Shown: positions 1 to 64,000 of the stretch, piece after piece
Position numbering within the stretch: position 1 is the first letter of the stretch
Layout: each line of letters starts with the position of its first letter
From: Terracidiphilus sp.
GTDB lineage: Bacteria; Acidobacteriota; Terriglobia; Terriglobales; Acidobacteriaceae
Direction of reading: 5' to 3'
Length of the DNA stretch: 64,000 nucleotides
NCBI GenBank assembly: GCA_049513195.1
Contig: JBEKWJ010000028.1
Coordinates: 31,600-95,599 of the forward strand
Translations under genes and position numbers: made by a program
Notes under the pieces: model-generated
Told to the model about the DNA's origin: nothing
What the model saw: the letters and a program-made list of their open reading frames with translations, nothing else
Databases searched by the model: none

Positions 1-1452
1 CTGGCGGAAATCAGCAGCCAACGCGCCGAACAATTCCTGAACACCTTTTATTTTCAATACGGTCACCGTTCTATCGCCGACCTGGCGCATGTCGCCATGG
101 CGGTCGAGCGGCTCAGCCTGCTGGCTGCCATCGTTCTGGTCGACGAGCAGAGGTGGGACGGCCAGGAGCGCTCCACAAGATACCAAAACTTTCTCAAATC
201 CGGTTGGTTTTTTCCTGACTTTGGTTCAGAATCCAATTCCGCAAAGCTTTATTCCGACACCGTTACCAATCTTTTTGCCGCCTACCAGCGCACCACGGCA
301 GCCGCCCTTGAAGCCCTGCGCCGCCGCGTTCCTTGTCCGGAAACGATGAAGCTCGAGGCCTACGAGCGAACCCTCAAAGCTCGCGCCTTCGATGTGGCCC
401 GCTACCTGCTGCCGCTTGCGACCAACACGTCGCTCGGTCAGATCGTCAATGCTCGCACGCTGGAGACCCAGGTCTCGCGGCTGCTCTCGCACCCGGTCGC
501 CGAAGTGCGCGACCTGGGAACCAAACTCCGCGAAGCTGCAACCGGTGCGGCCTGGAACGTCAACGGCCAGGCCGGGGCCGCGCTGGTGGAAAAACTGGCC
601 GGCCAGCCGGATTTGGCCGCTGAGGCCGCCAGCCTTCTCACCCGCGAACTCCGCAGCGCGCCCACCCTGGTCAAGTACGCCCATTTCAACGATTACGATC
701 TCCAGACCCGGACCGAACTGACCCAGGCCGCCGCCGAATTGTTCGCCTGCCAGCCCATCGCCGCAGCCGCGGTCGTCGATCTGGTCGAGCCCACCGAAAC
801 TCTTGAAGTCGAAGTGGCCTCGACATTGCTTTACTCGGCCAGCCACCACCCCTACCGCCAGATTCGCGACCTGGTCGCCGCGCTGCCCGAGTCGCGCATC
901 AACGAGATCATCGATCTAGGCCTGCGCCATCGCGGCAAGCACGACGAGGCCCTGCGCTCGTTTCACGCCGGAGCAGCGCTTCGCTTTGACATTCTCATGG
1001 ACATCGGCGGCTTCCGCGACATGCATCGCCATCGCCGCTGCACGCAGATCATCCAGCCATTCACAGCCCTGCACGGCTATGAAACTCCCACCTCCGGCGA
1101 CCTTGGTCCCGACATCAGCATCCTGGCCGAAGCCGGCGTTCTCTCTGATTTCCAATCCGCGGTCAAGCAGGCTCACGCCGCCAGCGCGCAGATCGCTGCT
1201 GGCCAGGCCCCTGAAGCCGCCCAATCCGCCCTCTATCTGCTGCCGCTCGCGACGCGCATTCGCTCGCTCTTCAAAATGGACTTCGCCGAGGCGCAGTACA
1301 TCATCGAACTTCGCTCAGGTCCTGCCGGCCATTTCAGCTATCGCCGCGTGGCCTGGGAGATGTTCCTCGTCTTCAAGCGCCAGCATCCGGCCCTGGCGCA
1401 GCACATCCGCGTCACAGATTTCACCAAGCCCATCGACTTGCTGCAGCGGTAA
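1..1452 (+). CDS. thyX: FAD-dependent thymidylate synthase (ThyX/Thy1-like, long form), 5' truncated by the window edge
   Basis: Frame is open from base 1 (LAEISSQRAEQFLNTFYFQYGHRSIADLAH...). Motifs YGHRSIA, QERSTRY, ARYLLPLATNT and RDMHRHRR fit the long ThyX family. Confidence 0.75.
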   Translation: MAEISSQRAEQFLNTFYFQYGHRSIADLAHVAMAVERLSLLAAIVLVDEQRWDGQERSTRYQNFLKSGWFFPDFGSESNSAKLYSDTVTNLFAAYQRTTAAALEALRRRVPCPETMKLEAYERTLKARAFDVARYLLPLATNTSLGQIVNARTLETQVSRLLSHPVAEVRDLGTKLREAATGAAWNVNGQAGAALVEKLAGQPDLAAEAASLLTRELRSAPTLVKYAHFNDYDLQTRTELTQAAAELFACQPIAAAAVVDLVEPTETLEVEVASTLLYSASHHPYRQIRDLVAALPESRINEIIDLGLRHRGKHDEALRSFHAGAALRFDILMDIGGFRDMHRHRRCTQIIQPFTALHGYETPTSGDLGPDISILAEAGVLSDFQSAVKQAHAASAQIAAGQAPEAAQSALYLLPLATRIRSLFKMDFAEAQYIIELRSGPAGHFSYRRVAWEMFLVFKRQHPALAQHIRVTDFTKPIDLLQR

Positions 1453-1472
1453 CGGCAATCGCACTTGCCTAC

Positions 1473-2081
1473 TCATACTCTTCTCGCAACCACCATCGCA
1501 ACAGCCTCTTTCGCGTTGGGAGCCACAAGCAGCAGATCACGATTCTTCTGTTTCACAAACCCGGCTGCCACAGCGGAATCGAGAAATGCCAGCAGCCCGT
1601 CCCAGTAACCGGCGGTGTTGATGAGGATGACGGGTTTGGCGTGCAAGCCTAGTTGCGCCCAGGTGACCACCTCGAACAATTCCTCGATGGTGCCGTAGCC
1701 GCCCGGCAGCACCAGAAACGCATCGGCCAGCTCGACCATTCGCGCCTTGCGTTCGTGCATGGTGGGAACCAGCTCGAACTGGGTCAGCCCGTGGTGGGCA
1801 ATTTCGCGGCCTACCAGAATTTCGGGCAGCACGCCAATCACTTCAGCGCCACCCGCGAGCGCCGCGTTGGCCACTGCGCCCATCAGTCCGACCGACGCTC
1901 CGCCGTAGACCAGCCCCAGTGCTGCGGAGGCAATCGCCTCACCCAACGCGCGAGCCTCGGCGAGATAGGCGGGATTGTTTCCGTTGGCCGATCCGCAGTA
2001 AACCGCCGCGCGGCGAGCGTGCTTCGTGCTCAGCAACGGCGAGTGACCGCCGGGAACTTCGGACTTCTCTGGCAATGTCAT
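1473..2081 (-). CDS. LOG family nucleotide phosphoribohydrolase (TIGR00730)
   Basis: VYCGS, LVYGGASVGLMG, MHERKARM and PGGYGTIEE motifs. Confidence 0.9.
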   Translation of the reverse strand: MTLPEKSEVPGGHSPLLSTKHARRAAVYCGSANGNNPAYLAEARALGEAIASAALGLVYGGASVGLMGAVANAALAGGAEVIGVLPEILVGREIAHHGLTQFELVPTMHERKARMVELADAFLVLPGGYGTIEELFEVVTWAQLGLHAKPVILINTAGYWDGLLAFLDSAVAAGFVKQKNRDLLLVAPNAKEAVAMVVARRV

Positions 2082-2114
2082 GGTGTCTTCAGGATAACTT
2101 GCGAGTGGGGCGAC

Positions 2115-2525
2115 CTAGGCGCGATGCAGGTACTCGGCAGGCATCAGAATCGGAATGCCACGGAAGGGATTGAGCGCCAGCAGATCCTCGTCGCCCGTTA
2201 TGATCAGATCGGCGCGGCCATGCACCGCGACCTCGAGAAATCTGTCATCGCGCGGGTCGCGGCAGGCGCGAATGGGATATGTGATCTGGACCCTTTCGCA
2301 GGCGTTTGCGAATTCGGCCACAAGCTGCTGTCGAATACTGCGCTCGACGTAGCGATCAAAACGGACACGCCCCATGACCTCGACCAACTCCAGCAATGTT
2401 GGATCGGACGCCAACACCTTGCCAGCCTGCGCCTTGAGCAATGCCATACTCGGGGTTGATCCCGGAAAGAGCATTCCGCTCAAGACGACGTTCGTGTCTA
2501 GAACCAGTCGATCGGCACGGGGCAT
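2115..2525 (-). CDS. PIN-domain toxin (type II TA)
   Basis: LVLDTNVVLSG ... CRDPRDDRFLEVA ... IITGDEDLL, PIN acidic tetrad; overlaps the antitoxin stop codon. Confidence 0.9.
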   Translation of the reverse strand: MPRADRLVLDTNVVLSGMLFPGSTPSMALLKAQAGKVLASDPTLLELVEVMGRVRFDRYVERSIRQQLVAEFANACERVQITYPIRACRDPRDDRFLEVAVHGRADLIITGDEDLLALNPFRGIPILMPAEYLHRA

Positions 2526-2770
2526 CAGTCGGCCAGAATCTCAGCGAGCGCCTTTTCGGTCAGTCCATTGGCCTGCGCCTGCTCTGCGGCAACTGCCGAA
2601 AGACGATTGAACTCAGCCCAGGGATCTTTGCTCAGTCGCGCATAGTCCTCGGCAGAGATCAGGACGGCTACGTCCCGATCATGGCGCTGAATCTTAACAG
2701 GCTCCCGCTGAGCGGCATCAATCATGGCGGCAAAGTTCTGGCTGGCCTTGGTGGCGGAGATCGTTTGCAT
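2525..2770 (-). CDS. Phd/YefM-family antitoxin (81 aa; real start inside ORF 2525..3172)
   Basis: MQTISATKASQNFAAMIDAAQREPVKIQRHDRDVAVLIS matches the Phd N-terminal pattern; directly upstream of the PIN gene. Confidence 0.85.
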   Translation of the reverse strand: MQTISATKASQNFAAMIDAAQREPVKIQRHDRDVAVLISAEDYARLSKDPWAEFNRLSAVAAEQAQANGLTEKALAEILAD

Positions 2771-2777
2771 AATCCCT

Positions 2778-2809
2778 ATTATCGATAATTTATTGAATTT
2801 ATGCAAATT
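2778..2809 (-). promoter_or_regulatory. Putative TA autoregulatory operators in an AT-rich promoter
   Basis: Perfect palindrome ATTATCGATAAT (2778-2789) and AATTT-N4-AAATT (2796-2809), 8-40 bp upstream of the antitoxin ATG. Confidence 0.5.
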
Positions 2810-2984
2810 ATCTATTTTATATACTTTTCGCCAGAGCACGTTTCGATTCATCCCGACTCGGGGCATGCAGATTGTGCCTACCACGCCCATAGTACCGTTA
2901 AACTCATAAGAAATCGTCTTCCGCCCGCCGAACTCCCATAAACGGTACACTAGAGACAGGACTCTTCCCGCCTGGACTTGCCTT

Positions 2985-5852
2985 TTGCAGCCGCAGCTCT
3001 CTAATCTGAATCCCGAACAGCGCGCCGCCGTCGAAACCACCGAGGGACCTCTGCTCATTCTTGCCGGGGCGGGCTCGGGCAAAACTCGCGTCATCACCAG
3101 CCGCATCGCCTGGCTGATCCGCGAAAAAGGCATTGCACCCGACTCGATTCTCGCTGTCACATTCACCAACAAAGCCGCCAGCGAGATGGGCGCGCGCGTT
3201 GATCGGCTGCTCGATCACTCTTCGCTGGCCAAGCCTTTGCTCTGTACTTTTCACTCGCTCTGTGTGCGCCTTTTGCGCCGCGACATCGAAGCCCTGAAGG
3301 TGAACGGTGAAGGCCTGACCCGCTCATTTGCCATTTACGACGAGAACGATCAGCAGGCCATCGTGAAGCAGATCATGCGCCGCATGGGCATGGACACCAA
3401 GCAGCTCACACCGCGCACTGTGCTGGGCAAAATTTCCTGGGCCAAGAATCACATGGTCGATCCGCAGGACTATTACCTGAGCTCGAAAGACCCCAACAGC
3501 GAGCGCATTGCCCACATCTATCAGGGCTACAAGGCCGAACTGCGCAAGTGCAATGCTCTCGACTTTGACGATCTTCTGCTGGAGGCCGTACGGCTGCTCA
3601 AGGTCTCCGCCGAGGCCCGCGAACGCTACCAGAACCGCTATCGCTATCTGCTCATCGACGAATACCAGGACACAAACCGTCCGCAGTACGAGCTGATGAA
3701 GCTGCTGGCCGGCGAGCGCAAGAACGTGTGCGCGGTGGGCGACGAGGACCAGAGCATCTACTCCTGGCGCGGCGCCGATATTCGCAACATTCTGGAGTTT
3801 GAAAAGGATTTTCCCAACGCTCGCATCGTAAGGCTGGAACAGAATTACCGATCTACTCAGATCATTCTGGAAGCGGCGGGGGCTGTAGTCTCGAACAACT
3901 TGCAACGCAAAGGCAAGAAGCTGTGGACCGATCGCCAAGGCGGCTCGCTGGTCGGCTATTATGAAGCTCCCGACGGCGAGAACGAAGCTCTCTTCATTGC
4001 GGACCGCATTCAGACTTTTCTGCGTCAGGGAGATACGACCGAAACGCACGAGCCCGGAGCGGCTCACTGCGCGGTACTTTATCGCACGAACGCGCAATCG
4101 CGATTGGTAGAGGAGGCGCTGCGCCGCTATAACATTCGCTACACCATGGTCGGCGGTTTCAGTTTCTATGAGCGCGCGGAGATCAAGGATCTGCTTGCCT
4201 ACCTGAGGCTTATCCGCAACCCGCACGACTCGATGGCCTTGCAGAGGGTGATCAACATTCCGGCGCGCGGCATTGGCAAAACAACCCTCGAAACGCTGGA
4301 GCGGCTGGCTCTCGAAACAGGCGCATCGACCTGGGACGCGCTCAGCGCGGCGATCGCAAACCGCCTCATTCCCACTCGCGCGCTGATGGCCATTGAGTCT
4401 TTCCGCCAGCTTATCCTCGATGCCCAGGCCATGATGGACCCTGACTTTGCCGGCAAGCTTTCAGCTGATGTGGCCGCCGGAGCAGAATCGGAGGCCGACA
4501 CCGGCTTCGAGTTCGGGACGGCGACCGCCGACTCAGACAGCGCCGAATCCGCAACCAGCTTCGACTTTGGCGAATCGACCGATCAGGCACAACTTCCGTC
4601 TCTCGACGCAGGCAGCTTTTCGCCCTTCGCCACGCAACCCAAGCGGCCATTTCTCACCATGCCGAAGCCTGCGAGTCCTGCCCCGCCTAACCCCGATTTT
4701 GAGTCGGACGCGGAAGAAGTCGCGGCTGACGAGCAAGGGCGCGTGAGCGGATTCAGAGCGCCCGGCGATGCTGCTACACTGCCCGAGCTGATTCGCTTTC
4801 TCATTGACCGGACCGGGTATATCAAAGCGCTCGAAACCGAAGGTTCGCCGGAGGCATTCAGTCGCATTGAAAACCTGAAGGAATTGGCGAACGCAGCGCA
4901 CGACGCCGAAGCCCGCGGCGAAACTTTGGCTGAGTTCCTTGACCACGCGGCTCTCTCTTCTGATACCGATCAGTTCGATCCCGAGGCCCGCGTTACCCTG
5001 ATGACTCTGCACGCCGCCAAGGGCCTGGAATTTTCTCTGGTCTTTCTCGCCGGCCTCGAAGAGGGTCTCTTTCCTCACTCCCGCACCCTCAATAATCCTG
5101 ACGAACTCGAGGAAGAACGCCGCCTCTGCTACGTCGGCATGACCAGGGCTATGAACTCGCTGATTCTTACTCGCGCGCATTATCGGAGAAGATACGGCAA
5201 CGACGCCCCCGAAAGGAGCATCCCCTCGCGCTTCCTCGAAGAAGTTCCCATCTCGTTGATAGAAAATCTTGGTGTCAAGCCGCAATCCTCAGCCTGGTCC
5301 ACTCCCGGTTATCCGAATACATTCAACCGCCGACCCGGCGCTGCCAGCGACTTTGGCGACCGGCACTACAACTACGAAGATGAAAGTCAGGAAGCGCCGC
5401 GCTCACCGGCCAACGGCTTTGCGGCCAGCGCAAAGGCCTTTGCCAGCACCGGAAACAAAGGCCATGGCACGAGCGCAAACAGCAAGCCCTTTGTCGCCTC
5501 CTGGATGACTGCCAAGGGAACCTCGACTGGGAAGCAGGCAAGTGCAAAGGGAGAAAGCGCGGAAGCTCCGCAATCGATCGACAACATCGCTCGCTTCTTC
5601 GGAGGCAAGTTGGGTGCCATCAAACCCGGCTCACTCGCCCGGCCCGCGTCATCGAACTCCGCCCTGGATTTGCCCGAACCGAGCGGCGCGGTCAACTTGA
5701 AAAAAGGTCAGCGCGTGCGCCATTCGAAGTACGGCGAAGGCACCATCCTGATGCGCGAAGGCGATGGCGAAGATGCAAAACTCACCGTTCTCTTCTCAAG
5801 CCACGGCATGAAAAAACTGATGGAAAAGTTCGCCAATTTGCGGAAAGTCTGA
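2985..5852 (+). CDS. uvrD: UvrD/PcrA SF1 DNA helicase with C-terminal Tudor-like domain
   Basis: AGAGSGKT, DEYQDTN, VGDEDQSIY, LEQNYRS, TLHAAKGLEF, EEERRLCYVGMTRA; C-terminal GQRVRHSKYGEG. Confidence 0.95.
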   Translation: MQPQLSNLNPEQRAAVETTEGPLLILAGAGSGKTRVITSRIAWLIREKGIAPDSILAVTFTNKAASEMGARVDRLLDHSSLAKPLLCTFHSLCVRLLRRDIEALKVNGEGLTRSFAIYDENDQQAIVKQIMRRMGMDTKQLTPRTVLGKISWAKNHMVDPQDYYLSSKDPNSERIAHIYQGYKAELRKCNALDFDDLLLEAVRLLKVSAEARERYQNRYRYLLIDEYQDTNRPQYELMKLLAGERKNVCAVGDEDQSIYSWRGADIRNILEFEKDFPNARIVRLEQNYRSTQIILEAAGAVVSNNLQRKGKKLWTDRQGGSLVGYYEAPDGENEALFIADRIQTFLRQGDTTETHEPGAAHCAVLYRTNAQSRLVEEALRRYNIRYTMVGGFSFYERAEIKDLLAYLRLIRNPHDSMALQRVINIPARGIGKTTLETLERLALETGASTWDALSAAIANRLIPTRALMAIESFRQLILDAQAMMDPDFAGKLSADVAAGAESEADTGFEFGTATADSDSAESATSFDFGESTDQAQLPSLDAGSFSPFATQPKRPFLTMPKPASPAPPNPDFESDAEEVAADEQGRVSGFRAPGDAATLPELIRFLIDRTGYIKALETEGSPEAFSRIENLKELANAAHDAEARGETLAEFLDHAALSSDTDQFDPEARVTLMTLHAAKGLEFSLVFLAGLEEGLFPHSRTLNNPDELEEERRLCYVGMTRAMNSLILTRAHYRRRYGNDAPERSIPSRFLEEVPISLIENLGVKPQSSAWSTPGYPNTFNRRPGAASDFGDRHYNYEDESQEAPRSPANGFAASAKAFASTGNKGHGTSANSKPFVASWMTAKGTSTGKQASAKGESAEAPQSIDNIARFFGGKLGAIKPGSLARPASSNSALDLPEPSGAVNLKKGQRVRHSKYGEGTILMREGDGEDAKLTVLFSSHGMKKLMEKFANLRKV

Positions 5853-5871
5853 GCTTCACGCCGGGAACGCG

Positions 5872-8349
5872 TCAAAAAGACAGATCCATTTCGTATTCAG
5901 GTATCGCTTCGACCGACTGGAGCGAACCGGCTTGACCGTCTGTGCCCATGGCGGGCGACTTACCCGGATCAAAGACGACCGGAGATTGCTGACTAAGCGG
6001 CAGCACCTGCAAGGTAAATGTCTTCGCCGCGCCTTCGGCAAGAAATCGCTTCATGCCGATCTGCCACTGCGTCCCATTGAAGAAGTTATCGGTCAGCAGA
6101 TGATTGCCGTTGAGTAGACGCGCCTCATCGCCCTGATAACTTACGCGGAGAAATGCATCGCTCAGTCCTGCAAGAGACCTCTGGGCAAAGACAACGCGCC
6201 ACTCGCCCGCCTGCGTGAAGCTTGATTCCTCCGGAGCCCGAACCGGAGCAGATCCTGGCCGCGCCGACTCCGGGTTTAGCTCCGGCGCAGGCGCTTTGCC
6301 CACACCCCTGGTCTGCTCGATTTGAAGCGAAATTTTGCGCTCGGCTTCACGCCATGCCAGATGCTGGAAGATGCCTGCCGCTTCTGTTGTGTTGGCGGCG
6401 ACAGCGCCGTTGCCGGCCGCCGGGCGAACGGCGGGAAAGAACGAAACGTCAAAGGATGGGTCGCCGATCTGGCGCAGCGCGAGCCGCGATCCATCGCTGA
6501 AGACTTGACCCTTGGTGAGCACTAACTGGTCGTGGCCATTGATCTTGATTCTCCACAAATTGGATGCATCATCGCGGCTGAGCAGCACAATGTGTGTGGC
6601 TTCTTTTTTGCCATGAACGGTGATTGCGGAACCCAGGCCCGGCTCAACATTCAGCACTCGGATGAGCTGATCGTCCTTTGCCAGTGAGCCTTTCTCAACC
6701 TGAAGCGCGGACTGACTTCCGGTGGGAAATGCAAACTCCGCGGCTATGCCCGGGATCGCCGAGAAAAACAGATACGTTTCACCGCCCGAGCAAATTTTCA
6801 AAATGGGCTCGGCCGTCGCGTAGATCAGAGTGACGCCATCGACATCTAGATTCACTGGCCAGAAGAAATAGCTGTTCGCGGGAAGAGTAAAAGGCTTGGC
6901 CGGGACCAGCAAGGAACTGCCGGGCAGGCGTAATTCAAATTGCGTTCCCGGCCTGGCGGGCATATCGAGATGACGAACGTAGTGATTGACAAAGAGAAAG
7001 CCGCGCTCTGCATCGAAGCGCGCCGAGGCGCGAACGACCGTTTGATCGCCAGGCCCGGTGGGACGCTGAGAAGGCTGAATGACGCGCGCTTTGGCCAATT
7101 GCGCGCCGTAATCATTGAGAAAATAATGATAGAGTTTCAGCTCTCGCAATGAAGGATTCATCTGTCCGAATTCGCCCAGCGGCGCCTGAAAGTCATAACT
7201 CTTTTCTGGAACGTCGGTTGGATAGCTGGTGCGCTGGGACTCTTGAAGCGTCGTCTTCAGCCCGTCGGGATTCTCGCCTCCCTGGTACATGTAATAGCCG
7301 AGCAGATTGGCGCCCGAACCTACCATGACGGGAAACATCGCGGCGACGTCACTGGTGGCCAATAGCGGCCGGCGATAATATGTGTCTTCGATGCCACCAC
7401 CCACCTCGGCGGTCAGAAATGGCGTCACGGCATCCAGAGCAGTGGTTCGAAGACCGCGATCTCCTGAGCTGGCGGACGCTTCGAGATTGCTTGCCACGCG
7501 ATTATCAAAGCGAAAGGCGAAGACTTCGGCGGGCGGAAGAGTTGTTTTTCCTGGATCCCATGGAGCGTCGGAATACCCTCCATAGACCGGCAGAAACAGA
7601 TCCGCGGGGACCACCGCATTGTCCCATCCAGTGACCGTATACAGCGGCACATCGAACCCACTCTCAATTGCTATTTGCCGCAGAGCGGCCAGATGTTCGC
7701 GTCCCTGTCCTGGGCCATTGAGCGCATACTCGTTTTCGATCTGGATACCGATGACCGGCCCGCCATCCTTCCACAGCAACCCATGAAGCTGCTGGCCGAT
7801 TTGCGCGTAGAATCGCCGCACCTCGGCAAGGTAGACCGGATCGTTGGAGCGCACAGGACTTTTTGCAAGCACCCAATCAGGCAGCCCGCCGTTTCGCACC
7901 TCCCCGTGAGCCCAGGGACCGATGCGCGGATAAAGCAGCATATTGTGCTTTGCGCACAACTCGGCAAATTTTCTCAGATTCCGTTGACCGCTCCAATCGA
8001 ATTGCCCTTCGATCTCTTCGTGATGAATCCAGAAGACGTAGGTCGCGACGACCTGCACGCCGCTGGCCTTCATTTTTAGAATCTCTTCTTCCCAGTAAGC
8101 CTCAGGATAACGGGAGTAATGAAACTCGCCCATCACCGGAATCCAAGGCTTGCCGTCGCGTGTCAGGTACTGGCTGTTGGCTCCGAGAATGGCTCCATCG
8201 GGCGAGCGATTGCTGCCCAACTGAGCGGATACGGGCCGGGGAGCTGGATTGGAACCGGCCGCATCGAAGATCAAGGGACGCACGGACGGTTGAGCGGTCA
8301 AAGTGCAGATCAAGACGAACGGAATAAAAAAAGCCAAAAGTGAACGCAT
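5872..8349 (-). CDS. Secreted GH35 beta-galactosidase-like glycosidase (ORF extends to 8454; start uncertain)
   Basis: GEFHYSRYP, YVFWIHHE, RIGPWAHGEVRNGG, QIENEY acid/base motif, SYDFQAPLGEFG; signal-peptide-like MRSLLAFFIPFVL. Confidence 0.85.
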   Translation of the reverse strand: MRSLLAFFIPFVLICTLTAQPSVRPLIFDAAGSNPAPRPVSAQLGSNRSPDGAILGANSQYLTRDGKPWIPVMGEFHYSRYPEAYWEEEILKMKASGVQVVATYVFWIHHEEIEGQFDWSGQRNLRKFAELCAKHNMLLYPRIGPWAHGEVRNGGLPDWVLAKSPVRSNDPVYLAEVRRFYAQIGQQLHGLLWKDGGPVIGIQIENEYALNGPGQGREHLAALRQIAIESGFDVPLYTVTGWDNAVVPADLFLPVYGGYSDAPWDPGKTTLPPAEVFAFRFDNRVASNLEASASSGDRGLRTTALDAVTPFLTAEVGGGIEDTYYRRPLLATSDVAAMFPVMVGSGANLLGYYMYQGGENPDGLKTTLQESQRTSYPTDVPEKSYDFQAPLGEFGQMNPSLRELKLYHYFLNDYGAQLAKARVIQPSQRPTGPGDQTVVRASARFDAERGFLFVNHYVRHLDMPARPGTQFELRLPGSSLLVPAKPFTLPANSYFFWPVNLDVDGVTLIYATAEPILKICSGGETYLFFSAIPGIAAEFAFPTGSQSALQVEKGSLAKDDQLIRVLNVEPGLGSAITVHGKKEATHIVLLSRDDASNLWRIKINGHDQLVLTKGQVFSDGSRLALRQIGDPSFDVSFFPAVRPAAGNGAVAANTTEAAGIFQHLAWREAERKISLQIEQTRGVGKAPAPELNPESARPGSAPVRAPEESSFTQAGEWRVVFAQRSLAGLSDAFLRVSYQGDEARLLNGNHLLTDNFFNGTQWQIGMKRFLAEGAAKTFTLQVLPLSQQSPVVFDPGKSPAMGTDGQAGSLQSVEAIPEYEMDLSF

Positions 8350-8561
8350 TACCTTGATACCTTTCATACGTGCGTCAGACCCAGCACAGGAGCGGCAAGC
8401 CTGGAACCACCTCTCTGCGTATCGAGAAGGGAGCGGCATGAACAAGCTTTGCATCGGATGCTACGCCGCGCGAATTGCGCGCGAATCGGCGGAAAGTCGG
8501 ATTAGGCTGGATTATTTTTAGAAAAGAACGTGCGGGGGCAATGCTGGAACAAAAGTAACGA

Positions 8562-9209
8562 TTAAATATGAATCAGACCGCGCTGCAAGGCGGCGACCAC
8601 GGCCTGGGTGCGATCACTGACGTTGAGCCGCATCAGGATCACGCTTACATGGCACTTGACGGTAGCTTCGGTGATGCCCAACTGGCCGGCAATCTCGCGG
8701 TTGGAATTACCCTTCGCCACCAGTCCCAACACCTCACGTTCGCGGGCGCTAAGGTTGGAATCGGGTGTGCGCGCGGTGAGCGCCTGCGAAACTGGCGGAG
8801 GAATATAGCGCCCGCCCCCATGAACTCTCTTCACGGCGTTGACCAGCATCTCTTTGGGCATACCCTTGACCAGGTAGCCGGTGGCTCCGGCCTCCATGGC
8901 TTGAAAGATGTCTTCGTCGCCGTCGTAGGTGGTGAGGATGATAAACCGCGCTTTGGGAGACCGGATGCGAATCTGGCGAATGGTTTCGACGCCGCTGATG
9001 CCAGGCAGGCGCAGATCCATCAACGTGATGTCAGGGTCATGAAGCGCGTGCATCTTGAGCGCTTCTTCGCCGCTGCCGGCCTGGGCCACTGCCTCCATGT
9101 CGCTGCAGGAATCGATCAGGGCCGTAATCCCCATGCGCATGATCGGGTGATCGTCGACGATGAGGATGCGGATTGACGCCATAAGCAATCCGATTATAGT
9201 TCCTGGCAT
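8562..9209 (-). CDS. NarL/LuxR-family response regulator
   Basis: Canonical receiver (VDDH, LMDLRLPG, LTT, YLVK) plus LSAREREVL...TVKCHVS HTH. Confidence 0.95.
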   Translation of the reverse strand: MPGTIIGLLMASIRILIVDDHPIMRMGITALIDSCSDMEAVAQAGSGEEALKMHALHDPDITLMDLRLPGISGVETIRQIRIRSPKARFIILTTYDGDEDIFQAMEAGATGYLVKGMPKEMLVNAVKRVHGGGRYIPPPVSQALTARTPDSNLSAREREVLGLVAKGNSNREIAGQLGITEATVKCHVSVILMRLNVSDRTQAVVAALQRGLIHI

Positions 9210-9254
9210 GTGCGGCCGTCAGTGCGGACGCGGAGAACCAGCGCCGGAGTGGCT

Positions 9255-12200
9255 TCAAGTGGCAATGGCTACGCGCGGAATCTCCAGGCGCACGCAGGTT
9301 CCCTGATGGGGTCTGCTGTCAATTTCAAACTTGCCTTCAAAGCGGTGAATCCGTTCCTGCATTCCGCGCAGACCGAAATGTCCCTCCGAAAAGGCCTCGG
9401 TGGCGTCGAAGCCCTCGCCGTCGTCTTTGATGGCCAGTGAAAGCGACCCATCGGCGAAGCTGAGATTCACTTCCACTCGCTTGGCGTGCCCATGCAGGAT
9501 TGCGTTGAAGACGGCTTCCCGGGACACCATCATCAATTCATGGGCGGCCGGCAGGCTGAGCGCGAAGGGTCTTCCAGTGAGTCGATAAATCATCTCCACA
9601 TCATGTTCGCGGCCGATCCGTTCGGACATGCGTCGCAGCGCGGTTTCCAGATCGACGATGGCGCCTTCTTCACCGCGCAGGTTCCATACCGCCTGGCGCG
9701 CTTCGTCAACGGTCGAGCGGATTTGCGTTGCGGCATAGTCGATCAGATGGAGCCTGGACTCGTTATCGTCTACCTCCCGGCTCGAAGCTGCTTCGAGCAG
9801 CGCGGAGATACTCACGCAGCCCTGAATGAGCGTGTCGTGCATTTCGCGCGCCAGCCGCGTTCGCTCCGCCAGGACTGCTTTGAAGCGGTCATGGATATGC
9901 TTCATTCGTGCCTGATAGGCAAGAATGGAGAGCAGTGCAATGGTCAGCGCGCAGAGGGCAATGAACCACGGTGTGCGGTAGAAATACGGCCGCTTGGTGA
10001 AACCGATGGACGCGCGGGCGGCGTGGCCGGGCTGATCGGTCTCCCAGGCTTCGACAACAAACTTGTATTGGCCGGCCGGGAGGTTGGTATAGGTTGCAAG
10101 CCGCTGTTGTGCGTTTGCGTAAGTCCAGTTGCGGTCATACCCGACGAGCCGATAGCGAAAACGAAGTCCTTCCTGCGAGCCCAGCAACACCGGCTCATAG
10201 GCAATCTCCTCGCGACCCGCGCCAGCGTCCAGATTCAGATTTCCAGAAAGTTGAGCGGGGCGTCCATCCACCGTGACCGCATCGATGTTCAAACTGGAAA
10301 AAAACGGATGCTCCAATTCATCCGGACGAATGCTCCATAGCCCCTGGCTGGTGGGAAACCAGGCTTCCCCAGACCGTGTAATCGCGCCGGCGGGCTGCGT
10401 TCCCCCGTAGAACTGCGCCGGCTTGCCACCCTCATTGGCTCTGAATATCCGCAGAGAAAGAAGCTGCTCCTTGTCGCTGACTTGAGCATCCAGTTCGGCG
10501 CGATTGAGCAGCATCACGCCCGAAGGACCGCTAAACCAGAAATGTCCCAGCTTGTCTTCGAGAATGGAATAGATACTGTCGCTGGCCAGCCCGTTGGCCG
10601 TGGTGTAGTGGGATAACTGCCCATTGCGATAGCGATAGAGTCCGTGGGCGCGCGTGCCAATCCAAATTCCGCCATCCACGTCCTGATGAAGGGCCCACAC
10701 CTTTTCTTCGCCGAGCGCCGCGGTCATCGCATTGTGAACGAATTCGCCGCCTCTGTATTGGCTCAGACCGTGCTCGGTGCCGATCCAAATTGTTCCATCC
10801 CGATCTTCCAAGAGCGAGCGGATGCTGTTGTAAGCCAGCCCATTTTGTCCGGTAAAGTTATGGAAGCCGCTTCGATCGAGATGACTCACGCCATTATCGG
10901 TTCCTATCCACAAACTGCCATCTCTCGATTCGAGAAAGACGCGCACGAAGTTATTCACCAGTCCCTCGCGCGTGGTGAAATGCTGGGTTCCTTTGGCGGG
11001 AATGTGAAAGATGCCACTGCCATCCGTTCCAATCCAAAGCGACCCGTCGCGGCTGCGCAGCACATTCCGTACTCGCACGTCCGCCAGACCCGGGAACTTG
11101 AATGGAGCGGCATGACCGCCCTGCACATGCACTAACTGGTTTGAAGCGGCCCACAGCGAACCGTCCGTATCCAGAGCCACGGTGCCGAAATCCGAGTCGG
11201 CGGATGCGGGCAGGTCGACCACGCGCACCGGCGTTCGGCTCAGGCGCATCATGCCAGCCTGCGTGCCGATCCACAAGTTTCTTTCTGAATCGACGAGAAT
11301 GGAAAGCACGGTGTTGCTGACCAGTGGCGACGGAGCTTTCAAGCGCGTCACGCGATCTTCGCGAATTCTGAAAATCCCCTCGCCGATTGAACCCGCCCAT
11401 AACTCGCCGTTGGGCGCCTGGCTCAGGGAGCGAATGGTGCCGAAGACTCCGGGCAATGGCTCGAAGCGGTTCGCTCCAGGCTGCAGGCGGTAGAGTCCGC
11501 CAACCGTCCCCACCCAGACCACGCCGTCGGGAGTCTCTAAAAATGATTTCACTTTGTTGCGGCTGTCATTCTCGGGAAGCGAATACTCGTGAGCGACGCC
11601 ATTTTTCAATGCATACATGCGCGAGCCGCCCACCCAGATGCGACCGGTATGATCTTCCATCACAGCATGTACGTTGAAGATGGGCAAGCCAAGCGGTTTG
11701 TCTGCCCGCTCCAGGTGGTCGTTCTTGGCCCAGAACAAGCCGTCGTCAGTGGCAACCCACAGCAAGCCGTTATGGTCTTCCGCCAAGGCCCGCACAAAGT
11801 TGGCGGTCTGGCCTGTGGCCGCGGGATAGGCATGAAAGACGCCGTGTTGCGCCTCGATCAGACCGCTGCCATCGGTGCCAATCCACAGGCGGCCATCGCG
11901 CGCGGCCAGCAGGCAAAAAACACTATTTTCTCCGAAGGCGGGTGTGTTTTCGTGAGCAAACAAACGAAAACGCGCTCCGTCAAACCGCAAGAGGCCGCCG
12001 CTGGTGCCGACCCAGAGATAGCCGTCGGAGGTCTGCGCGAAAGACTGTACTGTTTCCTCCGGCAAGCCGTCTTGCGATTGCCAGGATCGGGTGGTGTAAT
12101 TCCACTCCTCGCTGCCCGCCGTGATTGTTTCAACGGCAGATTGCTGAGCCTGCGCGCTCGGAGCAATCGGCGCGAGCATTCCGACGACCGTCAGCAGAAG

Positions 12201-12332
12201 GCCAGCCAGCAGCCGGGCAGGGGATGGATTGCTTCGTGCCCATAAAGGAGAGCAAAACGAATTTGAGACGACGTTCAGAAAATAGCCCCCACGCAACGAT
12301 GGCTCGACGAACAACAATGCTTCTCTGATCAT
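9255..12332 (-). CDS. Sensor histidine kinase with beta-propeller (Reg_prop repeats)/Y_Y_Y periplasmic domain and HisKA_3 core
   Basis: Many DGxLWIGT/GL repeats, YTNLPAGQYKF (Y_Y_Y), TM helix, ERTRLAREMHDTL, DDGEGF, GHFGLRGMQER. Confidence 0.9.
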   Translation of the reverse strand: MIREALLFVEPSLRGGYFLNVVSNSFCSPLWARSNPSPARLLAGLLLTVVGMLAPIAPSAQAQQSAVETITAGSEEWNYTTRSWQSQDGLPEETVQSFAQTSDGYLWVGTSGGLLRFDGARFRLFAHENTPAFGENSVFCLLAARDGRLWIGTDGSGLIEAQHGVFHAYPAATGQTANFVRALAEDHNGLLWVATDDGLFWAKNDHLERADKPLGLPIFNVHAVMEDHTGRIWVGGSRMYALKNGVAHEYSLPENDSRNKVKSFLETPDGVVWVGTVGGLYRLQPGANRFEPLPGVFGTIRSLSQAPNGELWAGSIGEGIFRIREDRVTRLKAPSPLVSNTVLSILVDSERNLWIGTQAGMMRLSRTPVRVVDLPASADSDFGTVALDTDGSLWAASNQLVHVQGGHAAPFKFPGLADVRVRNVLRSRDGSLWIGTDGSGIFHIPAKGTQHFTTREGLVNNFVRVFLESRDGSLWIGTDNGVSHLDRSGFHNFTGQNGLAYNSIRSLLEDRDGTIWIGTEHGLSQYRGGEFVHNAMTAALGEEKVWALHQDVDGGIWIGTRAHGLYRYRNGQLSHYTTANGLASDSIYSILEDKLGHFWFSGPSGVMLLNRAELDAQVSDKEQLLSLRIFRANEGGKPAQFYGGTQPAGAITRSGEAWFPTSQGLWSIRPDELEHPFFSSLNIDAVTVDGRPAQLSGNLNLDAGAGREEIAYEPVLLGSQEGLRFRYRLVGYDRNWTYANAQQRLATYTNLPAGQYKFVVEAWETDQPGHAARASIGFTKRPYFYRTPWFIALCALTIALLSILAYQARMKHIHDRFKAVLAERTRLAREMHDTLIQGCVSISALLEAASSREVDDNESRLHLIDYAATQIRSTVDEARQAVWNLRGEEGAIVDLETALRRMSERIGREHDVEMIYRLTGRPFALSLPAAHELMMVSREAVFNAILHGHAKRVEVNLSFADGSLSLAIKDDGEGFDATEAFSEGHFGLRGMQERIHRFEGKFEIDSRPHQGTCVRLEIPRVAIAT

Positions 12333-12402
12333 TCTCGCGCACTGCGCCGAGGAAGGATCGGCTTTCTATGTTTCGAAGGGTAACGATAGGGTAGCGAGAC
12401 GT

Positions 12403-12436
12403 AAAAAGGCCCGGACGACTCTCATCGTCCGGGCCT
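12403..12436 (-). terminator. Rho-independent terminator of the TonB receptor gene
   Basis: AGGCCCGGACGA-N6-TCGTCCGGGCCT stem followed by a T5 tract on the minus strand. Confidence 0.8.
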
Positions 12437-12448
12437 CCTCTTGCATGG

Positions 12449-15400
12449 TTAGAAGGTGAGCTTGAGAGCGCCCTGCATCACGCGTGCCGGAATGTTTCCG
12501 GTTTGCACGATATCGCCGAAGCCACCCCAACCTACATCCGCTCCCCAGGGAGCAGCGGGATTGGCGAAGCTGGGATGATTGGTGGCATTGAAAGCCTCCC
12601 AGCGGAACTGCAGATTGGTACTTCCCACCAAGCTCCAGGTCTTCATGATTGCGGCGTCCACACCAAACTCACGCGGCCCATACATGAGATTCTTTGGGGT
12701 GTTGCCGAAGGTTCCGGCGGCATTGTTCTGGAAGGCAGCCTGGTTGAAATATCCGGTTTTCACCCAATCCCAATGAGATCCCTTGCCGGCATTGATAGCT
12801 TGGCCGGGCACAAAATCTGCGCGATCGCCCTTCTGCAGGGAGCCGGAATCGTCATTGTTGTAAGTGGGGCCAGCCGCATTGATGGTGAAAGGATTGCCGG
12901 TCTGGAAAGTGATAATACTACTCAGTTCCCATCCTCCGACTGTCTCCTGGACCAGCTTGCTCTTCGACTTCAAGCTGGGCGACTGATAGATGAAGTTGGT
13001 GACCCAATTCCAAGGCATGCTGAGCGTAGAATTACCGCGATTCCACCGCAGGTCGAAAGGATCTCCGAGGTAAGGAGAACCAAAGGTGACATTGCCGGAA
13101 CTGGCCGTGTCAATGGACTTCGACCATGTGAAGTTCGATTGGACCTGCAAGCCGTGCGACATATGACGCTCAAATCCAGCCTGCAAAGAGTTGTAACTTG
13201 CAGTGCCGTTGCTGACAGCTTGGAGTATCTGCGCGTAGTTAGAGAACGGGCGCACATCCTTGGTCGCGGCATTCTGGTCGATGGCATCGGTCTGGTGATA
13301 AGACTCGCTGCCCACGTACGCCAGCCTGGCGACCATCGATGGGCTGAGCTGTTGCTCCACCGACAGGTTCCAGCTCTGTGTCATGCCCATTTTAAAGTCG
13401 CGGGAGAATGACTGGAGCAGAGAGACCGGCGTTGCAAACTTCGAGCTGCTCGCCGGCTTGTAAGATACAGAGGTGAACGGGGGGAACGGACTTACGCCCC
13501 CCGTACCCGCGAAGGTAGACCAGGGATTGTCGAAGCTCATCTGGCCGGTGATCGCTTGGTCGCCATTTGTCGCGGCTCCTGATATGCAACCGCCAGTACA
13601 AGTCGCGTTGCCTCCATTGATGTTGAAGGTCGGACTGAAAGGCGCAATATCGGCCGAGTGATTGTAGTAAGAGTACTGCAGCGGACCGGTAAACAAACCG
13701 ATTCCTGCATGAACCACGGTTTTGGGTAGATTCTTCGGCTGCCATACCATGCCCACGCGCGGCTCCCAGTAGCCGTAAGAGGCGGGCATCAAGGTAGATG
13801 TAATTCCCTTGTCTCCAGGGAAAATGAGTCCTACGGGCGCATTGGGGAACATTGTGCTCTGTTGACCGGCGACGAATGCCGCGCCACGTCCGCCCGCCGA
13901 GGTTGGAGGGGTGTTCGGATCCCAGCGCAGACCGAGGTTGAAGGTCAGGTTTGGACGCGCCTTCCAGTCATCCTGGAAGTATGGACCGAACTGCCATCCG
14001 GTCACATCCGCGATCTCGCCGCCACCCTGCTCATACGAACTCATATAACCGAGCAGGAAGTCCGCCAGGCCGTTGCCGGTGTATTGTCCATTGAAGCCAA
14101 CAATGGGCGTGGTGGGGTATTGCGTGAATTCCTCGGCGAACTGATGCATCAGATTGACGCCCGCCGAAAGGGTGTGCCGCTTAACGGTCTTGTTGAGGGT
14201 GTCGGTAAAGCCGTAGGTGTTGCGCACTTCCTGCGACGGTTCGGTCCAGCCGCCGTTGAAGCCGCCATTGCTTACGGTAAAGCCTTCCATGTAGCACTGT
14301 CCCGGCAACTCGTTGACGTTGATATAGCGGGATAGGCACATGGCCTTGTTATTGCTGTCCAACACCGCAGCTGAATTGTGCGCGCTCATCTCAGTCCAGA
14401 AGACGGAGAATGTATTGACCGTCGTCTGGTTGATCGTCCATGTATGCGATAGGACGTCGTTGAAATAATACATGCGCTGGCCAAAGTTATACGTCCAGTT
14501 GCCCACATCGTTGATGACGGAGAGCATATCGCCCGGAGTGTCGCCGGATGGTGCAGTCATCTCGTCGGTAAAAGAGCGTAGAGTCACACGCTGCGATGGG
14601 GAGAGATCATAGTCGAGTTTGGCAGTGTACTCATTGAAGGTATTCCTGACGGCGGCTTCTGTGTAATGCATTGCGCCATTGGCTGCCTGGGTGACGCCGG
14701 CGGTATGGCCCGGTAGTCCGGTAGTGGCAATGGTCCAGGCTGCGGTGTTAAGCCCGTTTGCATTGAAAATGCCTGTTCCCACTTTGGTCTTATCCACTTG
14801 GTTGGGAATTCCCCCGACGGTCATGAACGGCCCTGTGAGCCATCCGCAACCAGGGGCGTGATAGGCCCAATAAGTCGGACTCGTGCAGCCGGGCGTGGAA
14901 GCGTTAGCCGCAGTCACCAATCCGCTGAAGTCACCAGTAAGCATGGCGGCGGTGGGTGTATTGGTCGCAAGGTCGGTTGATGCGGTCATTTGCTTGGTTC
15001 CCTGGTAGTTGCCAAAGAAGAAGAGCTTGTCTTTGATGACCGGGCCACCAATATATGCGCCAAACTGGTTGCGCTTCAGAGGATCGACGGAAGTGCTGAA
15101 CCAGTCCTTGGCGTTTAGATCGCTGTTGCGGACAAACCAGAAGGCTCCGCCGTGGAATTGGTTGGTGCCGGACTTGGTGGCGATGATGACCACCGCACCA
15201 GGAGAGAATCCATATGCGGCGCTGAAGTTGTTGGTGATGACCTTGAACTCCTGGGTCGAGTCGGAATTCGGAAAGGGCGAGGTGAGGGCATCATAGTTAT
15301 CCATATTGGAGACGCCGTCGAGCATATAGAAGGTGCTGCCCTGGCGTCCGCCGCTAGAGGCTGCGCCGGTTTCTGTCGAGAAGGAGAATCCTGCCTGAAT

Positions 15401-15940
15401 TCCCTCACCGCCATGCGACTTGACGTCAACCGTGCCCGGAACCAGGAAGACCAGTGAAGACGGATCGCGGCCGTTCAACGGCAACTCCGCAATGGCGGCT
15501 TCGCCGACAGTAGTTCCCAACTCGGCTGAGGAGGTGTTGATCAGCTCGGCATCAGCCGTTACGGAGATCGTCTCCGACTTGCCCGCGCCTATCTTGAGGC
15601 GTACATCCTGTGTCGCGGCAAGGCCTACCGTCAGAGCGATGCCTTTCTGCAGATAGCCGTCAAAGCCGACTGCGGAGATGGCGAGTGTGTACTTGCCGAT
15701 CGGCAAAGGCCGAATCAGATAAATTCCTACGCTATCCGTTTTCGCGGTTTGCGCTAAATTGGTGTCGATGTTGGTGACGGTGACCGTTGCTCCGGCCACG
15801 GCGGCTCCAGATGGATCGGTGACCTGCCCCGTCAAGCTGGCGCTGGTGCCTTGCCCATGGGCAAGAATGCCTGATCCAATAAGACCGGCGACGATTACGA
15901 GCAGCAGAGCTCGTAGATATTTCGCGTGAAAACAATTCAC
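12449..15940 (-). CDS. Oar-like TonB-dependent receptor with carboxypeptidase-regulatory-like N-domain
   Basis: GQVTDPSGAAVAGATVTV, LPLNGRD, QEFKVITNNFSAAYG, YFQDDWK..NLTFNLGLRWD, C-terminal ARVMQGALKLTF. Confidence 0.9.
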   Translation of the reverse strand: MNCFHAKYLRALLLVIVAGLIGSGILAHGQGTSASLTGQVTDPSGAAVAGATVTVTNIDTNLAQTAKTDSVGIYLIRPLPIGKYTLAISAVGFDGYLQKGIALTVGLAATQDVRLKIGAGKSETISVTADAELINTSSAELGTTVGEAAIAELPLNGRDPSSLVFLVPGTVDVKSHGGEGIQAGFSFSTETGAASSGGRQGSTFYMLDGVSNMDNYDALTSPFPNSDSTQEFKVITNNFSAAYGFSPGAVVIIATKSGTNQFHGGAFWFVRNSDLNAKDWFSTSVDPLKRNQFGAYIGGPVIKDKLFFFGNYQGTKQMTASTDLATNTPTAAMLTGDFSGLVTAANASTPGCTSPTYWAYHAPGCGWLTGPFMTVGGIPNQVDKTKVGTGIFNANGLNTAAWTIATTGLPGHTAGVTQAANGAMHYTEAAVRNTFNEYTAKLDYDLSPSQRVTLRSFTDEMTAPSGDTPGDMLSVINDVGNWTYNFGQRMYYFNDVLSHTWTINQTTVNTFSVFWTEMSAHNSAAVLDSNNKAMCLSRYINVNELPGQCYMEGFTVSNGGFNGGWTEPSQEVRNTYGFTDTLNKTVKRHTLSAGVNLMHQFAEEFTQYPTTPIVGFNGQYTGNGLADFLLGYMSSYEQGGGEIADVTGWQFGPYFQDDWKARPNLTFNLGLRWDPNTPPTSAGGRGAAFVAGQQSTMFPNAPVGLIFPGDKGITSTLMPASYGYWEPRVGMVWQPKNLPKTVVHAGIGLFTGPLQYSYYNHSADIAPFSPTFNINGGNATCTGGCISGAATNGDQAITGQMSFDNPWSTFAGTGGVSPFPPFTSVSYKPASSSKFATPVSLLQSFSRDFKMGMTQSWNLSVEQQLSPSMVARLAYVGSESYHQTDAIDQNAATKDVRPFSNYAQILQAVSNGTASYNSLQAGFERHMSHGLQVQSNFTWSKSIDTASSGNVTFGSPYLGDPFDLRWNRGNSTLSMPWNWVTNFIYQSPSLKSKSKLVQETVGGWELSSIITFQTGNPFTINAAGPTYNNDDSGSLQKGDRADFVPGQAINAGKGSHWDWVKTGYFNQAAFQNNAAGTFGNTPKNLMYGPREFGVDAAIMKTWSLVGSTNLQFRWEAFNATNHPSFANPAAPWGADVGWGGFGDIVQTGNIPARVMQGALKLTF

Positions 15941-16304
15941 AAACTGCCTCCCTGTGAGTGAGTTAAGCCGAACGCCCAGAGCGATTTGGCGCTGAGATGA
16001 AACCGTTTTTCATTGAGTCGCGCCCGCCCCGGTGCGCTTCTCAGAAGGCCACACACACTTTCGGGCCATCCCGTAAGAGCTGTTCAATGGTGCCTGCTGA
16101 GTTAAGAGGAACGTTACACCCCCGCAAGAAGGCCGTGCATCTGCCAAAAGTAGGATTCACTTTTCTTTTTCACCGTGCGGGAAGAGAAACCAGATTGGAA
16201 CCGCAAATGTTTTTATATTCTGTAGTTTCCGCCATCATGGCAGGAGCAGATCGCCGCCTGCGCCGCATTTCCCGACTCCGGCAATTGTCCGGAGTCACGT
16301 GATC

Positions 16305-16334
16305 TTGGCCAGGTAGGCCGTTTCCGGGTATAAT
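16305..16334 (+). promoter_or_regulatory. sigma70-type promoter for rpmB
   Basis: TTGGCC (16305-16310), 18-bp spacer, perfect TATAAT (16329-16334). Confidence 0.6.
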
Positions 16335-16341
16335 GGAGATT

Positions 16342-16444
16342 CGGCAAGCCGCCGGAGTCGTGTGTCTACATATACTCCGTTGGCCGCCCCGTTGGACAGA
16401 CCCGGATGGAGTGCGTTTTTAACGCGTTCGGAGACGGCTTGTCG
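16342..16444 (+). ncRNA. Candidate structured 5' leader of rpmB
   Basis: CGGCAAGCCG (16342-16351) pairs with CGGCTTGTCG (16435-16444) and encloses two internal hairpins. Confidence 0.4.
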
Positions 16445-16479
16445 CGGTGGCGCGAAAGAATGAAGTCTGGAGCAAAGTC

Positions 16480-16668
16480 ATGGCACAGGTATGCGACATC
16501 TGCGGGAAAGGTCCGCAGTTCGGCAACAACATCTCTCACGCCCACAACGTCACGCGACGCCGCTGGAGCGTTAATTTACAGGCAGTGAAAGCGCTGGTCA
16601 ATGGTCACGCCAAGCGGATCAGGGTATGCACCGGTTGTATCAAGGACGGCAAGGTCGCCAAGGCGTAA
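16480..16668 (+). CDS. rpmB: 50S ribosomal protein L28 (zinc-ribbon C+ form)
   Basis: [34 protein letters not shown]...RVCTGCIK. Confidence 0.95.
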
Positions 16669-16700
16669 AGCCGGCAAACGCAGAAAATCAAGATTGACGC

Positions 16701-16732
16701 AAAACCCCGTCCAGGCTGGACGGGGTTTTGTT
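16701..16732 (+). terminator. Intrinsic (probably bidirectional) terminator after rpmB
   Basis: AAAACCCCGTCCA-GGC-TGGACGGGGTTTT. Confidence 0.85.
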
Positions 16733-16895
16733 GTGCCCGTTTGGTCGGGGCAAATATGAACACCGAACTGGAACACCCAATCTTGTAACGCAATGAAGTT
16801 TTGCGTGGGATCACTCTGGCTGCGGTGAATAATGCCCTTGCCAAGGTGGCATGATCCCCTGCAAGAGTACATTTCTACAGATCGTGCATGGTCTC

Positions 16896-16985
16896 GGTGC
16901 CCCACCCTCGCCGCTGTCATTCTGAGCGAAGCGCAGCGGAGTCGAAGAACCTGCTTCGTGCAACTTTGCGGCGAGGGTTGGATAG
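16896..16985 (+). repeat. GTGCCCC-footed REP-like palindrome with a second repeat in its loop
   Basis: GGTGCCCCACCCTCGCCGC ... GCGGCGAGGGTTGGA arms enclose TGTCATTCTGAGCGAAGCGCAGCGGAGTCGAAGAACCTG. Confidence 0.7.
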
Positions 16986-17020
16986 CGGGATGCCGACTCC
17001 AAGGGAAGGCCAGGGATGAA

Positions 17021-17662
17021 CTAATCGCTCTTCCCGGAGTTTGAGCTCGTCTCAGCAGGCAAGTCCAGCGCTACCAGGGCAAACCGGGTCCGGCCACCGC
17101 TGGGACTGTCAAAGCCCACAACGTGCTGGTGCCGCTTTGACCCGGCCTTCAGCTGAAGGCCATTCTTGCTGGAATCATAACCATAGACATATCCGCCCTC
17201 GTTAAGCTGCACCTTGGAGTGACTGTCGTCGTTGCAGGTGAGCCCCTCGTGCGTAGTAGTTGGAAGACCCACCGGAGAATTTCCCTGACAGGTAACTACG
17301 TCTCCATAGCGGCCCAGAGCCTTTTTGTAAAAGGCCGTCACTTGCTCAGGAGAGTCCGGGGTTTGATAGGTAACCGCCTTCACGCGCAGCTGCCAATCGC
17401 CAAAGCCCACATGTACATCCGCAGACTTGTGCTTGTCGTCGCCCCGCACGAGCTCGGCGCCCGGATACACCGGCAAGCCAAGGTCTGCCGCCGTGGTCTG
17501 ATCGGCATTCACATGCACGCCGCCGAATGGCGTATCCACCTGGACATTCTTGTCCTCGCCGTTGGTGTCCTTATCCACATGGACCCGGCATCCGGCCATC
17601 GCAGCAGCCAACGCCAGGCCCACAAACAAAGTCGCCACACTCCGCATTCTTGTGGAATTCAT
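17021..17662 (-). CDS. Hypothetical lipoprotein
   Basis: Signal peptide ending AMAGC (lipobox-like); VQVDTPFGGVHV and GLPVYPGA motifs. Confidence 0.65.
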   Translation of the reverse strand: MNSTRMRSVATLFVGLALAAAMAGCRVHVDKDTNGEDKNVQVDTPFGGVHVNADQTTAADLGLPVYPGAELVRGDDKHKSADVHVGFGDWQLRVKAVTYQTPDSPEQVTAFYKKALGRYGDVVTCQGNSPVGLPTTTHEGLTCNDDSHSKVQLNEGGYVYGYDSSKNGLQLKAGSKRHQHVVGFDSPSGGRTRFALVALDLPAETSSNSGKSD

Positions 17663-17943
17663 GGGGTCAATTGCCCTCCAGTCCCGTTATACGCCTGCGT
17701 CAAGAGAAAGGTTCCTTGAATCGCAACGCCTGGGTCACGTCTTAATTACGACTTTTCCGGCTAAACAGGGTTAATATTCAGCATGATGGGTCTTGTACCC
17801 CGCAAGGCCGCGGCGGTTTGCACCAGTGGCGAATCGCGAACCTTACCAGGAACGCGCCGGATGAATCCGCCTCCCTTCAGCAATCGGATTCGCCTGGACG
17901 AAAAACTCAAGCATGGTACGACATGGTACGAAAGGATAACTCA

Positions 17944-19812
17944 ATGCGATCGATTACTCTTGTATCCGCGCGGAGACTGCTGCTGGCAGCCGCAGCGACC
18001 GCGTTTCTGACGCTATTAACGGCTCCTTTGCAAGCCCAGGATGATCCGCCCGCGCAGGCAGGCAGGCTCTCCTTTGTCTCCGGCGCGGTGTCCGTGCAGC
18101 CGGTGGGCTCAGACGACTGGGGGCAGGCTACGGTCAATCTTCCGATAGGTCCGGGCGACCGCGTCTTCACAGACTTTGATGGCCGCGCCGAAATTCAAGT
18201 GGGCCAGACCTTCATTCACATCGGACCGGATACCGACGTGAGTTTCGTCGATCTCAGTCCCTACGGTCTTTCGATTGGCGTCGCCCAGGGTTCGGTCCAT
18301 ATTCACTGCCACGGACTGTGGCAGGACCAGTGGCTGCACGTCAATACGCCCAGCGGCAGCGCCGGCCTTTCTCAGACCGGAGAGTTGCGCGTGGATGTGA
18401 TGCCCGATGAGGATGCGACGCTCTTCACCAACTACTCCAACGATGTGCTCATCTCCGGGGCGGGAGGATTCGCGCAGTACATCGGCAGAGGACAGGCCCT
18501 GGAGCTGGCCGGTTCCAACCCCGTTGTTCCGCAGTGGCTGCAACCCGCGGACTGGGATGATTTGGACCAGTGGAGCCACAGACGCGATGAGCAAATCATG
18601 CACTCCGCCTCTTACCGCTATGTGAGCCCCGAGATTCCGGGTGCCTACGAGCTGGACGCCAGTGGCGTTTGGCTGCCGGGCACCGAATACGGCGCCATCT
18701 GGTTCCCCAATAGCGTTCCCACAGGCTGGGCGCCCTACCACTATGGCCACTGGGTGAATCACGCACCGTGGGGCTGGGTATGGGTCGAGGACGAGCCTTG
18801 GGGGTACGCGCCCTTCCACTATGGCCGCTGGGTTTCCTTCGCTGGTCGCTGGGGATGGATTCCCGGACCTCCGGCTGCGCATCCTGTCTGGTCACCCGCG
18901 TTAGTCGTCTTTGCTGGCGGCATTCATGTGGGCGGCATGGGCGTCTCGGCCTGGTTCCCGCTGGGCCCTGGCGAGGCTTACCGGCCCTGGTATCCGTGCA
19001 GCCCTCGCTACATCGATCAGGTGAATATCTCCAACATCTCTGAGAGTCCGCGTGTTCACGTGCAAACCACCTACGTAAACATCAATGTGGTCAACGTCAC
19101 CTATGTCAATCGCACCATCGGCGTTTCGGCCATGAACCATGCGGACTTTGCCGCCGGCCGCTCGGCGCACCAGGCCACGGTCGTTGTGGATGTTCATCTC
19201 TTCGACCATGTGCAGGTGCTGCAGCGTCCGGAAGTCCAACCGAACCCGCACGTCTTTGCCGGTCCGCCGCCTGTCCGGCCGGTGCGCGTGAATATCGCGC
19301 GCCCGGTTCTCATCAACGAGAAAGGCAAACTCACCTCGGCCAAGCCTGGAGCTCCACCCGTGGAACCGCCGGTGAAGGCTGCGCCTCCCGTCAGGGTTCT
19401 GCCGGGTCGCACCGTGGTTGCTCCGCCGCCGGGAGCCAAAACCCCGCCCATAACGCCTCCCGTGATGATGGCTCCAGTGGCAAAGCCTGCGCAGGTCGCT
19501 CCTCCGGTTGCGGTTCCAGCTTCCAAACCAATCGACAGGCCGATGGACAGAGGAGCTAAGCCAGCTGCGCCACCCGTGACCGCGCCTGCGGCAAAGCCTC
19601 TGGCCGAGCCAATGGAGAAGCCGGCTGCGCCGCCAGTGGTGAAGAATCCTCCTCCGCCACCAACCAAACCAGTTGCGCCGCCTGCCCCGAAGCCTCCGAT
19701 GCCGCCCGCGGCCCAGCCTGCTCCCAAACCTGCTCCGCCAGCACCGCCCAAGCCGCCGCAAGACAGGAAGGACGACAAGGAGAAAAAGGACGACAAGAGG
19801 CCAGAACACTAG
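17944..19812 (+). CDS. Secreted FecR-like + DUF6600 (WxPY/W-rich) protein with Pro-rich tail (ORF from 17818)
   Basis: Signal peptide, DDPPAQAGRLSFVSG FecR-like start, GWAPYHYGHW and WGYAPFHYGRW repeats, long PPAP/PKPP tail. Confidence 0.75.
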   Translation: MRSITLVSARRLLLAAAATAFLTLLTAPLQAQDDPPAQAGRLSFVSGAVSVQPVGSDDWGQATVNLPIGPGDRVFTDFDGRAEIQVGQTFIHIGPDTDVSFVDLSPYGLSIGVAQGSVHIHCHGLWQDQWLHVNTPSGSAGLSQTGELRVDVMPDEDATLFTNYSNDVLISGAGGFAQYIGRGQALELAGSNPVVPQWLQPADWDDLDQWSHRRDEQIMHSASYRYVSPEIPGAYELDASGVWLPGTEYGAIWFPNSVPTGWAPYHYGHWVNHAPWGWVWVEDEPWGYAPFHYGRWVSFAGRWGWIPGPPAAHPVWSPALVVFAGGIHVGGMGVSAWFPLGPGEAYRPWYPCSPRYIDQVNISNISESPRVHVQTTYVNINVVNVTYVNRTIGVSAMNHADFAAGRSAHQATVVVDVHLFDHVQVLQRPEVQPNPHVFAGPPPVRPVRVNIARPVLINEKGKLTSAKPGAPPVEPPVKAAPPVRVLPGRTVVAPPPGAKTPPITPPVMMAPVAKPAQVAPPVAVPASKPIDRPMDRGAKPAAPPVTAPAAKPLAEPMEKPAAPPVVKNPPPPPTKPVAPPAPKPPMPPAAQPAPKPAPPAPPKPPQDRKDDKEKKDDKRPEH

Positions 19813-19837
19813 AGCGAAATCAGGGTAGCTGCATCAA

Positions 19838-19873
19838 GGGCCGCTACGAGAGAGCGCGGCGGCCCGTTTTTTT
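19838..19873 (+). terminator. Intrinsic terminator
   Basis: GGGCCGC...GCGGCCC stem followed by a T7 tract. Confidence 0.7.
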
Positions 19874-19929
19874 CAGTCAACCAAAACTCCCGGCTTTCCT
19901 CTCTGAGTTTTTCAATTCTGCGCGATGCC

Positions 19930-21306
19930 TTATCGCGACGGAGAGGATTGCGCACAAGGCATCCGATCACATTCTCCCAGAGCGCGCGCAAACGACAGAA
20001 AGACCAGAGCCGCCGGCGAGTATCCGCCTGGATCGGGCTGCGTAAAGTCACCCGTCAGAGGGTCCATCTGCTGACGAAACTCGCCGTGCCGCAGGATGGC
20101 TTCGCACCATTGCCGCATAAGATGGTCGAGTTCTGCCTGCTTGCCGTAGTGCGTCATCCAGCGCGGCGCGCGCAAAGCCGTCAGCGCCTGCGAAGCGCCG
20201 CCCCACGAGTTGCGCGGAATGGGACGAACGAAGGCAGGATCGTCTTGAGCAATGCTCGAGAATGGATACGGAGCCCAGAAGGCCTTGGGGTTATGCAGTT
20301 GGCGGCTCCAGAGAGCCTCGAAGATCGCTTTGTCGCGCGCTTGCGATATGTCCAGAACATGCTCGCCGAGAACCCGGCTGATGACGTCGGACCGTACGCG
20401 AACGAAGTTGCCCTGCGCATCTAAATCATAGAAGGCCGCATCTTCTGGCGAGTAAAGCTTGCCGAGAATCAGTAGGCGTATGGTTTCAGCATCGGCTTGC
20501 CAGCGATCTGCTTCGCCGCTCTTGCCCAGGGCGCGGGCCATCGCCGTCAGTGCCATCCGCCCGCCATAAACCGTAGCCGATAGGTCCGGGCAAAGCCGCG
20601 GCATCGAGGCCAGCGGCGGGCATTTGCGCGCATCGGCATCAGGACAGCGATTCGGAATCCCACTCCATCGCGGACTGTTATCGTGGCCCGTGTCATAGGT
20701 GCAAAATCCCTCCACCAGGCCGGTCTTGCGCGTATTGCGATATTGCCTCAGCCAGGCATCCCAACGGCTGCACGCGCGGTAAGCCACATTCAGCAGTTGC
20801 TCATCGCCGGTCAGTTGGGCCAGTTCCCATGCTGTAGCGGCGATGGGCACAACCATCTGAATTTGTCCGTAGCCGATCTCGGTAGTCTTCACGCTCGCGG
20901 GCAGTTGGCCGTCCGACCGTTGCAACTCGAAAAAAGCCATGTGATTATTGCGAGCAGCCTCAAGCGAAGTGATCTTTGCCGGAGGAATATATTTGGCCAG
21001 AGTTGCGTAGACCAAGCCCTCATGCGGTCCGCATTCCTGCCAAATGCCCTGGTAGGTGCTGCCTTCAAAGAGAAGCGTCCGCTGATAGTTGGGGACGGCT
21101 CGCAAATTAGCAGCCAGCACGGCCACAGCGGCGTCCCATGTGCGCTTCCATGACAGATCGTTCGAGTCAGGCCCGGCGGGCTTCAAAGACTGCAGCCCAT
21201 CCTGCGCAAGAAATTGGAGCGGACGCAATGCGAGTGCTGCCCCGGCTGCTCCTGCGCTTGCAAGGAACCGTCTGCGGCTTTGCGTCAATGCTTCAAAGTA
21301 CGGCAT
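19930..21306 (-). CDS. Tat-exported (alpha/alpha)6 glycoside hydrolase-like protein (MGH1/GH63-trehalase-like)
   Basis: SRRRFLASAGAAG twin-arginine signal; YDTGHDNSPRW, FYDLDA and NSWGG motifs. Confidence 0.65.
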   Translation of the reverse strand: MPYFEALTQSRRRFLASAGAAGAALALRPLQFLAQDGLQSLKPAGPDSNDLSWKRTWDAAVAVLAANLRAVPNYQRTLLFEGSTYQGIWQECGPHEGLVYATLAKYIPPAKITSLEAARNNHMAFFELQRSDGQLPASVKTTEIGYGQIQMVVPIAATAWELAQLTGDEQLLNVAYRACSRWDAWLRQYRNTRKTGLVEGFCTYDTGHDNSPRWSGIPNRCPDADARKCPPLASMPRLCPDLSATVYGGRMALTAMARALGKSGEADRWQADAETIRLLILGKLYSPEDAAFYDLDAQGNFVRVRSDVISRVLGEHVLDISQARDKAIFEALWSRQLHNPKAFWAPYPFSSIAQDDPAFVRPIPRNSWGGASQALTALRAPRWMTHYGKQAELDHLMRQWCEAILRHGEFRQQMDPLTGDFTQPDPGGYSPAALVFLSFARALGECDRMPCAQSSPSR

Positions 21307-21320
21307 GAAGACCCTTTCCC

Positions 21321-21428
21321 TCAGTGCGAAGAAGGTCCGTCTTCCTTGCTGCTGGTGGCGAAAAGAATCCCCACCACAAAAATCACCACAATGAGAGAGA
21401 CGACGAAGAAAGGGGAAGCAAGATTCAT
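21321..21428 (-). CDS. Putative 35-aa single-pass small membrane protein
   Basis: MNLASPFFVVSLIVVIFVVGILFATSSKEDGPSSH; AGGAG RBS 8 nt upstream of the ATG. Confidence 0.5.
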   Translation of the reverse strand: MNLASPFFVVSLIVVIFVVGILFATSSKEDGPSSH

Positions 21429-21498
21429 TGCGCAGACTCCTGCGGTTAGATTACCAAATCTCAAATTCTCTGCAATCTCTCCGCTGGCAACGAACCGT

Positions 21499-21996
21499 TC
21501 AGGCTCCTGGAGCGGCATCAACATCGGTCTGAAGCGAACCGCCTAACCGCGTCAGCATATCCGTAAAAACTGCGACTTCCGCAGCGCTCAGCGGCTGCAA
21601 AAAACGCTGCTGCGCGCGCAACAAGCGAGGCCCAAGCCTGGCAAAGTTCTTGGCGCCTTTCGCGGTCAATCGGACGATATGGGTGCGCCTATCTTCGAGA
21701 TCACGCTCCCTGCGCACCCAACCCCCAGACTCCAGGGCATCCAGGTAGAGGACCATGGAGGATTTCTCGATCCGCGTCAACTCTCCCAGCCGTCTCTGGC
21801 TCATGCCGCCCCGGTCAGACAATACGCCGAGCACTGCAAGCTGGCCTGGATGAAGGCCACTGCCCTCGATCGCTTCAACAGCAGCATCGCGCAAGTGCGA
21901 CTGGGCCAGGTGCAGCAAAAAGCCGATGCTTGTCAGCGATGGTGAATCGACGCGCAGCTGTTTTTTCAAATTCGGCACGGATAAACACGCCTCCAT
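21499..21996 (-). CDS. MarR-family transcriptional regulator
   Basis: SQRRLGELTRIEKSSMVLYLDALESGGWVRRERDLEDRR winged HTH. Confidence 0.9.
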   Translation of the reverse strand: MEACLSVPNLKKQLRVDSPSLTSIGFLLHLAQSHLRDAAVEAIEGSGLHPGQLAVLGVLSDRGGMSQRRLGELTRIEKSSMVLYLDALESGGWVRRERDLEDRRTHIVRLTAKGAKNFARLGPRLLRAQQRFLQPLSAAEVAVFTDMLTRLGGSLQTDVDAAPGA

Positions 21997-22058
21997 TCAC
22001 TCTAAAATAATATCATCTAATTATAGACATTTATTTCAAATCTTGCTACTCTTGCTCC

Positions 22059-23762
22059 ATGTCACGACAATGGTGGTTTACTCGTCGTCCAAAACGTGTG
22101 GCAGCGCCGCTGACTCTCAGTCTTGAGAGTCAGGTTTTGAGCCGCTTAAGAACGCTTCCCGTCTCGCCTTTAGCACTTCTACTGTTGGCGATCACAACAG
22201 GCCTTTCAGCGGTTTCGACCTGTGCAGCCCAGACCGGGACACTCCCCGACGCGTTCCTCGTTCAGACAACCAGCGGCCCACTGCGAGGAGTGGCGCGGCC
22301 AGACGGTGGTGCGGAGTTTCTCGGGATTCCTTACGCTCAACCACCGGTGGGCGATCTACGCTGGCGTGAGCCACTGCCCGTCAAGCCGTGGGCGGGAGTT
22401 CGCGCGGCTGGCAGCTTCGGCGCTCCCTGCGCGCAGCCGTTGATGGCGGACTGGAACCGGCATGACGCCGAAGCAGGCGTGGAAGATTGCCTCTTTCTCA
22501 ATGTGGTGACCGCCGTTTGGCCGGCCAGGCAGCCCCTTCCGGTCATGCTCTGGCTGCATGGCGGTGGCAATGAAGGCGGATCGGCTTCGAATGCATTCTA
22601 CAATGGCGGAACGCTGGTCAATCACGGCGTCCTGCTGGTTACTGTCAACTACCGTCTGGGTATCTTCGGCTTCATTGCGCATCCCGCATTGAGCGCCGAA
22701 TCAGCGCATCGCAGCTCGGGAAACTATGGCCTCATGGATCAGATTCTTGCCTTGCGCTGGGTGCGCGAAAACATCGGGAACTTTGGCGGAGATCCTAACA
22801 ACATTACCGTTTTTGGCGAGTCGGCGGGCGCAATCGACACCGGTTTGCTGATGACTTCCGATCTTTCCAAAGGCCTCTTTCAGCGCGCCATTGCCGAAAG
22901 CGGCACATCGTTCGGTCATCCGTTGTTGCCGCTCGACGCTGCCGAAAAGGCCGGCGAGGCATTTGTCTCTAACCTCAAGCTTCCCGCCGGCGCGGAGGGC
23001 TTGAAGCAGTTGCGTCAACTGACGGCGCAGCAACTGCTGACATTGAAGTTCAGCCAGAGTCCGTACTCGCACTTCGGTGCAGATATCGATGGATGGGTCA
23101 TCTCCCATCAGCCAGCATCAGTCTTTGCCGCAGGTAAAGAGGCCGCGATTCCATTGCTCTTCGGCACCACGTCGCGAGAGCTCGGTGCCGCAAGTTGGCG
23201 TTTGCCCTCGGCCCCGGATCCATTGCGCAAGGCCATCGCGGATTTTTTTGGCGAACTTGCTCCGAGAGCGCTCGCTGCCTATGGGTTGGCCGAGGGCGCA
23301 CCGCCCAGCAACGACATGTTTTACGGATCCCAGGCCGACCAATGGGCCGCCGATCTTTTTATTCGCTGCCCGGCCACGGCACAAGGGGGCTGGCACTACG
23401 CCGCCCATCATCCAACCTATGAATTTGAATTTGCCCACGCAATTCCCGGCCAGGAAGCGCAGGGCGCCATCCACGGAGCGGAGCTTGTCTATATCTTCGG
23501 AGACTTCCCCAAGTGGGGCAATTATGGCAATAAATTTACCGATACAGACAGTCAACTCTCCAGTTTAATGGTGAGTTATTGGACCAACTTTGCCAAGACC
23601 GGAAATCCAAACTCCGCAGGCCTGCCGGAGTGGCCCCAGTTGGGCGCTGAGCGAAAGTACATTCGATTTGCCCAGGACGGCAAAGTGGTTCAGTTGACGA
23701 GTTTGCGCGCCGGTACGTGCGGAGTATACAGGGATTCACTCACATCGCAAACTATCCATTAG
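22059..23762 (+). CDS. Type-B carboxylesterase/lipase
   Basis: FLGIPYAQPPVGDLRW, EDCLFLNV, WLHGGG, GESAG nucleophile, HGAEL catalytic His. Confidence 0.9.
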   Translation: MSRQWWFTRRPKRVAAPLTLSLESQVLSRLRTLPVSPLALLLLAITTGLSAVSTCAAQTGTLPDAFLVQTTSGPLRGVARPDGGAEFLGIPYAQPPVGDLRWREPLPVKPWAGVRAAGSFGAPCAQPLMADWNRHDAEAGVEDCLFLNVVTAVWPARQPLPVMLWLHGGGNEGGSASNAFYNGGTLVNHGVLLVTVNYRLGIFGFIAHPALSAESAHRSSGNYGLMDQILALRWVRENIGNFGGDPNNITVFGESAGAIDTGLLMTSDLSKGLFQRAIAESGTSFGHPLLPLDAAEKAGEAFVSNLKLPAGAEGLKQLRQLTAQQLLTLKFSQSPYSHFGADIDGWVISHQPASVFAAGKEAAIPLLFGTTSRELGAASWRLPSAPDPLRKAIADFFGELAPRALAAYGLAEGAPPSNDMFYGSQADQWAADLFIRCPATAQGGWHYAAHHPTYEFEFAHAIPGQEAQGAIHGAELVYIFGDFPKWGNYGNKFTDTDSQLSSLMVSYWTNFAKTGNPNSAGLPEWPQLGAERKYIRFAQDGKVVQLTSLRAGTCGVYRDSLTSQTIH

Positions 23763-23994
23763 ACATTGATGGGAAAGATGATCTCGTACTATTCGAGAGC
23801 ACCACCCAGCCAATGTAGATTTACGATGCCGTAAAGCAGCACCAAATGAACCCAGAAATCGATTCATAGATGACCATTAGCACTGCGCCTGAATTCGCTA
23901 TGTTTTCGCAACGCATCACAATTTCCAATAAGAATTGAGCGATCTTGCTCAGCCAAGTCTGGCTGCCGCTCATTAACTTGGACATGCCACGTGA

Positions 23995-24010
23995 TGTGAG
24001 CATTCTCACT
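23995..24010 (+). promoter_or_regulatory. CRP/FNR-family-like site upstream of the ice-binding protein gene
   Basis: TGTGA-GCATTC-TCACT, 9/10 match to TGTGA-N6-TCACA, 60 bp upstream of the ATG. Confidence 0.5.
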
Positions 24011-24069
24011 TCAATGGCAAAAACCGAGTGTTGGACACCCTGCCATCGTAGTCAAACGAGAGGTTACAA

Positions 24070-25965
24070 ATGTGCAAATATAGGATTGGTATTACGTGTT
24101 TCATGGCGTCGTTGTTGGTCGTTTTCGTTGCCGGATGCGGCCAGGAAACGGTCACTATCCCATCCGTGGTGTCCAGCACTCCAGCTCAGGGCGCTACCGA
24201 TGTTGTGATTAATACGGCCATTAATGCTACCTTCAGCATTCCGATGAACCCCGCATCGATCAATGCCACAACTTTCAGCGTAACTAATTCCGGCGGAGCC
24301 GTGGCCGGTACTGTCACCTACTCAGGTACCACTGCTACCTTTACGCCCTCCGCCAACCTGGCATACGGTGCTCTTTATACGGCCACCATCACCACCGGAG
24401 CTACAGGCCTCGGCGGCACTCCGCTGATTGCGAGCTACGTGTGGACCTTCACTCCGATCACTCCTCCCCCTTTGATTACCGCAGCGCCGACGGTGGCAAT
24501 AACCAGCCCCGTAAGTTCGCCCGAGAACATGAACGTACCCCTCAATCAACTCATCAGCGCCACGTTCAGCGAGCCGATGAATTCCGCTTCGATCATCTCC
24601 GCCAACTTTACACTGACAGGACCGGGCACCACTTCAGTCTCAGGCCTGGTTAATTATGCGGCGATTGGAAATGAGTTGGTGTTTGAGCCATCGGGGAATT
24701 TGCAGCCTAACACGACATATACAGCTACGATCACAACCGGCGTTGAGAACGCAGCCGATCAACCACTGGCCAATAAGTACGTCTGGACCTTCGAGACCGG
24801 CACGACATTGAACACAACCTCGCCGGAGCTGGTTTCGACGGTCCCTGGAGATACGGCTCCCGCTGTGCAGGCCATAAACGTTCCTTTGAATCAGGCCGTC
24901 AACGCAACGTTCAACGAGGCGATGAATCCGCTGACCCTCACCACGGCCACCTTCCTGCTTTATCCGGGTACGGCAGTGAGCGGCACTCCGATTGCTGGAG
25001 CGGTCTCTTATAATGCGACCACGTTCATTGCCACTTTCACGCCCACGGCCCCGCTTACCGCCAACTCGAGTTATACAGCGACAGTGAGTGGAGCAATGGA
25101 CCTGGCAGGCAATACGCTCGGAACCATCGTTCCATCGCCGTTTTCCAATCCCTGGACCTTCAAGACCGGTACGGCACTCATTCAGCCGCCAGTTGTTCTT
25201 GGTCCAACCATCGCGCAATTTGGCGGACTTGGCGGCGGCGCTGGAATGACTAACCAGGGTCTCCATACGGTCATCAACAACGGAGGCATTGCGACGACCG
25301 GCGCTTCGTCACTGATCACCGGATTCCACGACACGACCCTTCCGATTGTCGGCGCTGTGTGGCCCTGCACGTATACTGAAACGCCGCAGAATTCTGGCCA
25401 GGTGAACGGAGTCATTGATACAGCCACGCCGCCTCCAACGATTAATTGCCCCAATGAAGGAACGGCTCACACCATGGCCGTCGCCACAGAGGCCGCGCTC
25501 GAAGCTCGCATAGCTTACACAACGCTTCAAGGCTTGCCCACAACCGGCGTTCTTGCCGCGGAGTTGGGCGGTACCACCATTTATCCCGGTGTCTATAAAA
25601 ACGCCAGCTCCGTAGGCATCACTCTTGGGAATCTAACGCTCGACGCACAGGGAAATCCCAACGCGTCCTGGGTTTTCCAAATCGGATCATCTCTGACCGT
25701 AGGAACACCGACATCCGCTGAAAGCGTGATCTTGATCAATGGCGCCCAAGCCGGCAACGTCTTCTGGGCGGTCGGTGGCCTTCCCGGCACGATCATCAAT
25801 TACGGTGGAGGCGGGACGATGGTAGGAACCATCATCTCTCAACCGGGAATCACGGTTTCCAGTCCCGGCCAGTCCACCTCATCCACAGTAACAACCATCA
25901 ACGGAAGAGTGCTGGCACTGGATGCCTCGACCACGATGGTGAACACCGTAATCAATGTGCCATAA
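24070..25965 (+). CDS. Lipoprotein with three Big_5-like Ig domains and a C-terminal DUF3494 ice-binding domain
   Basis: Lipobox VAGC; three repeats of 'NVP.N..I.ATFSEPMNPASI...TATITTG...YVWTF'; ELGGTTIYPGVY, LTLDAQGNPNASWVFQIGSSL, GAQAGNVFWAVG, INGRVLA. Confidence 0.85.
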   Translation: MCKYRIGITCFMASLLVVFVAGCGQETVTIPSVVSSTPAQGATDVVINTAINATFSIPMNPASINATTFSVTNSGGAVAGTVTYSGTTATFTPSANLAYGALYTATITTGATGLGGTPLIASYVWTFTPITPPPLITAAPTVAITSPVSSPENMNVPLNQLISATFSEPMNSASIISANFTLTGPGTTSVSGLVNYAAIGNELVFEPSGNLQPNTTYTATITTGVENAADQPLANKYVWTFETGTTLNTTSPELVSTVPGDTAPAVQAINVPLNQAVNATFNEAMNPLTLTTATFLLYPGTAVSGTPIAGAVSYNATTFIATFTPTAPLTANSSYTATVSGAMDLAGNTLGTIVPSPFSNPWTFKTGTALIQPPVVLGPTIAQFGGLGGGAGMTNQGLHTVINNGGIATTGASSLITGFHDTTLPIVGAVWPCTYTETPQNSGQVNGVIDTATPPPTINCPNEGTAHTMAVATEAALEARIAYTTLQGLPTTGVLAAELGGTTIYPGVYKNASSVGITLGNLTLDAQGNPNASWVFQIGSSLTVGTPTSAESVILINGAQAGNVFWAVGGLPGTIINYGGGGTMVGTIISQPGITVSSPGQSTSSTVTTINGRVLALDASTTMVNTVINVP

Positions 25966-25972
25966 GGTCTGG

Positions 25973-26001
25973 CTGAGACCGCCCTTCAAGGGCGGTCTCA
26001 G
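25973..26001 (+). terminator. Intercistronic hairpin (terminator or mRNA stabiliser) between the IBP and OmpA genes
   Basis: CTGAGACCGCCC-TTCAA-GGGCGGTCTCAG 12-bp stem, weak U-tract. Confidence 0.55.
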
Positions 26002-26075
26002 TTAGACTCGGTTCGCGTTCAGTTAACCCGCCGCTGATCTTCCACTCGTAGCGACGTGTAGTTCAGGAGACGACA

Positions 26076-27925
26076 ATGAAATTGAGTGTAAGAAAAATTG
26101 CCACAGCGGCATTTGCCATTTCTCTCATACCTGCGTTTGCGGTTCACGCACAGCAATCGGCAACTCCGCAGGATTCGAAAAGTCTGAACGCTGCCACCCC
26201 TAAGGTCGAGCTGTTTCTGGGCTACTCGTATCTGCGCTCTGTGCCGGCGCCGGCCGATGGCAACCGCCTGGTGTGGCTCAATGGCGGCAGCACATCCATC
26301 GCTTATAACTTCAACCGTCACCTGGGGCTTGTGGCTGACTTAGGCGGCTTCGATAACTCGAAGTTCCGGCTGGCAGGGACCAATGCCACGTCAGACGCAA
26401 GCGGAAGTGCCTACACGTATCTTTTTGGCCCGCGCCTTTCATTCCGAAACCATGAAAAAATCACTCCATTTGCTCAGGTTCTGTTTGGGGGCATACATGC
26501 TAGTGACGTGACGCTTTCCTCTGGTTGCACGGGTGCAGGTTGCACGCCCCTCCCAGCAGAAAATTCGTTTGCCATGACCGCCGGCGGCGGACTGGATATC
26601 AACCTGCGCCGTCATTTTGCTCTACGCATCATCCAAGCGGAGTACATGATGACCAATTTCGAAAATCACGATACTGGCAAGAGCGCGTCTCAGAATGACA
26701 TGCGTCTATCATCCGGTATCGTCTTTCGATTCGGTGGAATCGATATGCCGCGCCCTCCTGTGACTCTTGCGTGCGCCGCCAATCCGTCTTTTATCTTTCC
26801 CGGCGATCCGGTCAACCTGACAGCGACAGCTGGCAACCTGGATTCCAGAATGAATGTCGTGTATAACTGGTCCGGCGCGGGAGTTACCGGCAACGGCGCG
26901 ACAGCCACTGTATCTACCGCAACGCTTGCGCCCGGCAGTTATACCGTGAAGTGCGGCGTGAAGGAAGGCAAGCCCGGCAAGGAAGGCATCAAGCCGTGGG
27001 AGTTAGCTGATGCCTCAGCCAGTTACACAGTGAAAGCCTTCGAGCCGCCGACCATCAGTTGCTCAGCCTCGCCCAGCGCCATCAAGCCGGGTGAATCGAG
27101 CACGGTGACCGCCAGCGGACTTAGTCCGCAAAACCGTCCGTTGAGTTATAGTTACTCCCGTTGAGTTATAGTTACTCGGCAGCGCCAGGTACGGTGAGCG
27201 GGACCGGCGCGACGGCAGTTTATAACTCGACCGGCGCGCCCTCTGGCTCTGTAGCTATTGCTTGCAATGTAACGGATGACAAAGGTCAGATGGCCACGGC
27301 GAACACTACTGTGACCATTCTCGCGCCTCCGCCGCCTCCGGCTCCGCCCGCGGAGCAAGTGCGGCTCGAGGTTCGTCTGGCGCTGCACAGCATCTTCTTC
27401 CCAACCGCTCAGCCCCGCGCCGAGAAACCCAATGGCGGCTTAGTGGCCAGTCAAGAAGGAACTCTGACCACTCTCGCGACCGACTTCAAGAGTTACCTCA
27501 CATACAAGCCGGACGCCCATCTGATCTTGAGTGGACATGCGGATGTGCGCGGATCTGCCGAGTATAACCAGGCACTTACTGAACGTCGTGTCACCCGCAC
27601 AAAACAGTTCCTGGTTGAACAAGGCGTTCCCGAGACCAGCATTGAAACACGCAGCCTTGGCAAAGAGCATGAACTTACAGCCGATCAGGTGAAAGAGTTA
27701 GTCGAGCAGAATTCCGAGCTGACCGCGACGGAGCGAGATAGAATTCTTCGCGACCTGACCGTCATCGCGCTAGCTCAAAACCGCCGTGTGGACGTCACCT
27801 TGAGCACCACGGGAGAACAATCGGTGCGCCTCTATCCATTCAATGCGGCCGACTCTCTGACACTGCTCGACAAGAAGGCCCCAGCGCCCCACAAGAAGGC
27901 CGCGGCCAAGCCAGCGGTCCAGTAA
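26076..27925 (+). pseudogene. OmpA-family protein (beta-barrel + Ig/PKD-like + OmpA_C), frameshifted into ORFs 26076..27164 and 27161..27925
   Basis: N-half: signal peptide, beta-barrel strands and RLSSGIVFRF. C-half: SIFFPT, LSGHADVRGSAEYNQALTERR, QNRRVDV. An exact 20-bp tandem duplication lies at the junction. Confidence 0.85.
27138..27177 (+). repeat. 20-bp perfect tandem duplication CCGTTGAGTTATAGTTACTC x2
   Basis: Copies at 27138-27157 and 27158-27177. Confidence 0.95.
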
Positions 27926-27961
27926 AGAAGTCAACGGTGAAGTAACTCTACAGCAAACGAA

Positions 27962-27989
27962 GCGGCGCATCCCACGCGGGATGCGCCGC
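27962..27989. terminator. Hairpin between the convergent OmpA and ExbD genes
   Basis: GCGGCGCATCCC-ACGC-GGGATGCGCCGC perfect 12-bp stem. Confidence 0.65.
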
Positions 27990-28069
27990 CATCTCAATTG
28001 ACGCATCCCAGGCCCTTTCATCTATCTACTACTTCCTTGCTCTCTGCGTCTAAGACACGAATAGCTCGC

Positions 28070-28495
28070 TTAAAGCCGGTCTTTCGATGTGAGCAATCCA
28101 ACGTGGTCCACACCCGCGCCTTTTCCTATATCCATGACCTTTGCAACGATTGAGAAATCGAGCTTGTCATCCGCTTTGATGAACATTGCCCTGTTCGCCC
28201 GAAGCGAAAAGATGGCGTTCAAGCGGCTACCAAGGTCATTGATACTCACATCATCTTGATTGATCTTGTAGCTCACCATTCCATCGCGGGCATTGATAAT
28301 CTGCACCACTATGGCAGTGTCGGGACTCTGAGCCGATTTCTCTGACCTCTTTGGCAGCGCCGCGTCGAGGCCGTGAGGCATCGCCGGCACGATAACCATG
28401 AAGATGATCAGCAGGACCAACAGAACGTCGATCATCGGAGTCACATTGATTTCGCCACACAGTTGACCTGGAGCTTGACCATTCTCGGTTGTCAT
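28070..28495 (-). CDS. exbD: ExbD/TolR biopolymer transport protein (orphan)
   Basis: EINVTPMIDVLLVLLIIFMV with conserved TM Asp; FIKADDKL; GAGGAGG RBS. Confidence 0.9.
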   Translation of the reverse strand: MTTENGQAPGQLCGEINVTPMIDVLLVLLIIFMVIVPAMPHGLDAALPKRSEKSAQSPDTAIVVQIINARDGMVSYKINQDDVSINDLGSRLNAIFSLRANRAMFIKADDKLDFSIVAKVMDIGKGAGVDHVGLLTSKDRL

Positions 28496-28631
28496 AGGAC
28501 AATTTCCTCCTCGCCCATTGGATCTCAAAGAAGCCTTTGAAAAACTCGCCGCATCAGAAACTGAAACTTCTGATGATTTAGACACCGCAGCAAGCCAAAG
28601 AGTTCCCGATGAGACCTTTCAAAATGTCAGG

Positions 28632-30020
28632 TTATTTTCCGATGCAAAAGGTCGAAAAAATCAAATTTAAAATATCGTCAGAAGTGGTCTGCCCGGTCAG
28701 CGAGTCCAGGGCCCCCAGCGCGCCATAAAGGTCCAGCAGAATCATCTCGTGGGGAACAGCGCTTGCGTTTGCTCGCCCGGCATCAGTCAATGCCGTGAGA
28801 GCCGCAGCGACCGCCTGTTGGTGGCGCAGGCTGGTGAGCATTCCCGGCTCGGCGGCAGCCCCGCCCGTGGCTAGAGCCAGAAGGCGTTCGCGCAGCTCGG
28901 GTATGCCCTGCCCGGTCAGCGCCGAAGTTGCCAGCGCGGGCACTGCGCCGCAATCAGGCAGCGGTCGCCCAGATTTGTTCAGCTCGCCCACCAGGTCGCT
29001 CTTGTTCACGGCCACTAGTGCGGAACGGCCTTCGACCGCCGCCAGTAGTCGGTGCTCCTCATCGTTAAGCGGCTCGGTTGCGTCCAGCACAATTACCACC
29101 AGCGCGGCGTCGGCCAATGCCTCGCGGCTGCGACGAATCCCCAACTGCTCCGCCTCCTCCAAGCCGTCGCGCAACCCAGCCGTATCCACCAGTTCCAGCG
29201 GAATTCCATCGAGAGATATCCGCTCGGTGACGGTGTCGCGGGTGGTTCCTGGAGTCGCGGTCACAATGGCGCGGTCGCGCTCTGCGAGCCGGTTGAAGAG
29301 TGAGCTTTTTCCAACATTGGGCCGTCCCACAATGGCCAGCGTCAATCCGTCGTGGATGATGCGCCCGCGGGCAAAGGAAGCCTCGAGCGCGCTCAGCAGC
29401 GGCGTCAATTCGCCGATGCGGCGTGCGATCTCGGACCTTGGCGTCACATCCACGTCGTCCTCGGCAAAATCGATGCCGGCTTCGAGCAATGCAATCAGCT
29501 CGACGAGTGCCAGCTTCACCGGTGCGACACGCCGGCTCAGCGCCCCGCCCATCTGGCTGGCGGCCTGGCGCGCCTGGGTCAGCGTCTGCGCATCGATCAA
29601 ATCGCGGACGGCTTCGGCCTGGGTCAGATCGAGCCGCCCCGCCAGAAAAGCGCGCTGTGTGAACTCGCCCGGCTCGGCCAGCCGCGCGCCCAGCTTCAGA
29701 GCGCGGCGCAACAGCAACTCCAGCACCACCGGCGAGCCATGCGCGGCAATCTCCACCAGGTCTTCGGCGGTGTAGGAATGGGGCGCGGAGAACAAAGTGA
29801 CCAGAGCCTCATCGATGCAGGGCGTATCCGCGGCTGAGCCTTCATCCAGCACCTCGGCCAGCCGCGCCCGCGCGTGCTCCAGCGGTTGGCGCAAACGCAC
29901 CAGTTGCGCGGTAATGGTGGCGGCCTCGGGCCCACTGAGCCGCACAATTCCAATACCCCCGCGACCGGGCGGCGTTGAGATGGCAGCGATGGTTTCCGTC
30001 ATTGTCTCCGAGACAGACAT
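28632..30020 (-). CDS. mnmE: tRNA modification GTPase MnmE (TrmE)
   Basis: [44 protein letters not shown]-terminal FCIGK. Confidence 0.97.
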
Positions 30021-30281
30021 AAGCTGAACTTAGTGTAGAGGCTGAGCCGCATGAAGCAGTACATTTTCACCGTTGGAGAATTATGAGAGTTATGGAATTC
30101 CAATGAGGAGGGAAACGCATTCACTTTTTGTCCCGAAGAAGACGGCTTCTTGTAATGCTTCCGGGTATTGTCGCCGATACAATCCCCAAGAGCAGAGCCA
30201 TTCTGCCGCTCCCCTCAGGCTTTAGAGCCCCAGAGTCCGAAGGGATGGCGTGGTCATGTAGAGAAAGAGGGAAGACGCGGG

Positions 30282-32771
30282 ATGCTCAATCATGCTAAAG
30301 CCGATCTGCTGGCCTTGATCGAGAGCACTGAAGACTTGTGGGGTTCCGTGGATCTGAATCACCGCTTGCTGGTCTTCAACAAGAACTTCGAGCGCTATAT
30401 TCAACGCAGTTTTGGCGTCCAGGTTGCCGTAGGCATGAGCCCAACGGACATTCTTCCGCCGGATCGTGCGCCCCTCTGGCCGCCGCTGTTTGACCGGGCA
30501 ATCAGCGACGGTACATTTCGCATCGAGCGGAAGTTAGTGAATGGCCGCACTCTGGAGATAGTCTTTCATCCCATCGTCGTGAATGGAAAGACCACGGGCG
30601 TTGCCATCTACGGCAGGGACATCACTGATCGCAAGCAGGCAGAGGACAGTCTAACCACCGCTACCAAGGCCCTGCAAGACAGCGAATTGCGCTACCGCAC
30701 TGCATTCCACACAAGTATCGACGCCTTTTCCATCAGCCGCGTCGAAGATGGAAAGTACTTCGATATCAATCAGGCATTCACCGAAAGCCTGGGATACACG
30801 CGCGAGGACGTCATCGGACGAACCGCTCTGGAACTTGGTATCTGGGTCGACCTTCACGATCGTGAAGAGATGATCCGTCGTCTCACCAAAGATTCCTTCT
30901 GCCGGAATCTGGAGGCGCAGTTCAGAGCAAAGGGTGGACAGACACACTGGGGCATGGTTTCCTCATCGTTGATCGATGTCGACGGCCAATCCTGCCACCT
31001 TGCGCAGGTCAGGGACATCTCGGAAGCGAAAGCCGCCCAGGAATGCATGTCGGCGGCCGCAGAGGCGTTGCGGGTAAGTGAAGAGCGCTATCGTACCGCA
31101 TTTGAGACCAGCCTTGACGGCATCGCACTTACCCACCTCGAGGACGGACTATTTGTCGATGTTAATCCGGCTTTCCTGCGCATCTTTGGATACGATCGGG
31201 ACGAAGTTGTTTTGCGGACCCCCACAGAACTCAGCCTCTGGGCCGATTCCAACGACAGGCTGAAAATGCTCGAAGTGTTGCGCGATGCATCCATCTGCCA
31301 CAATACGGAAGTTCAGCTTCTAAGAAAGAATGGGCAAAAGTTCTGGGTGCAGTTGTCGGCCTCGAAGATCGATCTGGAAGGCATTCCCAGCATATTGGTC
31401 GTGATTCGGGATAACTCTGAAGTTAGGGCGGCAGAGCAGAAGATCGAAGATCTGGCCTTCTTTGACCCGCTCACCCGCCTCCCCAACCGGCGTCAACTGC
31501 TGGACCGGTTGCGCTATACATTGGCTGCCAATCGCGGCAATCGCAATCTGGCGCTGTTACTGATCGACATCGACAACTTCAAGATGTTGAACGACACTCT
31601 GGGCCATCAGTCCGGCGATTTGCTGCTTCAAGAAGTTGCGAAGCGAATCACTGCCAGCGTCCGAGAGACAGATTTTGTGGCGCGGCTGGGAGGAGATGAG
31701 TTTATTGTGCTGCTGGAAGAACTCGGCGATGCACTCGATCATGCGGCGGAACAGGCAAAAACCGTCGGTGAGAAACTTTTGGCGATCATTGCCCAGCCCT
31801 ATCTGCTCGATGGCCGCGAATGTCTCGGCACCGCCAGCATCGGGATCACCGTTTGTGAAGATCGTCGGGAAGAGACAAGTGAAGTTTTGCAGCAAGCCGA
31901 TATTGCCATGGACCTGGCCAAGACCGCGGGCCGCAACACGCTGCGCTTCTTCTCCCCAGCCCTGCGCGCTGCCGTCTCTGCCCGGGCCGCGCTCGAGGAG
32001 GATCTCCGCCAGGCCATTAGCTGCAATCAGTTCCTGCTCTACTATCAGCCCCAAGTTAGCCGCGGCAAAGTGATTGGCGCTGAAGCCCTGATCCGCTGGA
32101 AACATCCCAAGCGCGGTATTGTGCCGCCCAACGACTTTATTCCTCTGGCTGAGGAGACGGGCCTGATCCTGCCCATGGGAGACTGGGTGCTCGAGACAGC
32201 CTGCGAGCAGATTGCCACGTGGGCAAGAACAAAGGAAACCGCCCATCTGGCGATTGCCGTCAATATCAGCGCCCGTCAGTTCCGTCAGCAGAATTTTGAG
32301 CACAGTGTGCTGGCCGCGCTAAAGCGCTCTGGCGCTGATCCTAGAAACCTCAAGTTGGAACTTACTGAGAGCATGCTGGTCGATAACATCGAAGAAGTCA
32401 TCGCCAAGATGACCGCCCTGCGATCCCATGAGATCGGATTCGCCCTCGACGATTTTGGAACTGGCTATTCGTCGCTTTCCTACCTGAAGCGCCTGCCGCT
32501 CGATCAACTGAAGATTGATCGCTCCTTCATCCGCGACATTTTGACCGATGCGTCCAGCGGCGCCATCGCGGAGGCCGTCATTTCGTTGGGCAAGGCCATG
32601 CGAATGCCGGTCATCGCCGAAGGGGTCGAGTCCGAGGAGCAGAGAGTTTTTTTGGCGCGCCTCGGCTGCCACTCGTTCCAGGGTTATTTGACCAGCCGGC
32701 CGCTGCCTCTCGATGATTTTGAAAGACTGATTCAGGCTCTGGCACAAATCGCCGTACCCTATCTCGATTAG
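30282..32771 (+). CDS. PAS x3 - GGDEF - EAL c-di-GMP cyclase/phosphodiesterase (ORF from 30168)
   Basis: Three PAS/PAC repeats; RxxD I-site (RETD) and GGDEF; EAL, ELTE, DDFGTGYSSL, KIDRSF, AEGVE. Confidence 0.93.
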   Translation: MLNHAKADLLALIESTEDLWGSVDLNHRLLVFNKNFERYIQRSFGVQVAVGMSPTDILPPDRAPLWPPLFDRAISDGTFRIERKLVNGRTLEIVFHPIVVNGKTTGVAIYGRDITDRKQAEDSLTTATKALQDSELRYRTAFHTSIDAFSISRVEDGKYFDINQAFTESLGYTREDVIGRTALELGIWVDLHDREEMIRRLTKDSFCRNLEAQFRAKGGQTHWGMVSSSLIDVDGQSCHLAQVRDISEAKAAQECMSAAAEALRVSEERYRTAFETSLDGIALTHLEDGLFVDVNPAFLRIFGYDRDEVVLRTPTELSLWADSNDRLKMLEVLRDASICHNTEVQLLRKNGQKFWVQLSASKIDLEGIPSILVVIRDNSEVRAAEQKIEDLAFFDPLTRLPNRRQLLDRLRYTLAANRGNRNLALLLIDIDNFKMLNDTLGHQSGDLLLQEVAKRITASVRETDFVARLGGDEFIVLLEELGDALDHAAEQAKTVGEKLLAIIAQPYLLDGRECLGTASIGITVCEDRREETSEVLQQADIAMDLAKTAGRNTLRFFSPALRAAVSARAALEEDLRQAISCNQFLLYYQPQVSRGKVIGAEALIRWKHPKRGIVPPNDFIPLAEETGLILPMGDWVLETACEQIATWARTKETAHLAIAVNISARQFRQQNFEHSVLAALKRSGADPRNLKLELTESMLVDNIEEVIAKMTALRSHEIGFALDDFGTGYSSLSYLKRLPLDQLKIDRSFIRDILTDASSGAIAEAVISLGKAMRMPVIAEGVESEEQRVFLARLGCHSFQGYLTSRPLPLDDFERLIQALAQIAVPYLD

Positions 32772-32793
32772 GAGATTCGCGATCCCTGTTTCA

Positions 32794-33465
32794 TCAGTCC
32801 ATTGCCAAGCTCAAATGGTGGCGCACGTCCGCGCCCCGAATCCAGAAGATGACGTCGGTGGCGACATTTGAGGCATGATCGGCGATTCGCTCCAAATGTT
32901 TTGCCACCAAAATTCCGCTGATCGCCTGCTGGGTAAAGCTGGGCTGCTCCTGGATAAACTGAAGCAGGTCGGTGTGGGCGCGGCGGTTCATGCGGTCGAT
33001 CTCGTCGTCCATCTCGCGCACTGAATCCGCCAGTCGCGCGTCTCCCTCCAGCAAAGCCTGCAGGGCCGAGCGAATCATGCGGCCGGCAAACTCGCCCATC
33101 GCCGCAAAATCCACCGGCAGATCGACCTCCTCATGCTTCATGGCCTCTTTGGTGCGGCGTGCAATTCCCATTGATTGATCGCCAATCCGCTCCAGATCGC
33201 CGTTGATCTTGATGACCGCCAAAATGAAGCGCAGATCGACGGCCATCGGCTGCTCCTTGGCCAGCAGTTCATAAGCCATCTCGTCCAACTCGCGCTGCGC
33301 CGTATCGATGGCCCTCTCATTCTGCTTGACGTACTTGCACAGACCCCGATCATGTTGCAGGTATGCGTCGACCGAAGACTCGACCGCCTGCTGCGACAGG
33401 GCCGCCATGGCAAGCAGCTTGTCCTTCAGTTCGGCCAGTTGCAGATGAAAATGAATGCGCGGCAA
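32794..33465 (-). CDS. phoU: Phosphate signalling protein PhoU (orphan)
   Basis: QPMAVDLR, GDLERIGD, KHLERIADHASNVA. Confidence 0.93.
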   Translation of the reverse strand: MPRIHFHLQLAELKDKLLAMAALSQQAVESSVDAYLQHDRGLCKYVKQNERAIDTAQRELDEMAYELLAKEQPMAVDLRFILAVIKINGDLERIGDQSMGIARRTKEAMKHEEVDLPVDFAAMGEFAGRMIRSALQALLEGDARLADSVREMDDEIDRMNRRAHTDLLQFIQEQPSFTQQAISGILVAKHLERIADHASNVATDVIFWIRGADVRHHLSLAMD

Positions 33466-33593
33466 GACAGTTCTCCTTCTATCGATTGTGCACCAAGCAA
33501 TGTTAACAGCAGACGAATTTCCGCAAAAGGACCAAAATTGTCACGTCCGGCGGCGGAATGTTCCAGAGCATTTCCATGGATAGAGAAAGGTCT

Positions 33594-33640
33594 GGGTGCC
33601 CCACCCTTGCCGCGTTTTTGTTTTTGCGGCTAGGGTCGGA
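33594..33640 (+). repeat. GTGCCCC-footed REP-like palindrome
   Basis: GGGTGCCCCACCCTTGCCGC-GTTTTTGTTTTT-GCGGCTAGGGTCGGA; same arms and loop as the outer element at 45270. Confidence 0.75.
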
Positions 33641-33687
33641 TATTACCATGCATTACAGGAATTGTGAAAATGCTTTAGCCTAACACC

Positions 33688-34341
33688 ATGGACCTCACAA
33701 AGTTTTCGCCCGCCGCCACGCTCGCCTTCAACCCCGCCGAGTGCGAGGCCCAGCAGATTTACAAACTTATGACCGGCATCATTGTGCCTCGGCCCGTAGC
33801 GCTGGTCTCGACGATAAGCCGCGACGGCGTGGCCAACCTCGCCCCCTTCAGCTTCTTCAGTGGTGTAGGCGCGGTCCCGCCGACGGTGCTCTTCTGCCCA
33901 GCGCTGCGCCCGGTCGGTTCTCCAGAGGCCGGCGAGCGCAAAGACACGCTGCGCAATGTCGAAGAGACCGGCGAGTTCGTCATCAATGTGGTGAGCGACG
34001 CCATAGCCGTAGCGGCCAACGCCTCTTCAGCTGAAGTGGCTTTTGGCGTGGATGAGTTCGTGCTCTCCGGGCTGACAACCATGGCCAGTGAAGTCGTGCG
34101 CCCTCCGCGCGTAGCTGAGTCGCCGGCGCAGATGGAGTGCAAACTCCTGCAAGTGATCTACACCGGCCGCGAAGCACGCAGCGGCGTCATCGTGCTGGGC
34201 GAGGTGGTTCGCTTTCATCTGCGCGAAGAGTTAATCGATGACTTTCGCATCGATCCCGCAGGCCTGGATGCGGTAGGCCGCATGGCCGGCAACACCTGGG
34301 TCCGCACGCGAGAGCGCATGGAACTTGTGCGGCCGAAGTGA
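33688..34341 (+). CDS. Flavin reductase-like (DIM6/NTAB) protein
   Basis: IVPRPVALVST, NLAPFSFF, KDTLRNVEETGEFVINVV, VGRMAGN. Confidence 0.9.
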   Translation: MDLTKFSPAATLAFNPAECEAQQIYKLMTGIIVPRPVALVSTISRDGVANLAPFSFFSGVGAVPPTVLFCPALRPVGSPEAGERKDTLRNVEETGEFVINVVSDAIAVAANASSAEVAFGVDEFVLSGLTTMASEVVRPPRVAESPAQMECKLLQVIYTGREARSGVIVLGEVVRFHLREELIDDFRIDPAGLDAVGRMAGNTWVRTRERMELVRPK

Positions 34342-34457
34342 GGGGATTATGCGCTATTTTCCCGATGAATCCGTTGAATTCCTGTACGATCCGCATCGGA
34401 TGGTTGCACAAGAACCATCCATTCACCAAGGGTTGTGTCGATTTGGGGTTTGTGGTA

Positions 34458-34490
34458 TCCCAGGTCCCAAAATCCGGACTCGGGGCGCCC
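34458..34490 (-). repeat. REP-like palindrome (ATTTT-loop subfamily)
   Basis: Minus strand GGGCGCCCCGAGTCCGGATTTTGGGACCTGGGA, related to 61361-61394. Confidence 0.6.
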
Positions 34491-34518
34491 AGCCGTCCGA
34501 ATTGAGGCCAAAGGCAGA

Positions 34519-34537
34519 TGGCCCCACCGCAGGTGGT
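34519..34537. repeat. 19-bp motif TGGCCCCACCGCAGGTGGT, identical to 51358-51376
   Basis: Exact match to the right boundary of the RAYT cassette; abuts the MFS stop codon. Confidence 0.75.
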
Positions 34538-35784
34538 CACGAAGCCGTCATCTCCCGCCCCTTGGCTTCCTTGCCCAGCGACGCCAGCCCCGCCAGCGTC
34601 AGCGCCACCACAATCACCGTAATCGCCAGCACACCCGGATAGTTCCCCGTGCGCTCGGCCATCAGTGCCTGCGCTTTTCCATTCCATGAAGTGATCAGGC
34701 CGCCTAACTGGTAAGCCAATCCCGGAGCCGTTGCTCTGACCGGTGCCGGCGATAACTCGGTGAGATAGGCCGGCACCACGCCCCATGCTCCCTGCACCAT
34801 GAATTGCATTAGTACCGCGCCCGCGCCCAGCATGACTGCCGAGTGTCCATACGCATAAAGCGGAATCACAGGAATTGCCAACAGCGCGGCGGTGACGATG
34901 GCCCGCTTGCGACCCCACTTCTCCGACAACGCGCCAAAGACAAAGCCGCCCGCAATCGATCCCAATCCGTACAGCACGCCGATGAGTCCGACGACTTGAG
35001 GTGTGAGCCTGGCCTGTGTCGAGAGAAAGGTCGGATACACATCCTGCGTGCCGTGCGAAAAACTCATGAACGCAGTCATCAACAGTATCAAAAAAAGAAA
35101 CGTCGGAAGAAATGCCCACAGACGGTCCAGGTCCCCAGACTTTGCGTTCTGATCATCCACAGCAGAGCGCGTAAGCCGTCGCTTCTTCCCTTCCAGCCAG
35201 ACGGGAGATTCAGCCACCCTCGCCTGCACATAAAAAACCAGCAAAGCCGGAGCGGAACCCAGCATGAATAGCCCTCGCCAACCGATCCAGTGAAAGAAGA
35301 GTGCGAAAGCGCCTGCAGCCAGGATCGAGCCCAGCGCGTAGCCCTCTTGCAGGATGCCGCTGAATGCGCCGCGCCCTTCTTTAGGCAGCGTCTCAAAGGC
35401 CAGCGCCGCGCCCACGCCCCACTCCCCGCCCATCGCCAGACCAAACAACGCGCGCAACACCAGTAGCGCGCCCAGCGAGGGCGCAAAGGCGCAGGCCAGT
35501 TCAATTACCGAGAAGCTGAAAATGTTGACCATCAACACCGGGCGCCGCCCATAGCGGTCGGCCAGCATGCCAAAAAGCACAGCGCCCACCGGCCTGAAGG
35601 CTTGCGTCATAAAGACCGCCCCCAGTACCGCCGACGGCTGGGAGTGAAAGTCGGCGGCGATGGCTTTTACGCAGAAAATCAATAGAAAAAAGTCGAGCGA
35701 ATCCATCGTCCAGCCCAGAAAGGCAGCCAGAAATGTGTGCCGCTGGGGCCGTGTGAGCCGCCGGAAGTTGTCCAGAATAGACAT
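34537..35784 (-). CDS. MFS transporter (SHS/Jen1-NanT-like; ORF extends to 35946)
   Basis: FLGWTMDSLDF, RPVGAVLFGMLADRYGRRP, GLAMGGEWG, HGTQDVYPTFL, QGAWGVVPAYLTEL. Confidence 0.9.
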   Translation of the reverse strand: MSILDNFRRLTRPQRHTFLAAFLGWTMDSLDFFLLIFCVKAIAADFHSQPSAVLGAVFMTQAFRPVGAVLFGMLADRYGRRPVLMVNIFSFSVIELACAFAPSLGALLVLRALFGLAMGGEWGVGAALAFETLPKEGRGAFSGILQEGYALGSILAAGAFALFFHWIGWRGLFMLGSAPALLVFYVQARVAESPVWLEGKKRRLTRSAVDDQNAKSGDLDRLWAFLPTFLFLILLMTAFMSFSHGTQDVYPTFLSTQARLTPQVVGLIGVLYGLGSIAGGFVFGALSEKWGRKRAIVTAALLAIPVIPLYAYGHSAVMLGAGAVLMQFMVQGAWGVVPAYLTELSPAPVRATAPGLAYQLGGLITSWNGKAQALMAERTGNYPGVLAITVIVVALTLAGLASLGKEAKGREMTAS

Positions 35785-35860
35785 AGACGGCAGCATAACA
35801 GGCAAGAGCGAGCAGAACCTATATCTTCTTTTCGATGTTGGTCTAAAAGGAACAGAAAAC

Positions 35861-35876
35861 ATTTGTTGCAACAAAT
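35861..35876. promoter_or_regulatory. Perfect 16-bp palindrome in the divergent MFS/yceI promoter (candidate MarR operator)
   Basis: ATTTGTTGCAACAAAT. Confidence 0.55.
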
Positions 35877-36015
35877 AACAATCGATGAGCATCGAAGTTG
35901 CACAAGAAGATTTCGCGCGAAAAGCAGTCCCGGTTTCCGCACGCATTCAGCAAGAGCGCTTGTCTCTTCTCAACATCAAGCGGCCTCACGGCCGGCACCG
36001 AAAGGGATTTTGACC

Positions 36016-36594
36016 ATGAAACGTTTAGCAATTGTAACTGGCATTCTGGCGCTGGCTGTTCCTATGGCCATGGCGCAAACCTCAGCCTGGGCCACCGATC
36101 CGGCCCACAGCGAAGTCGATTTTGTCGTGCGCCACGGCGGCGTCTCCAACGTGCATGGCCGCTTTGGCGGCGTCAAAGGAACACTTGTCTACAACGAGGC
36201 GGACATCACCAAATCCACCGTCACAGTCACCATTGACACCGCGACTCTCGACACCGGCGAATCAGCCCGCGACACGCACCTCAAGACCGACGCATTCTTT
36301 GACGTAGTCAAATTCCCCACAGCGGCCTTTACCAGCTCCGGCATAGCAAAGAACGGCACCAAGTTGACGGTGAACGGCAACCTCACCCTGCACGGCGTCA
36401 CACTGCCGGTCGTGCTCGATGTGGAAGGCCCCAGCACTCCGGTTGAAGGCATGGTTGATCACAAACCGCACTCTGGTTTCTCAGCCACCACCACCATCAG
36501 CCGCAAAGCATTCGGTATCGGGTCCAACTTCCCAGCGATCCTGATTGGCGACGAAGTCAAGCTGACCATCGAGGTCGAAATCGTCAAGCAGTAA
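36016..36594 (+). CDS. YceI-family periplasmic protein
   Basis: Signal peptide; DPAHSEVDFVVRHGGVSNVHGRF, RDTHLK, GNLTLHGVT, IGDEVKLTIEVE. Confidence 0.92.
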   Translation: MKRLAIVTGILALAVPMAMAQTSAWATDPAHSEVDFVVRHGGVSNVHGRFGGVKGTLVYNEADITKSTVTVTIDTATLDTGESARDTHLKTDAFFDVVKFPTAAFTSSGIAKNGTKLTVNGNLTLHGVTLPVVLDVEGPSTPVEGMVDHKPHSGFSATTTISRKAFGIGSNFPAILIGDEVKLTIEVEIVKQ

Positions 36595-36673
36595 CGGAGG
36601 AGTGTAACCTGAACAAGGGCGTCGCATTTCGGCGTGCTGCAAAATCTGTGCGCGATAGGGAGCCGCGGCGGCA

Positions 36674-37594
36674 ATGAAACTACGGGACGTTGGGAAGCGA
36701 TGGGACGAGGTAAAGGGCAAGCTGGCGGAACATCATGGTTTACAACGTTGGCTTGCTCGCAAAGTTCTTCCCTTCACGCAACCGCTGGGGTTTAGCGTCA
36801 TCGGCGATCATTTTTACGAGCCGATTCCCAACATCAGGTACATTCAAGTACACTACCAGGACGCGCCCAGAGAACTACCTGGCTTTCATGCAACCCCGTC
36901 TTGGGCTGAAAACGCTGAGAAGATTGTTGAGCCCTATATCGCGGAATATCTCTCCAGCCCCGTTTTTGAAAAATACCGACGGAGGAACTGGTTCTACACG
37001 GGATGGGACGCAGCTTACTATTACTGTCTCATCCGGTCTAGAAAACCGAAATCGATCACCGAGGTAGGCCGTGGTATCTCAACCTGGATTGCAGGAGCAG
37101 CCCTCGACCGCAATGCCGCCGACGGCTACCCCGGCGAGATCGTATCCATCGATCCATATTTTCGCGGCGATGACTCCACTGCCCGCATGCGCATCCTCAC
37201 GAAGGAGCTCCAGCAGATACCAACCACGGAACGCGAAGCCCTGCTGCGTGCGGATATTCTTTTCGTCGACTCCAGCCATATCATCAAGTGGGGCAGCGAC
37301 GTTCTTCAATTGTTCGAGTCCTGGATTCCAAATGTTGCGGTAAACACCCTGGTGCATATCCACGACATCTGCACGCCCTACGACTACCCCCGGCAGTGGT
37401 TGGTGAATGACAAGCGATTCTGGAACGAACAATATTATTTCGAATCGTTCATCGCATTCAATCATGCTTTTCAGATCGAATGTCCACTCTTTTATCTGGC
37501 CAGAACGGGAAGTTTGAAGCAGCTTGCCGGGCGCCTCAATGCTCCTCAACTGGCAGATGCCTCTGGGTTGGCCATGTGGCTCACTCGAGTTTAA
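36674..37594 (+). CDS. Class I SAM-dependent methyltransferase (Methyltransf_24-like)
   Basis: ITEVGRGIST, SIDPY, LFVDSSH, VHIHDI, WNEQY. Confidence 0.8.
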   Translation: MKLRDVGKRWDEVKGKLAEHHGLQRWLARKVLPFTQPLGFSVIGDHFYEPIPNIRYIQVHYQDAPRELPGFHATPSWAENAEKIVEPYIAEYLSSPVFEKYRRRNWFYTGWDAAYYYCLIRSRKPKSITEVGRGISTWIAGAALDRNAADGYPGEIVSIDPYFRGDDSTARMRILTKELQQIPTTEREALLRADILFVDSSHIIKWGSDVLQLFESWIPNVAVNTLVHIHDICTPYDYPRQWLVNDKRFWNEQYYFESFIAFNHAFQIECPLFYLARTGSLKQLAGRLNAPQLADASGLAMWLTRV

Positions 37595-37624
37595 CTCGGC
37601 AAACAGTCGCGGAGAGGCCGTTCC

Positions 37625-38122
37625 ATGGCAGGATTGAAGCTTGAAATCGTGCAGGAACATCCCTTCGCAAGCCTCGAAGAAGAAGCTCTGCTTGGCTTGC
37701 TGCGCACATCCGACAGCCTCAACCGCGCCCTTCAGCTGAAGATCCGCGAATGGGGCGTGAGTTCTACGCAGTATAACGTGCTTAGAATTCTGCGTGGGGC
37801 GCAACCGGAAGGGCTTACCTGTTCGGACATCCGCAGCCGGATGATTACGGCTGAGCCTGACATCACACGTCTGCTGGCGAGACTGAAGGCGCTCAAGCTG
37901 ATCCGTCAGCAGCGCGATATCCATGACCGCCGAGTACTATGGACGCGGATTTCAGCTCCGGGGCTCAAATTGCTGCGTGAGATGGACCCCGTGATTCTTC
38001 GGGCTCCGCGGGAGCTTCTGGCAGGTCTGGACCAGAATGAATTGACGCAGTTGATTCATCTTCTGGAACTGGCGCGGGGGCGCAGTCAGGAAGTACGGTT
38101 GCCGCTTACAAAACGGGCCTGA
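37625..38122 (+). CDS. MarR-family transcriptional regulator
   Basis: TQYNVLRILRGA, PDITRLLARLKALKLIRQQRDIHDRR. Confidence 0.9.
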   Translation: MAGLKLEIVQEHPFASLEEEALLGLLRTSDSLNRALQLKIREWGVSSTQYNVLRILRGAQPEGLTCSDIRSRMITAEPDITRLLARLKALKLIRQQRDIHDRRVLWTRISAPGLKLLREMDPVILRAPRELLAGLDQNELTQLIHLLELARGRSQEVRLPLTKRA

Positions 38123-38131
38123 ACAGCGAAC

Positions 38132-38908
38132 CTACTGGCCCACCATCTTCTGCACCACAGTTTCGTCATCCGCATCGGTCTTGATGATTTTGTTATGCAG
38201 GCAATAGAGGGCAAGTTCCAGCCGGTCGCTGACACCCAGCTTGTCATAGATCTTGCGTAAATAATTCTTGATGACCTGCTCCGTCGTTCCCAACTGAAAG
38301 GCAATCTCTTTGTTGCGTTTGCCCTGGGTGATGCAGGTAATAATGGCCATCTCCTTGGGCGAAAGCTTCGGCTGAACGCGCGGGTTCACCAGCGCGGAGG
38401 CCTGGGCCCGATACGCTTCGATCACCCAACTGACCGATTGATTGTCAATCCAGGTCTCGCCGGCCGCAATCCGCCGCACACACCTGACCAGCAAGTCGGG
38501 CGAGATGGACCGGCTGACGATGCCGCGAACGCCGCGGCGATATAATTCGACCGTCTGATTTTCATCGGCTGCCACGGCCTGCACAATCAGCTTCACATCG
38601 GGTGCAGCGCGCAGCAAATCGGGAATCACGTTGGCAGTGCCGCTGAGCAGACTACCCTCAAGGAGAACAATATCAGTGGGATAGCGCTCAATGGCTGCCC
38701 GCAGATTCTCCAGCGAATCGGCCTGAGCCACTACGCGAAGATCATCCTCAAGCGCGAAGACTTTGCGAATACCAACGCGATAAATCGCCTGAGAATCAGC
38801 AAGAATCACTCGGACTGTTCCGGGCTTTACCGGAGCGTCAACGGTTTCACTGTCAGCAGAATCGTCCAAAAAATCCATAAGTGGTTGTGGCCCTACTCCG
38901 GTTGTCAC
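38132..38908 (-). CDS. LuxR/NarL-type regulator with atypical (pseudo) receiver domain
   Basis: Receiver fold with ILADSQ, IVLLEG and IVSRS in place of the canonical residues; LSPKEMAII...TEQVIKNYLRKIYDKLGVSDR HTH. Confidence 0.88.
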   Translation of the reverse strand: MTTGVGPQPLMDFLDDSADSETVDAPVKPGTVRVILADSQAIYRVGIRKVFALEDDLRVVAQADSLENLRAAIERYPTDIVLLEGSLLSGTANVIPDLLRAAPDVKLIVQAVAADENQTVELYRRGVRGIVSRSISPDLLVRCVRRIAAGETWIDNQSVSWVIEAYRAQASALVNPRVQPKLSPKEMAIITCITQGKRNKEIAFQLGTTEQVIKNYLRKIYDKLGVSDRLELALYCLHNKIIKTDADDETVVQKMVGQ

Positions 38909-39297
38909 TGCTCGGCAAATTGGTAATCGTCGATGGTTGCGGCAGCCTGATAGTTACTTTGGTTCTTGGAGCAGCGTACCACACGACCTTGGCAATGAAC
39001 CAGAACATCTCGCGGAGTACCCAGGATTTCACCAGGCATACGAAGGGAAAAACGAATCTCCAGCCCTGCTTGCACCGGGGTTTCCATCTCGAAAACTACC
39101 CCACTGGCGGAAACATTCCGGGTGATGGCAGCAATTTCCCCTTTTTCAGACGATAACACCACTGGCAGTGCCAGAGGAAAACGGACCGAGCAACGCACTT
39201 CCTGCTGCTGAAAAGCTGGCTTGGAACGAGAAGACGAAGACGATAAACTAGATTTTGAAGCGTCCATAGACGGCATTTCCGACCCCCAACTAGCCAT
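38905..39297 (-). CDS. Stand-alone PilZ-domain protein
   Basis: RCSVR (RxxxR) and NVSASG (D/NxSxxG); 4-bp stop/start overlap with the downstream regulator. Confidence 0.85.
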   Translation of the reverse strand: MASWGSEMPSMDASKSSLSSSSSRSKPAFQQQEVRCSVRFPLALPVVLSSEKGEIAAITRNVSASGVVFEMETPVQAGLEIRFSLRMPGEILGTPRDVLVHCQGRVVRCSKNQSNYQAAATIDDYQFAEQ

Positions 39298-39565
39298 TCA
39301 CACTGTACTGGAGTTTGATTAGTAAACCTACGGCACCAAAGTTTCCAAGAAGGTAACCCTTTTGTTTCATAGGCGGACAAACAGGGTTCCGTGTGCCAAA
39401 GCTTATAGGCTTTCTCAAATTACCCACAGAAAAACTACCTGATACTAAGGTTAAACGATTTTCACGACCGTTCCGGCGTATAAGACCAGATCCCGGCGCA
39501 AACCTAATGGATAGTGCGCGCTGGAGGCGATACGTTACAAAAATATTTCCTTAGTTGCAGGATTC

Positions 39566-40519
39566 TCAGCGCTTGCCCGTCCCGCCTGCCTTGCCGCCCA
39601 AAAACGCCGACCAGCGCAACTCCGGCACATGCGGCGCTCTCTTCGCCTTGGCAATCACCAAATCCGCCATCTCTTTGACGACCCAGTCAAAGTGAACCTG
39701 ACCAATCGAGTGCACATCGGCGTCGGGCACAGGGTTCATAAAGTCGATGGCGTAAGGAATTCCATTCTCAACCGCAAACTCAACTGTGTTGAAGTGATAG
39801 CCCAGGGCGCGGCAAAGCGTGATTGCGTCTTGCCGGATGCGTTTGAGCAGCTTCTTGCTGGCGTGAGACGGGCTCTCGACATAGCGCTCCGAGTGCGGCA
39901 GACGCGGGTCGTAAGCCATGATGCGAACCTTCTTCTGGCCCACCACATAGCAGCGAAAATATTCCGTGAACTCGACGGCCTTCTGGTAGACCATGCATAG
40001 GTCGCGAGTCTGGTCGTAGGCGCGAAAAAACTCCGCGCGGCTGTGAACCTCATACACGTCGCGCCAGCCGCCGCCGTCCACAGGCTTCAGAAAGCCATGC
40101 TCGCCCACGTAGGCAAATATCGTCTCCCAATCCAGCGGATATTCCAGGTTCCGCATCGTGCGGTCTGTAGCGCCTTCCGGAAGCTGTTTGTGCGGCAGCA
40201 TCACAGTAGCGGGCACAGCCACCCGCAGCTTCGCGGCCAGCGAGTAGTTAAAAAACTTATCATCCGCTGAAGCCCAAAAAGGATTGTTGATAACCACCGT
40301 TCCGTTGAGAGCGGCGTGCTTCAAAAATGCGCGATAGAAGGGAACAGCGTGCGATATGCGGTCTATGATAACGGCGTAACGCGGAACCAGGTCGCGCCGA
40401 ACCGCGCCCGTCAAAACAAACTCTGCTTCGATGCCGTTGATGTTGCGCGCGTTGATTTGCTCCACTAGCGCGCCAGGAAAGCTGTTTTCCCCGCCGAAGA
40501 GTATGCCGATCCTTTTCAT
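39566..40519 (-). CDS. ATP-grasp (RimK/glutathione-synthetase-like) ligase
   Basis: VINNPFW..ADDKF, FLKPVDGGGWRDVY, FNTVEFAV, YAIDFMNP; GGAGG RBS. Confidence 0.8.
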   Translation of the reverse strand: MKRIGILFGGENSFPGALVEQINARNINGIEAEFVLTGAVRRDLVPRYAVIIDRISHAVPFYRAFLKHAALNGTVVINNPFWASADDKFFNYSLAAKLRVAVPATVMLPHKQLPEGATDRTMRNLEYPLDWETIFAYVGEHGFLKPVDGGGWRDVYEVHSRAEFFRAYDQTRDLCMVYQKAVEFTEYFRCYVVGQKKVRIMAYDPRLPHSERYVESPSHASKKLLKRIRQDAITLCRALGYHFNTVEFAVENGIPYAIDFMNPVPDADVHSIGQVHFDWVVKEMADLVIAKAKRAPHVPELRWSAFLGGKAGGTGKR

Positions 40520-40680
40520 AACCTCCCTCCGGGATGCATTTGCCGGCAACAGCGCGTCCGCCAGTGCCGAATTGCACGCATCCAGTGTACGGCAGGCGCG
40601 CTCCCAATCTGTGCGCGCTGCACTGGAAAGAACCAGCCGGCAGGTGTAACTTTGAAAGTGTTTAGTTTTGCGGGGGGAAC

Positions 40681-41322
40681 GTGGATTACCGCGTATTGAC
40701 AGTGAATCGGGAGTTTGGCAGCGGCGGCGGACGTATCGCGCAGACCATTGCCGAGTGGCTCGGATGGAAGTTGTTGGACCGCGACATTATCGACGCCATC
40801 GCCTACGCGGCCCATGTGGACCCCAAAATCGTGCGGCCCTACGATGAGCATGTGGATTCCTGGCTGCGCCGCATCAACCAGCAGGCCATGCGCAGCGCAG
40901 CCCTGGCCGCCGGACTTGAACTCGGCGAGAACTCCGTTTTCGATGCAGAGGAGATGGTGAAAATCTCGCGCAAGATCGTCGAAGAAGCGTACGTCGAGGG
41001 CAATTGCGTCATCGTGGGCCGAGGGTCGCAGTGCATCCTGCAGCACAAGCCCGACGTCTACCACGCCTTCATCTACGCGCCTTATCTCGACCGTTTAGAG
41101 CGCCTGCGCGGCCGCCTCGACAAAGGCGTGCACGCCGAGCAGCGCATACGCATCGTGGATGAAGAGCGCGCCAAGTACTTGCAGCAGTACTACGGCAAGT
41201 GCTGGAACAACCCCCACCTCTACGACCTGATGATCAGCTCGCGCACCGACGAAGACATGACCGCGCGCGCCATCCTCTACGCCATGAACGGCGAAGTGCC
41301 AGTTGCGGTGAACAAGGAATAG
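40681..41322 (+). CDS. Cytidylate kinase-like family protein
   Basis: TVNREFGSGGGRIA P-loop, CVIVGRGSQ, DEERAKY, YDLMISS. Confidence 0.85.
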   Translation: MDYRVLTVNREFGSGGGRIAQTIAEWLGWKLLDRDIIDAIAYAAHVDPKIVRPYDEHVDSWLRRINQQAMRSAALAAGLELGENSVFDAEEMVKISRKIVEEAYVEGNCVIVGRGSQCILQHKPDVYHAFIYAPYLDRLERLRGRLDKGVHAEQRIRIVDEERAKYLQQYYGKCWNNPHLYDLMISSRTDEDMTARAILYAMNGEVPVAVNKE

Positions 41323-41380
41323 GGAACAGCCGCGCCTGAGCGAGAAACTATTCCCTGTTCCCTTTTCCCTACTTCCCTGC
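41316..41380. repeat. CTGTTCC-type heptamer repeats in inverted arrangement
   Basis: GGAATAGGGAACAG ... CTATTCC CTGTTCC CTTTTCC CTACTTCC. Confidence 0.6.
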
Positions 41381-43624
41381 TTTTACATCCCAATCAAAGC
41401 TGATCTGAGCGATCAGACCATTCAGCTTTTCGACGGCGGCCTTCTTCTGCTGCTCCAGGTCGGCGGTCTGCTTGCGCGTAGCCTGCAACTGATCTTCGGC
41501 GCGATTCAACTCATCCACAAAGCGCTTGGCCGCATCGTTGCCCTTGAGCGCGGTCAGGTTCTCGCGGTCGCGCGCTTCGTCGGCAGAGGCTGCCTGTTCT
41601 GTCGCCTTGGATTCCTTGATACGACGATCCAAATCTGCCAGCGCCGCCTCCGCATCAATCACCGGCTTGAGCTTGTCGAGCGCATCGGGAACCCGTTTGA
41701 CCAAGTCAAGCAAATAGACCGACTGATTCTGACTGGAATTCAGCCAGACCTGCGTTCTCTCCGGCCCTTGCTCGCGCACCTCTAGCTTCTGCGTAGAGTG
41801 CGCCGGAACCGGCAGTTTGAAGCGATAGAGGCCAGGCGCGGTCTCGTCGGCCTTCAGATCGCCATCCAGCGTCCAGCCGTTAGTATGGCGCGGATGTTCG
41901 ATCAGCACATCGCGGGTTCCGTCCGATGAGTTGGTTGCCGAGTAGGTCTTCGACTCCCAATTCATATAGGTTTCGACGACGTAACCATTGCCGATTTGCA
42001 CGTGATGCAATGTGCGCCGGTTGTCGCGATCCGTCACCTTCACGCGCACCGCTTGGTCAGCAGCGTAAGAGAGCAGCCGCCGCTCGCCGGGATGAATGGG
42101 GTCAAGCAAGCCTTCTCCGGCAAACTCACCGCTCTCAAAGATCGAAAAGCTTCCCGAGTCAAGCGTCAGCTTCGATTTGTTTTCTAGCCACACCGCACGC
42201 AGCGGCGTCGGCTCCTTCTCGCTCCACAGCGTGACATGCTCGGCAGGCAATTCCTGTTGCAGGATCGGCACCATCGCCGACTCGTTCTTGTGAATCGTCA
42301 CCGGCGCGGTCAGCGCGTACTCGAAAAAGTCATCGAAGGCGTTGGTGGTAACGTCGCCCTCTTTGTAGGCGTCGCTGGCACGGTCTACGCCCTCTTCACT
42401 TTGGACGGTAACAGTTTCACTAGTGTTGGCGCTATTGGACGATGGTCCAAATCCTGCCCCGTATCCATATCCGGAGCCAGAACGAAGACCTCCACCTGAC
42501 TCCGCCATCCTTACGTTCGATGGAATTCTTTGGGGCGCAGAAAGTTTTGCGGCCATTTCGATTTTGTCGAACTGTTTATTCGACTGTGGCGAAGGCGGAG
42601 GAGCTGCCGTCTCCGCCGCTTCATGCGTCTGCGGCGTCAACTGAGCATCGACAGCAATCGGAATTTCCTGCCGCCGCGTGTATATCGGCTGCGAGAGCGG
42701 CTGAATAAAGCTTTGCGGCGCGCCGGCCACCAGCGATAACTGCACATTGTCCCAATCCGCGCCCACGGTGTTATCGACCACCGCCCAGCCCTGCATGGTA
42801 GCGCTCCCGTTCGGCGTGCGCGGAAAGACAATGCGGTAAGTCGACTTCCATACGGGAACCTCGCTGATGTAACTGACACGCAACTCGCGCTGACCCTGGC
42901 CCAGAGCATCGAGAGTAAGGTGCCGCAGGCCGGTCGAGTGCGTAGTCGAAAGCAATTCCAGATAGCGGCTGAGTTCTCCCTGAAGGGTCGTATCCAATGG
43001 CCGTACGCTCAGCGCGGGGATTAACTCAATCACTCGCACCGAGCCCGATGTCGCAACAATCGAGAGATAGATCTTTTCTATGGTCGTACCGGCGTCGCTG
43101 CCGGCAACCTTCTCCGTGCGCGACTCAATAGAGAGCAACCGGCCCGTAATCGTCCCGCCCGGCGCGCCTGTAACCTCGACCCGCTGCCCGCGCAACGCCT
43201 GAAACAACTCAGTCGAAGTGGGGTCGTCCGTCATGCCCAGCGAGAGCGATTTAAGCTGCTCGGCAAGCGGCGTGGTCGAGTTATAGTTGACCCCGGCGAT
43301 GCGCCCTCCACCCTCGTCCAGCACGGTCAGCGATTGCAAAACATCGTTCAACTGCGGCGAAGTAAAGTCGATCGCCACGCGCTGATTGCCTGTGACCGAC
43401 CCAGCGTGCTCAAAGTAGCCCACGCCATTTTTGTAGAGCACGACCTTGCGCACCGGCAGGTCCTTCACCACCACCTGCGGTGGGGCCAACTGCGCCTTTG
43501 ACGCAGCGGATTTAGGCGCAGCCGGAGTCTGAGCGGTAAGAGAAACTGTGAGGGCAAAAGTCACTGCGAGGGCAAGCAGACATAGAACTGCGAAAGAACG
43601 GCGCACGAATCCTCCTTGGGCCAA
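41369..43624 (-). CDS. Secreted DUF4139-domain protein
   Basis: LPVRKVVLYKNGVGYFEH, LNDVLQSL, SYISEVPVWKSTYR, GWAVVDNT..DW.NVQLSLV.G; C-terminal coiled coil. Confidence 0.8.
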   Translation of the reverse strand: MAQGGFVRRSFAVLCLLALAVTFALTVSLTAQTPAAPKSAASKAQLAPPQVVVKDLPVRKVVLYKNGVGYFEHAGSVTGNQRVAIDFTSPQLNDVLQSLTVLDEGGGRIAGVNYNSTTPLAEQLKSLSLGMTDDPTSTELFQALRGQRVEVTGAPGGTITGRLLSIESRTEKVAGSDAGTTIEKIYLSIVATSGSVRVIELIPALSVRPLDTTLQGELSRYLELLSTTHSTGLRHLTLDALGQGQRELRVSYISEVPVWKSTYRIVFPRTPNGSATMQGWAVVDNTVGADWDNVQLSLVAGAPQSFIQPLSQPIYTRRQEIPIAVDAQLTPQTHEAAETAAPPPSPQSNKQFDKIEMAAKLSAPQRIPSNVRMAESGGGLRSGSGYGYGAGFGPSSNSANTSETVTVQSEEGVDRASDAYKEGDVTTNAFDDFFEYALTAPVTIHKNESAMVPILQQELPAEHVTLWSEKEPTPLRAVWLENKSKLTLDSGSFSIFESGEFAGEGLLDPIHPGERRLLSYAADQAVRVKVTDRDNRRTLHHVQIGNGYVVETYMNWESKTYSATNSSDGTRDVLIEHPRHTNGWTLDGDLKADETAPGLYRFKLPVPAHSTQKLEVREQGPERTQVWLNSSQNQSVYLLDLVKRVPDALDKLKPVIDAEAALADLDRRIKESKATEQAASADEARDRENLTALKGNDAAKRFVDELNRAEDQLQATRKQTADLEQQKKAAVEKLNGLIAQISFDWDVKAGK

Positions 43625-43773
43625 CCAACTAAGAACTCTACTCTCTTAGACCCCGCCCTTGGCAAAATGGTTCCCATGAAAACCAAAAAACTCCCCCAAT
43701 CATGCACCATCGAGTGTTCATAATCACAGCCGCCCGCGCCATTCGTGAATAACCTGCAAGAGGAGAGTTATCC

Positions 43774-44364
43774 ATGAGCGAGACAAAGATCAAGGTTGTT
43801 GCATTCAACGGTAGCGCACGCAAAGAAGGAAACACGGCCATTCTGCTGCGTTATGTTTTGAAAGAACTTGAAAGCGAAGGGATCGAAACCGAACTTATTG
43901 AACTAAGCGGAGCAAAGATTCACGGCTGTCTGGCCTGCCGCAAATGCTCTGAAAACAAAGATCGCCGATGCGGGCAAAAAGGCGATGTGGGCAACGCCTT
44001 GATCGAGAAGATGGAAGAGGCGGACGGCATCCTGCTTGGCTCGCCGACTTATGTCGCCGACATCTCTCCTGAGATCAAAGCCCTCATGGATCGCGCCTGC
44101 CTGGTCTCCAAGGCAAACGGCGGCCTCTTCCGTCGCAAGGTGGGCGCTGCTGTTGTAGCGGTGCGCCGCGCGGGAGCCATCCACGCCTTCGATTCACTCA
44201 ACCATTTCTTTCTGATCAGCGAAATGATCGTGCCCGGCTCGTCTTATTGGAATATCGCGATGGGTCTAGCGCCCGGCGATGTCGAAAAAGATGAAGAAGG
44301 TATTCGAACCATGAAAGTCCTCGGCCAGAACATGGCGTGGCTGCTGAAAAAGATCAAGAATTAA
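43774..44364 (+). CDS. Iron-sulfur flavoprotein / NADPH-dependent FMN reductase family
   Basis: NGSARKEGNT, CLACRKCSENKDRRC Cys cluster, GSPTY, RRAGA, KDEEGIRTM. Confidence 0.9.
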   Translation: MSETKIKVVAFNGSARKEGNTAILLRYVLKELESEGIETELIELSGAKIHGCLACRKCSENKDRRCGQKGDVGNALIEKMEEADGILLGSPTYVADISPEIKALMDRACLVSKANGGLFRRKVGAAVVAVRRAGAIHAFDSLNHFFLISEMIVPGSSYWNIAMGLAPGDVEKDEEGIRTMKVLGQNMAWLLKKIKN

Positions 44365-44409
44365 AGTGCACTTCTCTTTCTGCAAGACAGGCATCGGTCT
44401 TGGATTTTT

Positions 44410-44441
44410 CTGTTCCCTGTTCCCTGTTCCCTTTTCCCTGC
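44410..44441 (+). repeat. (CTGTTCC)3-CTTTTCC heptamer tandem
   Basis: Three exact copies plus one variant, between convergent genes. Confidence 0.7.
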
Positions 44442-44442
44442 T

Positions 44443-45153
44443 TCAAAGATACTCCCGCGCCATGCGCTGCCAGGTGGGCCAGTCGTGGGAGTTCAGCACA
44501 TCCCAAACATGAAACTGGTGCGCAATGCCTTTCTCGTTCATGATCCTGTCAAGAAGTCGATTCTGAGCGAGGCACGGATCGTCGAAACCCGTGGCCAGCA
44601 CATAGCCTGAGCCACGATATCGATCAAGATACCAGGGGTCGCTTAAATTCGGCAGATAATGCGTGGGTAAGTTGTAGTAGCACTCCTGGTCATAATATCC
44701 GTGAAGAAAATTGGAGAGGTCAAAGGCGCCGGAGAGCGAGACAAAGCCCGTGAAAATCTCCGGATGGCGCAGGGCAATGTTGACGGCGTGATAGCCGCCG
44801 AAGCTGCACCCCAGCAACACCAGACGCGGATCTGAGTTTTTCTGCCGAATCAGCGAAACCGCTTCGTGAATCAGGTATTCCTCGTATTGCACATGACGGG
44901 CAACGCGCCATCTCGGGGCGACACTCCGGTTATACCAACTCTCGCCGTCCACCGAGTCCACGCAGAAAAGCTGCAATTGGCCAGCGTTGATCTTGTCCGT
45001 GAGAGCGGCAATCATCCCCCGGTCTTCAAAGTCGAAGAAGCGCCCGCACGATGTAGGAAAGACCACGACAGGCAGCCCCGCATGACCGAAGATGAGCAAC
45101 TCCATCTCCCGGCCCAGGCGGGCGGAATACCCTTTGTGATACTCGCGAACCAT
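44443..45153 (-). CDS. Putative esterase (alpha/beta hydrolase; ORF extends to 45213)
   Basis: LGREMELLIFGHAGLPVVVFPTS, GCSFGGYHA nucleophile elbow, HDWPTW. Confidence 0.85.
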   Translation of the reverse strand: MVREYHKGYSARLGREMELLIFGHAGLPVVVFPTSCGRFFDFEDRGMIAALTDKINAGQLQLFCVDSVDGESWYNRSVAPRWRVARHVQYEEYLIHEAVSLIRQKNSDPRLVLLGCSFGGYHAVNIALRHPEIFTGFVSLSGAFDLSNFLHGYYDQECYYNLPTHYLPNLSDPWYLDRYRGSGYVLATGFDDPCLAQNRLLDRIMNEKGIAHQFHVWDVLNSHDWPTWQRMAREYL

Positions 45154-45269
45154 GCTGTCTACGCTCCGTGCGCTTTGTGAGTGGCGGCTCTGAATCTGGC
45201 TCCAGTCAAGCAAAAAACAGCCGCCGGTTTCAAGTTCCTGTTACAGCCGGCATGAATAGTGTAAGGTCA

Positions 45270-45357
45270 GGGTGCCCCATCCTCGCCGCGTTTTCGTTTT
45301 TGCGGCATCGGGGTCCCCGACGACAGGTCTTCGTCGTTGGGGTGATCTAGGGTGGGA
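45270..45357 (+). repeat. Nested REP-like element (palindrome inserted in the right arm of another)
   Basis: Outer element matches 33594-33640; inner 45307-45347 contains the hairpin CCCCGACGAC-N8-GTCGTTGGGG. Confidence 0.75.
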
Positions 45358-45370
45358 CAGCAGGAAAAGC

Positions 45371-45408
45371 AAACAAAAGCCCCGCTCAAGCCAGGCTCGA
45401 ACGGGGCT
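45371..45408 (-). terminator. Intrinsic terminator of the rpmH-rnpA-yidD-yidC operon
   Basis: AGCCCCG...CGGGGCT stem followed by TTTTGTTT on the minus strand. Confidence 0.65.
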
Positions 45409-45428
45409 CCTCTTGCCTGCGGCGCTTC

Positions 45429-47240
45429 TTACCGTCGACCCTGAATGGTCTTGGGGTTGACGCCTGACTTCTTGGCGGCGCGTTTGGCGGCGATGGCGTG
45501 CATCTCCTTGCCAATGTGAGATTGATTGATACCAATCTGCAAGGCCAGGTTGATCACGTTGCTCGTGCCCCAATAAAGAGCCAGTCCCGACGCGTAGCGC
45601 CACAGCATAAAGCCGAACATGGCTGGCATCATGAAGGCCATCATCCGCCGCTGCGCAGGGTCCATGCCCGGCGAAGGCGTGATGTACTGAGTCAAAAACA
45701 TCGAGATGATAATGAGGATGGGCAAAATGTGAAGCGGGTCCGGCAGGCGGAAGTAAGCAAAGAAGAGCGGCATCTGGATGAGCATCGGCAAACAACTGCC
45801 GTACATGTTGACGCCTTCGGTCTTGTAGAGATCCATCATCTCGGCGTTCATCTCGGCCCGCTTGGGATCGTTCATCTTGAGATGCGCGTAGCGCTGCTTG
45901 AGAGCATCGACCTTGGGCTGGATGCGCATCATCTTCAGCGAAGACTTCAGCATCATGAAGCGCGTGGGCATCATGGCCAGAGTGAAAAGGGTGGTGACCA
46001 GGATGATGGCCCAGCCCCAGTTATTGATGCCGTGCTCAACCAGGTAGCGCAACGCCAGATAGAGCGGCTTGGCAATCACAGTGAGCCAGCCGAACTGGAT
46101 CAGCGGCTCAAGCGATTGGCCGTCGGGCTTGCCGTCGGCGCCGGTAGCGTGGATGGAGGCGAGTACATCCATCGCTTTGGGGCCGGCATAGAGGCGCAGG
46201 CGAGTCGAACCGCTGACGTCACCCATGGCCAGTCCCAGCACGTGGGCCGGCTTCTTTTCGCTGTTAGGATCGCTCAGGTCACTGGGCAGATCGATGGTGT
46301 TGTGCAGCGTCACCAGTGTCGTGCGATCAGGAACGTCCGGCATGAAGGCTGCTACAAAGTAAAGGTCGGTGACCGCAGCATAAGAGTAAGGCAGGTCGAG
46401 CGTGGCGTCGTTGCCCACTTTAGCGACGGCCATTGTGTCTTGCTTGCCGTTGAGCGACCAATCGAATTGCGACAACGCGGAGGTGCGAACCGCAGAGCGG
46501 GTCGTCGAAGAAGGAAGGAATTCCTCCATGTCGCCCAGGCCGGCAGGCCATTGCACCAGTGCCCGCACCGGCACGCCATTCCGCTTGACTTCTGCCTCAA
46601 CCGTGATCACGTAGCTCTGATCAAAGCGGATCGTCTTCACTACATCCAGTCCGCCTGATGCGTAGTGGAAGGTGAGAGCGTCGGTGGCTGGAACTTCCAC
46701 GTGTCCCGTGACCGAGGGCTGCGCGCCGCTTGCCGTCACTTGATAGAGCGCCTGATTAAGTTGCGAGGTGAGCGCCGGCTCGTAGGTAAAGAACGAAAGC
46801 GGAAGCCCGAATTGCGCGGCGATCTGGGGCTGCACCATATCCAGCGGCTTGCCGGCGGTGTCGAAATATTTCTTGAGCACCCACTGCTTGACCTGCGCGC
46901 CGCGATTGGTGAAGACGATCCGATAGTTCTCGTTCTCAACCGTCGTCACAGTTTCAAGCGCAGCCGCGATAGTTGGCGTGGCGCCTGCGGCGGCCTGCGG
47001 CACAGGAGCAACTGGTCCCTGCGGCTGAACCGCGGCCACGGATGGTGGAGCGGCTGGCGGCTGGCTCTGGGTTTGCACGATGGGCGCGGGCGGCGCCTGC
47101 TTGGGCTTGAAGAAAAATTGATAACCAAGAAAAACGACGACCATGAGCATCGTGAAGACCAGCGTCGAGCGCATATCGCCGCCGCTGCCGCTGCCACCAC
47201 TGCCTTGCCCTTGAAGATTGGGATTGCTGATTTCTGCCAA
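45429..47240 (-). CDS. yidC: Membrane protein insertase YidC (appears to lack ~20 aa between TM3 and TM4)
   Basis: TNRGAQV, LYAGPK, NWGWAIILVT, KMMRIQPK, GSCLPMLIQMPLF, PDPLHILP, SGLALYWGTSN. Confidence 0.95.
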   Translation of the reverse strand: MAEISNPNLQGQGSGGSGSGGDMRSTLVFTMLMVVVFLGYQFFFKPKQAPPAPIVQTQSQPPAAPPSVAAVQPQGPVAPVPQAAAGATPTIAAALETVTTVENENYRIVFTNRGAQVKQWVLKKYFDTAGKPLDMVQPQIAAQFGLPLSFFTYEPALTSQLNQALYQVTASGAQPSVTGHVEVPATDALTFHYASGGLDVVKTIRFDQSYVITVEAEVKRNGVPVRALVQWPAGLGDMEEFLPSSTTRSAVRTSALSQFDWSLNGKQDTMAVAKVGNDATLDLPYSYAAVTDLYFVAAFMPDVPDRTTLVTLHNTIDLPSDLSDPNSEKKPAHVLGLAMGDVSGSTRLRLYAGPKAMDVLASIHATGADGKPDGQSLEPLIQFGWLTVIAKPLYLALRYLVEHGINNWGWAIILVTTLFTLAMMPTRFMMLKSSLKMMRIQPKVDALKQRYAHLKMNDPKRAEMNAEMMDLYKTEGVNMYGSCLPMLIQMPLFFAYFRLPDPLHILPILIIISMFLTQYITPSPGMDPAQRRMMAFMMPAMFGFMLWRYASGLALYWGTSNVINLALQIGINQSHIGKEMHAIAAKRAAKKSGVNPKTIQGRR

Positions 47241-47290
47241 AGTAGACTTCCTATTCGTTTGAGGAGCGCGTCGTTAGATTGCCGCTCTTC

Positions 47291-47554
47291 CTATGGTAAT
47301 GGTTGGTGGGGAAAATGGCGTGAAATTGCGACCGGGGGCACAGGATCAAGGCCGCCGCGGGTAAAAGGATGACAGCGTAAAAGCCTCCAGAAAGCCAGCA
47401 AAACGCCGCGCAAAGGGCCGTGAGTCGCGATGGCGATCGAGGCATACTCCGAGCAACTGGGAAGAAATTTGCAGCCGCCCGGGCTCAGCGAATGCAGCGC
47501 CGGAGAGATCCAGCGGCGATAAAAAGCGAGCGTGGCAAGCAGGATGCGTGTCAT
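47291..47554 (-). CDS. yidD: Membrane protein insertion efficiency factor YidD
   Basis: [35 protein letters not shown]. Confidence 0.95.
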
Positions 47555-47666
47555 AAAGTCTGTCGAAAACTGCCGCAAATCTCCAATAAAACTGCGGCGC
47601 TGAAAGATGCGAGCCGTTGCCCTCATTCAAGCCCAGGTCCAAATCGTCAGGCTATGGGGCGGCTTA

Positions 47667-48113
47667 TTACGCCGCGGGCAGCGGCCGCGCGGAAGACTGC
47701 TCCATGCGCGCCGCCTCAACCTTTGCCTGCTGAAGAATACGCACAATCTCTGCTTCAAGTTTCAAAAAATCCAGCGTAAGCACCGTGCGCCGCGGATGAA
47801 GAATCAAATCGCACCCGCGCGGCAAAAGCTCGACATGGCGGCGCAGAGCCTCTCTCATGCGGCGCTTGATGCGGTTCCGTTCATGAGCCTTGCCCATTAC
47901 CTTGCCGGCGGTAAGGCCGACGCGCGGACTAGTCGGCAACTCTGCGCCATCATAAGCAGGCTGTTGCGGCGCCAGAAACCAGCTCATCGAAGCGGACTGA
48001 CGCTTGCGGCTAGCCGCATAGGCACGCTGATAATCGGCATGTTTGCACAGGCGCGCGCCGGTCAGCGATTGCCGGGGAATCTGGCCTTCGACAAAGTTGG
48101 GAGGGGTGGTCAT
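47667..48113 (-). CDS. rnpA: Ribonuclease P protein component
   Basis: RVGLTAGKVMGKAHERNRIKRRMRE (RNR motif). Confidence 0.95.
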   Translation of the reverse strand: MTTPPNFVEGQIPRQSLTGARLCKHADYQRAYAASRKRQSASMSWFLAPQQPAYDGAELPTSPRVGLTAGKVMGKAHERNRIKRRMREALRRHVELLPRGCDLILHPRRTVLTLDFLKLEAEIVRILQQAKVEAARMEQSSARPLPAA

Positions 48114-48227
48114 GGCGACCCTGCTCAATGTGTTGGCCGGAAGCGCATGAAAATGCCATCCATTCCGGCTCCAAAATTGGCTTGGGCAGTTGGCGAGCGT
48201 AGAAAAGTGCAGAACGGCAAGCGACAA

Positions 48228-48383
48228 CTAGTCGCGGAATCCGGCGCTGACGGCCACGCGTTTGCGGCCAATGGCACGGCGCCGGCTGAGGACGGCTGCG
48301 CCGGCCTTGGTCTTCATGCGCGCGCGAAAACCGTGTGTCTTTACACGTTTGCGGCGGTTGGGTTGAAATGTGCGCTTGGGCAT
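48228..48383 (-). CDS. rpmH: 50S ribosomal protein L34
   Basis: [23 protein letters not shown]. Confidence 0.97.
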
Positions 48384-48923
48384 GAAAGTGCGCTCCTGTT
48401 TCCTGATGAAAATCTTCGCCTTGACGGCAAGTACTAAGTGTACCGCAGGTTGGCCCAGGAATCCAGCGGTAACTCCGCGGTGAGCCATTTTGATCCACTG
48501 CAACTGAGCTTGTTCAACTTCATCTCGTGATTCTTGAGTGTTGCATCAAACCCCTAAACGACCACGATTGGCGTGGCTTTTAGTGATCTCTCGTTAACAC
48601 TCTAGTAATCTTACCAAACAGTTTCACCAGCAATGGTGCAACTGATCGAGGCAACCAGAAAGTTCTGTGAAACAGTGATTACAACGACTCCCAAATGTGC
48701 TAATCTTGGGACCGTTCAAGAAAGTTTCCCAGCGCCCCAAGGAACCAGTTTCAGACCAGACCCCGAGATCAGTTCCAGGGGTCGAACAGCGGCAATCAAG
48801 CAGTCGGAACCTATGCACAACGACGAAAAGCTCGATGCTTTCCGTCGCCGATAGCTTATTGCCAAAATTCGGGGAATGAACCTGACCTGAAGTCAATAGG
48901 CGGCGCAGGCAAGGATCAGCACG

Positions 48924-50330
48924 ATGGCATTTGCAGTCTCGCCGGCGACGGCACTCAACCCCTGGCTCCAGATCCTCTCTGCTTTAGAGATGAAGGTGAT
49001 TCGTCCCTCATTTGAGACCTGGTTTAAACCCACTCGTTATAGCCATATCGCCAGCCGCACGCTGTATGTCCGCGTGCCCTCGGCGGAGTTTCAGCACCTT
49101 GGGGACCGCTATGGAGACCTGATTCAGGAAGCCATCGAGCAGCAGGAGCTGGAACTGGACGACGTCTGTTTTGTGACCGTCGAGGAAGACCCCTCGATCC
49201 CGCCGCAACGCAAGGATGGCGGCTTTGCGCCGGTGCCTGCCCACGCGCCCACCGCGCCGCCGCAAATGCCCTCGCGTACTCCCGAGCAGGCGCGCTTTGA
49301 TTGGTCAACCGCTGCGCAGCTCAACCCCCGCTACACCTTCGACGCGTTCGTCATCGGCAACGGCAACCAGTTTGCCCGCGCCGCATCCCTCGCCGTCGCT
49401 GAGCGGCCTTCCAAGGCTTACAATCCCCTCTTCCTCTATGGCGGCGTCGGCATGGGCAAGACCCACCTGATGCATGCCATCGGCCACGAGGTGAAGCGCC
49501 GCCAGCCAACCACCAACATCTGCTACGTCTCTGCGGAAAAATTCACCAACGAAATGATCACATCGCTGCGCAACGATCGCATGACCAGCTTCCGCGACCG
49601 CTTCCGCACCGTGGATGTGCTCCTGGTGGACGACATCCAGTTCATCGCTCAGAAAGAGCGCACCCAGGAGGAGTTCTTTCATACCTTCAACGCGCTGCAC
49701 GAGAGCATGAAACAGATCGTGATTGCCTCGGACCGTCCGCCCAAAGAGCTGGCGGAGATTGAGGACCGTCTGCGTTCGCGCTTCGAATGGGGCTTGATCG
49801 CCGACATTCAGCCGCCCGATCTGGAAACCAAAGTCGCCATCCTGCAAAAGAAGGCCGAAAACGAGCAGGTGCAGTTGCCGACGGATGTCGCGCTCTTTGT
49901 GGCCTCAAACGTGCGCACCAACGTGCGTGAGTTGGAAGGTGCTCTGGTGCGTCTCATCGCCTGGTGCCAGCTCAACCGCCTCGAGATCACGCTGCCGTCC
50001 ACGCAGCAGTGCCTCAAGCAGTTCATTGACATGCAGGTGCGCAAAATTACCATCGAGGCCATTCAGCGCGCCGTCAGCGAGAATTTCGGCATGAGGGTCT
50101 CTGACCTGAAGCAGAAAAACAATTCGCGCAATGTGGTGGTGCCGCGCCAGATCGCCATGTACCTGGCCAAGCAGATGACTGAAGCCAGCCTGCCAGAGAT
50201 TGGCCGCCAGTTCGGCAACAAGCACCACACCACGGTGATGCATTCAATCTCCAAAATCGACGAACTGCGCCGCGCCGACAAAGACCTCCACCGCACCCTC
50301 AACAAGCTACAAGAGCAATTGAACGCCTAG
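48924..50330 (+). CDS. dnaA: Chromosomal replication initiator DnaA
   Basis: YTFDAFVIG, YNPLFLYGGVGMGKTHL, LLVDDIQF, NVRELEGAL, RQIAMYL, HHTTVMHS. Confidence 0.98.
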   Translation: MAFAVSPATALNPWLQILSALEMKVIRPSFETWFKPTRYSHIASRTLYVRVPSAEFQHLGDRYGDLIQEAIEQQELELDDVCFVTVEEDPSIPPQRKDGGFAPVPAHAPTAPPQMPSRTPEQARFDWSTAAQLNPRYTFDAFVIGNGNQFARAASLAVAERPSKAYNPLFLYGGVGMGKTHLMHAIGHEVKRRQPTTNICYVSAEKFTNEMITSLRNDRMTSFRDRFRTVDVLLVDDIQFIAQKERTQEEFFHTFNALHESMKQIVIASDRPPKELAEIEDRLRSRFEWGLIADIQPPDLETKVAILQKKAENEQVQLPTDVALFVASNVRTNVRELEGALVRLIAWCQLNRLEITLPSTQQCLKQFIDMQVRKITIEAIQRAVSENFGMRVSDLKQKNNSRNVVVPRQIAMYLAKQMTEASLPEIGRQFGNKHHTTVMHSISKIDELRRADKDLHRTLNKLQEQLNA

Positions 50331-50397
50331 CCACCTGCGGTGCGGCCAACCGCCTTCGGCTGCCCCGCAGCGGTTGGCCCGCTCCGCTCATCAGTCC

Positions 50398-50656
50398 CGA
50401 AGAATCACCATGATCCATGAGAACTGTGGATGAAAAGCTGTGTCCCGTTCATCGCGGCCTTATCGCGATGAGCGGGCGTGTGGCCAGAGGTCAGATCGCG
50501 GCCCGACTATGATTGCGGCAATTGGTGCGTTCATCCGTTTCGAAGAATCACCATGAGGTATGAGAACTGTGGATGAAGAGCTGTGCCCCGTTCATCGCGG
50601 CCTTATCGCGATGAGCGGGCGTGTGGCTTGAGGCCAGATCATAGCCGGACTATGAT
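50398..50656 (+). repeat. Two ~116-bp direct repeats (period 143 bp), each containing a REP hairpin
   Basis: Units 50398-50513 and 50541-50656; hairpins CCCGTTCATCGCG-N7-CGCGATGAGCGGG at 50444-50476 and 50587-50619. Confidence 0.9.
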
Positions 50657-50662
50657 AGCCCC

Positions 50663-51178
50663 ATGCCGTACGATCTGAAACGGTTCCAGAAAGCAGAAGC
50701 TCTCCACTTCGTCACTTTCAGTTGCTTTCACCGTCTCCCGCTTCTCGATGCGCCGGACCCCAAGAACACAGTTGAGGCCGTACTTGAACTGACTCGCGCA
50801 CGACATCAGGCGAGGGTCTACGCCTACGTTCTGATGCCTGAGCACGTCCATTTGCTCATCAACGAGCCACCATCGATTCTCGTCGCTCAGTTTCTCAAAG
50901 CAGTCAAGCAGATCACTTCGCGCAAACTGAAAGGTCAACGCGAGAAGTTTTGGGAGCAACGTTACTATGACAGCAACGTCCATGGTGCAGAGGCTCGCTC
51001 CGAGGTGATCCGCTACATCCATCGGAATCCCGTGAAACGCGGATTGGTACCATCTCCCGGCGACTACCAGTGGAGCAGTTTCAACCACTACGCAACCGGA
51101 GTTCGAGGAGCGGTTGAAATCGAATCGGAGTGGACGGCGAGACTTCGCGGCCCACTCATCGCGGCCTTATCGCGATGA
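50663..51178 (+). CDS. REP-associated tyrosine transposase (RAYT, Y1/HUH)
   Basis: HFVTFSC, YVLMPEHVHLL (HUH), FWEQRYYD, YIHRNPVKRGLV, YQWSS; flanked by palindromes. Confidence 0.92.
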   Translation: MPYDLKRFQKAEALHFVTFSCFHRLPLLDAPDPKNTVEAVLELTRARHQARVYAYVLMPEHVHLLINEPPSILVAQFLKAVKQITSRKLKGQREKFWEQRYYDSNVHGAEARSEVIRYIHRNPVKRGLVPSPGDYQWSSFNHYATGVRGAVEIESEWTARLRGPLIAALSR

Positions 51179-51329
51179 GCGGGCGGTTGGGCAGGTGGCC
51201 CGCTCATCAGTCCCAATGAATCCCCATGAGTCTTGAAAAGCTGTGCCCCGTTCATCGCGGCTTTATCGCGATGAGCGGGAGGGCAGCGGCGGGCTGCCCC
51301 ATCCTTCGCGCACTCTGCAAAGGGTGAGG
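51151..51329 (+). repeat. REP hairpin copies downstream of RAYT
   Basis: Hairpins at 51151-51183 (overlapping the RAYT stop) and 51247-51279; variant GCTGCCCCATCCTTCGCG...GCAAAGGGTGAGG at 51291-51329. Confidence 0.85.
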
Positions 51330-51629
51330 TACCCCACGCGAGCAACAAGCGAGCCACTGGCCCCACCGCAGGTGGTTGCAGATAATTTCCCTCCCGGTGT
51401 GCACAATGGAAGAATGAAAGATGGCCAGAGCGGCGTGCTTTTACTGACCACCGACCACTGTCTTTAGGCTGACCCCACCCCCCCCTACACCTCCGGGGAC
51501 GGGTTTTCGGCTCATTGATCACTCGTAACCAGCATTAAATCAACCACTTGTAATTATTTCCTTGAACGAATAGGAACCTCAAAATCGTGTTTTTTGACCC
51601 ATTTTTAGCCCTAAAAGGCTTCGCTTTTG

Positions 51630-51658
51630 GCGAAAAAGGTCGCTTTTTCGCGCTTTTT
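51630..51658. terminator. A/T-flanked hairpin downstream of the jag-like gene
   Basis: GCGAAAAAG-GTCG-CTTTTTCGC followed by GCTTTTT. Confidence 0.45.
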
Positions 51659-51760
51659 GAAAGACAGAGGAAGCTGGCGCAGATCCCTCGCTTTTGGGGA
51701 TTTGGGATACCACGAACCACTGGCGAGCGAATGCCGAGCGTTTGGCCCCAAAGCAGGTGG

Positions 51761-52366
51761 CTAGCGCCGTGAGCGTCCGCGATCTCCGCGATCACGCCCG
51801 CGATCACCTTGGCTTCGCCCGCGGTCCCCAAAGCTTCTCGGCTTCACGGGTGCGGCGACTGGCAAGTCCGTTTTGCCTGCCGGAAAAACAGCGAGAAATC
51901 GTTCCTGTCCTTCGCCATTGCTGGCCGTCTCCACGCCTTCAATGCCGCGGAACGCCATGTGCAGCAGACGGCGCTCTCGGCTATTCATCGCCGGGAAGGC
52001 ATACGGAATGCCGGAGCGGATCACTTTTTCCGCAGCGGTCTCGGCCGTCAGGCGCAGCTCCTGGGCGCGCAAAGCCTTGAAGTTGCCCGCGTCGAAGCTG
52101 ACCAGGTCGCCCTCGCGCTGGTCGAGGCGAAGAATCTGCGCGGAGATGGTCTCCAGAGCCAGCAGCAGTTCGCCGTTATGCTGCGTAACCAGCGGCACGT
52201 CTGGTCCGCCCAGTTCAATGCACAGGGCAGGGGCGTGCTCTTCGGCGTCAGGCACGCTGTCGCCGGCACTGATGCGGTACTTGAGGCGCAGACCACCTAG
52301 CTTGTTCAGGGTGGCGAGGAATCCGGCAATCTTCTGGGCGGCTTGTTGCAGATCATCGATAGGCAT
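51761..52366 (-). CDS. jag: Jag/EloR (KhpB)-like KH + R3H RNA-binding protein lacking Jag_N
   Basis: KH-like segment GPDVPLVTQHNGELLLALE, DAGNFKALR, R3H motif MNSRERRLLH, SNGEGQERFLAV. Confidence 0.8.
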   Translation of the reverse strand: MPIDDLQQAAQKIAGFLATLNKLGGLRLKYRISAGDSVPDAEEHAPALCIELGGPDVPLVTQHNGELLLALETISAQILRLDQREGDLVSFDAGNFKALRAQELRLTAETAAEKVIRSGIPYAFPAMNSRERRLLHMAFRGIEGVETASNGEGQERFLAVFPAGKTDLPVAAPVKPRSFGDRGRSQGDRGRDRGDRGRSRR

Positions 52367-52565
52367 AACAACTCAGTATCGCAGAGCGGAGCGGCGAATG
52401 GGCGGGAATCCGGCGAGAAACTGCAACAAAAGGTGGTCTCAGCATTCTCGCGCGCCGACGCTGCGGCAGTCGAGAACCTGGCGACTGCCTCATTCCAAAA
52501 TCGTCCTGGCATAGCAACCGCGCTACCTGCCACGAATGCAGCAGTGGATGATACCTTGAGCATAT

Positions 52566-53459
52566 ATGTCTCAAATCCCAGGCATGGCTGTCTCACAGGG
52601 CATTTCGATCTCCAAAGTGTGTAGGCTGCTTCTGCTGCTATTGCCGCTCGTGGGCGCACTGCCAGCGCATGCGCAGGGCGGCCCGCCTTTCATTACCGAC
52701 GATCCCGGCACGCCTGGCAACCGCCACTGGGAGATTAACTTCGGCTGGATCGCCGACCACAACCCCGGCAACGCTTACTACCAGTTGCCCGACATCGACA
52801 TGAACTACGGCTGGGGCGACCGCATTCAGCTCAAGTACGAACTGCCGCTGGCCGCAGCGACCGACGCCAATAACACCACCCGGGCGGGCCTGGGCGAGAG
52901 TTTGCTGGGCATTAAGTGGCGCCCCTACGAGCATCACACTGCGGGTGAACCAAAGTCCGATGAGAATATGAATTTTTCGGTGGGGACCTATCCGCAGGTT
53001 TCCATCAACAACCCAACCAGCGCCGTGCATCGCGGGATTGTCGAGAGCGGACCGCAATACTATTTGCCGGTAGAAGCCACCGCCAAGCTTGGGCCCATCG
53101 ATTTCAACGGTGAAGTAGGCCGCTGGATCGGCAACCGCAACGTACCCAGCCGTTGGGGACGCGGACTGATTGTCGGCCATGAGTTCAGCGAGCGAATGGA
53201 ACTGTACGGGGAAATTTACAATTTACAGGATGCGAATCGCATCGGTACGACTCCCAAGCAGCGTGAGTTAACGGTGGACTTCGGAGGCCGTCGGAGCCTC
53301 GACCACGCCGGTCACCTGCGCCTGCTCTTCATGGGCGGCCGCAGTATTCAAGCAGTGACGCGGCAGAACAGCGAACCAAATTGGATTGCCTATCTCGGCG
53401 TGCAAATTCTTCTGGGACCAAAGGAGAGCAGCGGCGAAATTAAACCAGAAGTTAAGTAG
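52566..53459 (+). CDS. Putative outer-membrane beta-barrel protein (GPPFITDDP family)
   Basis: Signal peptide, QGGPPFITDDPGTPG, alternating beta-strand pattern, C-terminal YLGVQILL. Confidence 0.6.
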   Translation: MSQIPGMAVSQGISISKVCRLLLLLLPLVGALPAHAQGGPPFITDDPGTPGNRHWEINFGWIADHNPGNAYYQLPDIDMNYGWGDRIQLKYELPLAAATDANNTTRAGLGESLLGIKWRPYEHHTAGEPKSDENMNFSVGTYPQVSINNPTSAVHRGIVESGPQYYLPVEATAKLGPIDFNGEVGRWIGNRNVPSRWGRGLIVGHEFSERMELYGEIYNLQDANRIGTTPKQRELTVDFGGRRSLDHAGHLRLLFMGGRSIQAVTRQNSEPNWIAYLGVQILLGPKESSGEIKPEVK

Positions 53460-53521
53460 CAAGCGAACCGGGGCCGACAGCGTCCTTCGATGTTGTGTTC
53501 TGGATCGGCAATCAGATGAGC

Positions 53522-54778
53522 TTATGGATGGATCTGCTCCGTCTTGGTTGCGCTGGCTGGTGTTGTCTGCTTTTGCTTGCTCACTTCGAGCACAGTGATC
53601 GACATCTCCCGATTTCCCTGGACAAGTTCCAGCCCCAGAGTATTTTTGAGGGCGGCGTTCACGCTATCAGGGTCACTTCCGGTAGTTTTGAATCGCGCAT
53701 CGAACCTGCCGTCGATGTCGGTCTCGTTGATGACCGGGTTCTCCAGCCCAGTTGCCAGCACATAGGCGAGATCATCCATCGTCCCATTCATCAGAATGAA
53801 GCGTCCGTGCCAATAGCCTCGCTTCACCTTGCGCGTCGAAGCCGATTGACTGAGCAGCTTCTTGCTCGCGTCGGTCGCCCGAAGAATATACGCGTTCCTG
53901 GTTACGGTCTTGGGCTGAATCTGCAAATGCAATGCGGAGAGAACGGCTTGTTGAACGGCAGAGTCGATCACCGATTTGGGCACATCAACGAAACTCATAC
54001 GAAGGTCGTAGCTCCCGTCCGGCAGCGAATCCTTCAGAACATACCGATTCTCGAAAACGTCAAAAGCATTCGTCATGAGGCTATCGGCATCGTTCCCGAG
54101 GAAATCCGTGCCGGTCGGCGGATGGTTGACTTGCGATGGCTTTGCATCGGGTGCGGCTTTGCTAACGGACACTGCAAACAAAGCATGGATCGTGGCATCC
54201 GTAGACTCTCCGCTCGACGAGGTGATCTCCGTGGTTGGCTTGAACTCGACGCTCTTTCCGCCTGCAACGGCCTGAAGATCGGCGGCGCTTACCGAATCGA
54301 TCTCTGTTGCAGCGACAATCTTTCCGTCTCCATCGACAATGATGGTCGTCGGTCTGGACTTGATTCCATACCATGCGAAGACCGCGCCCGACGTATCGAC
54401 CCCAACCCAACCGGACATTTTCTTCTTGGTCAAAAATGTCTGTACGGCTTTCAAGTCTTCATCGTCAATAGAGATGAATTGGAATTTCGCCGGGTCGAGC
54501 GATTCCACAAGCTGATTGAAATGCGGAAGGCTCGCCACACACGGAGAGCACCATGTGGCCCAAAACTCGAGCACCGTCACCTTGCCCTTCAGGCTTGCCC
54601 ACTCTGCTCTCACGCCCAAAGGAGCTTGCAGCAGCACTAATGAATCCAAAGGCGGAGCAGGCGTTCCCTTCTCGGGAAGCGCCGAAAGAGAAGATGCCCC
54701 AAGCAGGGCCGCGACCAACGAGACCACGGCAAATCGAATGGATTCGCAAGAACGCAAACGTTCAATAGTTGACCGCAT
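53522..54778 (-). CDS. TlpA-like thioredoxin fused to a TIGR03435-family domain
   Basis: Signal peptide; FWATWCSPC and GIKSRPTTIIVD; C-terminal MDDLAYVL...PVINETDIDGRFD...LGLELV; GAGGGGA RBS. Confidence 0.75.
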   Translation of the reverse strand: MRSTIERLRSCESIRFAVVSLVAALLGASSLSALPEKGTPAPPLDSLVLLQAPLGVRAEWASLKGKVTVLEFWATWCSPCVASLPHFNQLVESLDPAKFQFISIDDEDLKAVQTFLTKKKMSGWVGVDTSGAVFAWYGIKSRPTTIIVDGDGKIVAATEIDSVSAADLQAVAGGKSVEFKPTTEITSSSGESTDATIHALFAVSVSKAAPDAKPSQVNHPPTGTDFLGNDADSLMTNAFDVFENRYVLKDSLPDGSYDLRMSFVDVPKSVIDSAVQQAVLSALHLQIQPKTVTRNAYILRATDASKKLLSQSASTRKVKRGYWHGRFILMNGTMDDLAYVLATGLENPVINETDIDGRFDARFKTTGSDPDSVNAALKNTLGLELVQGNREMSITVLEVSKQKQTTPASATKTEQIHP

Positions 54779-54972
54779 GATTCCCCTCAAGTGCAAAACT
54801 GCACCCATCTTACGCCAGAGGCCAATCCATGAACTCGGTGACGCGTCAGAATGGCGAGCCGAATTGGATGACGCACCTAAGCCCCCAGTTGTTGCTGGTC
54901 CGAAATAGGTAGTCAGCAACCGCACACAATAGAAAAGAATGATCGTTCTTTCACTCAATGCCAGGCACAATG

Positions 54973-57093
54973 CTACGGCGTACAAAACTCCGGGGGAATC
55001 TTGAGAATTCGCGTCATCTGGAATTGCGGATGGTCGGAATGTGCGAGAGCTAGAGCACGCTTGAACGATCGCCCCGCTTCCTCATGATTGCCCATATCGA
55101 GCAGAATATTGCCGAGTATGGCATGAGCTTCTGCCGAGTCAGGCGCCAGTTCAATGGATGTCTTCGCTTCAGCCAGAGCTTGATCCCACTCTCGCCGATT
55201 CGCAAGCTGTTGCGCATGGCTCATGTGAGATAGAGCGGAAAGAAGCGGAACATCGAACTGGCCGTGGAAGACAAGAATGCTATTGGCGATAAGAGCGTCA
55301 GGTCGACGATAGAGAAATTGTTCATACGGGTTCAGATCACCGGGACCCCAGTAATCTCCATCGGCCTCGGAGCCGCTTACCAAAATCGTGCCTTCGATGC
55401 GGGTGGGAACAGATGGTAATGGCTCGCCGAACATATGGGAAAGTGCCTCAGGCAGCGGCTTGCACGGAATGTCATAGTAGGCTGGGTCAACATCCCAACC
55501 ATAGTGAGCAAACCAACAATCATGAATGTCATTTGCGTCAAGATAGCTCTTGACAGCGCGCAAGCCCTGCCCCCAATCAGCATTGGAATCGGTAAGGAGC
55601 CGATAAGTATTGGTTGGGCCTCCCCACGCTTCGTTCGCATAAGTCAGGTAGTAGGGAAAGACATGTGCCGATGAAGCCATGTGAAAAAGAACTAGAGCGA
55701 CCGCCGCATATCTTCCCCAGCGCGCTATTCGTGCCAAAGCAACTGCCACAGCCGCCGCAATCACGATGAAGAATGGATAGACCGGTAGAATATGGCGAAT
55801 GCCGATATTCATGGTGCAGGCCAAACTAACTCCGAAATACATAAGTGGGGGGATAAGCAAATAAACCGTCGCGCGCCATTTGCCGGATTTCCATAGATCC
55901 TTGAGAAACGGTGCAGCCAGAAGAAGTGCCAGAAATCCCAGCGTTGACTTGATCAAAAAGGCGACAGGGAAATAGAACCAGTGCCCAGTTGCGTAATCCG
56001 TGCCGAGCAGAAACATCGGATCACGCTTGGCGGCAGTGGCGATATCGACCAGTCCAAAAAGATAAGCCTCGGGAAGCAGATGCCAGGTGGCAAGGCGAGG
56101 AATCACCGCCTCCACTACGGCTGAATGGGTAGAATTGGCGTACTCTGCAAGAGTGGGAACCATGACCAATGTCGCTGGTCGCGCATGGTAGCGAAAACCA
56201 TAGAACGCCCAAAGAATCGCGTAAGCCACAACGCCCGCAAAGGCCAATGAGATAGCCGAATGAAGCGCATTCTGCCGCCACAGACTGTGTCCTGCGCCCT
56301 GCATGGTTTGCGCGGAATGTTGCTTCAAAGTAAAGATGTCAAACAGCGCGAGTACAAGAAATACCGGTATCAGGAATAATCCGGAGTGCTTGGCGCCGAG
56401 CGCCAGGCCAACAGCGATTCCGCATAAAATGATCCGCCACGCGGTGGGATTTTTTCGCCATCGATAAAAAGAGTAGACCGCCGCGAAGAAACAGCATGCC
56501 GCGGCCATATCGGTGGTAACCATCGCTCCATGCGCCAGAAGATTTGGCTCGAAAACCAAGATCAGCAGCGCGACCAATCCCACACGCGAATCAAACATCT
56601 CGGTGCCGGCGGCAAGCACAAGCAGCGCCAGCGCAAAAGTAAAAACAGAAATGGCGACGCGCGAGCGCCACAACATTTCGTCCGCATCGTGGGTGTAAAG
56701 AAACTTTGCTCCACTACTGAAGTTTTCCATCTTGAAGAACTTCGTGTAGGGGATTGCCGGGGGAGATGGGACGCTGAGAACCGGCAGCGCTGCAACGAGC
56801 TTGGCGAACGGAGGATGCTCTGGGTTGGTCCCAAAATCGCCGTACTTCCATGAGCGGACGCCGCCTAGCAGGTGATTTGCTTCGTCCGGAGTTTGGGACT
56901 GCTGTCGCGCTGGAACAAACAGCTCGATTCCAAGAACCATCAAGAGGGCAACAACCGCACTCCACCAAAGCCGTCGTGTGCGCGGAGTCACAAGCCGATT
57001 CGAGTCAGCAGAAGGTAGAGCAATCTGCTCTGCCTGATTTAGGCGATTGGCCCTTGCTTCCGGCTCGGACTCCATTAGCGTAGGATAATCCAT
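54973..57093 (-). CDS. GT-C (GT39/ArnT-PMT-like) membrane glycosyltransferase with C-terminal TPR (start uncertain)
   Basis: TPDEANHL, NPEHPPFAKL, FEPNLLAHGAMVTTD, GAKHSG, YFPVAFLIKST, NIGIRHILPVYP, DSNADWGQ; TPR ALAEAKTSIELAPDSAEAHAILG. Confidence 0.8.
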   Translation of the reverse strand: MDYPTLMESEPEARANRLNQAEQIALPSADSNRLVTPRTRRLWWSAVVALLMVLGIELFVPARQQSQTPDEANHLLGGVRSWKYGDFGTNPEHPPFAKLVAALPVLSVPSPPAIPYTKFFKMENFSSGAKFLYTHDADEMLWRSRVAISVFTFALALLVLAAGTEMFDSRVGLVALLILVFEPNLLAHGAMVTTDMAAACCFFAAVYSFYRWRKNPTAWRIILCGIAVGLALGAKHSGLFLIPVFLVLALFDIFTLKQHSAQTMQGAGHSLWRQNALHSAISLAFAGVVAYAILWAFYGFRYHARPATLVMVPTLAEYANSTHSAVVEAVIPRLATWHLLPEAYLFGLVDIATAAKRDPMFLLGTDYATGHWFYFPVAFLIKSTLGFLALLLAAPFLKDLWKSGKWRATVYLLIPPLMYFGVSLACTMNIGIRHILPVYPFFIVIAAAVAVALARIARWGRYAAVALVLFHMASSAHVFPYYLTYANEAWGGPTNTYRLLTDSNADWGQGLRAVKSYLDANDIHDCWFAHYGWDVDPAYYDIPCKPLPEALSHMFGEPLPSVPTRIEGTILVSGSEADGDYWGPGDLNPYEQFLYRRPDALIANSILVFHGQFDVPLLSALSHMSHAQQLANRREWDQALAEAKTSIELAPDSAEAHAILGNILLDMGNHEEAGRSFKRALALAHSDHPQFQMTRILKIPPEFCTP

Positions 57094-57268
57094 CCGCGAT
57101 GTGGGATGGCCGCCGAGTCGCACCCGCGAGTCGCACCCTGTAGATGGCTTCGGCTTCGGAATGTAGCACTTGAATGACGAACGATTTGTTAGTTCACCGT
57201 CTCCAGCGTACACGACTTGCCGCACCCACTCGCGGTCCCGGGGCCCAATGTTGTATCGTTCAATCCGT

Positions 57269-57994
57269 ATGACAAACTCTCCCAACAACGCCCCGCATCC
57301 CGCACCTGAGGCGGAAGAAGTCTACCGCCGCTGGATTCAGTTTCTTGATGAAGAGTTCACCCGCCACCAGGCTCCGGAGCTGCGCGCAGAAATTGTGCGC
57401 GACCAGCTAACCCAGCTATTCCTGGGCCGTCCGCATGGCGGCAAGCTCAACCTGACGCTCACCTCCGAGCTGCCTGGCAACGTTGTCTCGCTCTCGCTGG
57501 ACCCGGCAAACGTGACTCTCGAAGCGGAGCACTTCCCCGATGTCGATCACGAGCGGTTCGCGCGGCGCAAGCCACTGCTTTGGTTCTGGCAAATGTTCGA
57601 CCGTTCGCCCGTCGGAACCAACCACTGGCTGGGTCTGCGCTTCCGCGCAATGCTGGGTCGCCACATCTTTGCACGCCTCGGCGCGGGCGTCAAAATTTTC
57701 CATGGCGTTGACCTGACCTTCGGCTACAACCTGAGCATCGAAGAAGGCGCGACCATCCGCCAGCGCGCCCTTTTGAACGACCGTGGCGGCATCACTATCG
57801 GCAAGGGCGCCGTCATTGGATCGTATGCCCGCATCTATTCCCACAGCCACGCCGCGCACGACTTCGGCGAGGTGACGCTGGCCGCAACCGTGATCGGCCC
57901 CGCAGCCCGCATCGCAAGCCACGCCATCGTATTGGCCGGTCAGCATGTCGCTGCTGGCGAACTCGTTGGCAGCTTTCCGGCTGATCGCGTCTGA
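57269..57994 (+). CDS. Hexapeptide-repeat (LbH) acyltransferase
   Basis: LGAGVKIFHGVDLTFGYNLSIEEGATI, ITIGKGAVIGSYARIYSHSH, TVIGPAARI. Confidence 0.8.
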   Translation: MTNSPNNAPHPAPEAEEVYRRWIQFLDEEFTRHQAPELRAEIVRDQLTQLFLGRPHGGKLNLTLTSELPGNVVSLSLDPANVTLEAEHFPDVDHERFARRKPLLWFWQMFDRSPVGTNHWLGLRFRAMLGRHIFARLGAGVKIFHGVDLTFGYNLSIEEGATIRQRALLNDRGGITIGKGAVIGSYARIYSHSHAAHDFGEVTLAATVIGPAARIASHAIVLAGQHVAAGELVGSFPADRV

Positions 57995-58018
57995 ACAAGC
58001 CGCGCGATCAACCGGCTC

Positions 58019-58696
58019 TTACAACTGATCGAAAATCTCGCGGAACTCCCATGCGCCTGATTTTCCTGCCAGCCACTCGGCCCCGCGGATAGCGCCTATC
58101 GCAAAGCCGCGCCGGCTGTGAGCGTCATGGCTAAGCTGCAGCGTGTCGGTCTCGCTCGCCGCAGTCACAACATGCTCGCCTTTAGCGTCGCCTACCCGAT
58201 GAGAAGTGATTTCGACTTTGATTCCGGGCTGCGCGGCTTCAATGATTTCCCGCAGAGTGATCGCAGTACCGCTGGGAGCGTCAAGCTTCGAGACGTGATG
58301 AGTCTCGGCGATGGAGAAAGAGTAGCCTTCGAGTTGGGCCAGCGATGCGGTCAGGCGAAAGAGCTTTTGCACGCCAATGGAGAAGTTGGTTCCATAGAGC
58401 AATCCGCCTTTGTGCTGTTGGGCGAGAGATTTCATCTCATCGAGATGCGCGTACCAGCCGGTAGTGCCAACGACGACGCGCCCGCCGAGCGTGAGTATGG
58501 CGCGCATGTTTTCGACGGCGGCTTCGGCTGCTGTGAAGTCGATGACCGCGTCGACGCCGGCGAGACTGGTAGCCGTGAGTGCGGAGGCGTGCTGGTTCTC
58601 GTTGATGTCAAGCGCACGCACTGAGTGGCCGCGCTCGCGAGCGACGTCGGCAACCAGGCTGCCGGTTTTTCCCTTGCCCAAAACTAGAAATTGCAT
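58019..58696 (-). CDS. dapB: 4-hydroxy-tetrahydrodipicolinate reductase
   Basis: LGKGKTG, VIDFT, VVGTTGW, NFSIG, ETHHVSKLDAPSGTA, FAIGAIRGAEWL. Confidence 0.95.
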   Translation of the reverse strand: MQFLVLGKGKTGSLVADVARERGHSVRALDINENQHASALTATSLAGVDAVIDFTAAEAAVENMRAILTLGGRVVVGTTGWYAHLDEMKSLAQQHKGGLLYGTNFSIGVQKLFRLTASLAQLEGYSFSIAETHHVSKLDAPSGTAITLREIIEAAQPGIKVEITSHRVGDAKGEHVVTAASETDTLQLSHDAHSRRGFAIGAIRGAEWLAGKSGAWEFREIFDQL

Positions 58697-58805
58697 GATG
58701 ACCTCGTCGAAAATGATTCAGATTCGTATTGCGGGCTAAAACCTTGCGGAACAACACCATTTTATCTGGTCACAGGATGCCGTGGCGTTATCCTGAAGTG
58801 GACCG

Positions 58806-61337
58806 ATGCTTGACTCTCAATCGACCGCTCCAACGCACGCATTCTCTTTCGCGCCTCTCTCTCGACGCCGCAAGCGCCGCTGGCCGCGGATTCTGCTATG
58901 GGCGGCGGGCGGCCTGCTGGCCTTCATTCTGCTGGCTGCCGTCGCTGGCGTGCTGTGGCTGCGCTCGACGGCCAAAGCTGCGCTGCCAGTGCTCGATGGC
59001 GACCTGCACGTGGCCGGGCTCTCTGCCCCGGTCGTCGTCCGCCGCGACAGCCATGGCGTGCCCCACATTGAAGCGTCAAGCCAGGACGATCTCTTCGTGG
59101 CTCAAGGCTATGTCACGGCGCAAGACCGGCTCTGGCAGATGGACCTGCTTCGGCGCAACTCCAACGGCGAGCTGGCGGAGATTCTCGGCCCTTCGTTGGT
59201 TGGTCACGACCGTGCGCAGCGAGTGCTGCAATTTCGCAATACGGCGCGGCGCATCTATGCCAATCTGCCCGCCGACGACCGCGCCCGCCTCGACGATTAT
59301 GCGCGCGGCGTCAACCTCTTCATCGCGCAAAATCAAGCCACGCTGCCGCCGGAGTTCAAGCTGCTGTTCTATCGCCCACAGCCCTGGAGCGGCGTGGATT
59401 CAATCTCGATTGGTCTAGGAATGGTCCAGTTGCTGGACACTCACTGGGATGTAAAGTTGAGCCGCGAGCGCATTGCCGCCAAGCTGAACAACCCCAAGCT
59501 GGAGGCCGATCTCTACCCAGTCGGCTCGTGGCGCGACCATCCGCCCACCGGCGTGCAAGTGGACCTGAGCCAGCCGCACCCTGAGCCAGCTCCGGCCACC
59601 GACGACGACGATGATGACGACGATCGCAGCCAGGCCAGTGTCGCCCCGCCTGCTCATGAAGACCTTCGCGCTTTGCGCGCCCTGCTCGGCCTGCCCGCGT
59701 GCAACGGCTGCACTCCCGGCTCGAATAACTGGGTCATCGCCGGACGCCACACCGCCAGTGGCCAACCGCTGCTCGCAAACGATATGCACCTCGGCCTGAC
59801 CGAGCCCAACGTCTGGTACATGGCCGACCTCAAGGCGCCCGGCTACCACGCCACTGGAGTCGCCGTGCCGGGAATGCCCTTCATCATTGCCGGACACAAC
59901 GAGCACGTCGCCTGGGGATTTACCGCGCTCTACGCCGACGTGCAGGACTTGTACGTCGAACAGTTGGACGGCAAAGGCAACTTTCAGGATTTGGACGCGC
60001 AGTGGAAGCCGCTACAAATTGATCACGAAGTCATCAAAGTGCGCGGCGGCAAAGACGTACTGCTCGATGTCCAGTTCACCACCCACGGTCCGCTGCTGAA
60101 TCCGCTCTTCACCAAAGAGAAGCGGCCCATCGCGCTCAAATGGACGCTCTATGATCCGTCGCTGAATACGCTGCCGATCTATCAGCTCAACGTCGCATCC
60201 AACTGGACGGAGTTTTCCGCAGCGCTAGCCACGTGGTCGTGGCCCACGCAGAATGTGGTTTACTCGGACGATCAAGGACACATCGCTTATCACGCCATCG
60301 GCAAGGTGCCGAGCAGGATGCTTGGCTTCGGAGTTTTTGACAAACCTCTTCCGCACGGCAAGCTTGATCTGCGCTTTGAATGGGGAGATGAAATAGCAAA
60401 CAAATGGATACCTTACATTCCTTTTGACGCAATGCCGCATTCTATCGATCCACCCTCTGGTTTTTTGGCCACAGCCAACTCCCGCGTGCGCAGCGAAAAG
60501 TTCCCAATCCGCTTGACCGACGAATGGGTCGATCCCTACCGCATAGAGCGCATCTACAAATCTCTAGAAGGACGCGACCATCTCACGCCTGCCGACATGC
60601 TCGCCGTGCAGACCGACGTATACAGCGAGGTCGATCAAGAGTTAGGCCATCGCTTTGCCTACGCCATCGACCACACGCCCTCAGCCGACGAGCGCCTCAA
60701 GAAAGCTGCCGATCTGATGCGCTCCTGGGATGGCCGACTCACCACCGACTCCGCCGCCGCTTCTCTGGTCACTCAAACTCGCTATGCGCTTTGGCCACTG
60801 ATTCTCAAGCCCAAGCTAGGTGACGACGCCAAAGATTACCACTGGTCCGAATCTAACTTCGCCGAGGAAGAGATCGTCATGCACGCGAGCGCCGACTGGC
60901 TCCCGCTCGGCTACAAAAACTGGGACGCCCTCTTGACCGACGCCGTCCGCATCGGCATGGAGCAGGGTAAGTCCCCCAGCGACGTTGCCCGTTGGAGTTA
61001 TGGAAGCTGGCATGTGGTTGATATCGAGCATCCGCTGGCTGCGTTTCTGCCGCTGGTGAGCCGCATAGCTGGAACTGGCGAGCAACCGCTCAGTGGCGAC
61101 ACTACCACCGTGAAACAAGTGGGCCGCGCCTTCGGCCCTTCGCAGCGCTTCATCATGGACTGGAGCAACATTGACGGCTCGACAGAAAACATCGTCCTTG
61201 GCGAGAGCGGCAATCCGTACTCGCCCTACTTCCGCGACCAATGGAAAGACTGGTACGGCGGCACGACCTTCGCACTACCCTTCAGCGAGGCAGCCGTCGC
61301 CGCGCAAACCCAGCACACGCTGCGGTTGCTGCCGTGA
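58806..61337 (+). CDS. Penicillin acylase family (peptidase S45, Ntn hydrolase), membrane-anchored
   Basis: RDSHGVPHI, GYVTAQDRLWQMDLLRR, GSNNW nucleophile, LLANDMHL, ATANSR. Confidence 0.92.
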   Translation: MLDSQSTAPTHAFSFAPLSRRRKRRWPRILLWAAGGLLAFILLAAVAGVLWLRSTAKAALPVLDGDLHVAGLSAPVVVRRDSHGVPHIEASSQDDLFVAQGYVTAQDRLWQMDLLRRNSNGELAEILGPSLVGHDRAQRVLQFRNTARRIYANLPADDRARLDDYARGVNLFIAQNQATLPPEFKLLFYRPQPWSGVDSISIGLGMVQLLDTHWDVKLSRERIAAKLNNPKLEADLYPVGSWRDHPPTGVQVDLSQPHPEPAPATDDDDDDDDRSQASVAPPAHEDLRALRALLGLPACNGCTPGSNNWVIAGRHTASGQPLLANDMHLGLTEPNVWYMADLKAPGYHATGVAVPGMPFIIAGHNEHVAWGFTALYADVQDLYVEQLDGKGNFQDLDAQWKPLQIDHEVIKVRGGKDVLLDVQFTTHGPLLNPLFTKEKRPIALKWTLYDPSLNTLPIYQLNVASNWTEFSAALATWSWPTQNVVYSDDQGHIAYHAIGKVPSRMLGFGVFDKPLPHGKLDLRFEWGDEIANKWIPYIPFDAMPHSIDPPSGFLATANSRVRSEKFPIRLTDEWVDPYRIERIYKSLEGRDHLTPADMLAVQTDVYSEVDQELGHRFAYAIDHTPSADERLKKAADLMRSWDGRLTTDSAAASLVTQTRYALWPLILKPKLGDDAKDYHWSESNFAEEEIVMHASADWLPLGYKNWDALLTDAVRIGMEQGKSPSDVARWSYGSWHVVDIEHPLAAFLPLVSRIAGTGEQPLSGDTTTVKQVGRAFGPSQRFIMDWSNIDGSTENIVLGESGNPYSPYFRDQWKDWYGGTTFALPFSEAAVAAQTQHTLRLLP

Positions 61338-63217
61338 AACTGTCTTCTCATCACGACGACGGGGTGCCCCAGGTCTCGAATTTGAAATCTGGAATAACAT
61401 CCTGTTGGCATCGCTTCGCCGGTCCCGCCATCATCCTCCTAGCCGCTGCCATAGCCATAGCGCCGCAACTCATCCACGGTCCATCTTGCGGTCACGACTT
61501 CGACTTCCATCTAGTCTCATGGTTCGATTGCCTCAACAGTTGGCGGCACGGGGTTCTCTACCCTCACTGGACAGCCAGCGCTAACTACGGAGCGGGCGAG
61601 CCGCGCTTCATCTTTTACCCGCCGCTCACCTGGATGCTCGGCGCAGCACTCGGCCTCGTCTTGCCCTGGACGCGTGTACCGATTGCAATGACGTTTCTGT
61701 TTCTGGCTGGCACGGGACTAGCCACCCGCGCGCTTGCCCGCCAGGCGCTCGACGACGGCGCAGCCACGCTGGCTGGTTGCGCGGCGATCTTTTCCGGCTA
61801 CACGCTCTTCACCGCCTACGAACGCACGGCCTTCGCCGAGTTTGCCGGCGGCTGCTGGATTCCCCTGGTCTTGCTTTATCTCCTGCGCGAAAGCGCTCCA
61901 TCGGCCAACACATTGGCTAGCCCTGCTCCCGCCTCTGTCTGGAGGAGTGCTCTCGATGCTTCCATCGTGCCGCTCGCTGTGGCCGTCGCCGGTGCATGGC
62001 TGGCGAACCCGACGGTCGGCGTGATGGCCTGTTACTTGCTCGTCGTGGTCGCACTAACGCGGGCTCTGCTCTTGCGCTCATTGGCGGTTCTGGTGCGTGC
62101 CGCAGCTGGCACAATGCTGGGGATGAGTCTCGTGGCCGCCTATTTAATCCCCGCGGCCTGGGAGCGGCGATGGGTAGATATTCTGCAGGTCACCGAAGAT
62201 CCGGGACAGACTCTCGAAAACAACTGGCTCTTTGCCGTCCACGCTAACCCTGCCCTGCGGCTCCACGACGAGGTTCTGCGCACGGCCTCGATCATTGCCG
62301 TCGTGATGATCGCCGTGGCGCTGGGCGGCCTGCTGGTGAGTCGGCTGCGCGGGCGTCTCCCGGCAAAGCCGCAATGGTGGATTCCTCTTGCCCTGATCCC
62401 CATCATCGTTCTTGTCCTTCAGTTTCCCGTCTCGCACGCGCTGTGGAATCTCCTCCCTGAACTCCGCTTCCTGCAGTTTCCCTGGCGCTGGCTGCTGGTG
62501 CTGGAAGCGCCCATGGCGATCTTCTTCGCCTCGGCCGTTTGGCCCCCTCCCGAGACTCGGCTTTGGCGGCACGTTGCGGTTGCGGCTGCCTGCATTGCCG
62601 TCTTTCTGGCAATGACCCTCTGCGCGGATCGAGTCTTCTTTCAGGGTTGCGACGATGCGGGTTCTGTCACCGGAATGTTGCAGACTTATCGCGCTGGTCA
62701 GGGCTTTCAAGGTACTGGCGAATACGAGCCCATTGGCGCCGATAATTCCCTCGTCTCGACAAGCTTGCCGCAAGCCTGCCTGGTTGCCGATTCTTCCACT
62801 GTGCTGGGCGAGCCTCCTGCCGGTGCGGCAATCTCCAACGATCCTGACGCCGATGTACCCAATCCCATCTGGAGCGCGGGGCAGGGAAGTTGCGCGGCAA
62901 CCTTCACCGCGCAACTCTGGCAGCCCGAGCATAAGCGGCTCCGCGTCGTCATTCCCGACGCCGGATTCCTGGTCTTGCGCTTGCGCAGTTATCCAGCCTG
63001 GCGAATTGCGGTGAACGGCCAGCTCGTTTCCGATCTGCCGCAGCGTGACGATGGCCTGATCGCCGTCCCGGTTCCGCAAGGCCCGATCGATCTCGCCGTG
63101 GATTGGACCACCACCACGGATGTTCTTGCCGGACGCTGGCTCAGCGTCCTTGCTGCGCTCTTGCTCGCAGCTCTTTGGTTCCTGGAGCGAAGGTTGAGCC
63201 GTTCTCGGTTATCATGA
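61334..63217 (+). CDS. 6-pyruvoyl-tetrahydropterin-synthase-related / YfhO-like polytopic membrane protein (GT-C-like)
   Basis: GHDFDFHLVSW, YGAGEPRFIFYPPL, FLQFPWRWL, GTGEYEP, YPAWRIAVNG; GTGA overlap with the upstream stop. Confidence 0.75.
   Translation: MKLSSHHDDGVPQVSNLKSGITSCWHRFAGPAIILLAAAIAIAPQLIHGPSCGHDFDFHLVSWFDCLNSWRHGVLYPHWTASANYGAGEPRFIFYPPLTWMLGAALGLVLPWTRVPIAMTFLFLAGTGLATRALARQALDDGAATLAGCAAIFSGYTLFTAYERTAFAEFAGGCWIPLVLLYLLRESAPSANTLASPAPASVWRSALDASIVPLAVAVAGAWLANPTVGVMACYLLVVVALTRALLLRSLAVLVRAAAGTMLGMSLVAAYLIPAAWERRWVDILQVTEDPGQTLENNWLFAVHANPALRLHDEVLRTASIIAVVMIAVALGGLLVSRLRGRLPAKPQWWIPLALIPIIVLVLQFPVSHALWNLLPELRFLQFPWRWLLVLEAPMAIFFASAVWPPPETRLWRHVAVAAACIAVFLAMTLCADRVFFQGCDDAGSVTGMLQTYRAGQGFQGTGEYEPIGADNSLVSTSLPQACLVADSSTVLGEPPAGAAISNDPDADVPNPIWSAGQGSCAATFTAQLWQPEHKRLRVVIPDAGFLVLRLRSYPAWRIAVNGQLVSDLPQRDDGLIAVPVPQGPIDLAVDWTTTTDVLAGRWLSVLAALLLAALWFLERRLSRSRLS
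61361..61394 (+). repeat. REP-like palindrome inside the predicted 5' end of a CDS
   Basis: GGGGTGCCCCAGGTCTCGAATTTTGAAATCTGGAA; related to 34458-34490. Confidence 0.6.
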
Positions 63218-64000
63218 AAGAAATGTCTGTCGATGTAAAATCGCTTCTGCAAGAAGGCGCGGAGCTCACCAGCCAGGCGCTGGAGGAGCTTCTTTTCAGC
63301 GCCGAAACTGTGCCTGCTTCCATTCATGGCGCCATGCGTCACTCCACCTTCGCGGGTGGCAAGCGCCTCCGTCCGGTGCTGGCGTATCAGGCTGCTGTCA
63401 CCATCGCCGGCTCGCTGCCCGCAGGAATCGCCCGGCTCGGCGCGGCTCTCGAAATGCTTCACACCTACTCGCTCATCCACGATGACCTGCCCGCTCTGGA
63501 CAACGACGATCTGCGCCGCGGCAAGCCCACCTGCCACGTAGCCTTCGGCGAGGCCATCGCCATCCTGGCAGGAGACGCTCTGCAAACTCGCGCCTTTGAG
63601 GTGCTCGCAGGAATTGACTCGCCGCCTGCCGCAACCGTCCAGATCATCGGCCTCATCGCCAACGCCGTCGGCACCGTCGAGGGCATGATCGGCGGCCAGG
63701 TGCTTGACATCGAGAGCGAACATCTCAAGCCAACCCCGACCTTGGTCCAATCCATTCACCGAGCCAAAACCGGCGCGCTGATTCGCGTCAGTGTTGTCAC
63801 CGGCGGAGTTTATGCCGGAGCCCTGGAGGACGACGTCGCTCGCCTGGATTTGTTTGGCCGCAAAGCTGGACTGGCTTTTCAAATCGTGGATGATGTGCTG
63901 GATTTGACGGTGGACTCGGCGCATCTGGGCAAGACCGCCGGCAAAGATGCAGCCACCGAAAAGGCAACATGGCCGGCTGTCTATGGTATCGAGCAGAGCC
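63214..64000 (+). CDS. ispA: Polyprenyl diphosphate synthase (geranyltranstransferase), 3' truncated by the window edge
   Basis: Manual translation from ATG 63214 (ATGA overlap): GGKRLRP, HTYSLIHDDLPALDNDDLRRGKPTCH, GQVLD, KTGAL, FQIVDDVLD. Confidence 0.93.
   Translation, partial: MKEMSVDVKSLLQEGAELTSQALEELLFSAETVPASIHGAMRHSTFAGGKRLRPVLAYQAAVTIAGSLPAGIARLGAALEMLHTYSLIHDDLPALDNDDLRRGKPTCHVAFGEAIAILAGDALQTRAFEVLAGIDSPPAATVQIIGLIANAVGTVEGMIGGQVLDIESEHLKPTPTLVQSIHRAKTGALIRVSVVTGGVYAGALEDDVARLDLFGRKAGLAFQIVDDVLDLTVDSAHLGKTAGKDAATEKATWPAVYGIEQS

What the first reader, a model, noticed from the sequence alone, without database searches (positions are those of the whole stretch)
38132..39297. PilZ protein translationally coupled to a non-phosphorylatable LuxR regulator
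Seen: PilZ has both c-di-GMP motifs (RCSVR, NVSASG) and overlaps the regulator start by 4 bp. In the receiver, the DD pocket reads DS, the phospho-acceptor D is E (IVLLEG), the switch Thr is missing (IVQAV) and the conserved Lys is R (IVSRS). No kinase is adjacent, and a motif-intact PAS-GGDEF-EAL gene lies about 5 kb away. Inference: a c-di-GMP-to-transcription relay in which PilZ binding replaces phosphorylation.
Basis: partly seen in the sequence, partly recalled or inferred. Interest (0 to 1): 0.65.

Follow-up and report, generated by a model that had tools for sequence, protein, structure and literature searches.

The report
Conserved PilZ plus pseudo-receiver regulator operon
A peat-bog Terracidiphilus (Acidobacteria) carries a two-gene operon, kept throughout its family, that pairs a small c-di-GMP-sensor-type protein (PilZ) with a DNA-binding regulator that has lost its phosphorylation site; this suggests, but does not prove, that the sensor protein controls the regulator in place of a kinase.

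Summary
The residue-level observations hold. The PilZ ORF has RCSVR and NVSASG. The NarL/LuxR-type regulator reads DS / E / A / R where NarL has DD / D59 / S87 / K109. No kinase lies within about 7 kb, and a motif-intact PAS-GGDEF-EAL gene lies 5.4 kb away.

The 4-bp overlap comes from taking the longest ORF. The conserved start, also used by gene callers, is ATG 38878, 26 nt after the PilZ stop.

- PilZ lies directly upstream of the regulator in 110/110 Terracidiphilus loci and in 40 of 41 loci from about 40 other genera of the family.
- The c-di-GMP motifs, the Glu (61/64) and the Arg (64/64) are fixed.
- A paralogous regulator clade also often has a PilZ upstream.
- More distant canonical homologues sometimes have a PilZ downstream.

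Physical coupling is untested. AlphaFold2 on natural read-through fusions gave no confident docking (pTM 0.43 and 0.59). The VpsT c-di-GMP motif is absent (WIDN).

The closest known systems are the mrkHI operon, TssZ-HinK and HapZ-SagS. Verdict: a real, conserved, undescribed variant of known c-di-GMP adaptor themes, with the mechanism only inferred.

The parts
38905..39297 (-). Single-domain PilZ gene. The longest ORF is 130 aa. The conserved and called start is M11 at 39267, giving 120 aa.
   Evidence: Pfam PF07238 E=1.1e-10, 42.2 bits. 1400 homologues were found, mostly called at 120 aa. The ortholog consensus starts at M11. An AlphaFold2 beta-barrel model of a 71%-identical ortholog has pLDDT above 90.
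39181..39195 (-). RxxxR c-di-GMP motif (R35-C-S-V-R39)
   Evidence: Read from the translation. In 64 orthologs from more than 20 genera the first R is kept in 58/64 and the second R in 64/64.
39100..39117 (-). [D/N]xSxxG c-di-GMP motif (N61-V-S-A-S-G66)
   Evidence: N/D, S and G are each kept in 64/64.
38879..38904 (-). 26-nt spacer between the PilZ TGA and the regulator's conserved ATG. It has no promoter-like or terminator-like site.
   Evidence: Junction comparison in 30 loci. Spacer range over 177 loci is -8 to 193 nt, with the mode at 29-30 nt. Promoter/terminator scan.
38132..38878 (-). NarL/FixJ-type (LuxR HTH) regulator with a pseudo-receiver, 248 aa from the ATG. The GTG at 38908 is an unconserved ORF extension.
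   Evidence: The Foldseek top hits of the ortholog model are LiaR, VraR, RcsB, DesR and NarL, with E down to 2e-15.
38792..38797 (-). Acidic pocket D28-S29 (NarL D13-D14)
   Evidence: NarL alignment. A-D-[S/T]-Q is kept in 63-64 of 64.
38657..38659 (-). Glu74 (GAG) at the phospho-acceptor position (NarL D59)
   Evidence: E in 61/64, D in 2, A in 1.
38510..38512 (-). Arg123 at the conserved Lys position (NarL K109)
   Evidence: R in 64/64 and in all 80 family rows of the tree.
38441..38452 (-). W143-I-D-N. It aligns with the VpsT c-di-GMP motif W-L-T-R but lacks the T/S and the R.
   Evidence: HMMER alignment to 3kln. W in 64/64, D in 62/64, N in 58/64.
38204..38368 (-). GerE/LuxR helix-turn-helix DNA-binding domain
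   Evidence: PF00196, 49.8 bits. Nearly invariant across genera.
39300..39358 (-). Conserved block upstream of pilZ (GGTTACCTTCTTGGAAACTTTGGTGCCGTAGGTTTA...). It is a candidate promoter or operator and has sigma-54-like GG-N10-GC spacing at 39333..39347.
   Evidence: Alignment of 112 genus loci, with the core at least 90% conserved. It is not consistently present in other genera. It is unique in the genome apart from two chance copies inside ORFs.
37625..38122 (+). Convergent MarR-family gene, 9 nt from the regulator's stop. It is a frequent third neighbour.
   Evidence: Pfam MarR_2. Present in 87/110 genus loci and in about half of the loci from other genera.

Best explanation
pilZ and the regulator form a bicistronic operon that is a core signalling module of the family Acidobacteriaceae.

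Shown or well supported:
- The two genes are adjacent on the same strand throughout the family.
- The PilZ protein keeps all the residues that canonical PilZ domains use to bind c-di-GMP.
- The regulator has a NarL-type receiver + HTH fold. Its phosphorylation chemistry is replaced by a fixed D-S/T, Glu, Arg set.
- No cognate kinase is present nearby.

Inferred:
- The regulator is phosphorylation-independent. Glu74 and Arg123 possibly lock the receiver in a fixed conformation.
- The c-di-GMP-loaded (or c-di-GMP-free) PilZ adaptor binds the regulator, most likely its pseudo-receiver. This switches its dimerisation or DNA binding, so that c-di-GMP level rather than a kinase sets the transcriptional output.
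- The sign of the effect (activation or sequestration) cannot be told.
For: - The pair is present in 110/110 Terracidiphilus loci, 20/20 loci from 19 other genera and 20/21 lower-identity orthologs. Over 177 non-redundant loci the spacer is -8 to 193 nt, mostly 3-52 nt.
- The regulator ortholog is in 271/273 sampled family genomes and absent from the sister family and the rest of the phylum.
- Fixed residues: PilZ R..R, N/DxSxxG; regulator E 61/64, R 64/64.
- The regulator tree has one 100/100 clade on a long stem carrying the degenerate signature. It contains a paralogous sub-clade whose members also often have a PilZ upstream.
- PilZ proteins next to these regulators group together, apart from the genome's other PilZ proteins.
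- 4 of 13 distant NarL-type homologues in other classes have a PilZ immediately downstream.
- Distance-matrix correlation r(PilZ,REG)=0.90. The partial r given MarR is 0.62, higher than the other two partials.
- PilZ has invariant residues outside the ligand site: G94, R98, I112-D113-x-Y115.
- Precedents: a PilZ adaptor binds a transcription factor (TssZ-HinK, PMC10912698) and a REC domain (HapZ-SagS, described in bioRxiv 10.1101/2020.02.11.943704).
Against: - There is no direct evidence of binding.
- AlphaFold2 (ptm, single chain) on natural read-through PilZ-linker-regulator fusions with 64 paired rows gave well-folded domains. However, pTM was 0.43 for three domains and 0.59 for PilZ + receiver only. 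My estimate (an inference, not a tool result) is roughly 0.5 if the domains are undocked and 0.7 if docked.
- PilZ evolves about three times faster than the regulator (mean distance 0.63 against 0.20).
- The genome's paralogous pseudo-receiver regulator (C11:121701-122381) has no adjacent PilZ, so such regulators can work without a neighbouring PilZ.
- Conserved adjacency is equally compatible with mere co-expression.
Confidence: 0.45

Rival explanations
1. Co-expression only. The regulator is a constitutively active, abundance-controlled atypical response regulator. It may autoregulate the operon. The PilZ protein made with it acts on a different target, such as a motor, a secretion system or a polysaccharide synthase. 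The genes are linked for stoichiometric or co-timed expression, not because the proteins touch.
For: - AlphaFold2 gave no confident docking.
- PilZ diverges much faster than the regulator.
- In the Klebsiella mrkHI operon, PilZ-type MrkH acts on DNA itself while the LuxR-type MrkI has a separate, unclear role (PMC3161979).
- The paralogous regulator in this genome lacks a PilZ neighbour.
Against: - Adjacency is kept across about 40 genera, in a paralogous pair and, in the reverse order, in other classes. This is stronger linkage than co-regulation usually preserves.
- PilZ-regulator distances correlate beyond the neighbouring MarR control.
- No conserved candidate PilZ target gene is in the neighbourhood.
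Confidence: 0.3
2. The pseudo-receiver is switched by another protein or ligand. One option is heterodimerisation with the paralogous pseudo-receiver regulator, as with BldM-WhiI in Streptomyces. Another is a small molecule. In this case PilZ is a secondary modulator or unrelated.
For: - A paralogous regulator clade co-occurs in most family genomes (two matches per genome).
- Atypical NarL-type regulators that work by heterodimerisation are known (PMC4125116, listed).
- The alpha6 'GETWIDN' segment is invariant without a known role.
Against: Nothing here points to a specific alternative ligand. This reading does not explain the strict PilZ adjacency.
Confidence: 0.13
3. The regulator binds c-di-GMP directly, in the manner of VpsT. 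PilZ acts as a competitor or buffer for the nucleotide.
For: The regulator's invariant Trp143 aligns exactly with the Trp of the VpsT W[F/L/M][T/S]R motif at the start of alpha6. VpsT is among the sequence and fold matches.
Against: The motif reads W-I-D-N. The Thr/Ser and the Arg of the motif are replaced, and D and N are themselves conserved (62/64 and 58/64). That this Arg is essential for c-di-GMP binding in VpsT comes from my own knowledge and was not checked here.
Confidence: 0.07

Closest known systems
mrkH-mrkI operon of Klebsiella pneumoniae (PMC3161979)
   Same: A PilZ-domain gene is followed on the same transcript by a FixJ/LuxR/CsgD-type regulator gene that lacks the VpsT c-di-GMP motif. 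The setting is c-di-GMP-dependent transcription control.
   Different: MrkH is a 234-aa two-domain PilZ protein that binds DNA itself. Here PilZ is a 120-130-aa single domain. MrkI is 197 aa and its role is unclear. The mrk pair is confined to a fimbrial cluster of a few enterobacteria. This pair is a family-wide core module with no conserved target genes beside it. No sequence orthology was shown.
TssZ (PA0012)-HinK of Pseudomonas aeruginosa (PMC10912698)
   Same: A single-domain PilZ adaptor binds a transcription factor and changes its DNA binding as a function of c-di-GMP.
   Different: According to the paper's Discussion, HinK is a LysR-type regulator, although the abstract says 'LasR-type'. 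It is not a NarL-type pseudo-receiver protein. c-di-GMP weakens the interaction. The partner was found by a two-hybrid screen, not by gene adjacency.
HapZ (PA2799)-SagS of P. aeruginosa (as described in bioRxiv 10.1101/2020.02.11.943704)
   Same: A single-domain PilZ adaptor docks on a receiver (REC) domain in a c-di-GMP-dependent way.
   Different: The target is the REC of a hybrid histidine kinase, and the effect is on phosphotransfer. Here the receiver cannot be phosphorylated and carries a DNA-binding domain.
VpsT / CsgD class of atypical LuxR-type regulators (PDB 3kln/3klo)
   Same: A NarL-type fold with a receiver that is not controlled by phosphorylation. There is a Trp at the same alpha6 position. 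The setting is c-di-GMP signalling.
   Different: The W[F/L/M][T/S]R motif is not met (WIDN). VpsT needs no PilZ partner.
Orphan atypical NarL-type response regulators (e.g. BldM/WhiI of Streptomyces, PMC4125116)
   Same: Loss of phosphorylation-pocket residues, no cognate kinase, and a LuxR HTH output.
   Different: None of these is reported with a conserved PilZ partner. The D-S/E/R signature here defines its own clade.

Membership tests
PilZ domain c-di-GMP receptors (PF07238) | Profile match above the curated cut-off | tested here: met
   42.2 bits against 22.5, E=1.1e-10
PilZ domain c-di-GMP receptors (PF07238) | RxxxR motif in the N-terminal arm | tested here: met
   R35-C-S-V-R39. Kept in 58/64 and 64/64 orthologs.
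PilZ domain c-di-GMP receptors (PF07238) | [D/N]xSxxG motif | tested here: met
   N61-V-S-A-S-G66. Kept in 64/64 at all three positions.
PilZ domain c-di-GMP receptors (PF07238) | Measured c-di-GMP binding | not testable with these tools
   Needs DRaCALA or ITC.
NarL/FixJ-family response regulators | C-terminal GerE/LuxR HTH | tested here: met
   PF00196, 49.8 bits against 23.5
NarL/FixJ-family response regulators | Receiver (CheY-like) fold | tested here: met
   The Pfam Response_reg match is below the cut-off (25.5 against 30.2). The AlphaFold2 model of an ortholog shows beta1-alpha5 with pLDDT above 90. Foldseek matches LiaR, VraR, RcsB and NarL with probability 1.0.
NarL/FixJ-family response regulators | Phospho-acceptor Asp at the end of beta3 | tested here: not met
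   Glu74 under NarL D59. E in 61/64.
NarL/FixJ-family response regulators | Acidic pair, Thr/Ser and Lys of the phosphorylation pocket | tested here: not met
   DS, Ala and Arg. R in 64/64.
NarL/FixJ-family response regulators | Cognate histidine kinase | tested here: not met
   None adjacent, 30168-45213. A distant kinase cannot be excluded.
VpsT-type c-di-GMP-binding regulators | W[F/L/M][T/S]R motif at alpha6 | tested here: not met
   It aligns as W-I-D-N and is conserved as such.
PilZ adaptor-partner pairs (TssZ-HinK, HapZ-SagS type) | Stand-alone single-domain PilZ | tested here: met
   120-130 aa, one PilZ domain
PilZ adaptor-partner pairs (TssZ-HinK, HapZ-SagS type) | Physical, c-di-GMP-modulated binding to the partner | tested here: inconclusive
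   Single-chain AlphaFold2 of read-through fusions gave pTM 0.43 and 0.59. No PAE or coordinates were available and no ligand was included.
mrkHI-type operon | PilZ gene and LuxR-type regulator gene co-transcribed | tested here: inconclusive
   Same strand, 26-nt spacer, no promoter or terminator between them.
mrkHI-type operon | PilZ protein with two PilZ-like domains that itself binds DNA | tested here: not met
   Single domain only

The most novel reading that the evidence does not exclude
In a whole bacterial family, the kinase input of a NarL-type master regulator has been replaced by a trans-acting second-messenger adaptor. c-di-GMP-loaded PilZ docks on a receiver that is frozen by a Glu/Arg pair and switches transcription. 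The module later duplicated as a unit (pair 1 and pair 2). This would be the first case of a PilZ protein acting as the 'sensor half' of a former two-component system.
Probability: 0.3. Interest if true: 0.7.

Novelty: new variant of a known kind. Interest (0 to 1): 0.5.

Why it matters
Acidobacteriaceae are among the most abundant soil and peat bacteria, yet their regulation is almost unstudied. This regulator is one of their most conserved transcription factors, at 56-92% identity across about 40 genera. It is always sold as a package with a c-di-GMP-receptor-type protein.

If PilZ really drives the pseudo-receiver, this shows how a two-component output can be rewired to a second messenger. 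It would also give a defined two-protein entry point to the c-di-GMP regulon of this phylum, covering lifestyle, matrix and motility decisions in soil.

The hypothesis is directly testable with two small soluble proteins and culturable relatives.

Tried and rejected
- A c-di-GMP riboswitch or other RNA family around the operon: no Rfam match at E<=1 in 37500-40000.
- Sigma-70 promoter or terminator between or around the genes: none useful.
- The overlapping GTG start: rejected by the junction comparison.
- VpsT-like direct c-di-GMP binding: the motif is not met.
- Sigma-54 promoter upstream of pilZ: the genus-conserved block has GG-N10-GC spacing, but the motif is not kept in other genera. The two look-alike copies in the genome lie inside ORFs. 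Left as a side note.
- Docking by AlphaFold2: only single-chain prediction was possible, so I used natural in-frame read-through fusions with stops read as Gly.
- Literature on this pair in Acidobacteria: none found.
- The nearby PAS-GGDEF-EAL gene as part of the module: rejected. Five unrelated genes lie between it and the pair.
- Natural PilZ-regulator gene fusions: none among 177 loci.

Full report
**What is there.**
- On the minus strand, ORF 38905..39297 (130 aa) matches the PilZ domain (PF07238, 42.2 bits, cut-off 22.5). It carries R35-C-S-V-R39 and N61-V-S-A-S-G66.
- ORF 38132..38908 has a GerE/LuxR HTH (49.8 bits). Its receiver match falls below Pfam's cut-off (25.5 against 30.2).
- Its best NCBIfam matches are NarL-type regulators, all far below their cut-offs.
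- The HMMER alignment to E. coli NarL (1a04) places D-S under D13-D14, Glu under D59, Ala under S87 and Arg under K109.
- The fourteen ORFs scanned between 30168 and 45213 include no histidine kinase.
- The PAS-GGDEF-EAL gene at 30168..32771 is intact. It is separated from the pair by five unrelated genes (PhoU, flavin reductase, MFS, YceI, methyltransferase) plus MarR.
- The window comes from a Terracidiphilus MAG (Acidobacteriaceae). I take this from the record titles of near-identical loci.

**The junction.**
- The 4-bp overlap (GTGA) exists only if the regulator starts at the first in-frame GTG.
- In 29 other genus loci the stretch between the PilZ stop and a conserved ATG (M-[D/E]-F-L-D-D) varies in length and frame and often carries stops.
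- The ortholog alignment begins at that Met. Gene callers aa.
- The regulator therefore most likely starts at 38878, 26 nt after the PilZ stop.
- Over 177 non-redundant loci the spacer runs from -8 to 193 nt. The mode is 29-30 nt in the genus and 3-18 nt in other genera.
- The genes are tightly linked everywhere, but 'coupling by overlap' is not a feature of this locus.
- PilZ itself probably starts at M11 (39267).

**Conservation of the pair.**
- The regulator has orthologs at 74-92% identity in the genus.
- At the family level, 271 of 273 sampled genomes have a match at E<=1e-40, and orthologs in other genera are 47-77% identical. The sister family has none.
- In 400 genomes of the phylum, nothing above 40% identity lies outside the family.
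- A PilZ gene lies directly upstream on the same strand in:
  - 110/110 Terracidiphilus loci;
  - 20/20 loci from 19 other genera;
  - 20/21 of the most divergent orthologs.
- In an alignment of 64 pairs from more than 20 genera, the PilZ ligand residues are fixed: R 58/64, R 64/64, N/D 64/64, S 64/64, G 64/64.
- The regulator's odd residues are fixed too: A-D-[S/T]-Q 63-64/64, Glu 61/64, Arg 64/64, Trp143 64/64.
- This is a selected state, not decay.

**Evolutionary picture.**
- In a maximum-likelihood tree, all family regulators form one 100/100 clade on a long stem (2.78). Their signature is D-[S/T/N]-[E/S/A]-x-R, against the DDDTK of homologues elsewhere in the phylum.
- Inside this clade sits a 100/100 paralogous sub-clade (pair 2) in which even the Glu is lost.
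- Pair-2 regulators also have a PilZ upstream in several genera. In this genome the pair-2 regulator (C11:121701-122381) does not. It instead lies divergent to a PAS-GGDEF-like gene.
- PilZ proteins of pair 1, pair 2 and three of the four 'downstream' ones group together, apart from the genome's multi-domain PilZ proteins. Support is moderate (85-95) on about 115 columns.
- Four of thirteen distant homologues in other classes have a PilZ immediately downstream, two of them with canonical receivers and two with partly degenerate ones.
- PilZ-regulator distance matrices correlate at r=0.90. After controlling for the neighbouring MarR gene the partial r is 0.62, against 0.31 and 0.46 for the other two partials. 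This is weak supportive evidence only.

**Tests of mechanism.**
- The regulator's invariant Trp143 aligns with the Trp of VpsT's W[F/L/M][T/S]R c-di-GMP motif, but the motif reads W-I-D-N. VpsT-like direct binding is therefore not supported.
- No multimer predictor was available. I used natural loci where the spacer is in frame, read the stops as Gly, and folded PilZ-linker-regulator as one chain with 64 paired rows.
- All domains folded well (pLDDT about 90). pTM was 0.43 for the three-domain chain and 0.59 for PilZ + receiver.
- My rough expectation, which is an inference, is about 0.5 undocked and about 0.7 docked. This is inconclusive, and no PAE or coordinates could be read.
- Foldseek places the regulator among ordinary NarL-family folds such as LiaR, VraR, RcsB, DesR and NarL. 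VpsT ranks 34th.
- No riboswitch was found, and no promoter or terminator lies between the genes.

**Comparison with what is known.**
- Three published systems each cover part of the idea.
  - The mrkHI operon of Klebsiella has the same gene arrangement. There the two-domain PilZ protein itself binds DNA, and the role of the LuxR-type MrkI is unclear (PMC3161979).
  - TssZ-HinK shows a single-domain PilZ adaptor controlling a transcription factor. HinK is an LTTR according to the paper's Discussion, and c-di-GMP weakens the binding (PMC10912698).
  - HapZ-SagS shows a PilZ adaptor docking on a receiver domain (bioRxiv 10.1101/2020.02.11.943704).
- I found no paper on the acidobacterial pair.
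- Earlier notes of this scan flag the same pairing in other acidobacterial genomes. I treated them as leads. They pointed me to the TssZ and mrkHI papers, which I read myself.

**Verdict.**
- The pair is a conserved, selected, family-wide module.
- 'PilZ replaces the kinase' is the best single reading, at about 0.45. It is unproven, and simple co-expression is the main rival.
- It is a new variant of known c-di-GMP adaptor themes, of moderate interest and readily testable.

Noticed in passing
window 39300-39358 (- strand): A block of about 45 nt upstream of pilZ (GGTTACCTTCTTGGAAACTTTGGTGCCGTAGGTTTA) has a core at least 90% conserved in 112 Terracidiphilus loci. It contains TGG-N10-GC spacing like a sigma-54 -24/-12 promoter, matching 8 of 11 consensus positions. 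It is not kept in other genera.
   Followed up: partly
own genome C36:525-1073: A second single-domain PilZ (RERQR, DLSNRG) has a textbook sigma-54 promoter, TGGCACTGAGATTGCA, about 190 nt upstream. It lies beside two NtrC-type enhancer-binding protein genes. In the PilZ tree it groups with the regulator-associated PilZ proteins.
   Followed up: partly
own genome C11:119498-122381: A paralogous pseudo-receiver LuxR regulator (ILADSQ / IVIFAAS / VVFRN) has no PilZ neighbour. It lies divergent to a PAS-GGDEF-like gene with a degenerate motif (RWGDDEY), next to a MotA/ExbB-like gene.
   Followed up: partly
window 37625-38122 (+): A MarR-family gene converges on the regulator, with stops 9 nt apart. 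This arrangement is kept in 87/110 genus loci and about half of the other genera. It is a possible third member, or simply old synteny.
   Followed up: partly
window 39566-40549 (-): The 327-aa gene upstream of pilZ has no Pfam or NCBIfam match. It is present next to the pair in only 14 of 110 genus loci.
   Followed up: no
L215, L221, L223, L227 (other Acidobacteriota classes): NarL-type regulators at 30-40% identity, two with canonical and two with partly degenerate receivers, have a PilZ gene immediately downstream. The PilZ-regulator link may therefore predate the loss of phosphorylation.
   Followed up: partly
PMC10912698: The abstract calls HinK 'LasR-type', but the Discussion says it is a member of the LTTR (LysR-type) family. 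The earlier scan note that compared it with a LuxR regulator should be read with this in mind.
   Followed up: yes

Follow-up and report, generated by a model that had tools for sequence, protein, structure and literature searches.

A probable REPtron, comprising a class-2 RAYT gene and cognate REP hairpins, in the dnaA-jag spacer of a Terracidiphilus genome

The closest described system to the locus in the present study is the REPtron of Escherichia coli K-12, in which the gene for TnpA_REP (RayT/YafM; structure 4ER8), a Y1 HUH protein of 165 aa, is located between cognate inverted hairpins of the REP/BIME type, and in which an imperfect stem with a conserved mismatch and a 5' motif serve as recognition determinants (PMC8266576). 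In Pseudomonas, the REPIN-RAYT systems of groups 2 and 3 comprise several paralogues per genome with different palindromes, and the REP sequence co-varies with the RAYT clade (PMC5581495). Regarding Acidobacteria, Y1 relatives were previously reported in Terriglobus, Koribacter, Acidobacterium, and Granulicella, together with approximately 600 atypical hairpins in Solibacter (PMC3733652; PMC6006769). These earlier acidobacterial relatives were either TIRYTs (subclass 2.1), which are proteins of approximately 238 aa with a C-terminal HTH and long TIRs, but without REPs (PMC3733652; PMC6006769), or class-3 TnpA_Y1 proteins, which have a Y-x4-Q motif and a CnGA foot (PMC6006769). The IS200/IS605 transposases, such as those of IS608 and ISDra2, share the same catalytic fold and the single-strand logic of a hairpin plus a guide.

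The locus described herein is present in a metagenome-assembled genome of Terracidiphilus (Acidobacteriaceae) of peat-bog origin, which consists of 5.0 Mb in 119 contigs. We consider it very probable that the locus is a REPtron, namely, a class-2 RAYT (TnpA_REP, HUH/Y1) with cognate REP hairpins in the spacer between dnaA and a jag-like gene, and, as such, it is an ordinary member of a known element type. The original prediction of an acidobacterial RAYT/REP system was borne out by the Terracidiphilus host, by a protein that passed the RAYT profile, and by the dispersal of the palindrome throughout the genus, which extends well-supported REP/RAYT pairs to Acidobacteriaceae. The parts of the locus are as follows, with positions given in the window, i.e., the whole stretch of 64,000 nt that was analyzed.

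48924-50330, plus strand: dnaA, a context gene with the stop codon TAG at 50328-50330 (Pfam Bac_DnaA, Bac_DnaA_C, and DnaA_N)
50331-50369, plus strand: native dnaA 3' flank, a short form of repeat family B (CCACCTGCGGTGCGGCCA and a small CTTCGG hairpin), outside the RAYT cassette
50370-50516, plus strand: distal REP unit, with a half-arm (50379-50395), the foot CTGTGT (50438-50443), a hairpin (50444-50476), and a copy of the REP-to-ATG leader
50520-50662, plus strand: proximal REP unit, with which the conserved module begins on its 5' side, with a degenerate half-arm (50527-50535), the foot CTGTGC (50581-50586), and a hairpin (50587-50619)
50663-51178, plus strand: RAYT (REP-associated tyrosine transposase, TnpA_REP), 171 aa (NF047646, Pfam Y1_Tnp, 4ER8)
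51151-51183, plus strand: 3' REP, chimeric, with a left arm (CCCACTCATCGCG) of the inverted type and a loop and right arm of the direct type
51188-51283, plus strand: further complete REP element of approximately 95 nt, with the head GGCAGGTGGCCCGCTCATC, the foot CTGTGC (51241-51246), and a hairpin (51247-51279)
51286-51375, plus strand: repeat family B, long form (ending in GCGAGCAACAAGCGAGCCACTGGCCCCACCGCAGGTGG), the right terminal repeat of the original prediction, outside the RAYT system
51376-51650, plus strand: repeat family C, with a head running from TTGCAGATAATT to GCACAAT, approximately 87 copies in the genome, filler unrelated to the RAYT
51704-51763, minus strand: long form of repeat family B, directly adjacent to the stop codon of the jag-like gene
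51761-52366, minus strand: jag-like R3H-domain gene (Pfam R3H), convergent with dnaA

The RAYT reading frame is intact, as had been proposed, and the 171-aa protein carries the catalytic motifs of this family: the HUH motif is H61-V62-H63 and the tyrosine motif is Y118-IHR-N122-P123. It matched Pfam Y1_Tnp and scored 100.1 bits against NF047646, the NCBI equivalog model for RAYTs (cut-off of 80), versus 44 bits against the IS200/IS605 model NF033573 (cut-off of 55). The asparagine in Y-x3-N-P, a motif that is common to this protein and E. coli TnpA_REP, is the class-2 (RAYT) signature, whereas IS200 TnpA has glutamine at this position (Y-x3-Q; PMC6006769, Table 1). The top match by sequence in the PDB was 4ER8, and a fold search with the AlphaFold (AF2) model, which was built on 34 relatives and had a pLDDT of 86, also placed 4ER8_A first (E of 1e-9, TMq of 0.69 over 155 columns), whereas the transposases of IS608 and ISDra2 reached a TMq of only approximately 0.5. 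The HUH and single-tyrosine motifs, the profile score, and the TnpA_REP fold all place the protein among RAYTs rather than with IS200/IS605 TnpA, although its identity to the E. coli protein is only approximately 18-25%. It also differs from TIRYTs and class-3 proteins in being short, in its Y-x3-N-P motif, and in its association with true stem-loop REPs. The motifs point to a protein similar to subclass 2.2. All 34 relatives have H61, W97, Y118, N122, and P123, and at least 90% of them also have H63. The median dN/dS was 0.11 among 27 full-length orthologues (348 pairs), and, therefore, the protein is maintained by purifying selection. The host genome encodes three further RAYT paralogues (44-52% identity), each of which is flanked by different palindromes, and this makes four in total, as is usual for REP/RAYT systems (PMC6006769) and similar to the situation in Pseudomonas.

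The 33-nt palindrome CCC(G/A)(T/C)TCATCGCG-N7-CGCGATGAGCGGG occurs in four near-identical copies around the RAYT gene, at the hairpin positions listed above, in agreement with the original prediction. As ssDNA, every copy adopts a hairpin with 13 bp in the stem and 7 nt in the loop, with a folding energy of -13 to -15 kcal/mol and a z of approximately -3. A GTG(C/T) foot had been described 5' of the stem; it was present on three of the four copies and ends in GTGC, but the conserved foot is longer: of 126 unique copies drawn from approximately 50 genomes, 112 have the hexamer CTGTGC directly 5' of the stem. The same set showed two further regularities. Stem pair 4-30 was G-C in 78 copies and A-T in 42, with only six intermediates, which is a compensatory change and is reminiscent of the two REP subtypes of E. 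coli. Stem pair 5-29 was a T.G mismatch in 122 of the 126 copies; this pair would be a non-pairing C.A on the opposite strand, and, thus, one strand is marked. The foot is not the canonical GT(A/G)G, of which the E. coli form is GTAG, because the four stem-adjacent bases are GTGC; however, non-canonical feet are on record for subclass 2.6 and class 3, and the recorded variant GTGG is one base away from GTGC (PMC6006769). Judging from E. coli, its recognition determinants probably correspond here to the fixed T.G mismatch in the stem and to the CTGTGC foot, both of which are testable candidates for this role.

The dispersed unit is more than the hairpin alone, being an element of approximately 95 nt that consists of a head, the foot, and the hairpin, and a REP unit of approximately 90 nt is also dispersed in relatives. 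The head GGCAGGTGGCCCGCTCATC contains a half-arm, and half-arms of the form CCGCTCATC are located at 50384 and 51200. In 110 of 142 units, a half-arm (GGCCCGCTCATC, 10-12 nt) was found 30-76 nt upstream of the hairpin. These half-arms had been interpreted as giving REPIN-like doublets, a reading that we do not retain because only a half-arm of 10-12 nt precedes each hairpin and a second full inverted REP is absent. In this respect, the unit of one hairpin plus a half-arm differs from the double inverted REP of Pseudomonas REPINs. The half-arm base corresponding to pair 4-30 agreed with the hairpin in 79 units and disagreed in 24, which could be explained by subfamily ancestry as well as by pairing.

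Considering the host genome as a whole, 17 copies of the 33-mer were found at six or fewer mismatches, four in the window and 13 outside the locus, and BLAST searches with the longer unit of approximately 95 nt yielded 25-30 copies. The element at 51188-51283 alone had approximately 20 genomic matches (76-85% over 90-100 nt), and tandem REP arrays were present on contigs C99 and C10. The REPs are extragenic: only one of the 17 is located in an open frame of at least 200 codons, versus 83% of random sites. The palindrome pattern was detected in 76 of 121 congeneric genomes, while a reversed control pattern had no hits, and the expectation that the palindrome recurs elsewhere was, thus, confirmed both within the genome and across the genus. 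Copy numbers were low, at approximately 25 per genome and up to approximately 45 in the genus. Pseudomonas and E. coli have hundreds of REPs per genome, as opposed to the tens observed here.

The association between these REPs and the RAYT was apparent at two levels. At approximately 40 orthologous loci (at least 79% identity), the ATG is preceded at a distance of 65-80 nt by a direct REP, and approximately 35-40 of these loci also have an inverted REP at +488, whereas no cognate REP was found within 3 kb at approximately 24 loci of paralogues (no more than 59% identity); a RAYT subclade at 73-81% identity, which has a differing C-terminus, mostly lacked the cognate REP. Among the 121 congeneric genomes, the median number of pattern matches was nine with an orthologue versus one without (Mann-Whitney p = 2.6e-8, a value that overstates independence because the genomes are related and many are incomplete MAGs). 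The co-occurrence is imperfect, with eight genomes without a detectable orthologue having at least eight pattern matches. Inverted cognate REPs flanking the gene in orthologues, extragenic dispersal, and co-occurrence with the RAYT clade are the features by which a REPtron is recognized.

The conserved module is compact, similar in size to IS200, and spans approximately 590 bp: a direct REP and a 43-nt leader precede the RAYT gene, the last nine codons and the stop of which lie in an inverted REP at the 3' end. In approximately 35 orthologues, the nine C-terminal residues (GPLIAIGPR) and the TGA stop are encoded by this inverted REP, a feature that distinguishes these loci from the E. coli REPtron, as does the occurrence of the module in many contexts within the genus. 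If it acts like E. coli TnpA_REP, the RAYT would bind the folded REP hairpin on single-stranded DNA and read its 5' foot, and cleavage and rejoining at the foot would proceed via Y118, with a metal held by H61, H63, and N122. The REP elements of approximately 95 nt would thereby be spread and rearranged in trans, possibly with some benefit to the host.

The copy beside dnaA differs from its orthologues at both ends. REP material extends from approximately 50370 to 51283, whereas homology with orthologous loci starts at approximately 50520-50579 and ends at 51163. Orthologues have a single REP unit 5' of the RAYT gene, whereas a direct repeat of 132 nt is present here (50385-50516 and 50528-50659, 87% identical), and the distal REP unit with its 43-nt leader is a tandem duplicate of the proximal unit. 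At the 3' end, the loop of the REP in orthologues is the reverse complement of the loop at 51151; the left arm (CCCAC...) is still that of the inverted REP, and the sequence beyond the hairpin is of the REP type. Such a chimera would be expected if the left arm of the inverted REP had recombined with that of a direct REP further downstream, which would have flipped the loop and deleted the intervening DNA. The last nine codons and the TGA of the RAYT gene remain inside the 3' REP, the tail now reads GPLIAALSR, and the position of the stop is unchanged from that in orthologues. In the relative L059, the break at this hairpin is a different one.

The mobility of the module needs to be considered in relation to IS200-like elements. 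Typical RAYTs are single-copy and vertically inherited (PMC5581495), and a domesticated RAYT is expected in one copy at a stable locus (Bertels et al., 2017). In the genus examined here, both blastn and tblastx sorted the flanks of 42 orthologue loci into at least 29 unrelated contexts, and some genomes (such as G009, G087, G080, G104, and fen_408) had two or three copies, or copies in decay. This distribution, with at least 29 contexts and up to three copies per genome, looks more IS-like, and inheritance does not appear to be strictly vertical at one locus, in contrast to the Pseudomonas systems. The REP-RAYT-REP module of approximately 590 bp may alternatively be regarded as an autonomous minimal IS200-like element that makes copies of itself, with the dispersed REPs as its solo ends or miniature derivatives and not as substrates of a domesticated RAYT. 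The number of contexts, the genomes with multiple or decayed copies, the confinement of inter-locus homology to the module, and the absence of any locus at dnaA other than the present one all speak for this explanation. On the other hand, the protein falls below the cut-off of the IS200 model and above that of the RAYT model, and has N in place of Q after the tyrosine; moreover, the module is bounded by inverted copies of a single palindrome that is also dispersed alone, whereas IS200/IS605 elements have a different hairpin at each end, both on one strand. Within a genome, the copies have diverged and are not near-identical (83% against 92% in G009), and dS among orthologues is 0.3-1.7, so that a recent burst was not seen. 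We accordingly regard an autonomous IS as possible, but unlikely, and retain the REPtron as the preferred reading.

A more speculative view, which we consider rather unlikely, is that the module is a self-mobile unit intermediate between an IS200-type IS and a domesticated RAYT, and that its action on its own hairpin may rewrite or truncate its own gene. The stop and the last nine codons are located inside the substrate hairpin of the protein itself, and, therefore, cleavage of this hairpin, inversion of its loop, or recombination such as that at the present locus would rewrite or truncate the gene. If this is the case, the module would be self-mobile with a built-in feedback on transposase activity. 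Irrespective of which view is adopted, the many contexts and the REP-encoded stop make the genus a useful natural series in which to examine if RAYT modules are mobile as entire units.

Another explanation is that the palindromes are regulatory or terminator hairpins of the host that flank a Y1 transposase gene by chance, with no action of the protein on them. Metatranscriptome contigs are rich in REP hairpins, the flanks of which are of many kinds, REPs are located after genes, and the REP upstream of the RAYT gene adjoins a promoter-like site (TTGAGG-17-TATGAT, 50628-50656, 7 nt before the ATG), the hexamers of which are conserved in orthologues and which was recognized in a promoter scan by its match to the consensus only. 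However, the fixed placement of REPs before and after the gene in approximately 40 orthologues, as opposed to none of approximately 24 paralogues, the genome-wide co-occurrence of REP and RAYT, and the conservation of a strand-asymmetric T.G mismatch and a 5' foot, as in known RAYT substrates (PMC8266576), are difficult to reconcile with chance, and no T-tract follows the stems on the 3' side. We consider this explanation highly improbable and continue with the REPtron. RAYT-coding contigs or fragments of relatives were present in two metatranscriptomes, while a contiguous transcript of the dnaA-RAYT locus was not found among the metatranscriptome contigs. A search for filled and empty sites of single REP elements (loci C75, C1, C4, and C72, with 420-nt flanks, in 12 relatives) did not yield a pair; the coding flanks were matched, but the intergenic DNA was too diverged or otherwise filled.

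Regarding the position of the locus, the original prediction placed it where dnaN or oriC is normally located. The dnaA orthologues of congeners are 86-94% identical, and in G003 and G012, a convergent jag-like R3H gene follows dnaA after approximately 150 nt with a plain terminator hairpin between them; the two genes are 1.7 kb apart in G014, with two unrelated genes between them, and the neighborhood is different again in G009. The jag-like gene is the ancestral right neighbor of dnaA, and dnaN of the host genome is on another contig, C30. A DnaA-box scan (TTATCCACA, one or no mismatch) revealed no cluster flanking dnaA. The sole near-matches beside dnaA were TGTGGATGA in the two tandem REP units, which are degenerate foot duplicates rather than DnaA boxes because orthologues have CTGTAC foot repeats there; one tight cluster of DnaA boxes was found on the contig, 71 kb away. 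The GC skew showed no switch over 20 kb. We reject a link to the replication origin on the basis of the scan and the skew, and the proposed dnaN/oriC position does not stand. None of 79 loci with RAYT relatives had dnaA within 3 kb, and, therefore, the dnaA side is not a preferred site; the position beside dnaA is incidental, a lineage-specific accident, with no bearing on replication-origin biology.

A mis-assembly of the dnaA-cassette junction across short repeats has a negligible probability, even though the genome is a MAG of 119 contigs, two of them (C76 and C99) break at REPs, and the left border of the cassette falls on a repeated motif, because Logan contigs from metagenome runs of three different studies (50213-50473, 50455-50616, and 50598-52100) tile from dnaA through the first and second REPs and the RAYT gene to the jag-like gene with zero mismatches and even depth. 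Joints skipping the cassette, as expected of excision variants, were not seen in four DNA metagenome runs.

The boundaries of the cassette need to be revised. It had been described as fused to dnaA, starting at the base after the TAG; however, approximately 38 native bases intervene, and REP material begins approximately 40 nt after the stop. Positions 50331-50368 are retained after the dnaA stop in the relatives G009 and G014, both of which lack a RAYT there, and similarity to these relatives ends at 50368-50369; the shared segment is CCACCTGCGG(T/G)G(G/C)GGCC followed by a small hairpin. The earlier coordinates had been set by an 18-nt inverted repeat (50331-50348 and 51358-51375), which we reject as a terminal inverted repeat of the cassette, its two arms both belonging to family B and its left arm being native. 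Family B is a separate repeat family that is commoner than the REP: the repeat TGGCCCCACCGCAGGTGG has 67 copies at three or fewer mismatches in the host genome, and its 10-mer core occurs 66 times versus approximately 10 expected by our own calculation. It directly abuts the stop codon of 16 ORFs of at least 90 codons genome-wide, including dnaA and the jag-like gene.

The dnaA-jag spacer (50331-51760) is, thus, variable, with at least three short repeat families piled up there in the order B, two REP units, RAYT, chimeric REP, REP unit, B, C, and B. An Rfam search (E of 1 or less) of 50200-51800 and four other repeat loci returned nothing relevant, and families B and C were unmatched. Homologues of the long form of family B are present on C56, C12, C1, C41, and other contigs, and its right-hand copy is adjoined by family C, the head of which may also be written as TTGCAGAWAATT...GCGCACAAT.

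The 3' REP hairpin contains the last nine codons and the stop codon of the RAYT gene (window 51151-51178), and this arrangement is kept in approximately 35 orthologues, the tail being ..GPLIAIGPR*. In the window copy, the tail reads ..GPLIAALSR* because the loop of the 3' REP has been flipped. The foot and hairpin (window 50579-50621 and 51238-51279) were also present in metatranscriptome contigs (RNA runs X23-X27) of peat, wetland, and permafrost origin, with many different flanks and a high summed depth; transcription of this REP family is therefore common in these communities.

Tandem REP units also occur elsewhere in G000, the genome from which the window derives.
G000:C99:1-720, G000:C10:70783-71165, and G000:C76:39, tandem arrays of REP units and REPs at contig ends
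C99 carries five units with a period of approximately 165 nt, and C10 carries three. Since some contigs start or end in REPs, the draft assembly probably shows fewer REP copies than the genome really has.

Regarding a possible relationship with replication initiation, each of the two tandem REP units upstream of the RAYT gene contains one TGTGGATGA (window 50425-50433 and 50568-50576), which matches 8 of the 9 bases of a DnaA box. This assignment was rejected because orthologues carry foot repeats (GAAGCTGTAC) at the equivalent position, and, judged from this comparison of sequences, TGTGGATGA is a degenerate copy of the foot. The tightest DnaA-box cluster found in the assembly lies beyond the window at a distance of 71 kb from dnaA (G000:C28:9443-9537), with three near-perfect boxes in 95 nt (CGTGGATAA twice and TGTGGATAA), and is a possible oriC candidate.

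The genes surrounding dnaA are arranged as follows.
Window 45429-48503, minus strand, rpmH-rnpA-yidD-yidC, upstream of dnaA
Window 51761-52366, jag-like gene, convergent with dnaA and on its far side from rpmH-rnpA-yidD-yidC
The usual place of a jag-like gene is after yidC. The dnaA-jag spacer varies in length and content among congeneric genomes: both G003 and G012 have approximately 150 nt here, and G014 has two extra genes. In the window, it also holds two repeat families outside the RAYT system, and Rfam searches with family B and with family C gave no match.
Window 50331-50348, 51358-51375, and 51744-51761, copies of family B, which occurs genome-wide in G000
Window 51376-51650, family C, found at approximately 87 places in G000 (e.g., G000:C3:24315, C6:105540, and C28:12278)

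The family B motif, CCACCTGCGGTGGGGCCA, has on its 3' side either a small GC hairpin, the loop of which is of the TTCG type, or GCTCGCT..CGCTCGC..GGTTCGTGG. In 16 of its approximately 67 copies, the motif begins with the nucleotide that immediately follows the stop of a long ORF, dnaA and jag both being among these ORFs; 3' of dnaA, it stands in place of the ordinary terminator hairpin found in most congeners. Family C, an element of approximately 300-400 nt, is often fused directly to a family B copy. Its head (TTGCAGAWAATTACC..GGCGCACAATCAAAG) looks, by its sequence, like a promoter; after the head come short repeats of the CTGTTCC type, a run of CCCCCCACCCCCCC, and a second TTGCAGATAATTA.

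Three more RAYT paralogues (44-52% identity) are encoded in G000.
G000:C15:38762-39238, RAYT paralogue
G000:C45:25655-26149, RAYT paralogue
G000:C12:73786-74274, RAYT paralogue
Two of them adjoin other palindromes, namely, CCTTCGCT-N7-AGCGAAGG near the C15 gene and TCATCCAC-N9-GTGGATGA near the C12 gene.

Follow-up and report, generated by a model that had tools for sequence, protein, structure and literature searches.

Our analyses suggest that the 18-mer CCACCTGCGGTGGGGCCA is probably the conserved head of short, mosaic repeats that lie between genes and form a family restricted to one genus, and that these are gene-end repeats and not the ends of the RAYT (REP-associated tyrosine transposase) unit that two copies surround. 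The starting point was a 64,000-nt stretch of a Terracidiphilus sp. genome (the window; contig JBEKWJ010000028.1 of assembly GCA_049513195.1, positions 31,600 to 95,599), and this genome is called G000 below. We propose that the copies around the RAYT gene are residents of an intergenic region between convergent genes and belong to the gene ends there, one being appended to dnaA and the other heading a composite on the jag side. Their inversion would simply come from each copy reading in the sense direction of the side that it is on, and the apparent bracket would arise because each of the convergent gene ends bears a sense-oriented copy. Inverted repeats around a transposase gene thus need not be its ends, a tempting misreading that is corrected here.

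The window contains five matches to the 18-mer at no more than three mismatches, compared to 0.06 expected from shuffles. The first (50331..50348, plus strand; CCACCTGCGGTGCGGCCA, 1 mismatch) begins at once, with 0 nt between, after the TAG stop (50328-50330) of dnaA (48924..50330, plus strand; Pfam Bac_DnaA and Bac_DnaA_C). The second (51358..51375, minus strand) is exact and is complementary to the first at 17 of 18 positions. The third (51743-51760, minus strand; CCACCTGCTTTGGGGCCA, 2 mismatches) lies 0 nt from the TAG of an R3H-domain (Jag-like) gene (51761..52366, minus strand; Pfam R3H) that is convergent with dnaA, and together with the dnaA copy it makes up a 27-nt inverted repeat (I1) in which both stop codons are included. 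The fourth (34519..34536, minus strand) is also exact and begins 0 nt after the stop (TGA, 34537-34539) of a gene for an MFS transporter (34537-35946, minus strand; Pfam MFS_1); the 19-mer TGGCCCCACCGCAGGTGGT has its second exact occurrence here, at 34519-34537. The fifth (43471..43505, plus strand) consists of an exact 18-mer (43471-43488) plus a second hairpin, ACTGCGCCTTTGACGCAG, and is antisense inside the ORF 41369-43624, which encodes ..KAQLAPPQVV.. at this place, downstream of its signal peptide. The inverted pairs are spaced by 1009 and 1384 nt. A first-pass annotation of this DNA had reported the inverted 18-bp boundary motif, the repeated 19-mer and the positions directly after the dnaA and MFS stops, all of which hold by coordinates and counts; the copies at 43471-43488 and 51743-51760 are additional to those it had listed.

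Genome-wide, the 18-mer is present in 67 copies at no more than three mismatches (20 of them exact; expectation about zero). These are spread over about 40 contigs, and nearly all are intergenic, one being intragenic. The family is restricted in its distribution: 16 of 24 sampled congeners carry it, with 1-28 copies each at no more than one mismatch, the other eight have none, and a search of 16 genomes from other genera of the order gave only one 1-mismatch match. Note that the reversed-pattern controls for this search gave 0-1 matches. Copy numbers per genome depend on the lineage, ranging from 0 to 31, and the species rich in copies are G000, G003 and the three sister species with an orthologous dnaA copy, namely G018 (28 copies), G014 (15 copies) and G009. 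On its 5' side the 18-mer is preceded by a stop codon, CAA, CCA or other sequence, the adjoining base being nearly always a purine, and on its 3' side it ends in GGCCA. Multiple copies occur as direct tandems, 19-37 nt apart, and the evidence on the polarity of these arrays (newest copy beside the stop) is mixed. In IMG/VR the 18-mer has 11 exact matches, which fall on 9 stretches of 7 contigs and of which none abuts a stop; these matches were uninformative as to a phage origin of the 18-mer, a candidate that we did not retain.

Placement directly after stop codons characterizes a large part of the family. Thus, in 16 of the 67 cases the 18-mer comes immediately after a stop that ends a long ORF, compared to about 0.05 expected (chance per oriented position, 7.7e-4), and these ORFs have at least 166 codons, except for one of 91. 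All three stop codons are used (genome-wide usage is TAG 0.28, TAA 0.28 and TGA 0.44), and the stop-abutting copies are always oriented in the sense of the upstream gene. In the relatives, 9 stop-abutting copies were found in 20 loci, and 12 more at ORFs of at least 106 codons. Between about a quarter and a half of the copies start at the first base after a stop. The abutted genes are mostly core genes: EF-G (fusA), UvrB, FtsH, AroA, enolase (eno), GuaA, ParB, GDH, a phosphoribosyltransferase, RuvA, DnaA and Jag. The copies that do not adjoin a stop, about half, lie after a CTGCAA module, inside a gene or in phage-like contigs. It could be argued that the element supplies the stop codon. We rejected this possibility: all three stops are found, the C-termini are those of the empty-site orthologues, and at dnaA the stop varies while the 18-mer stays. 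A read-through tail or degradation tag was also rejected, the in-frame extensions beginning with PPAVGP, spanning 11 to at least 50 codons and having no shared end.

The 18-mer consists of a 5-bp stem, CCACC/GGTGG, with a 3-nt TGC loop, the palindrome being 13 nt long, followed by a GGCCA tail. The outer pair of the hairpin (positions 1 and 13) covaries: it is C..G in 117 copies, G..C in 12 and A..T in 1 (Fisher P = 4e-9). This compensatory change reaches into coding sequence. The intragenic copy is present in the orthologues of G021, G043 and G014 and absent from those of G002 and G024, and where present its outer pair is either C..G or G..C, a swap that alters the encoded amino acids. The usual next module, about 3 nt beyond the 18-mer, is either a small GC hairpin with a variable stem (e.g. 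GCGCCTTCGGCGC) or GCTCGCTnTTCGCTCGC, and the order 18-mer, GCTCGCTnTTCGCTCGC, hairpin is seen in about 39 of 128 copies. In the second hairpin, the copies have a wide variety of complementary stems. Fold energies of single units are unexceptional, with a z of -0.5 for a typical unit.

The copies at the dnaA-jag locus show this mosaic organization. The dnaA copy is followed (50349..50378, plus strand) by a second small hairpin, GCCTTCGGC, and by a stretch that pairs back onto the 18-mer; the extended hairpin over 50325-50378 has a fold energy of -31.5 kcal/mol (z -2.35), and the ACTGCCTTCGGC that comes after the 18-mer is kept in G018, G009 and G014. On the minus strand, the second copy lies directly after the ...AATTATCTGCAA end of a repeat module (51376..51520) made of a G-run, heptamer repeats, a TTGATTGTGCGC-like sequence and ...TAATTATCTGCAA. 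This module, a degenerate copy by blastn and alignment, is of a type with about 100 copies in the genome. The remainder of the second composite (51291..51357, minus strand) is a GCTCGCTTGTTGCTCGC module and then a palindrome with a GGGGCA foot. The third copy heads a further composite (51700..51760, minus strand), in which a GCTCGG..GCTCGC module and GGTTCGTGGTATCCCA follow.

Between the inverted copies, the ORF 50663..51178 (plus strand) has the attributes of a RAYT: it matches the family model (NCBIfam NF047646, 100.1 bits against a cutoff of 80; Pfam Y1_Tnp), its translation has the HVH (HUH) motif and the RYIHRNP (Y-x-H-R-N-P) motif with the catalytic Tyr, and it is flanked by REPs. The latter are not the 18-mer. 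Upstream of the gene there are two tandem 143-nt REPIN-like units (50385..50659, plus strand; repeat families D1-D3), each of which closes with the 33-nt palindrome CCCGTTCATCGCGGCCTTATCGCGATGAGCGGG (50444-50476 and 50587-50619, plus strand). Downstream (51151..51279, plus strand), two more copies of this palindrome (51151-51183, which overlaps the 3' end of the gene, and 51247-51279) are found with one REPIN-like unit. The palindrome is thus placed at -75 of the RAYT gene and across its 3' end, and it is kept in the orthologues of other species. The RAYT gene, its own palindromes and the REPIN-like units (about 50376-51285) lie between the 18-mers and are not bounded by them. This unit, in which 33-nt palindromes accompany doublet-like units of about 100-140 nt, fits the REPIN-RAYT model (Bertels and Rainey 2011, PMC3116915).

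The first-pass annotation had offered two readings of the motif: a minimal REP-like mini-hairpin with a preference for stop-adjacent sites, and an end signal that lets the whole block 50331-51375 move. The former agrees with a dispersed genus-specific repeat that has a covarying outer pair and an extreme enrichment after stops, as established by the count and the 3'-of-stop test that it had called for. The latter is not supported. If the inverted 18-mers were terminal signals, similar to TIRs or recombination sites, that carry the RAYT-REP block to stop codons, the bracketing of the block by copies complementary at 17 of 18 positions would be accounted for, and so would the different loci of the RAYT unit in G000 and G009, which indicate that it moves or gets rearranged. 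However, G018, G009 and G014 have the left copy at the dnaA stop but no RAYT downstream of it. Moreover, comparison of the block across species revealed that the RAYT orthologues (77-92% identity; G009, G042, G001, G002 and G045) are at other loci and share only the homology from about 50576 to about 51187, which does not end at the 18-mers; all five are flanked by the 33-nt palindrome and have no 18-mer within 1.5 kb. The other RAYT-family loci in the genus also lack the 18-mer (0 of 29 with one within 1.5 kb), as do the other RAYT paralogues of this genome (none within 1.2 kb), among them those on contigs C15, C45 and C12. G018 and G014 hold their 28 and 15 copies without this RAYT orthologue, no link was found between 18-mer copy number and the presence of the window's RAYT, and the right-hand copy is part of a different composite that recurs elsewhere without any RAYT. 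By these comparisons the 18-mer does not appear to be the terminal repeat of a transposable cassette (TIR- or MITE-like), and we consider the moving block highly improbable.

Another possibility could be that the 18-mer is a true collapsed REP, that is, the single-stranded DNA substrate of a Y1 (RAYT or TIRYT) transposase, copied in trans and inserted just after stops. The hairpin with its conserved tail, the lineage-varying copy numbers and the several RAYT-family genes that each genome of the genus carries are compatible with this, as is the purine that nearly always precedes the 18-mer. In addition, the antisense copy inside the ORF also has a TGA before it, 0 nt away in G043 and 3 nt away in G000 and G021. 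However, a cognate RAYT-REP pair is defined by copies of its repeat on the flanks of the gene, and only the window's RAYT has 18-mers nearby, the five-species orthologues, the 29 other loci and the paralogues of this genome having none; no associated transposase was found for the 18-mer. The 18-mer also lacks a GTAG head. A three-base DNA target (T and two purines) is not sufficient to explain the pattern either: almost every stop-like triplet before the 18-mer is the genuine stop of a long ORF, and no such triplet precedes the remaining half of the copies. Tyrosine transposases of Acidobacteria that form a group apart and have unusual repeats on their flanks have been described (PMC3733652), which lends this explanation some further credit. 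On balance we regard it as rather unlikely.

Returning to the gene-end repeats, the orthologous sites reveal both persistence and turnover. The 18-mer follows the dnaA stop in G000, G018, G009 and G014, the stop itself being TAG or TAA. The C-terminus of DnaA (...LQEQLNA*) is identical in the sister species, and the downstream synteny is gone after about 35-40 nt. Compared to its three orthologous copies, the 18-mer at dnaA has a pooled identity of 49/54, while the four-fold sites of dnaA have an identity of only 0.56-0.73; at the level of sequence, then, the 18-mer appears to evolve more slowly than synonymous sites. Some 18-mer sites are common to several species, and at others one species has the 18-mer where another has an empty or decayed site. 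The MFS-gene site is empty in six relatives, and for five exact stop-abutting copies of G000 the 18-mer is missing from the position directly after the stop in most of six relatives; two relatives at the C3 site and one at the ftsH site carry it a few bases off the stop. Conversely, G000 has decayed copies at sites where relatives have a perfect one. The list of copies and these site comparisons speak against a family limited to a handful of paralogous loci, and for gene ends that acquired the 18-mer independently. These decayed copies and the eight congeners without the motif show that the 18-mer is dispensable.

These data bear on whether the 18-mer is mainly a selected cis signal, in which a +1 RNA hairpin would affect termination, ribosome release or 3'-end processing or stability, and gene conversion would spread it. 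The spacing of exactly 0 nt for any stop codon, the invariable sense orientation, the presence of the 18-mer at the ends of core genes (dnaA, eno, guaA and an adenine phosphoribosyltransferase-like gene) in several species, its apparent slow evolution and the compensatory change at the outer pair all speak for such a signal. There is also a precedent: REPs within 15 nt of the stop are reported to stall ribosomes and lower expression in E. coli (Liang, Rudd and Deutscher 2015, as summarised in PMC12306157). However, the dispensability just described, the copies that lie antisense inside a gene, after the CTGCAA module or in phage-like contigs, and a manual count in which pairing-breaking transitions in the sense RNA were about as common as G-U-keeping ones speak against it. 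A primarily cis-acting signal is thus possible, if doubtful. For the gene-end repeats as we propose them, the similarity across copies and species may stem from selection that acts on the hairpin and tail, from continuing copying or gene conversion, or from a combination of the two. Any action would most likely be in cis, as a 3'-UTR mRNA hairpin or as a single-strand DNA hairpin at the boundary between coding and non-coding sequence, and the exact abutment of stops could mean either that this position is selected for or that insertion is coupled to the end of translation.

Several known signals were considered and rejected. The 18-mer is not an intrinsic (Rho-independent) terminator, no T-run being present after it or after the second hairpin; at the ftsH site, the ancestral terminator is still present, downstream of the 18-mer unit. 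A tRNA-like minihelix with a 3' CCA (RNase P substrate) would not fit, as there are two nucleotides, not one, between the stem and the CCA, and by ARAGORN no copy has a tRNA or tmRNA within 300 nt. A sigma-54 or sigma-70 promoter made of the 18-mer and TTGCAG has unfit spacings, and the promoter scan was blank at the 18-mer. An Rfam search over 50000-52200 gave only a chance microRNA match (E = 0.74).

We classify the 18-mer as an orphan REP/BIME-like family, where REP-like denotes the kind of element and implies no mechanism. As occurs with the REP/BIME elements of Enterobacteria and Pseudomonas, these are short hairpin extragenic repeats that form mosaics with other modules, lie at the 3' ends of genes, often very near the stop, and are lineage-specific, with gain, loss and decay. 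The 67 dispersed, mostly extragenic copies are in keeping with a REP family, although the number is low compared to the more than 100 of classical families, which can reach hundreds. Unlike REP/BIME elements, the 18-mer has a palindrome of only 13 nt (usually 20-40 nt in REPs), flanks no RAYT as a rule, lies exactly 0 nt from the stop and has its 5-nt tail and loop conserved as much as its stem. REPs contiguous with coding regions are known, and with GTAG REPs it is the element that provides the TAG at which the flanking ORF ends (Di Nocera et al. 2013, PMC3733652); CGTC REPs without an associated transposase are orphans (PMC3733652). The 18-mer differs from these superfamilies in that neither the GTAG nor the CGTC tetranucleotide is present at its ends and the stop does not come from the element. 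Nor is it a REPIN, in which inverted REPs at a fixed short spacing form a long hairpin: its arrays are direct tandems, without inverted fixed-spacing doublets.

The family offers a clean case of a short repeat at zero spacing from any stop codon, at orthologous core-gene ends and without an associated transposase, which also shows compensatory change even inside a coding region. If its placement is mechanistic, this would be a hitherto unknown way to target DNA insertion or copying to the ends of translation units; if selective, it would be an unrecognised 3'-end signal in the Acidobacteria, to our knowledge a phylum with almost no molecular genetics. A more far-reaching proposal, which we judge unlikely, is that both the 18-mer and the heptamer arrays are placed at the junction of stop and 3'-UTR by sensing the end of translation, or are held there by strong selection for a +1 hairpin. 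In the first variant, single-stranded DNA or an R-loop, its upstream edge set by the terminating ribosome, would be used by a copying or transposition process specific for single strands; in the second, the +1 hairpin would govern termination or 3'-end processing of core-gene mRNAs. In either variant, the repeats would punctuate the genome by homing to stop codons, whatever their type. Note that the heptamer arrays of this genus differ from the 18-mer, which is a fixed sequence with a mini-hairpin and no 7-nt units, and that they fill the post-stop position where the 18-mer is absent.

The window contains five matches to the 18-mer with three mismatches or fewer, compared to 0.06 expected from shuffled sequences. 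Three of them had been located in the first-pass annotation, and their positions, inverted pairing and recurrence, as well as the adjacency to the dnaA and MFS gene stops, were borne out by the sequence: the dnaA TAG is immediately followed by CCACCTGCGGTGCGGCCA (50331-50348, plus strand), whose reverse complement occupies 51358-51375 (minus strand) with one mismatch, and the 19-mer TGGCCCCACCGCAGGTGGT recurs at 34519-34537 (minus strand), directly 3' of the MFS transporter gene TGA. The two overlooked matches are a copy with two mismatches (51743-51760, minus strand), directly 3' of the TAG of the R3H/Jag gene, and an exact copy within a coding region (43471-43488). The R3H/Jag gene, identified by Pfam, is convergent with dnaA, and the 51743-51760 and dnaA copies form a 27-nt inverted repeat that takes in both stop codons.

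Searching the 5.0-Mb, 119-contig assembly (G000), in which the window is contig C28:31600-95599, revealed 67 copies with up to three mismatches, 20 of which are exact. Sixteen of the 67 begin with no gap past a long-ORF stop (at least 166 codons in 15 of these 16), compared to about 0.05 copies expected, since a random oriented position falls at such a stop with a chance of 7.7e-4. The binomial P, computed for 16/49, was ~5e-38; for the actual 16/67 it is estimated as <1e-30. This count, proposed in the first-pass annotation, supports its reading of a REP-like element that prefers stop codons. In several further copies, as read from the flanks, a partial motif duplicate or one base, usually as TGA-G, separates stop and copy. 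Note that TAG, TAA and TGA are all used 5' of the 18-mer, with no clear deviation from genome usage (0.28, 0.28 and 0.44, respectively). The orientation is always the sense of the gene whose stop is adjoined, and in the flanks of the copies in G000 and its relatives the other end never lies at a convergent stop. A three-base DNA target is insufficient to explain the abutment. Two congeners (G018 and G009) have 9 stop-abutting copies in 20 loci, and 12 more were found in eight species, after ORFs of at least 106 codons. Most of the genes upstream are core: EF-G, UvrB, FtsH, AroA, enolase, GuaA, ParB, glutamate dehydrogenase, a phosphoribosyltransferase, RuvA, DnaA, Jag and, by our reading of the sequences, RpoC and Zwf.

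Of 24 congeners sampled, 16 carry the 18-mer with at most one mismatch, in 1-28 copies each; 16 genomes from other genera in the order yielded a single occurrence, with one mismatch, and the reversed-pattern control gave 0-1 matches. A few IMG/VR contigs hold exact 18-mers, and none of these adjoins a stop. These viral or proviral contigs (loci L236-L244, 50-58% GC) are probably phages of related Acidobacteria; two of the exact copies share a conserved non-coding context, ACTGCTTCGCTTGACTGAGCAAAGCG.

The repeat's head consists of CCACC and GGTGG paired in a 5-bp stem around a TGC loop, plus a GGCCA tail. Among 155 copies from G000 and related genomes, the outer pair (positions 1/13) is C..G in 117, G..C in 12 and A..T in one, with few mixed combinations (Fisher P = 4e-9). 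The remaining four pairs are near-invariant and therefore uninformative on covariation, for or against. About 3 nt past the tail starts one of two modules: a small GC hairpin whose stem varies among copies while complementarity is kept (GCGCC/GGCGC, GCGGC/GCCGC, GGCGC/GCGCC, GCC/GGC and others), or GCTCGCTnTTCGCTCGC, present in about 39 of 128 copies. Next comes, often, a third hairpin, CCCGCGCC-AGAAAAAA-GGCGCGGG, or else a TTCGTGGTWTCCCA module and then a palindrome. Direct tandems are common, and a partial duplicate of the motif's own first 3, 7 or 9 bases frequently sits 5' of copies. In this mosaic build the units resemble BIMEs. Other palindrome families, footed by GGGGCA(CC), adjoin the composites (51291-51334, 51670-51716 and 34440-34500), often with TTCGTGGTWTCCCA 5' of them.

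The intragenic element (43471-43505) runs antisense to ORF 41369-43624, in which it specifies ..KAQLAPPQVV.., immediately past the signal peptide. It is also present in the orthologues of G021, G043 and G014, and absent from the more distant G002 and G024. In G021 the head is a perfect GCACC..GGTGC, accompanied by GCGCCTTCGGCGCC. Between orthologues the outer pair changes from C..G to G..C, which alters the protein from APPQVV to AAPQVL. Either the hairpin is selected even there, or the site was overwritten from other copies.

The 18-mer follows the dnaA stop, TAG or TAA, in four genomes (G000, G018, G009 and G014), and similarity among them ends about 35-40 nt downstream. This TAG/TAA variation, together with orthologue comparison at G000 sites, excludes that the element supplies the stop. 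In 25 other species the dnaA stop is followed by unrelated sequence, often heptamer repeats and then an intrinsic terminator. Identity to the G000 copy at this site is 49/54, compared to 56-73% at four-fold degenerate sites of dnaA, so the 18-mer changes slower than synonymous sites, which may reflect constraint or gene conversion. Other shared sites are the ends of enolase (G000, G003, G007, G001), guaA (G000, G003) and an adenine phosphoribosyltransferase-like gene ending ..FSLLHYDE (G000, G018). At guaA ends without the 18-mer (L051-L056), five species share a post-stop GTGCTGGCCGCC..., then the same small hairpin GCGCCTTCGGCGC, indicating that other short elements too are conserved at this position.

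Turnover is bidirectional. For five exact stop-abutting G000 copies, the 18-mer is missing from the position next to the stop in most of six relatives; at two of these sites some relatives have it a few bases away. At ftsH the ancestral terminator is retained, with the unit lying upstream of it and past the stop, and at another G000 site it stands in place of (GGGAATA)n repeats. Several sites with a perfect motif in relatives hold a decayed copy or none in G000. The 18-mer is not an intrinsic terminator, as no T-run comes after it or its second hairpin; read-through tails are inconsistent from copy to copy, and neither Rfam families nor a tRNA-like predictor matched the 18-mer.

The 18-mer is a hairpin-bearing, oriented, dispersed repeat at true stops, with both conservation and turnover. 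It may work in cis where coding sequence gives way to non-coding, its hairpin forming in RNA or in single-strand DNA, and copying or gene conversion may keep its copies homogeneous. In E. coli, REPs placed within 15 nt of a stop make ribosomes stall (summarised in PMC12306157); GTAG REPs are contiguous with ORFs, and CGTC REPs are orphan (PMC3733652). These are the closest precedents. The 18-mer family belongs with REP/BIME-type repeats as an orphan variant, stop-abutting and unusually small.

The first-pass annotation had also proposed the 18-mers as ends of a mobile cassette, 50331-51375. The ORF at 50663-51178 is a RAYT (NCBIfam NF047646, 100 bits, cutoff 80; Pfam Y1_Tnp; HVH and RYIHRNP motifs), and its own repeats are a 33-nt palindrome, CCCGTTCATCGCGGCCTTATCGCGATGAGCGGG, four around the gene and at least 17 in the genome, and REPIN-like units of 100-143 nt. 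Its orthologues (77-92% identity) lie at other loci in G009 (where the protein is 92% identical), G042, G001, G002 and G045, have only ~50576-51187 in common with the window locus, and carry the palindrome both at -75 and across their 3' end. No 18-mer was found within 1.5 kb of these five orthologues, at 29 further RAYT-family loci in the genus or at the other RAYT paralogues of G000, and the motif-rich G018 and G014 lack this RAYT. Moreover, the 51358-51375 copy heads a separate minus-strand composite (18-mer, GCTCGCTTGTTGCTCGC, palindrome), directly 3' of a module that ends in ...AATTATCTGCAA and has ~100 genomic copies; this junction recurs at nine or more other loci, also in 345-430-nt composites starting with the 18-mer and ending CTGCAA. 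These results refute the cassette-end reading. Since sense-oriented copies stand on each convergent side with the RAYT/REPIN cluster (~50376-51285) between, the bracket is a by-product. The RAYT flank (50376-51285) is REPIN-like, with units GGCCCGCTCATCAG...(~45 nt)...CCCGTTCATCGCG-GCCTTAT-CGCGATGAGCGGGC, two of which form a 143-nt tandem upstream of the gene; a sigma-70-like site (TTGAGG-17-TATGAT, 50628-50656) lies just 5' of its start.

The module at 51376-51520 (minus strand) is one copy of ~100 genome loci, many at contig ends. It comprises an AT-rich TATA-like stretch, the G-run GGGGGGGTGGGGG, a heptamer array, TTGATTGTGCGC, 10 nt and GGTAATnnTCTGCAA, its end loosely resembling a -35/-10 promoter pair. 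The next element is GCATCGAAGAAGATGCGTTTGCCCTG in about 40 copies and the 18-mer in about 12-20. Candidate identities are a promoter-bearing MITE, a small-RNA gene or an IS end.

Tandem 7-nt repeats (CAGGGAA, AGCTAAA/TAGCTTT, ACTGACA/TCAGTTG, GGTCAGT) are plentiful, as in the window at 51440-51475 and just 3' of dnaA in relatives (L026-L045), and such arrays fill the post-stop position in every case where the 18-mer is absent. Of 200 period-7 arrays (at least 2.8 units) in the genome, 63 begin within 40 nt, mostly 1-7 nt, past a long-ORF stop, and the post-stop position seems to be a general repeat hot spot in the phylum. The units often contain TGA, TAG or TAA, so that three units give stops in all frames.
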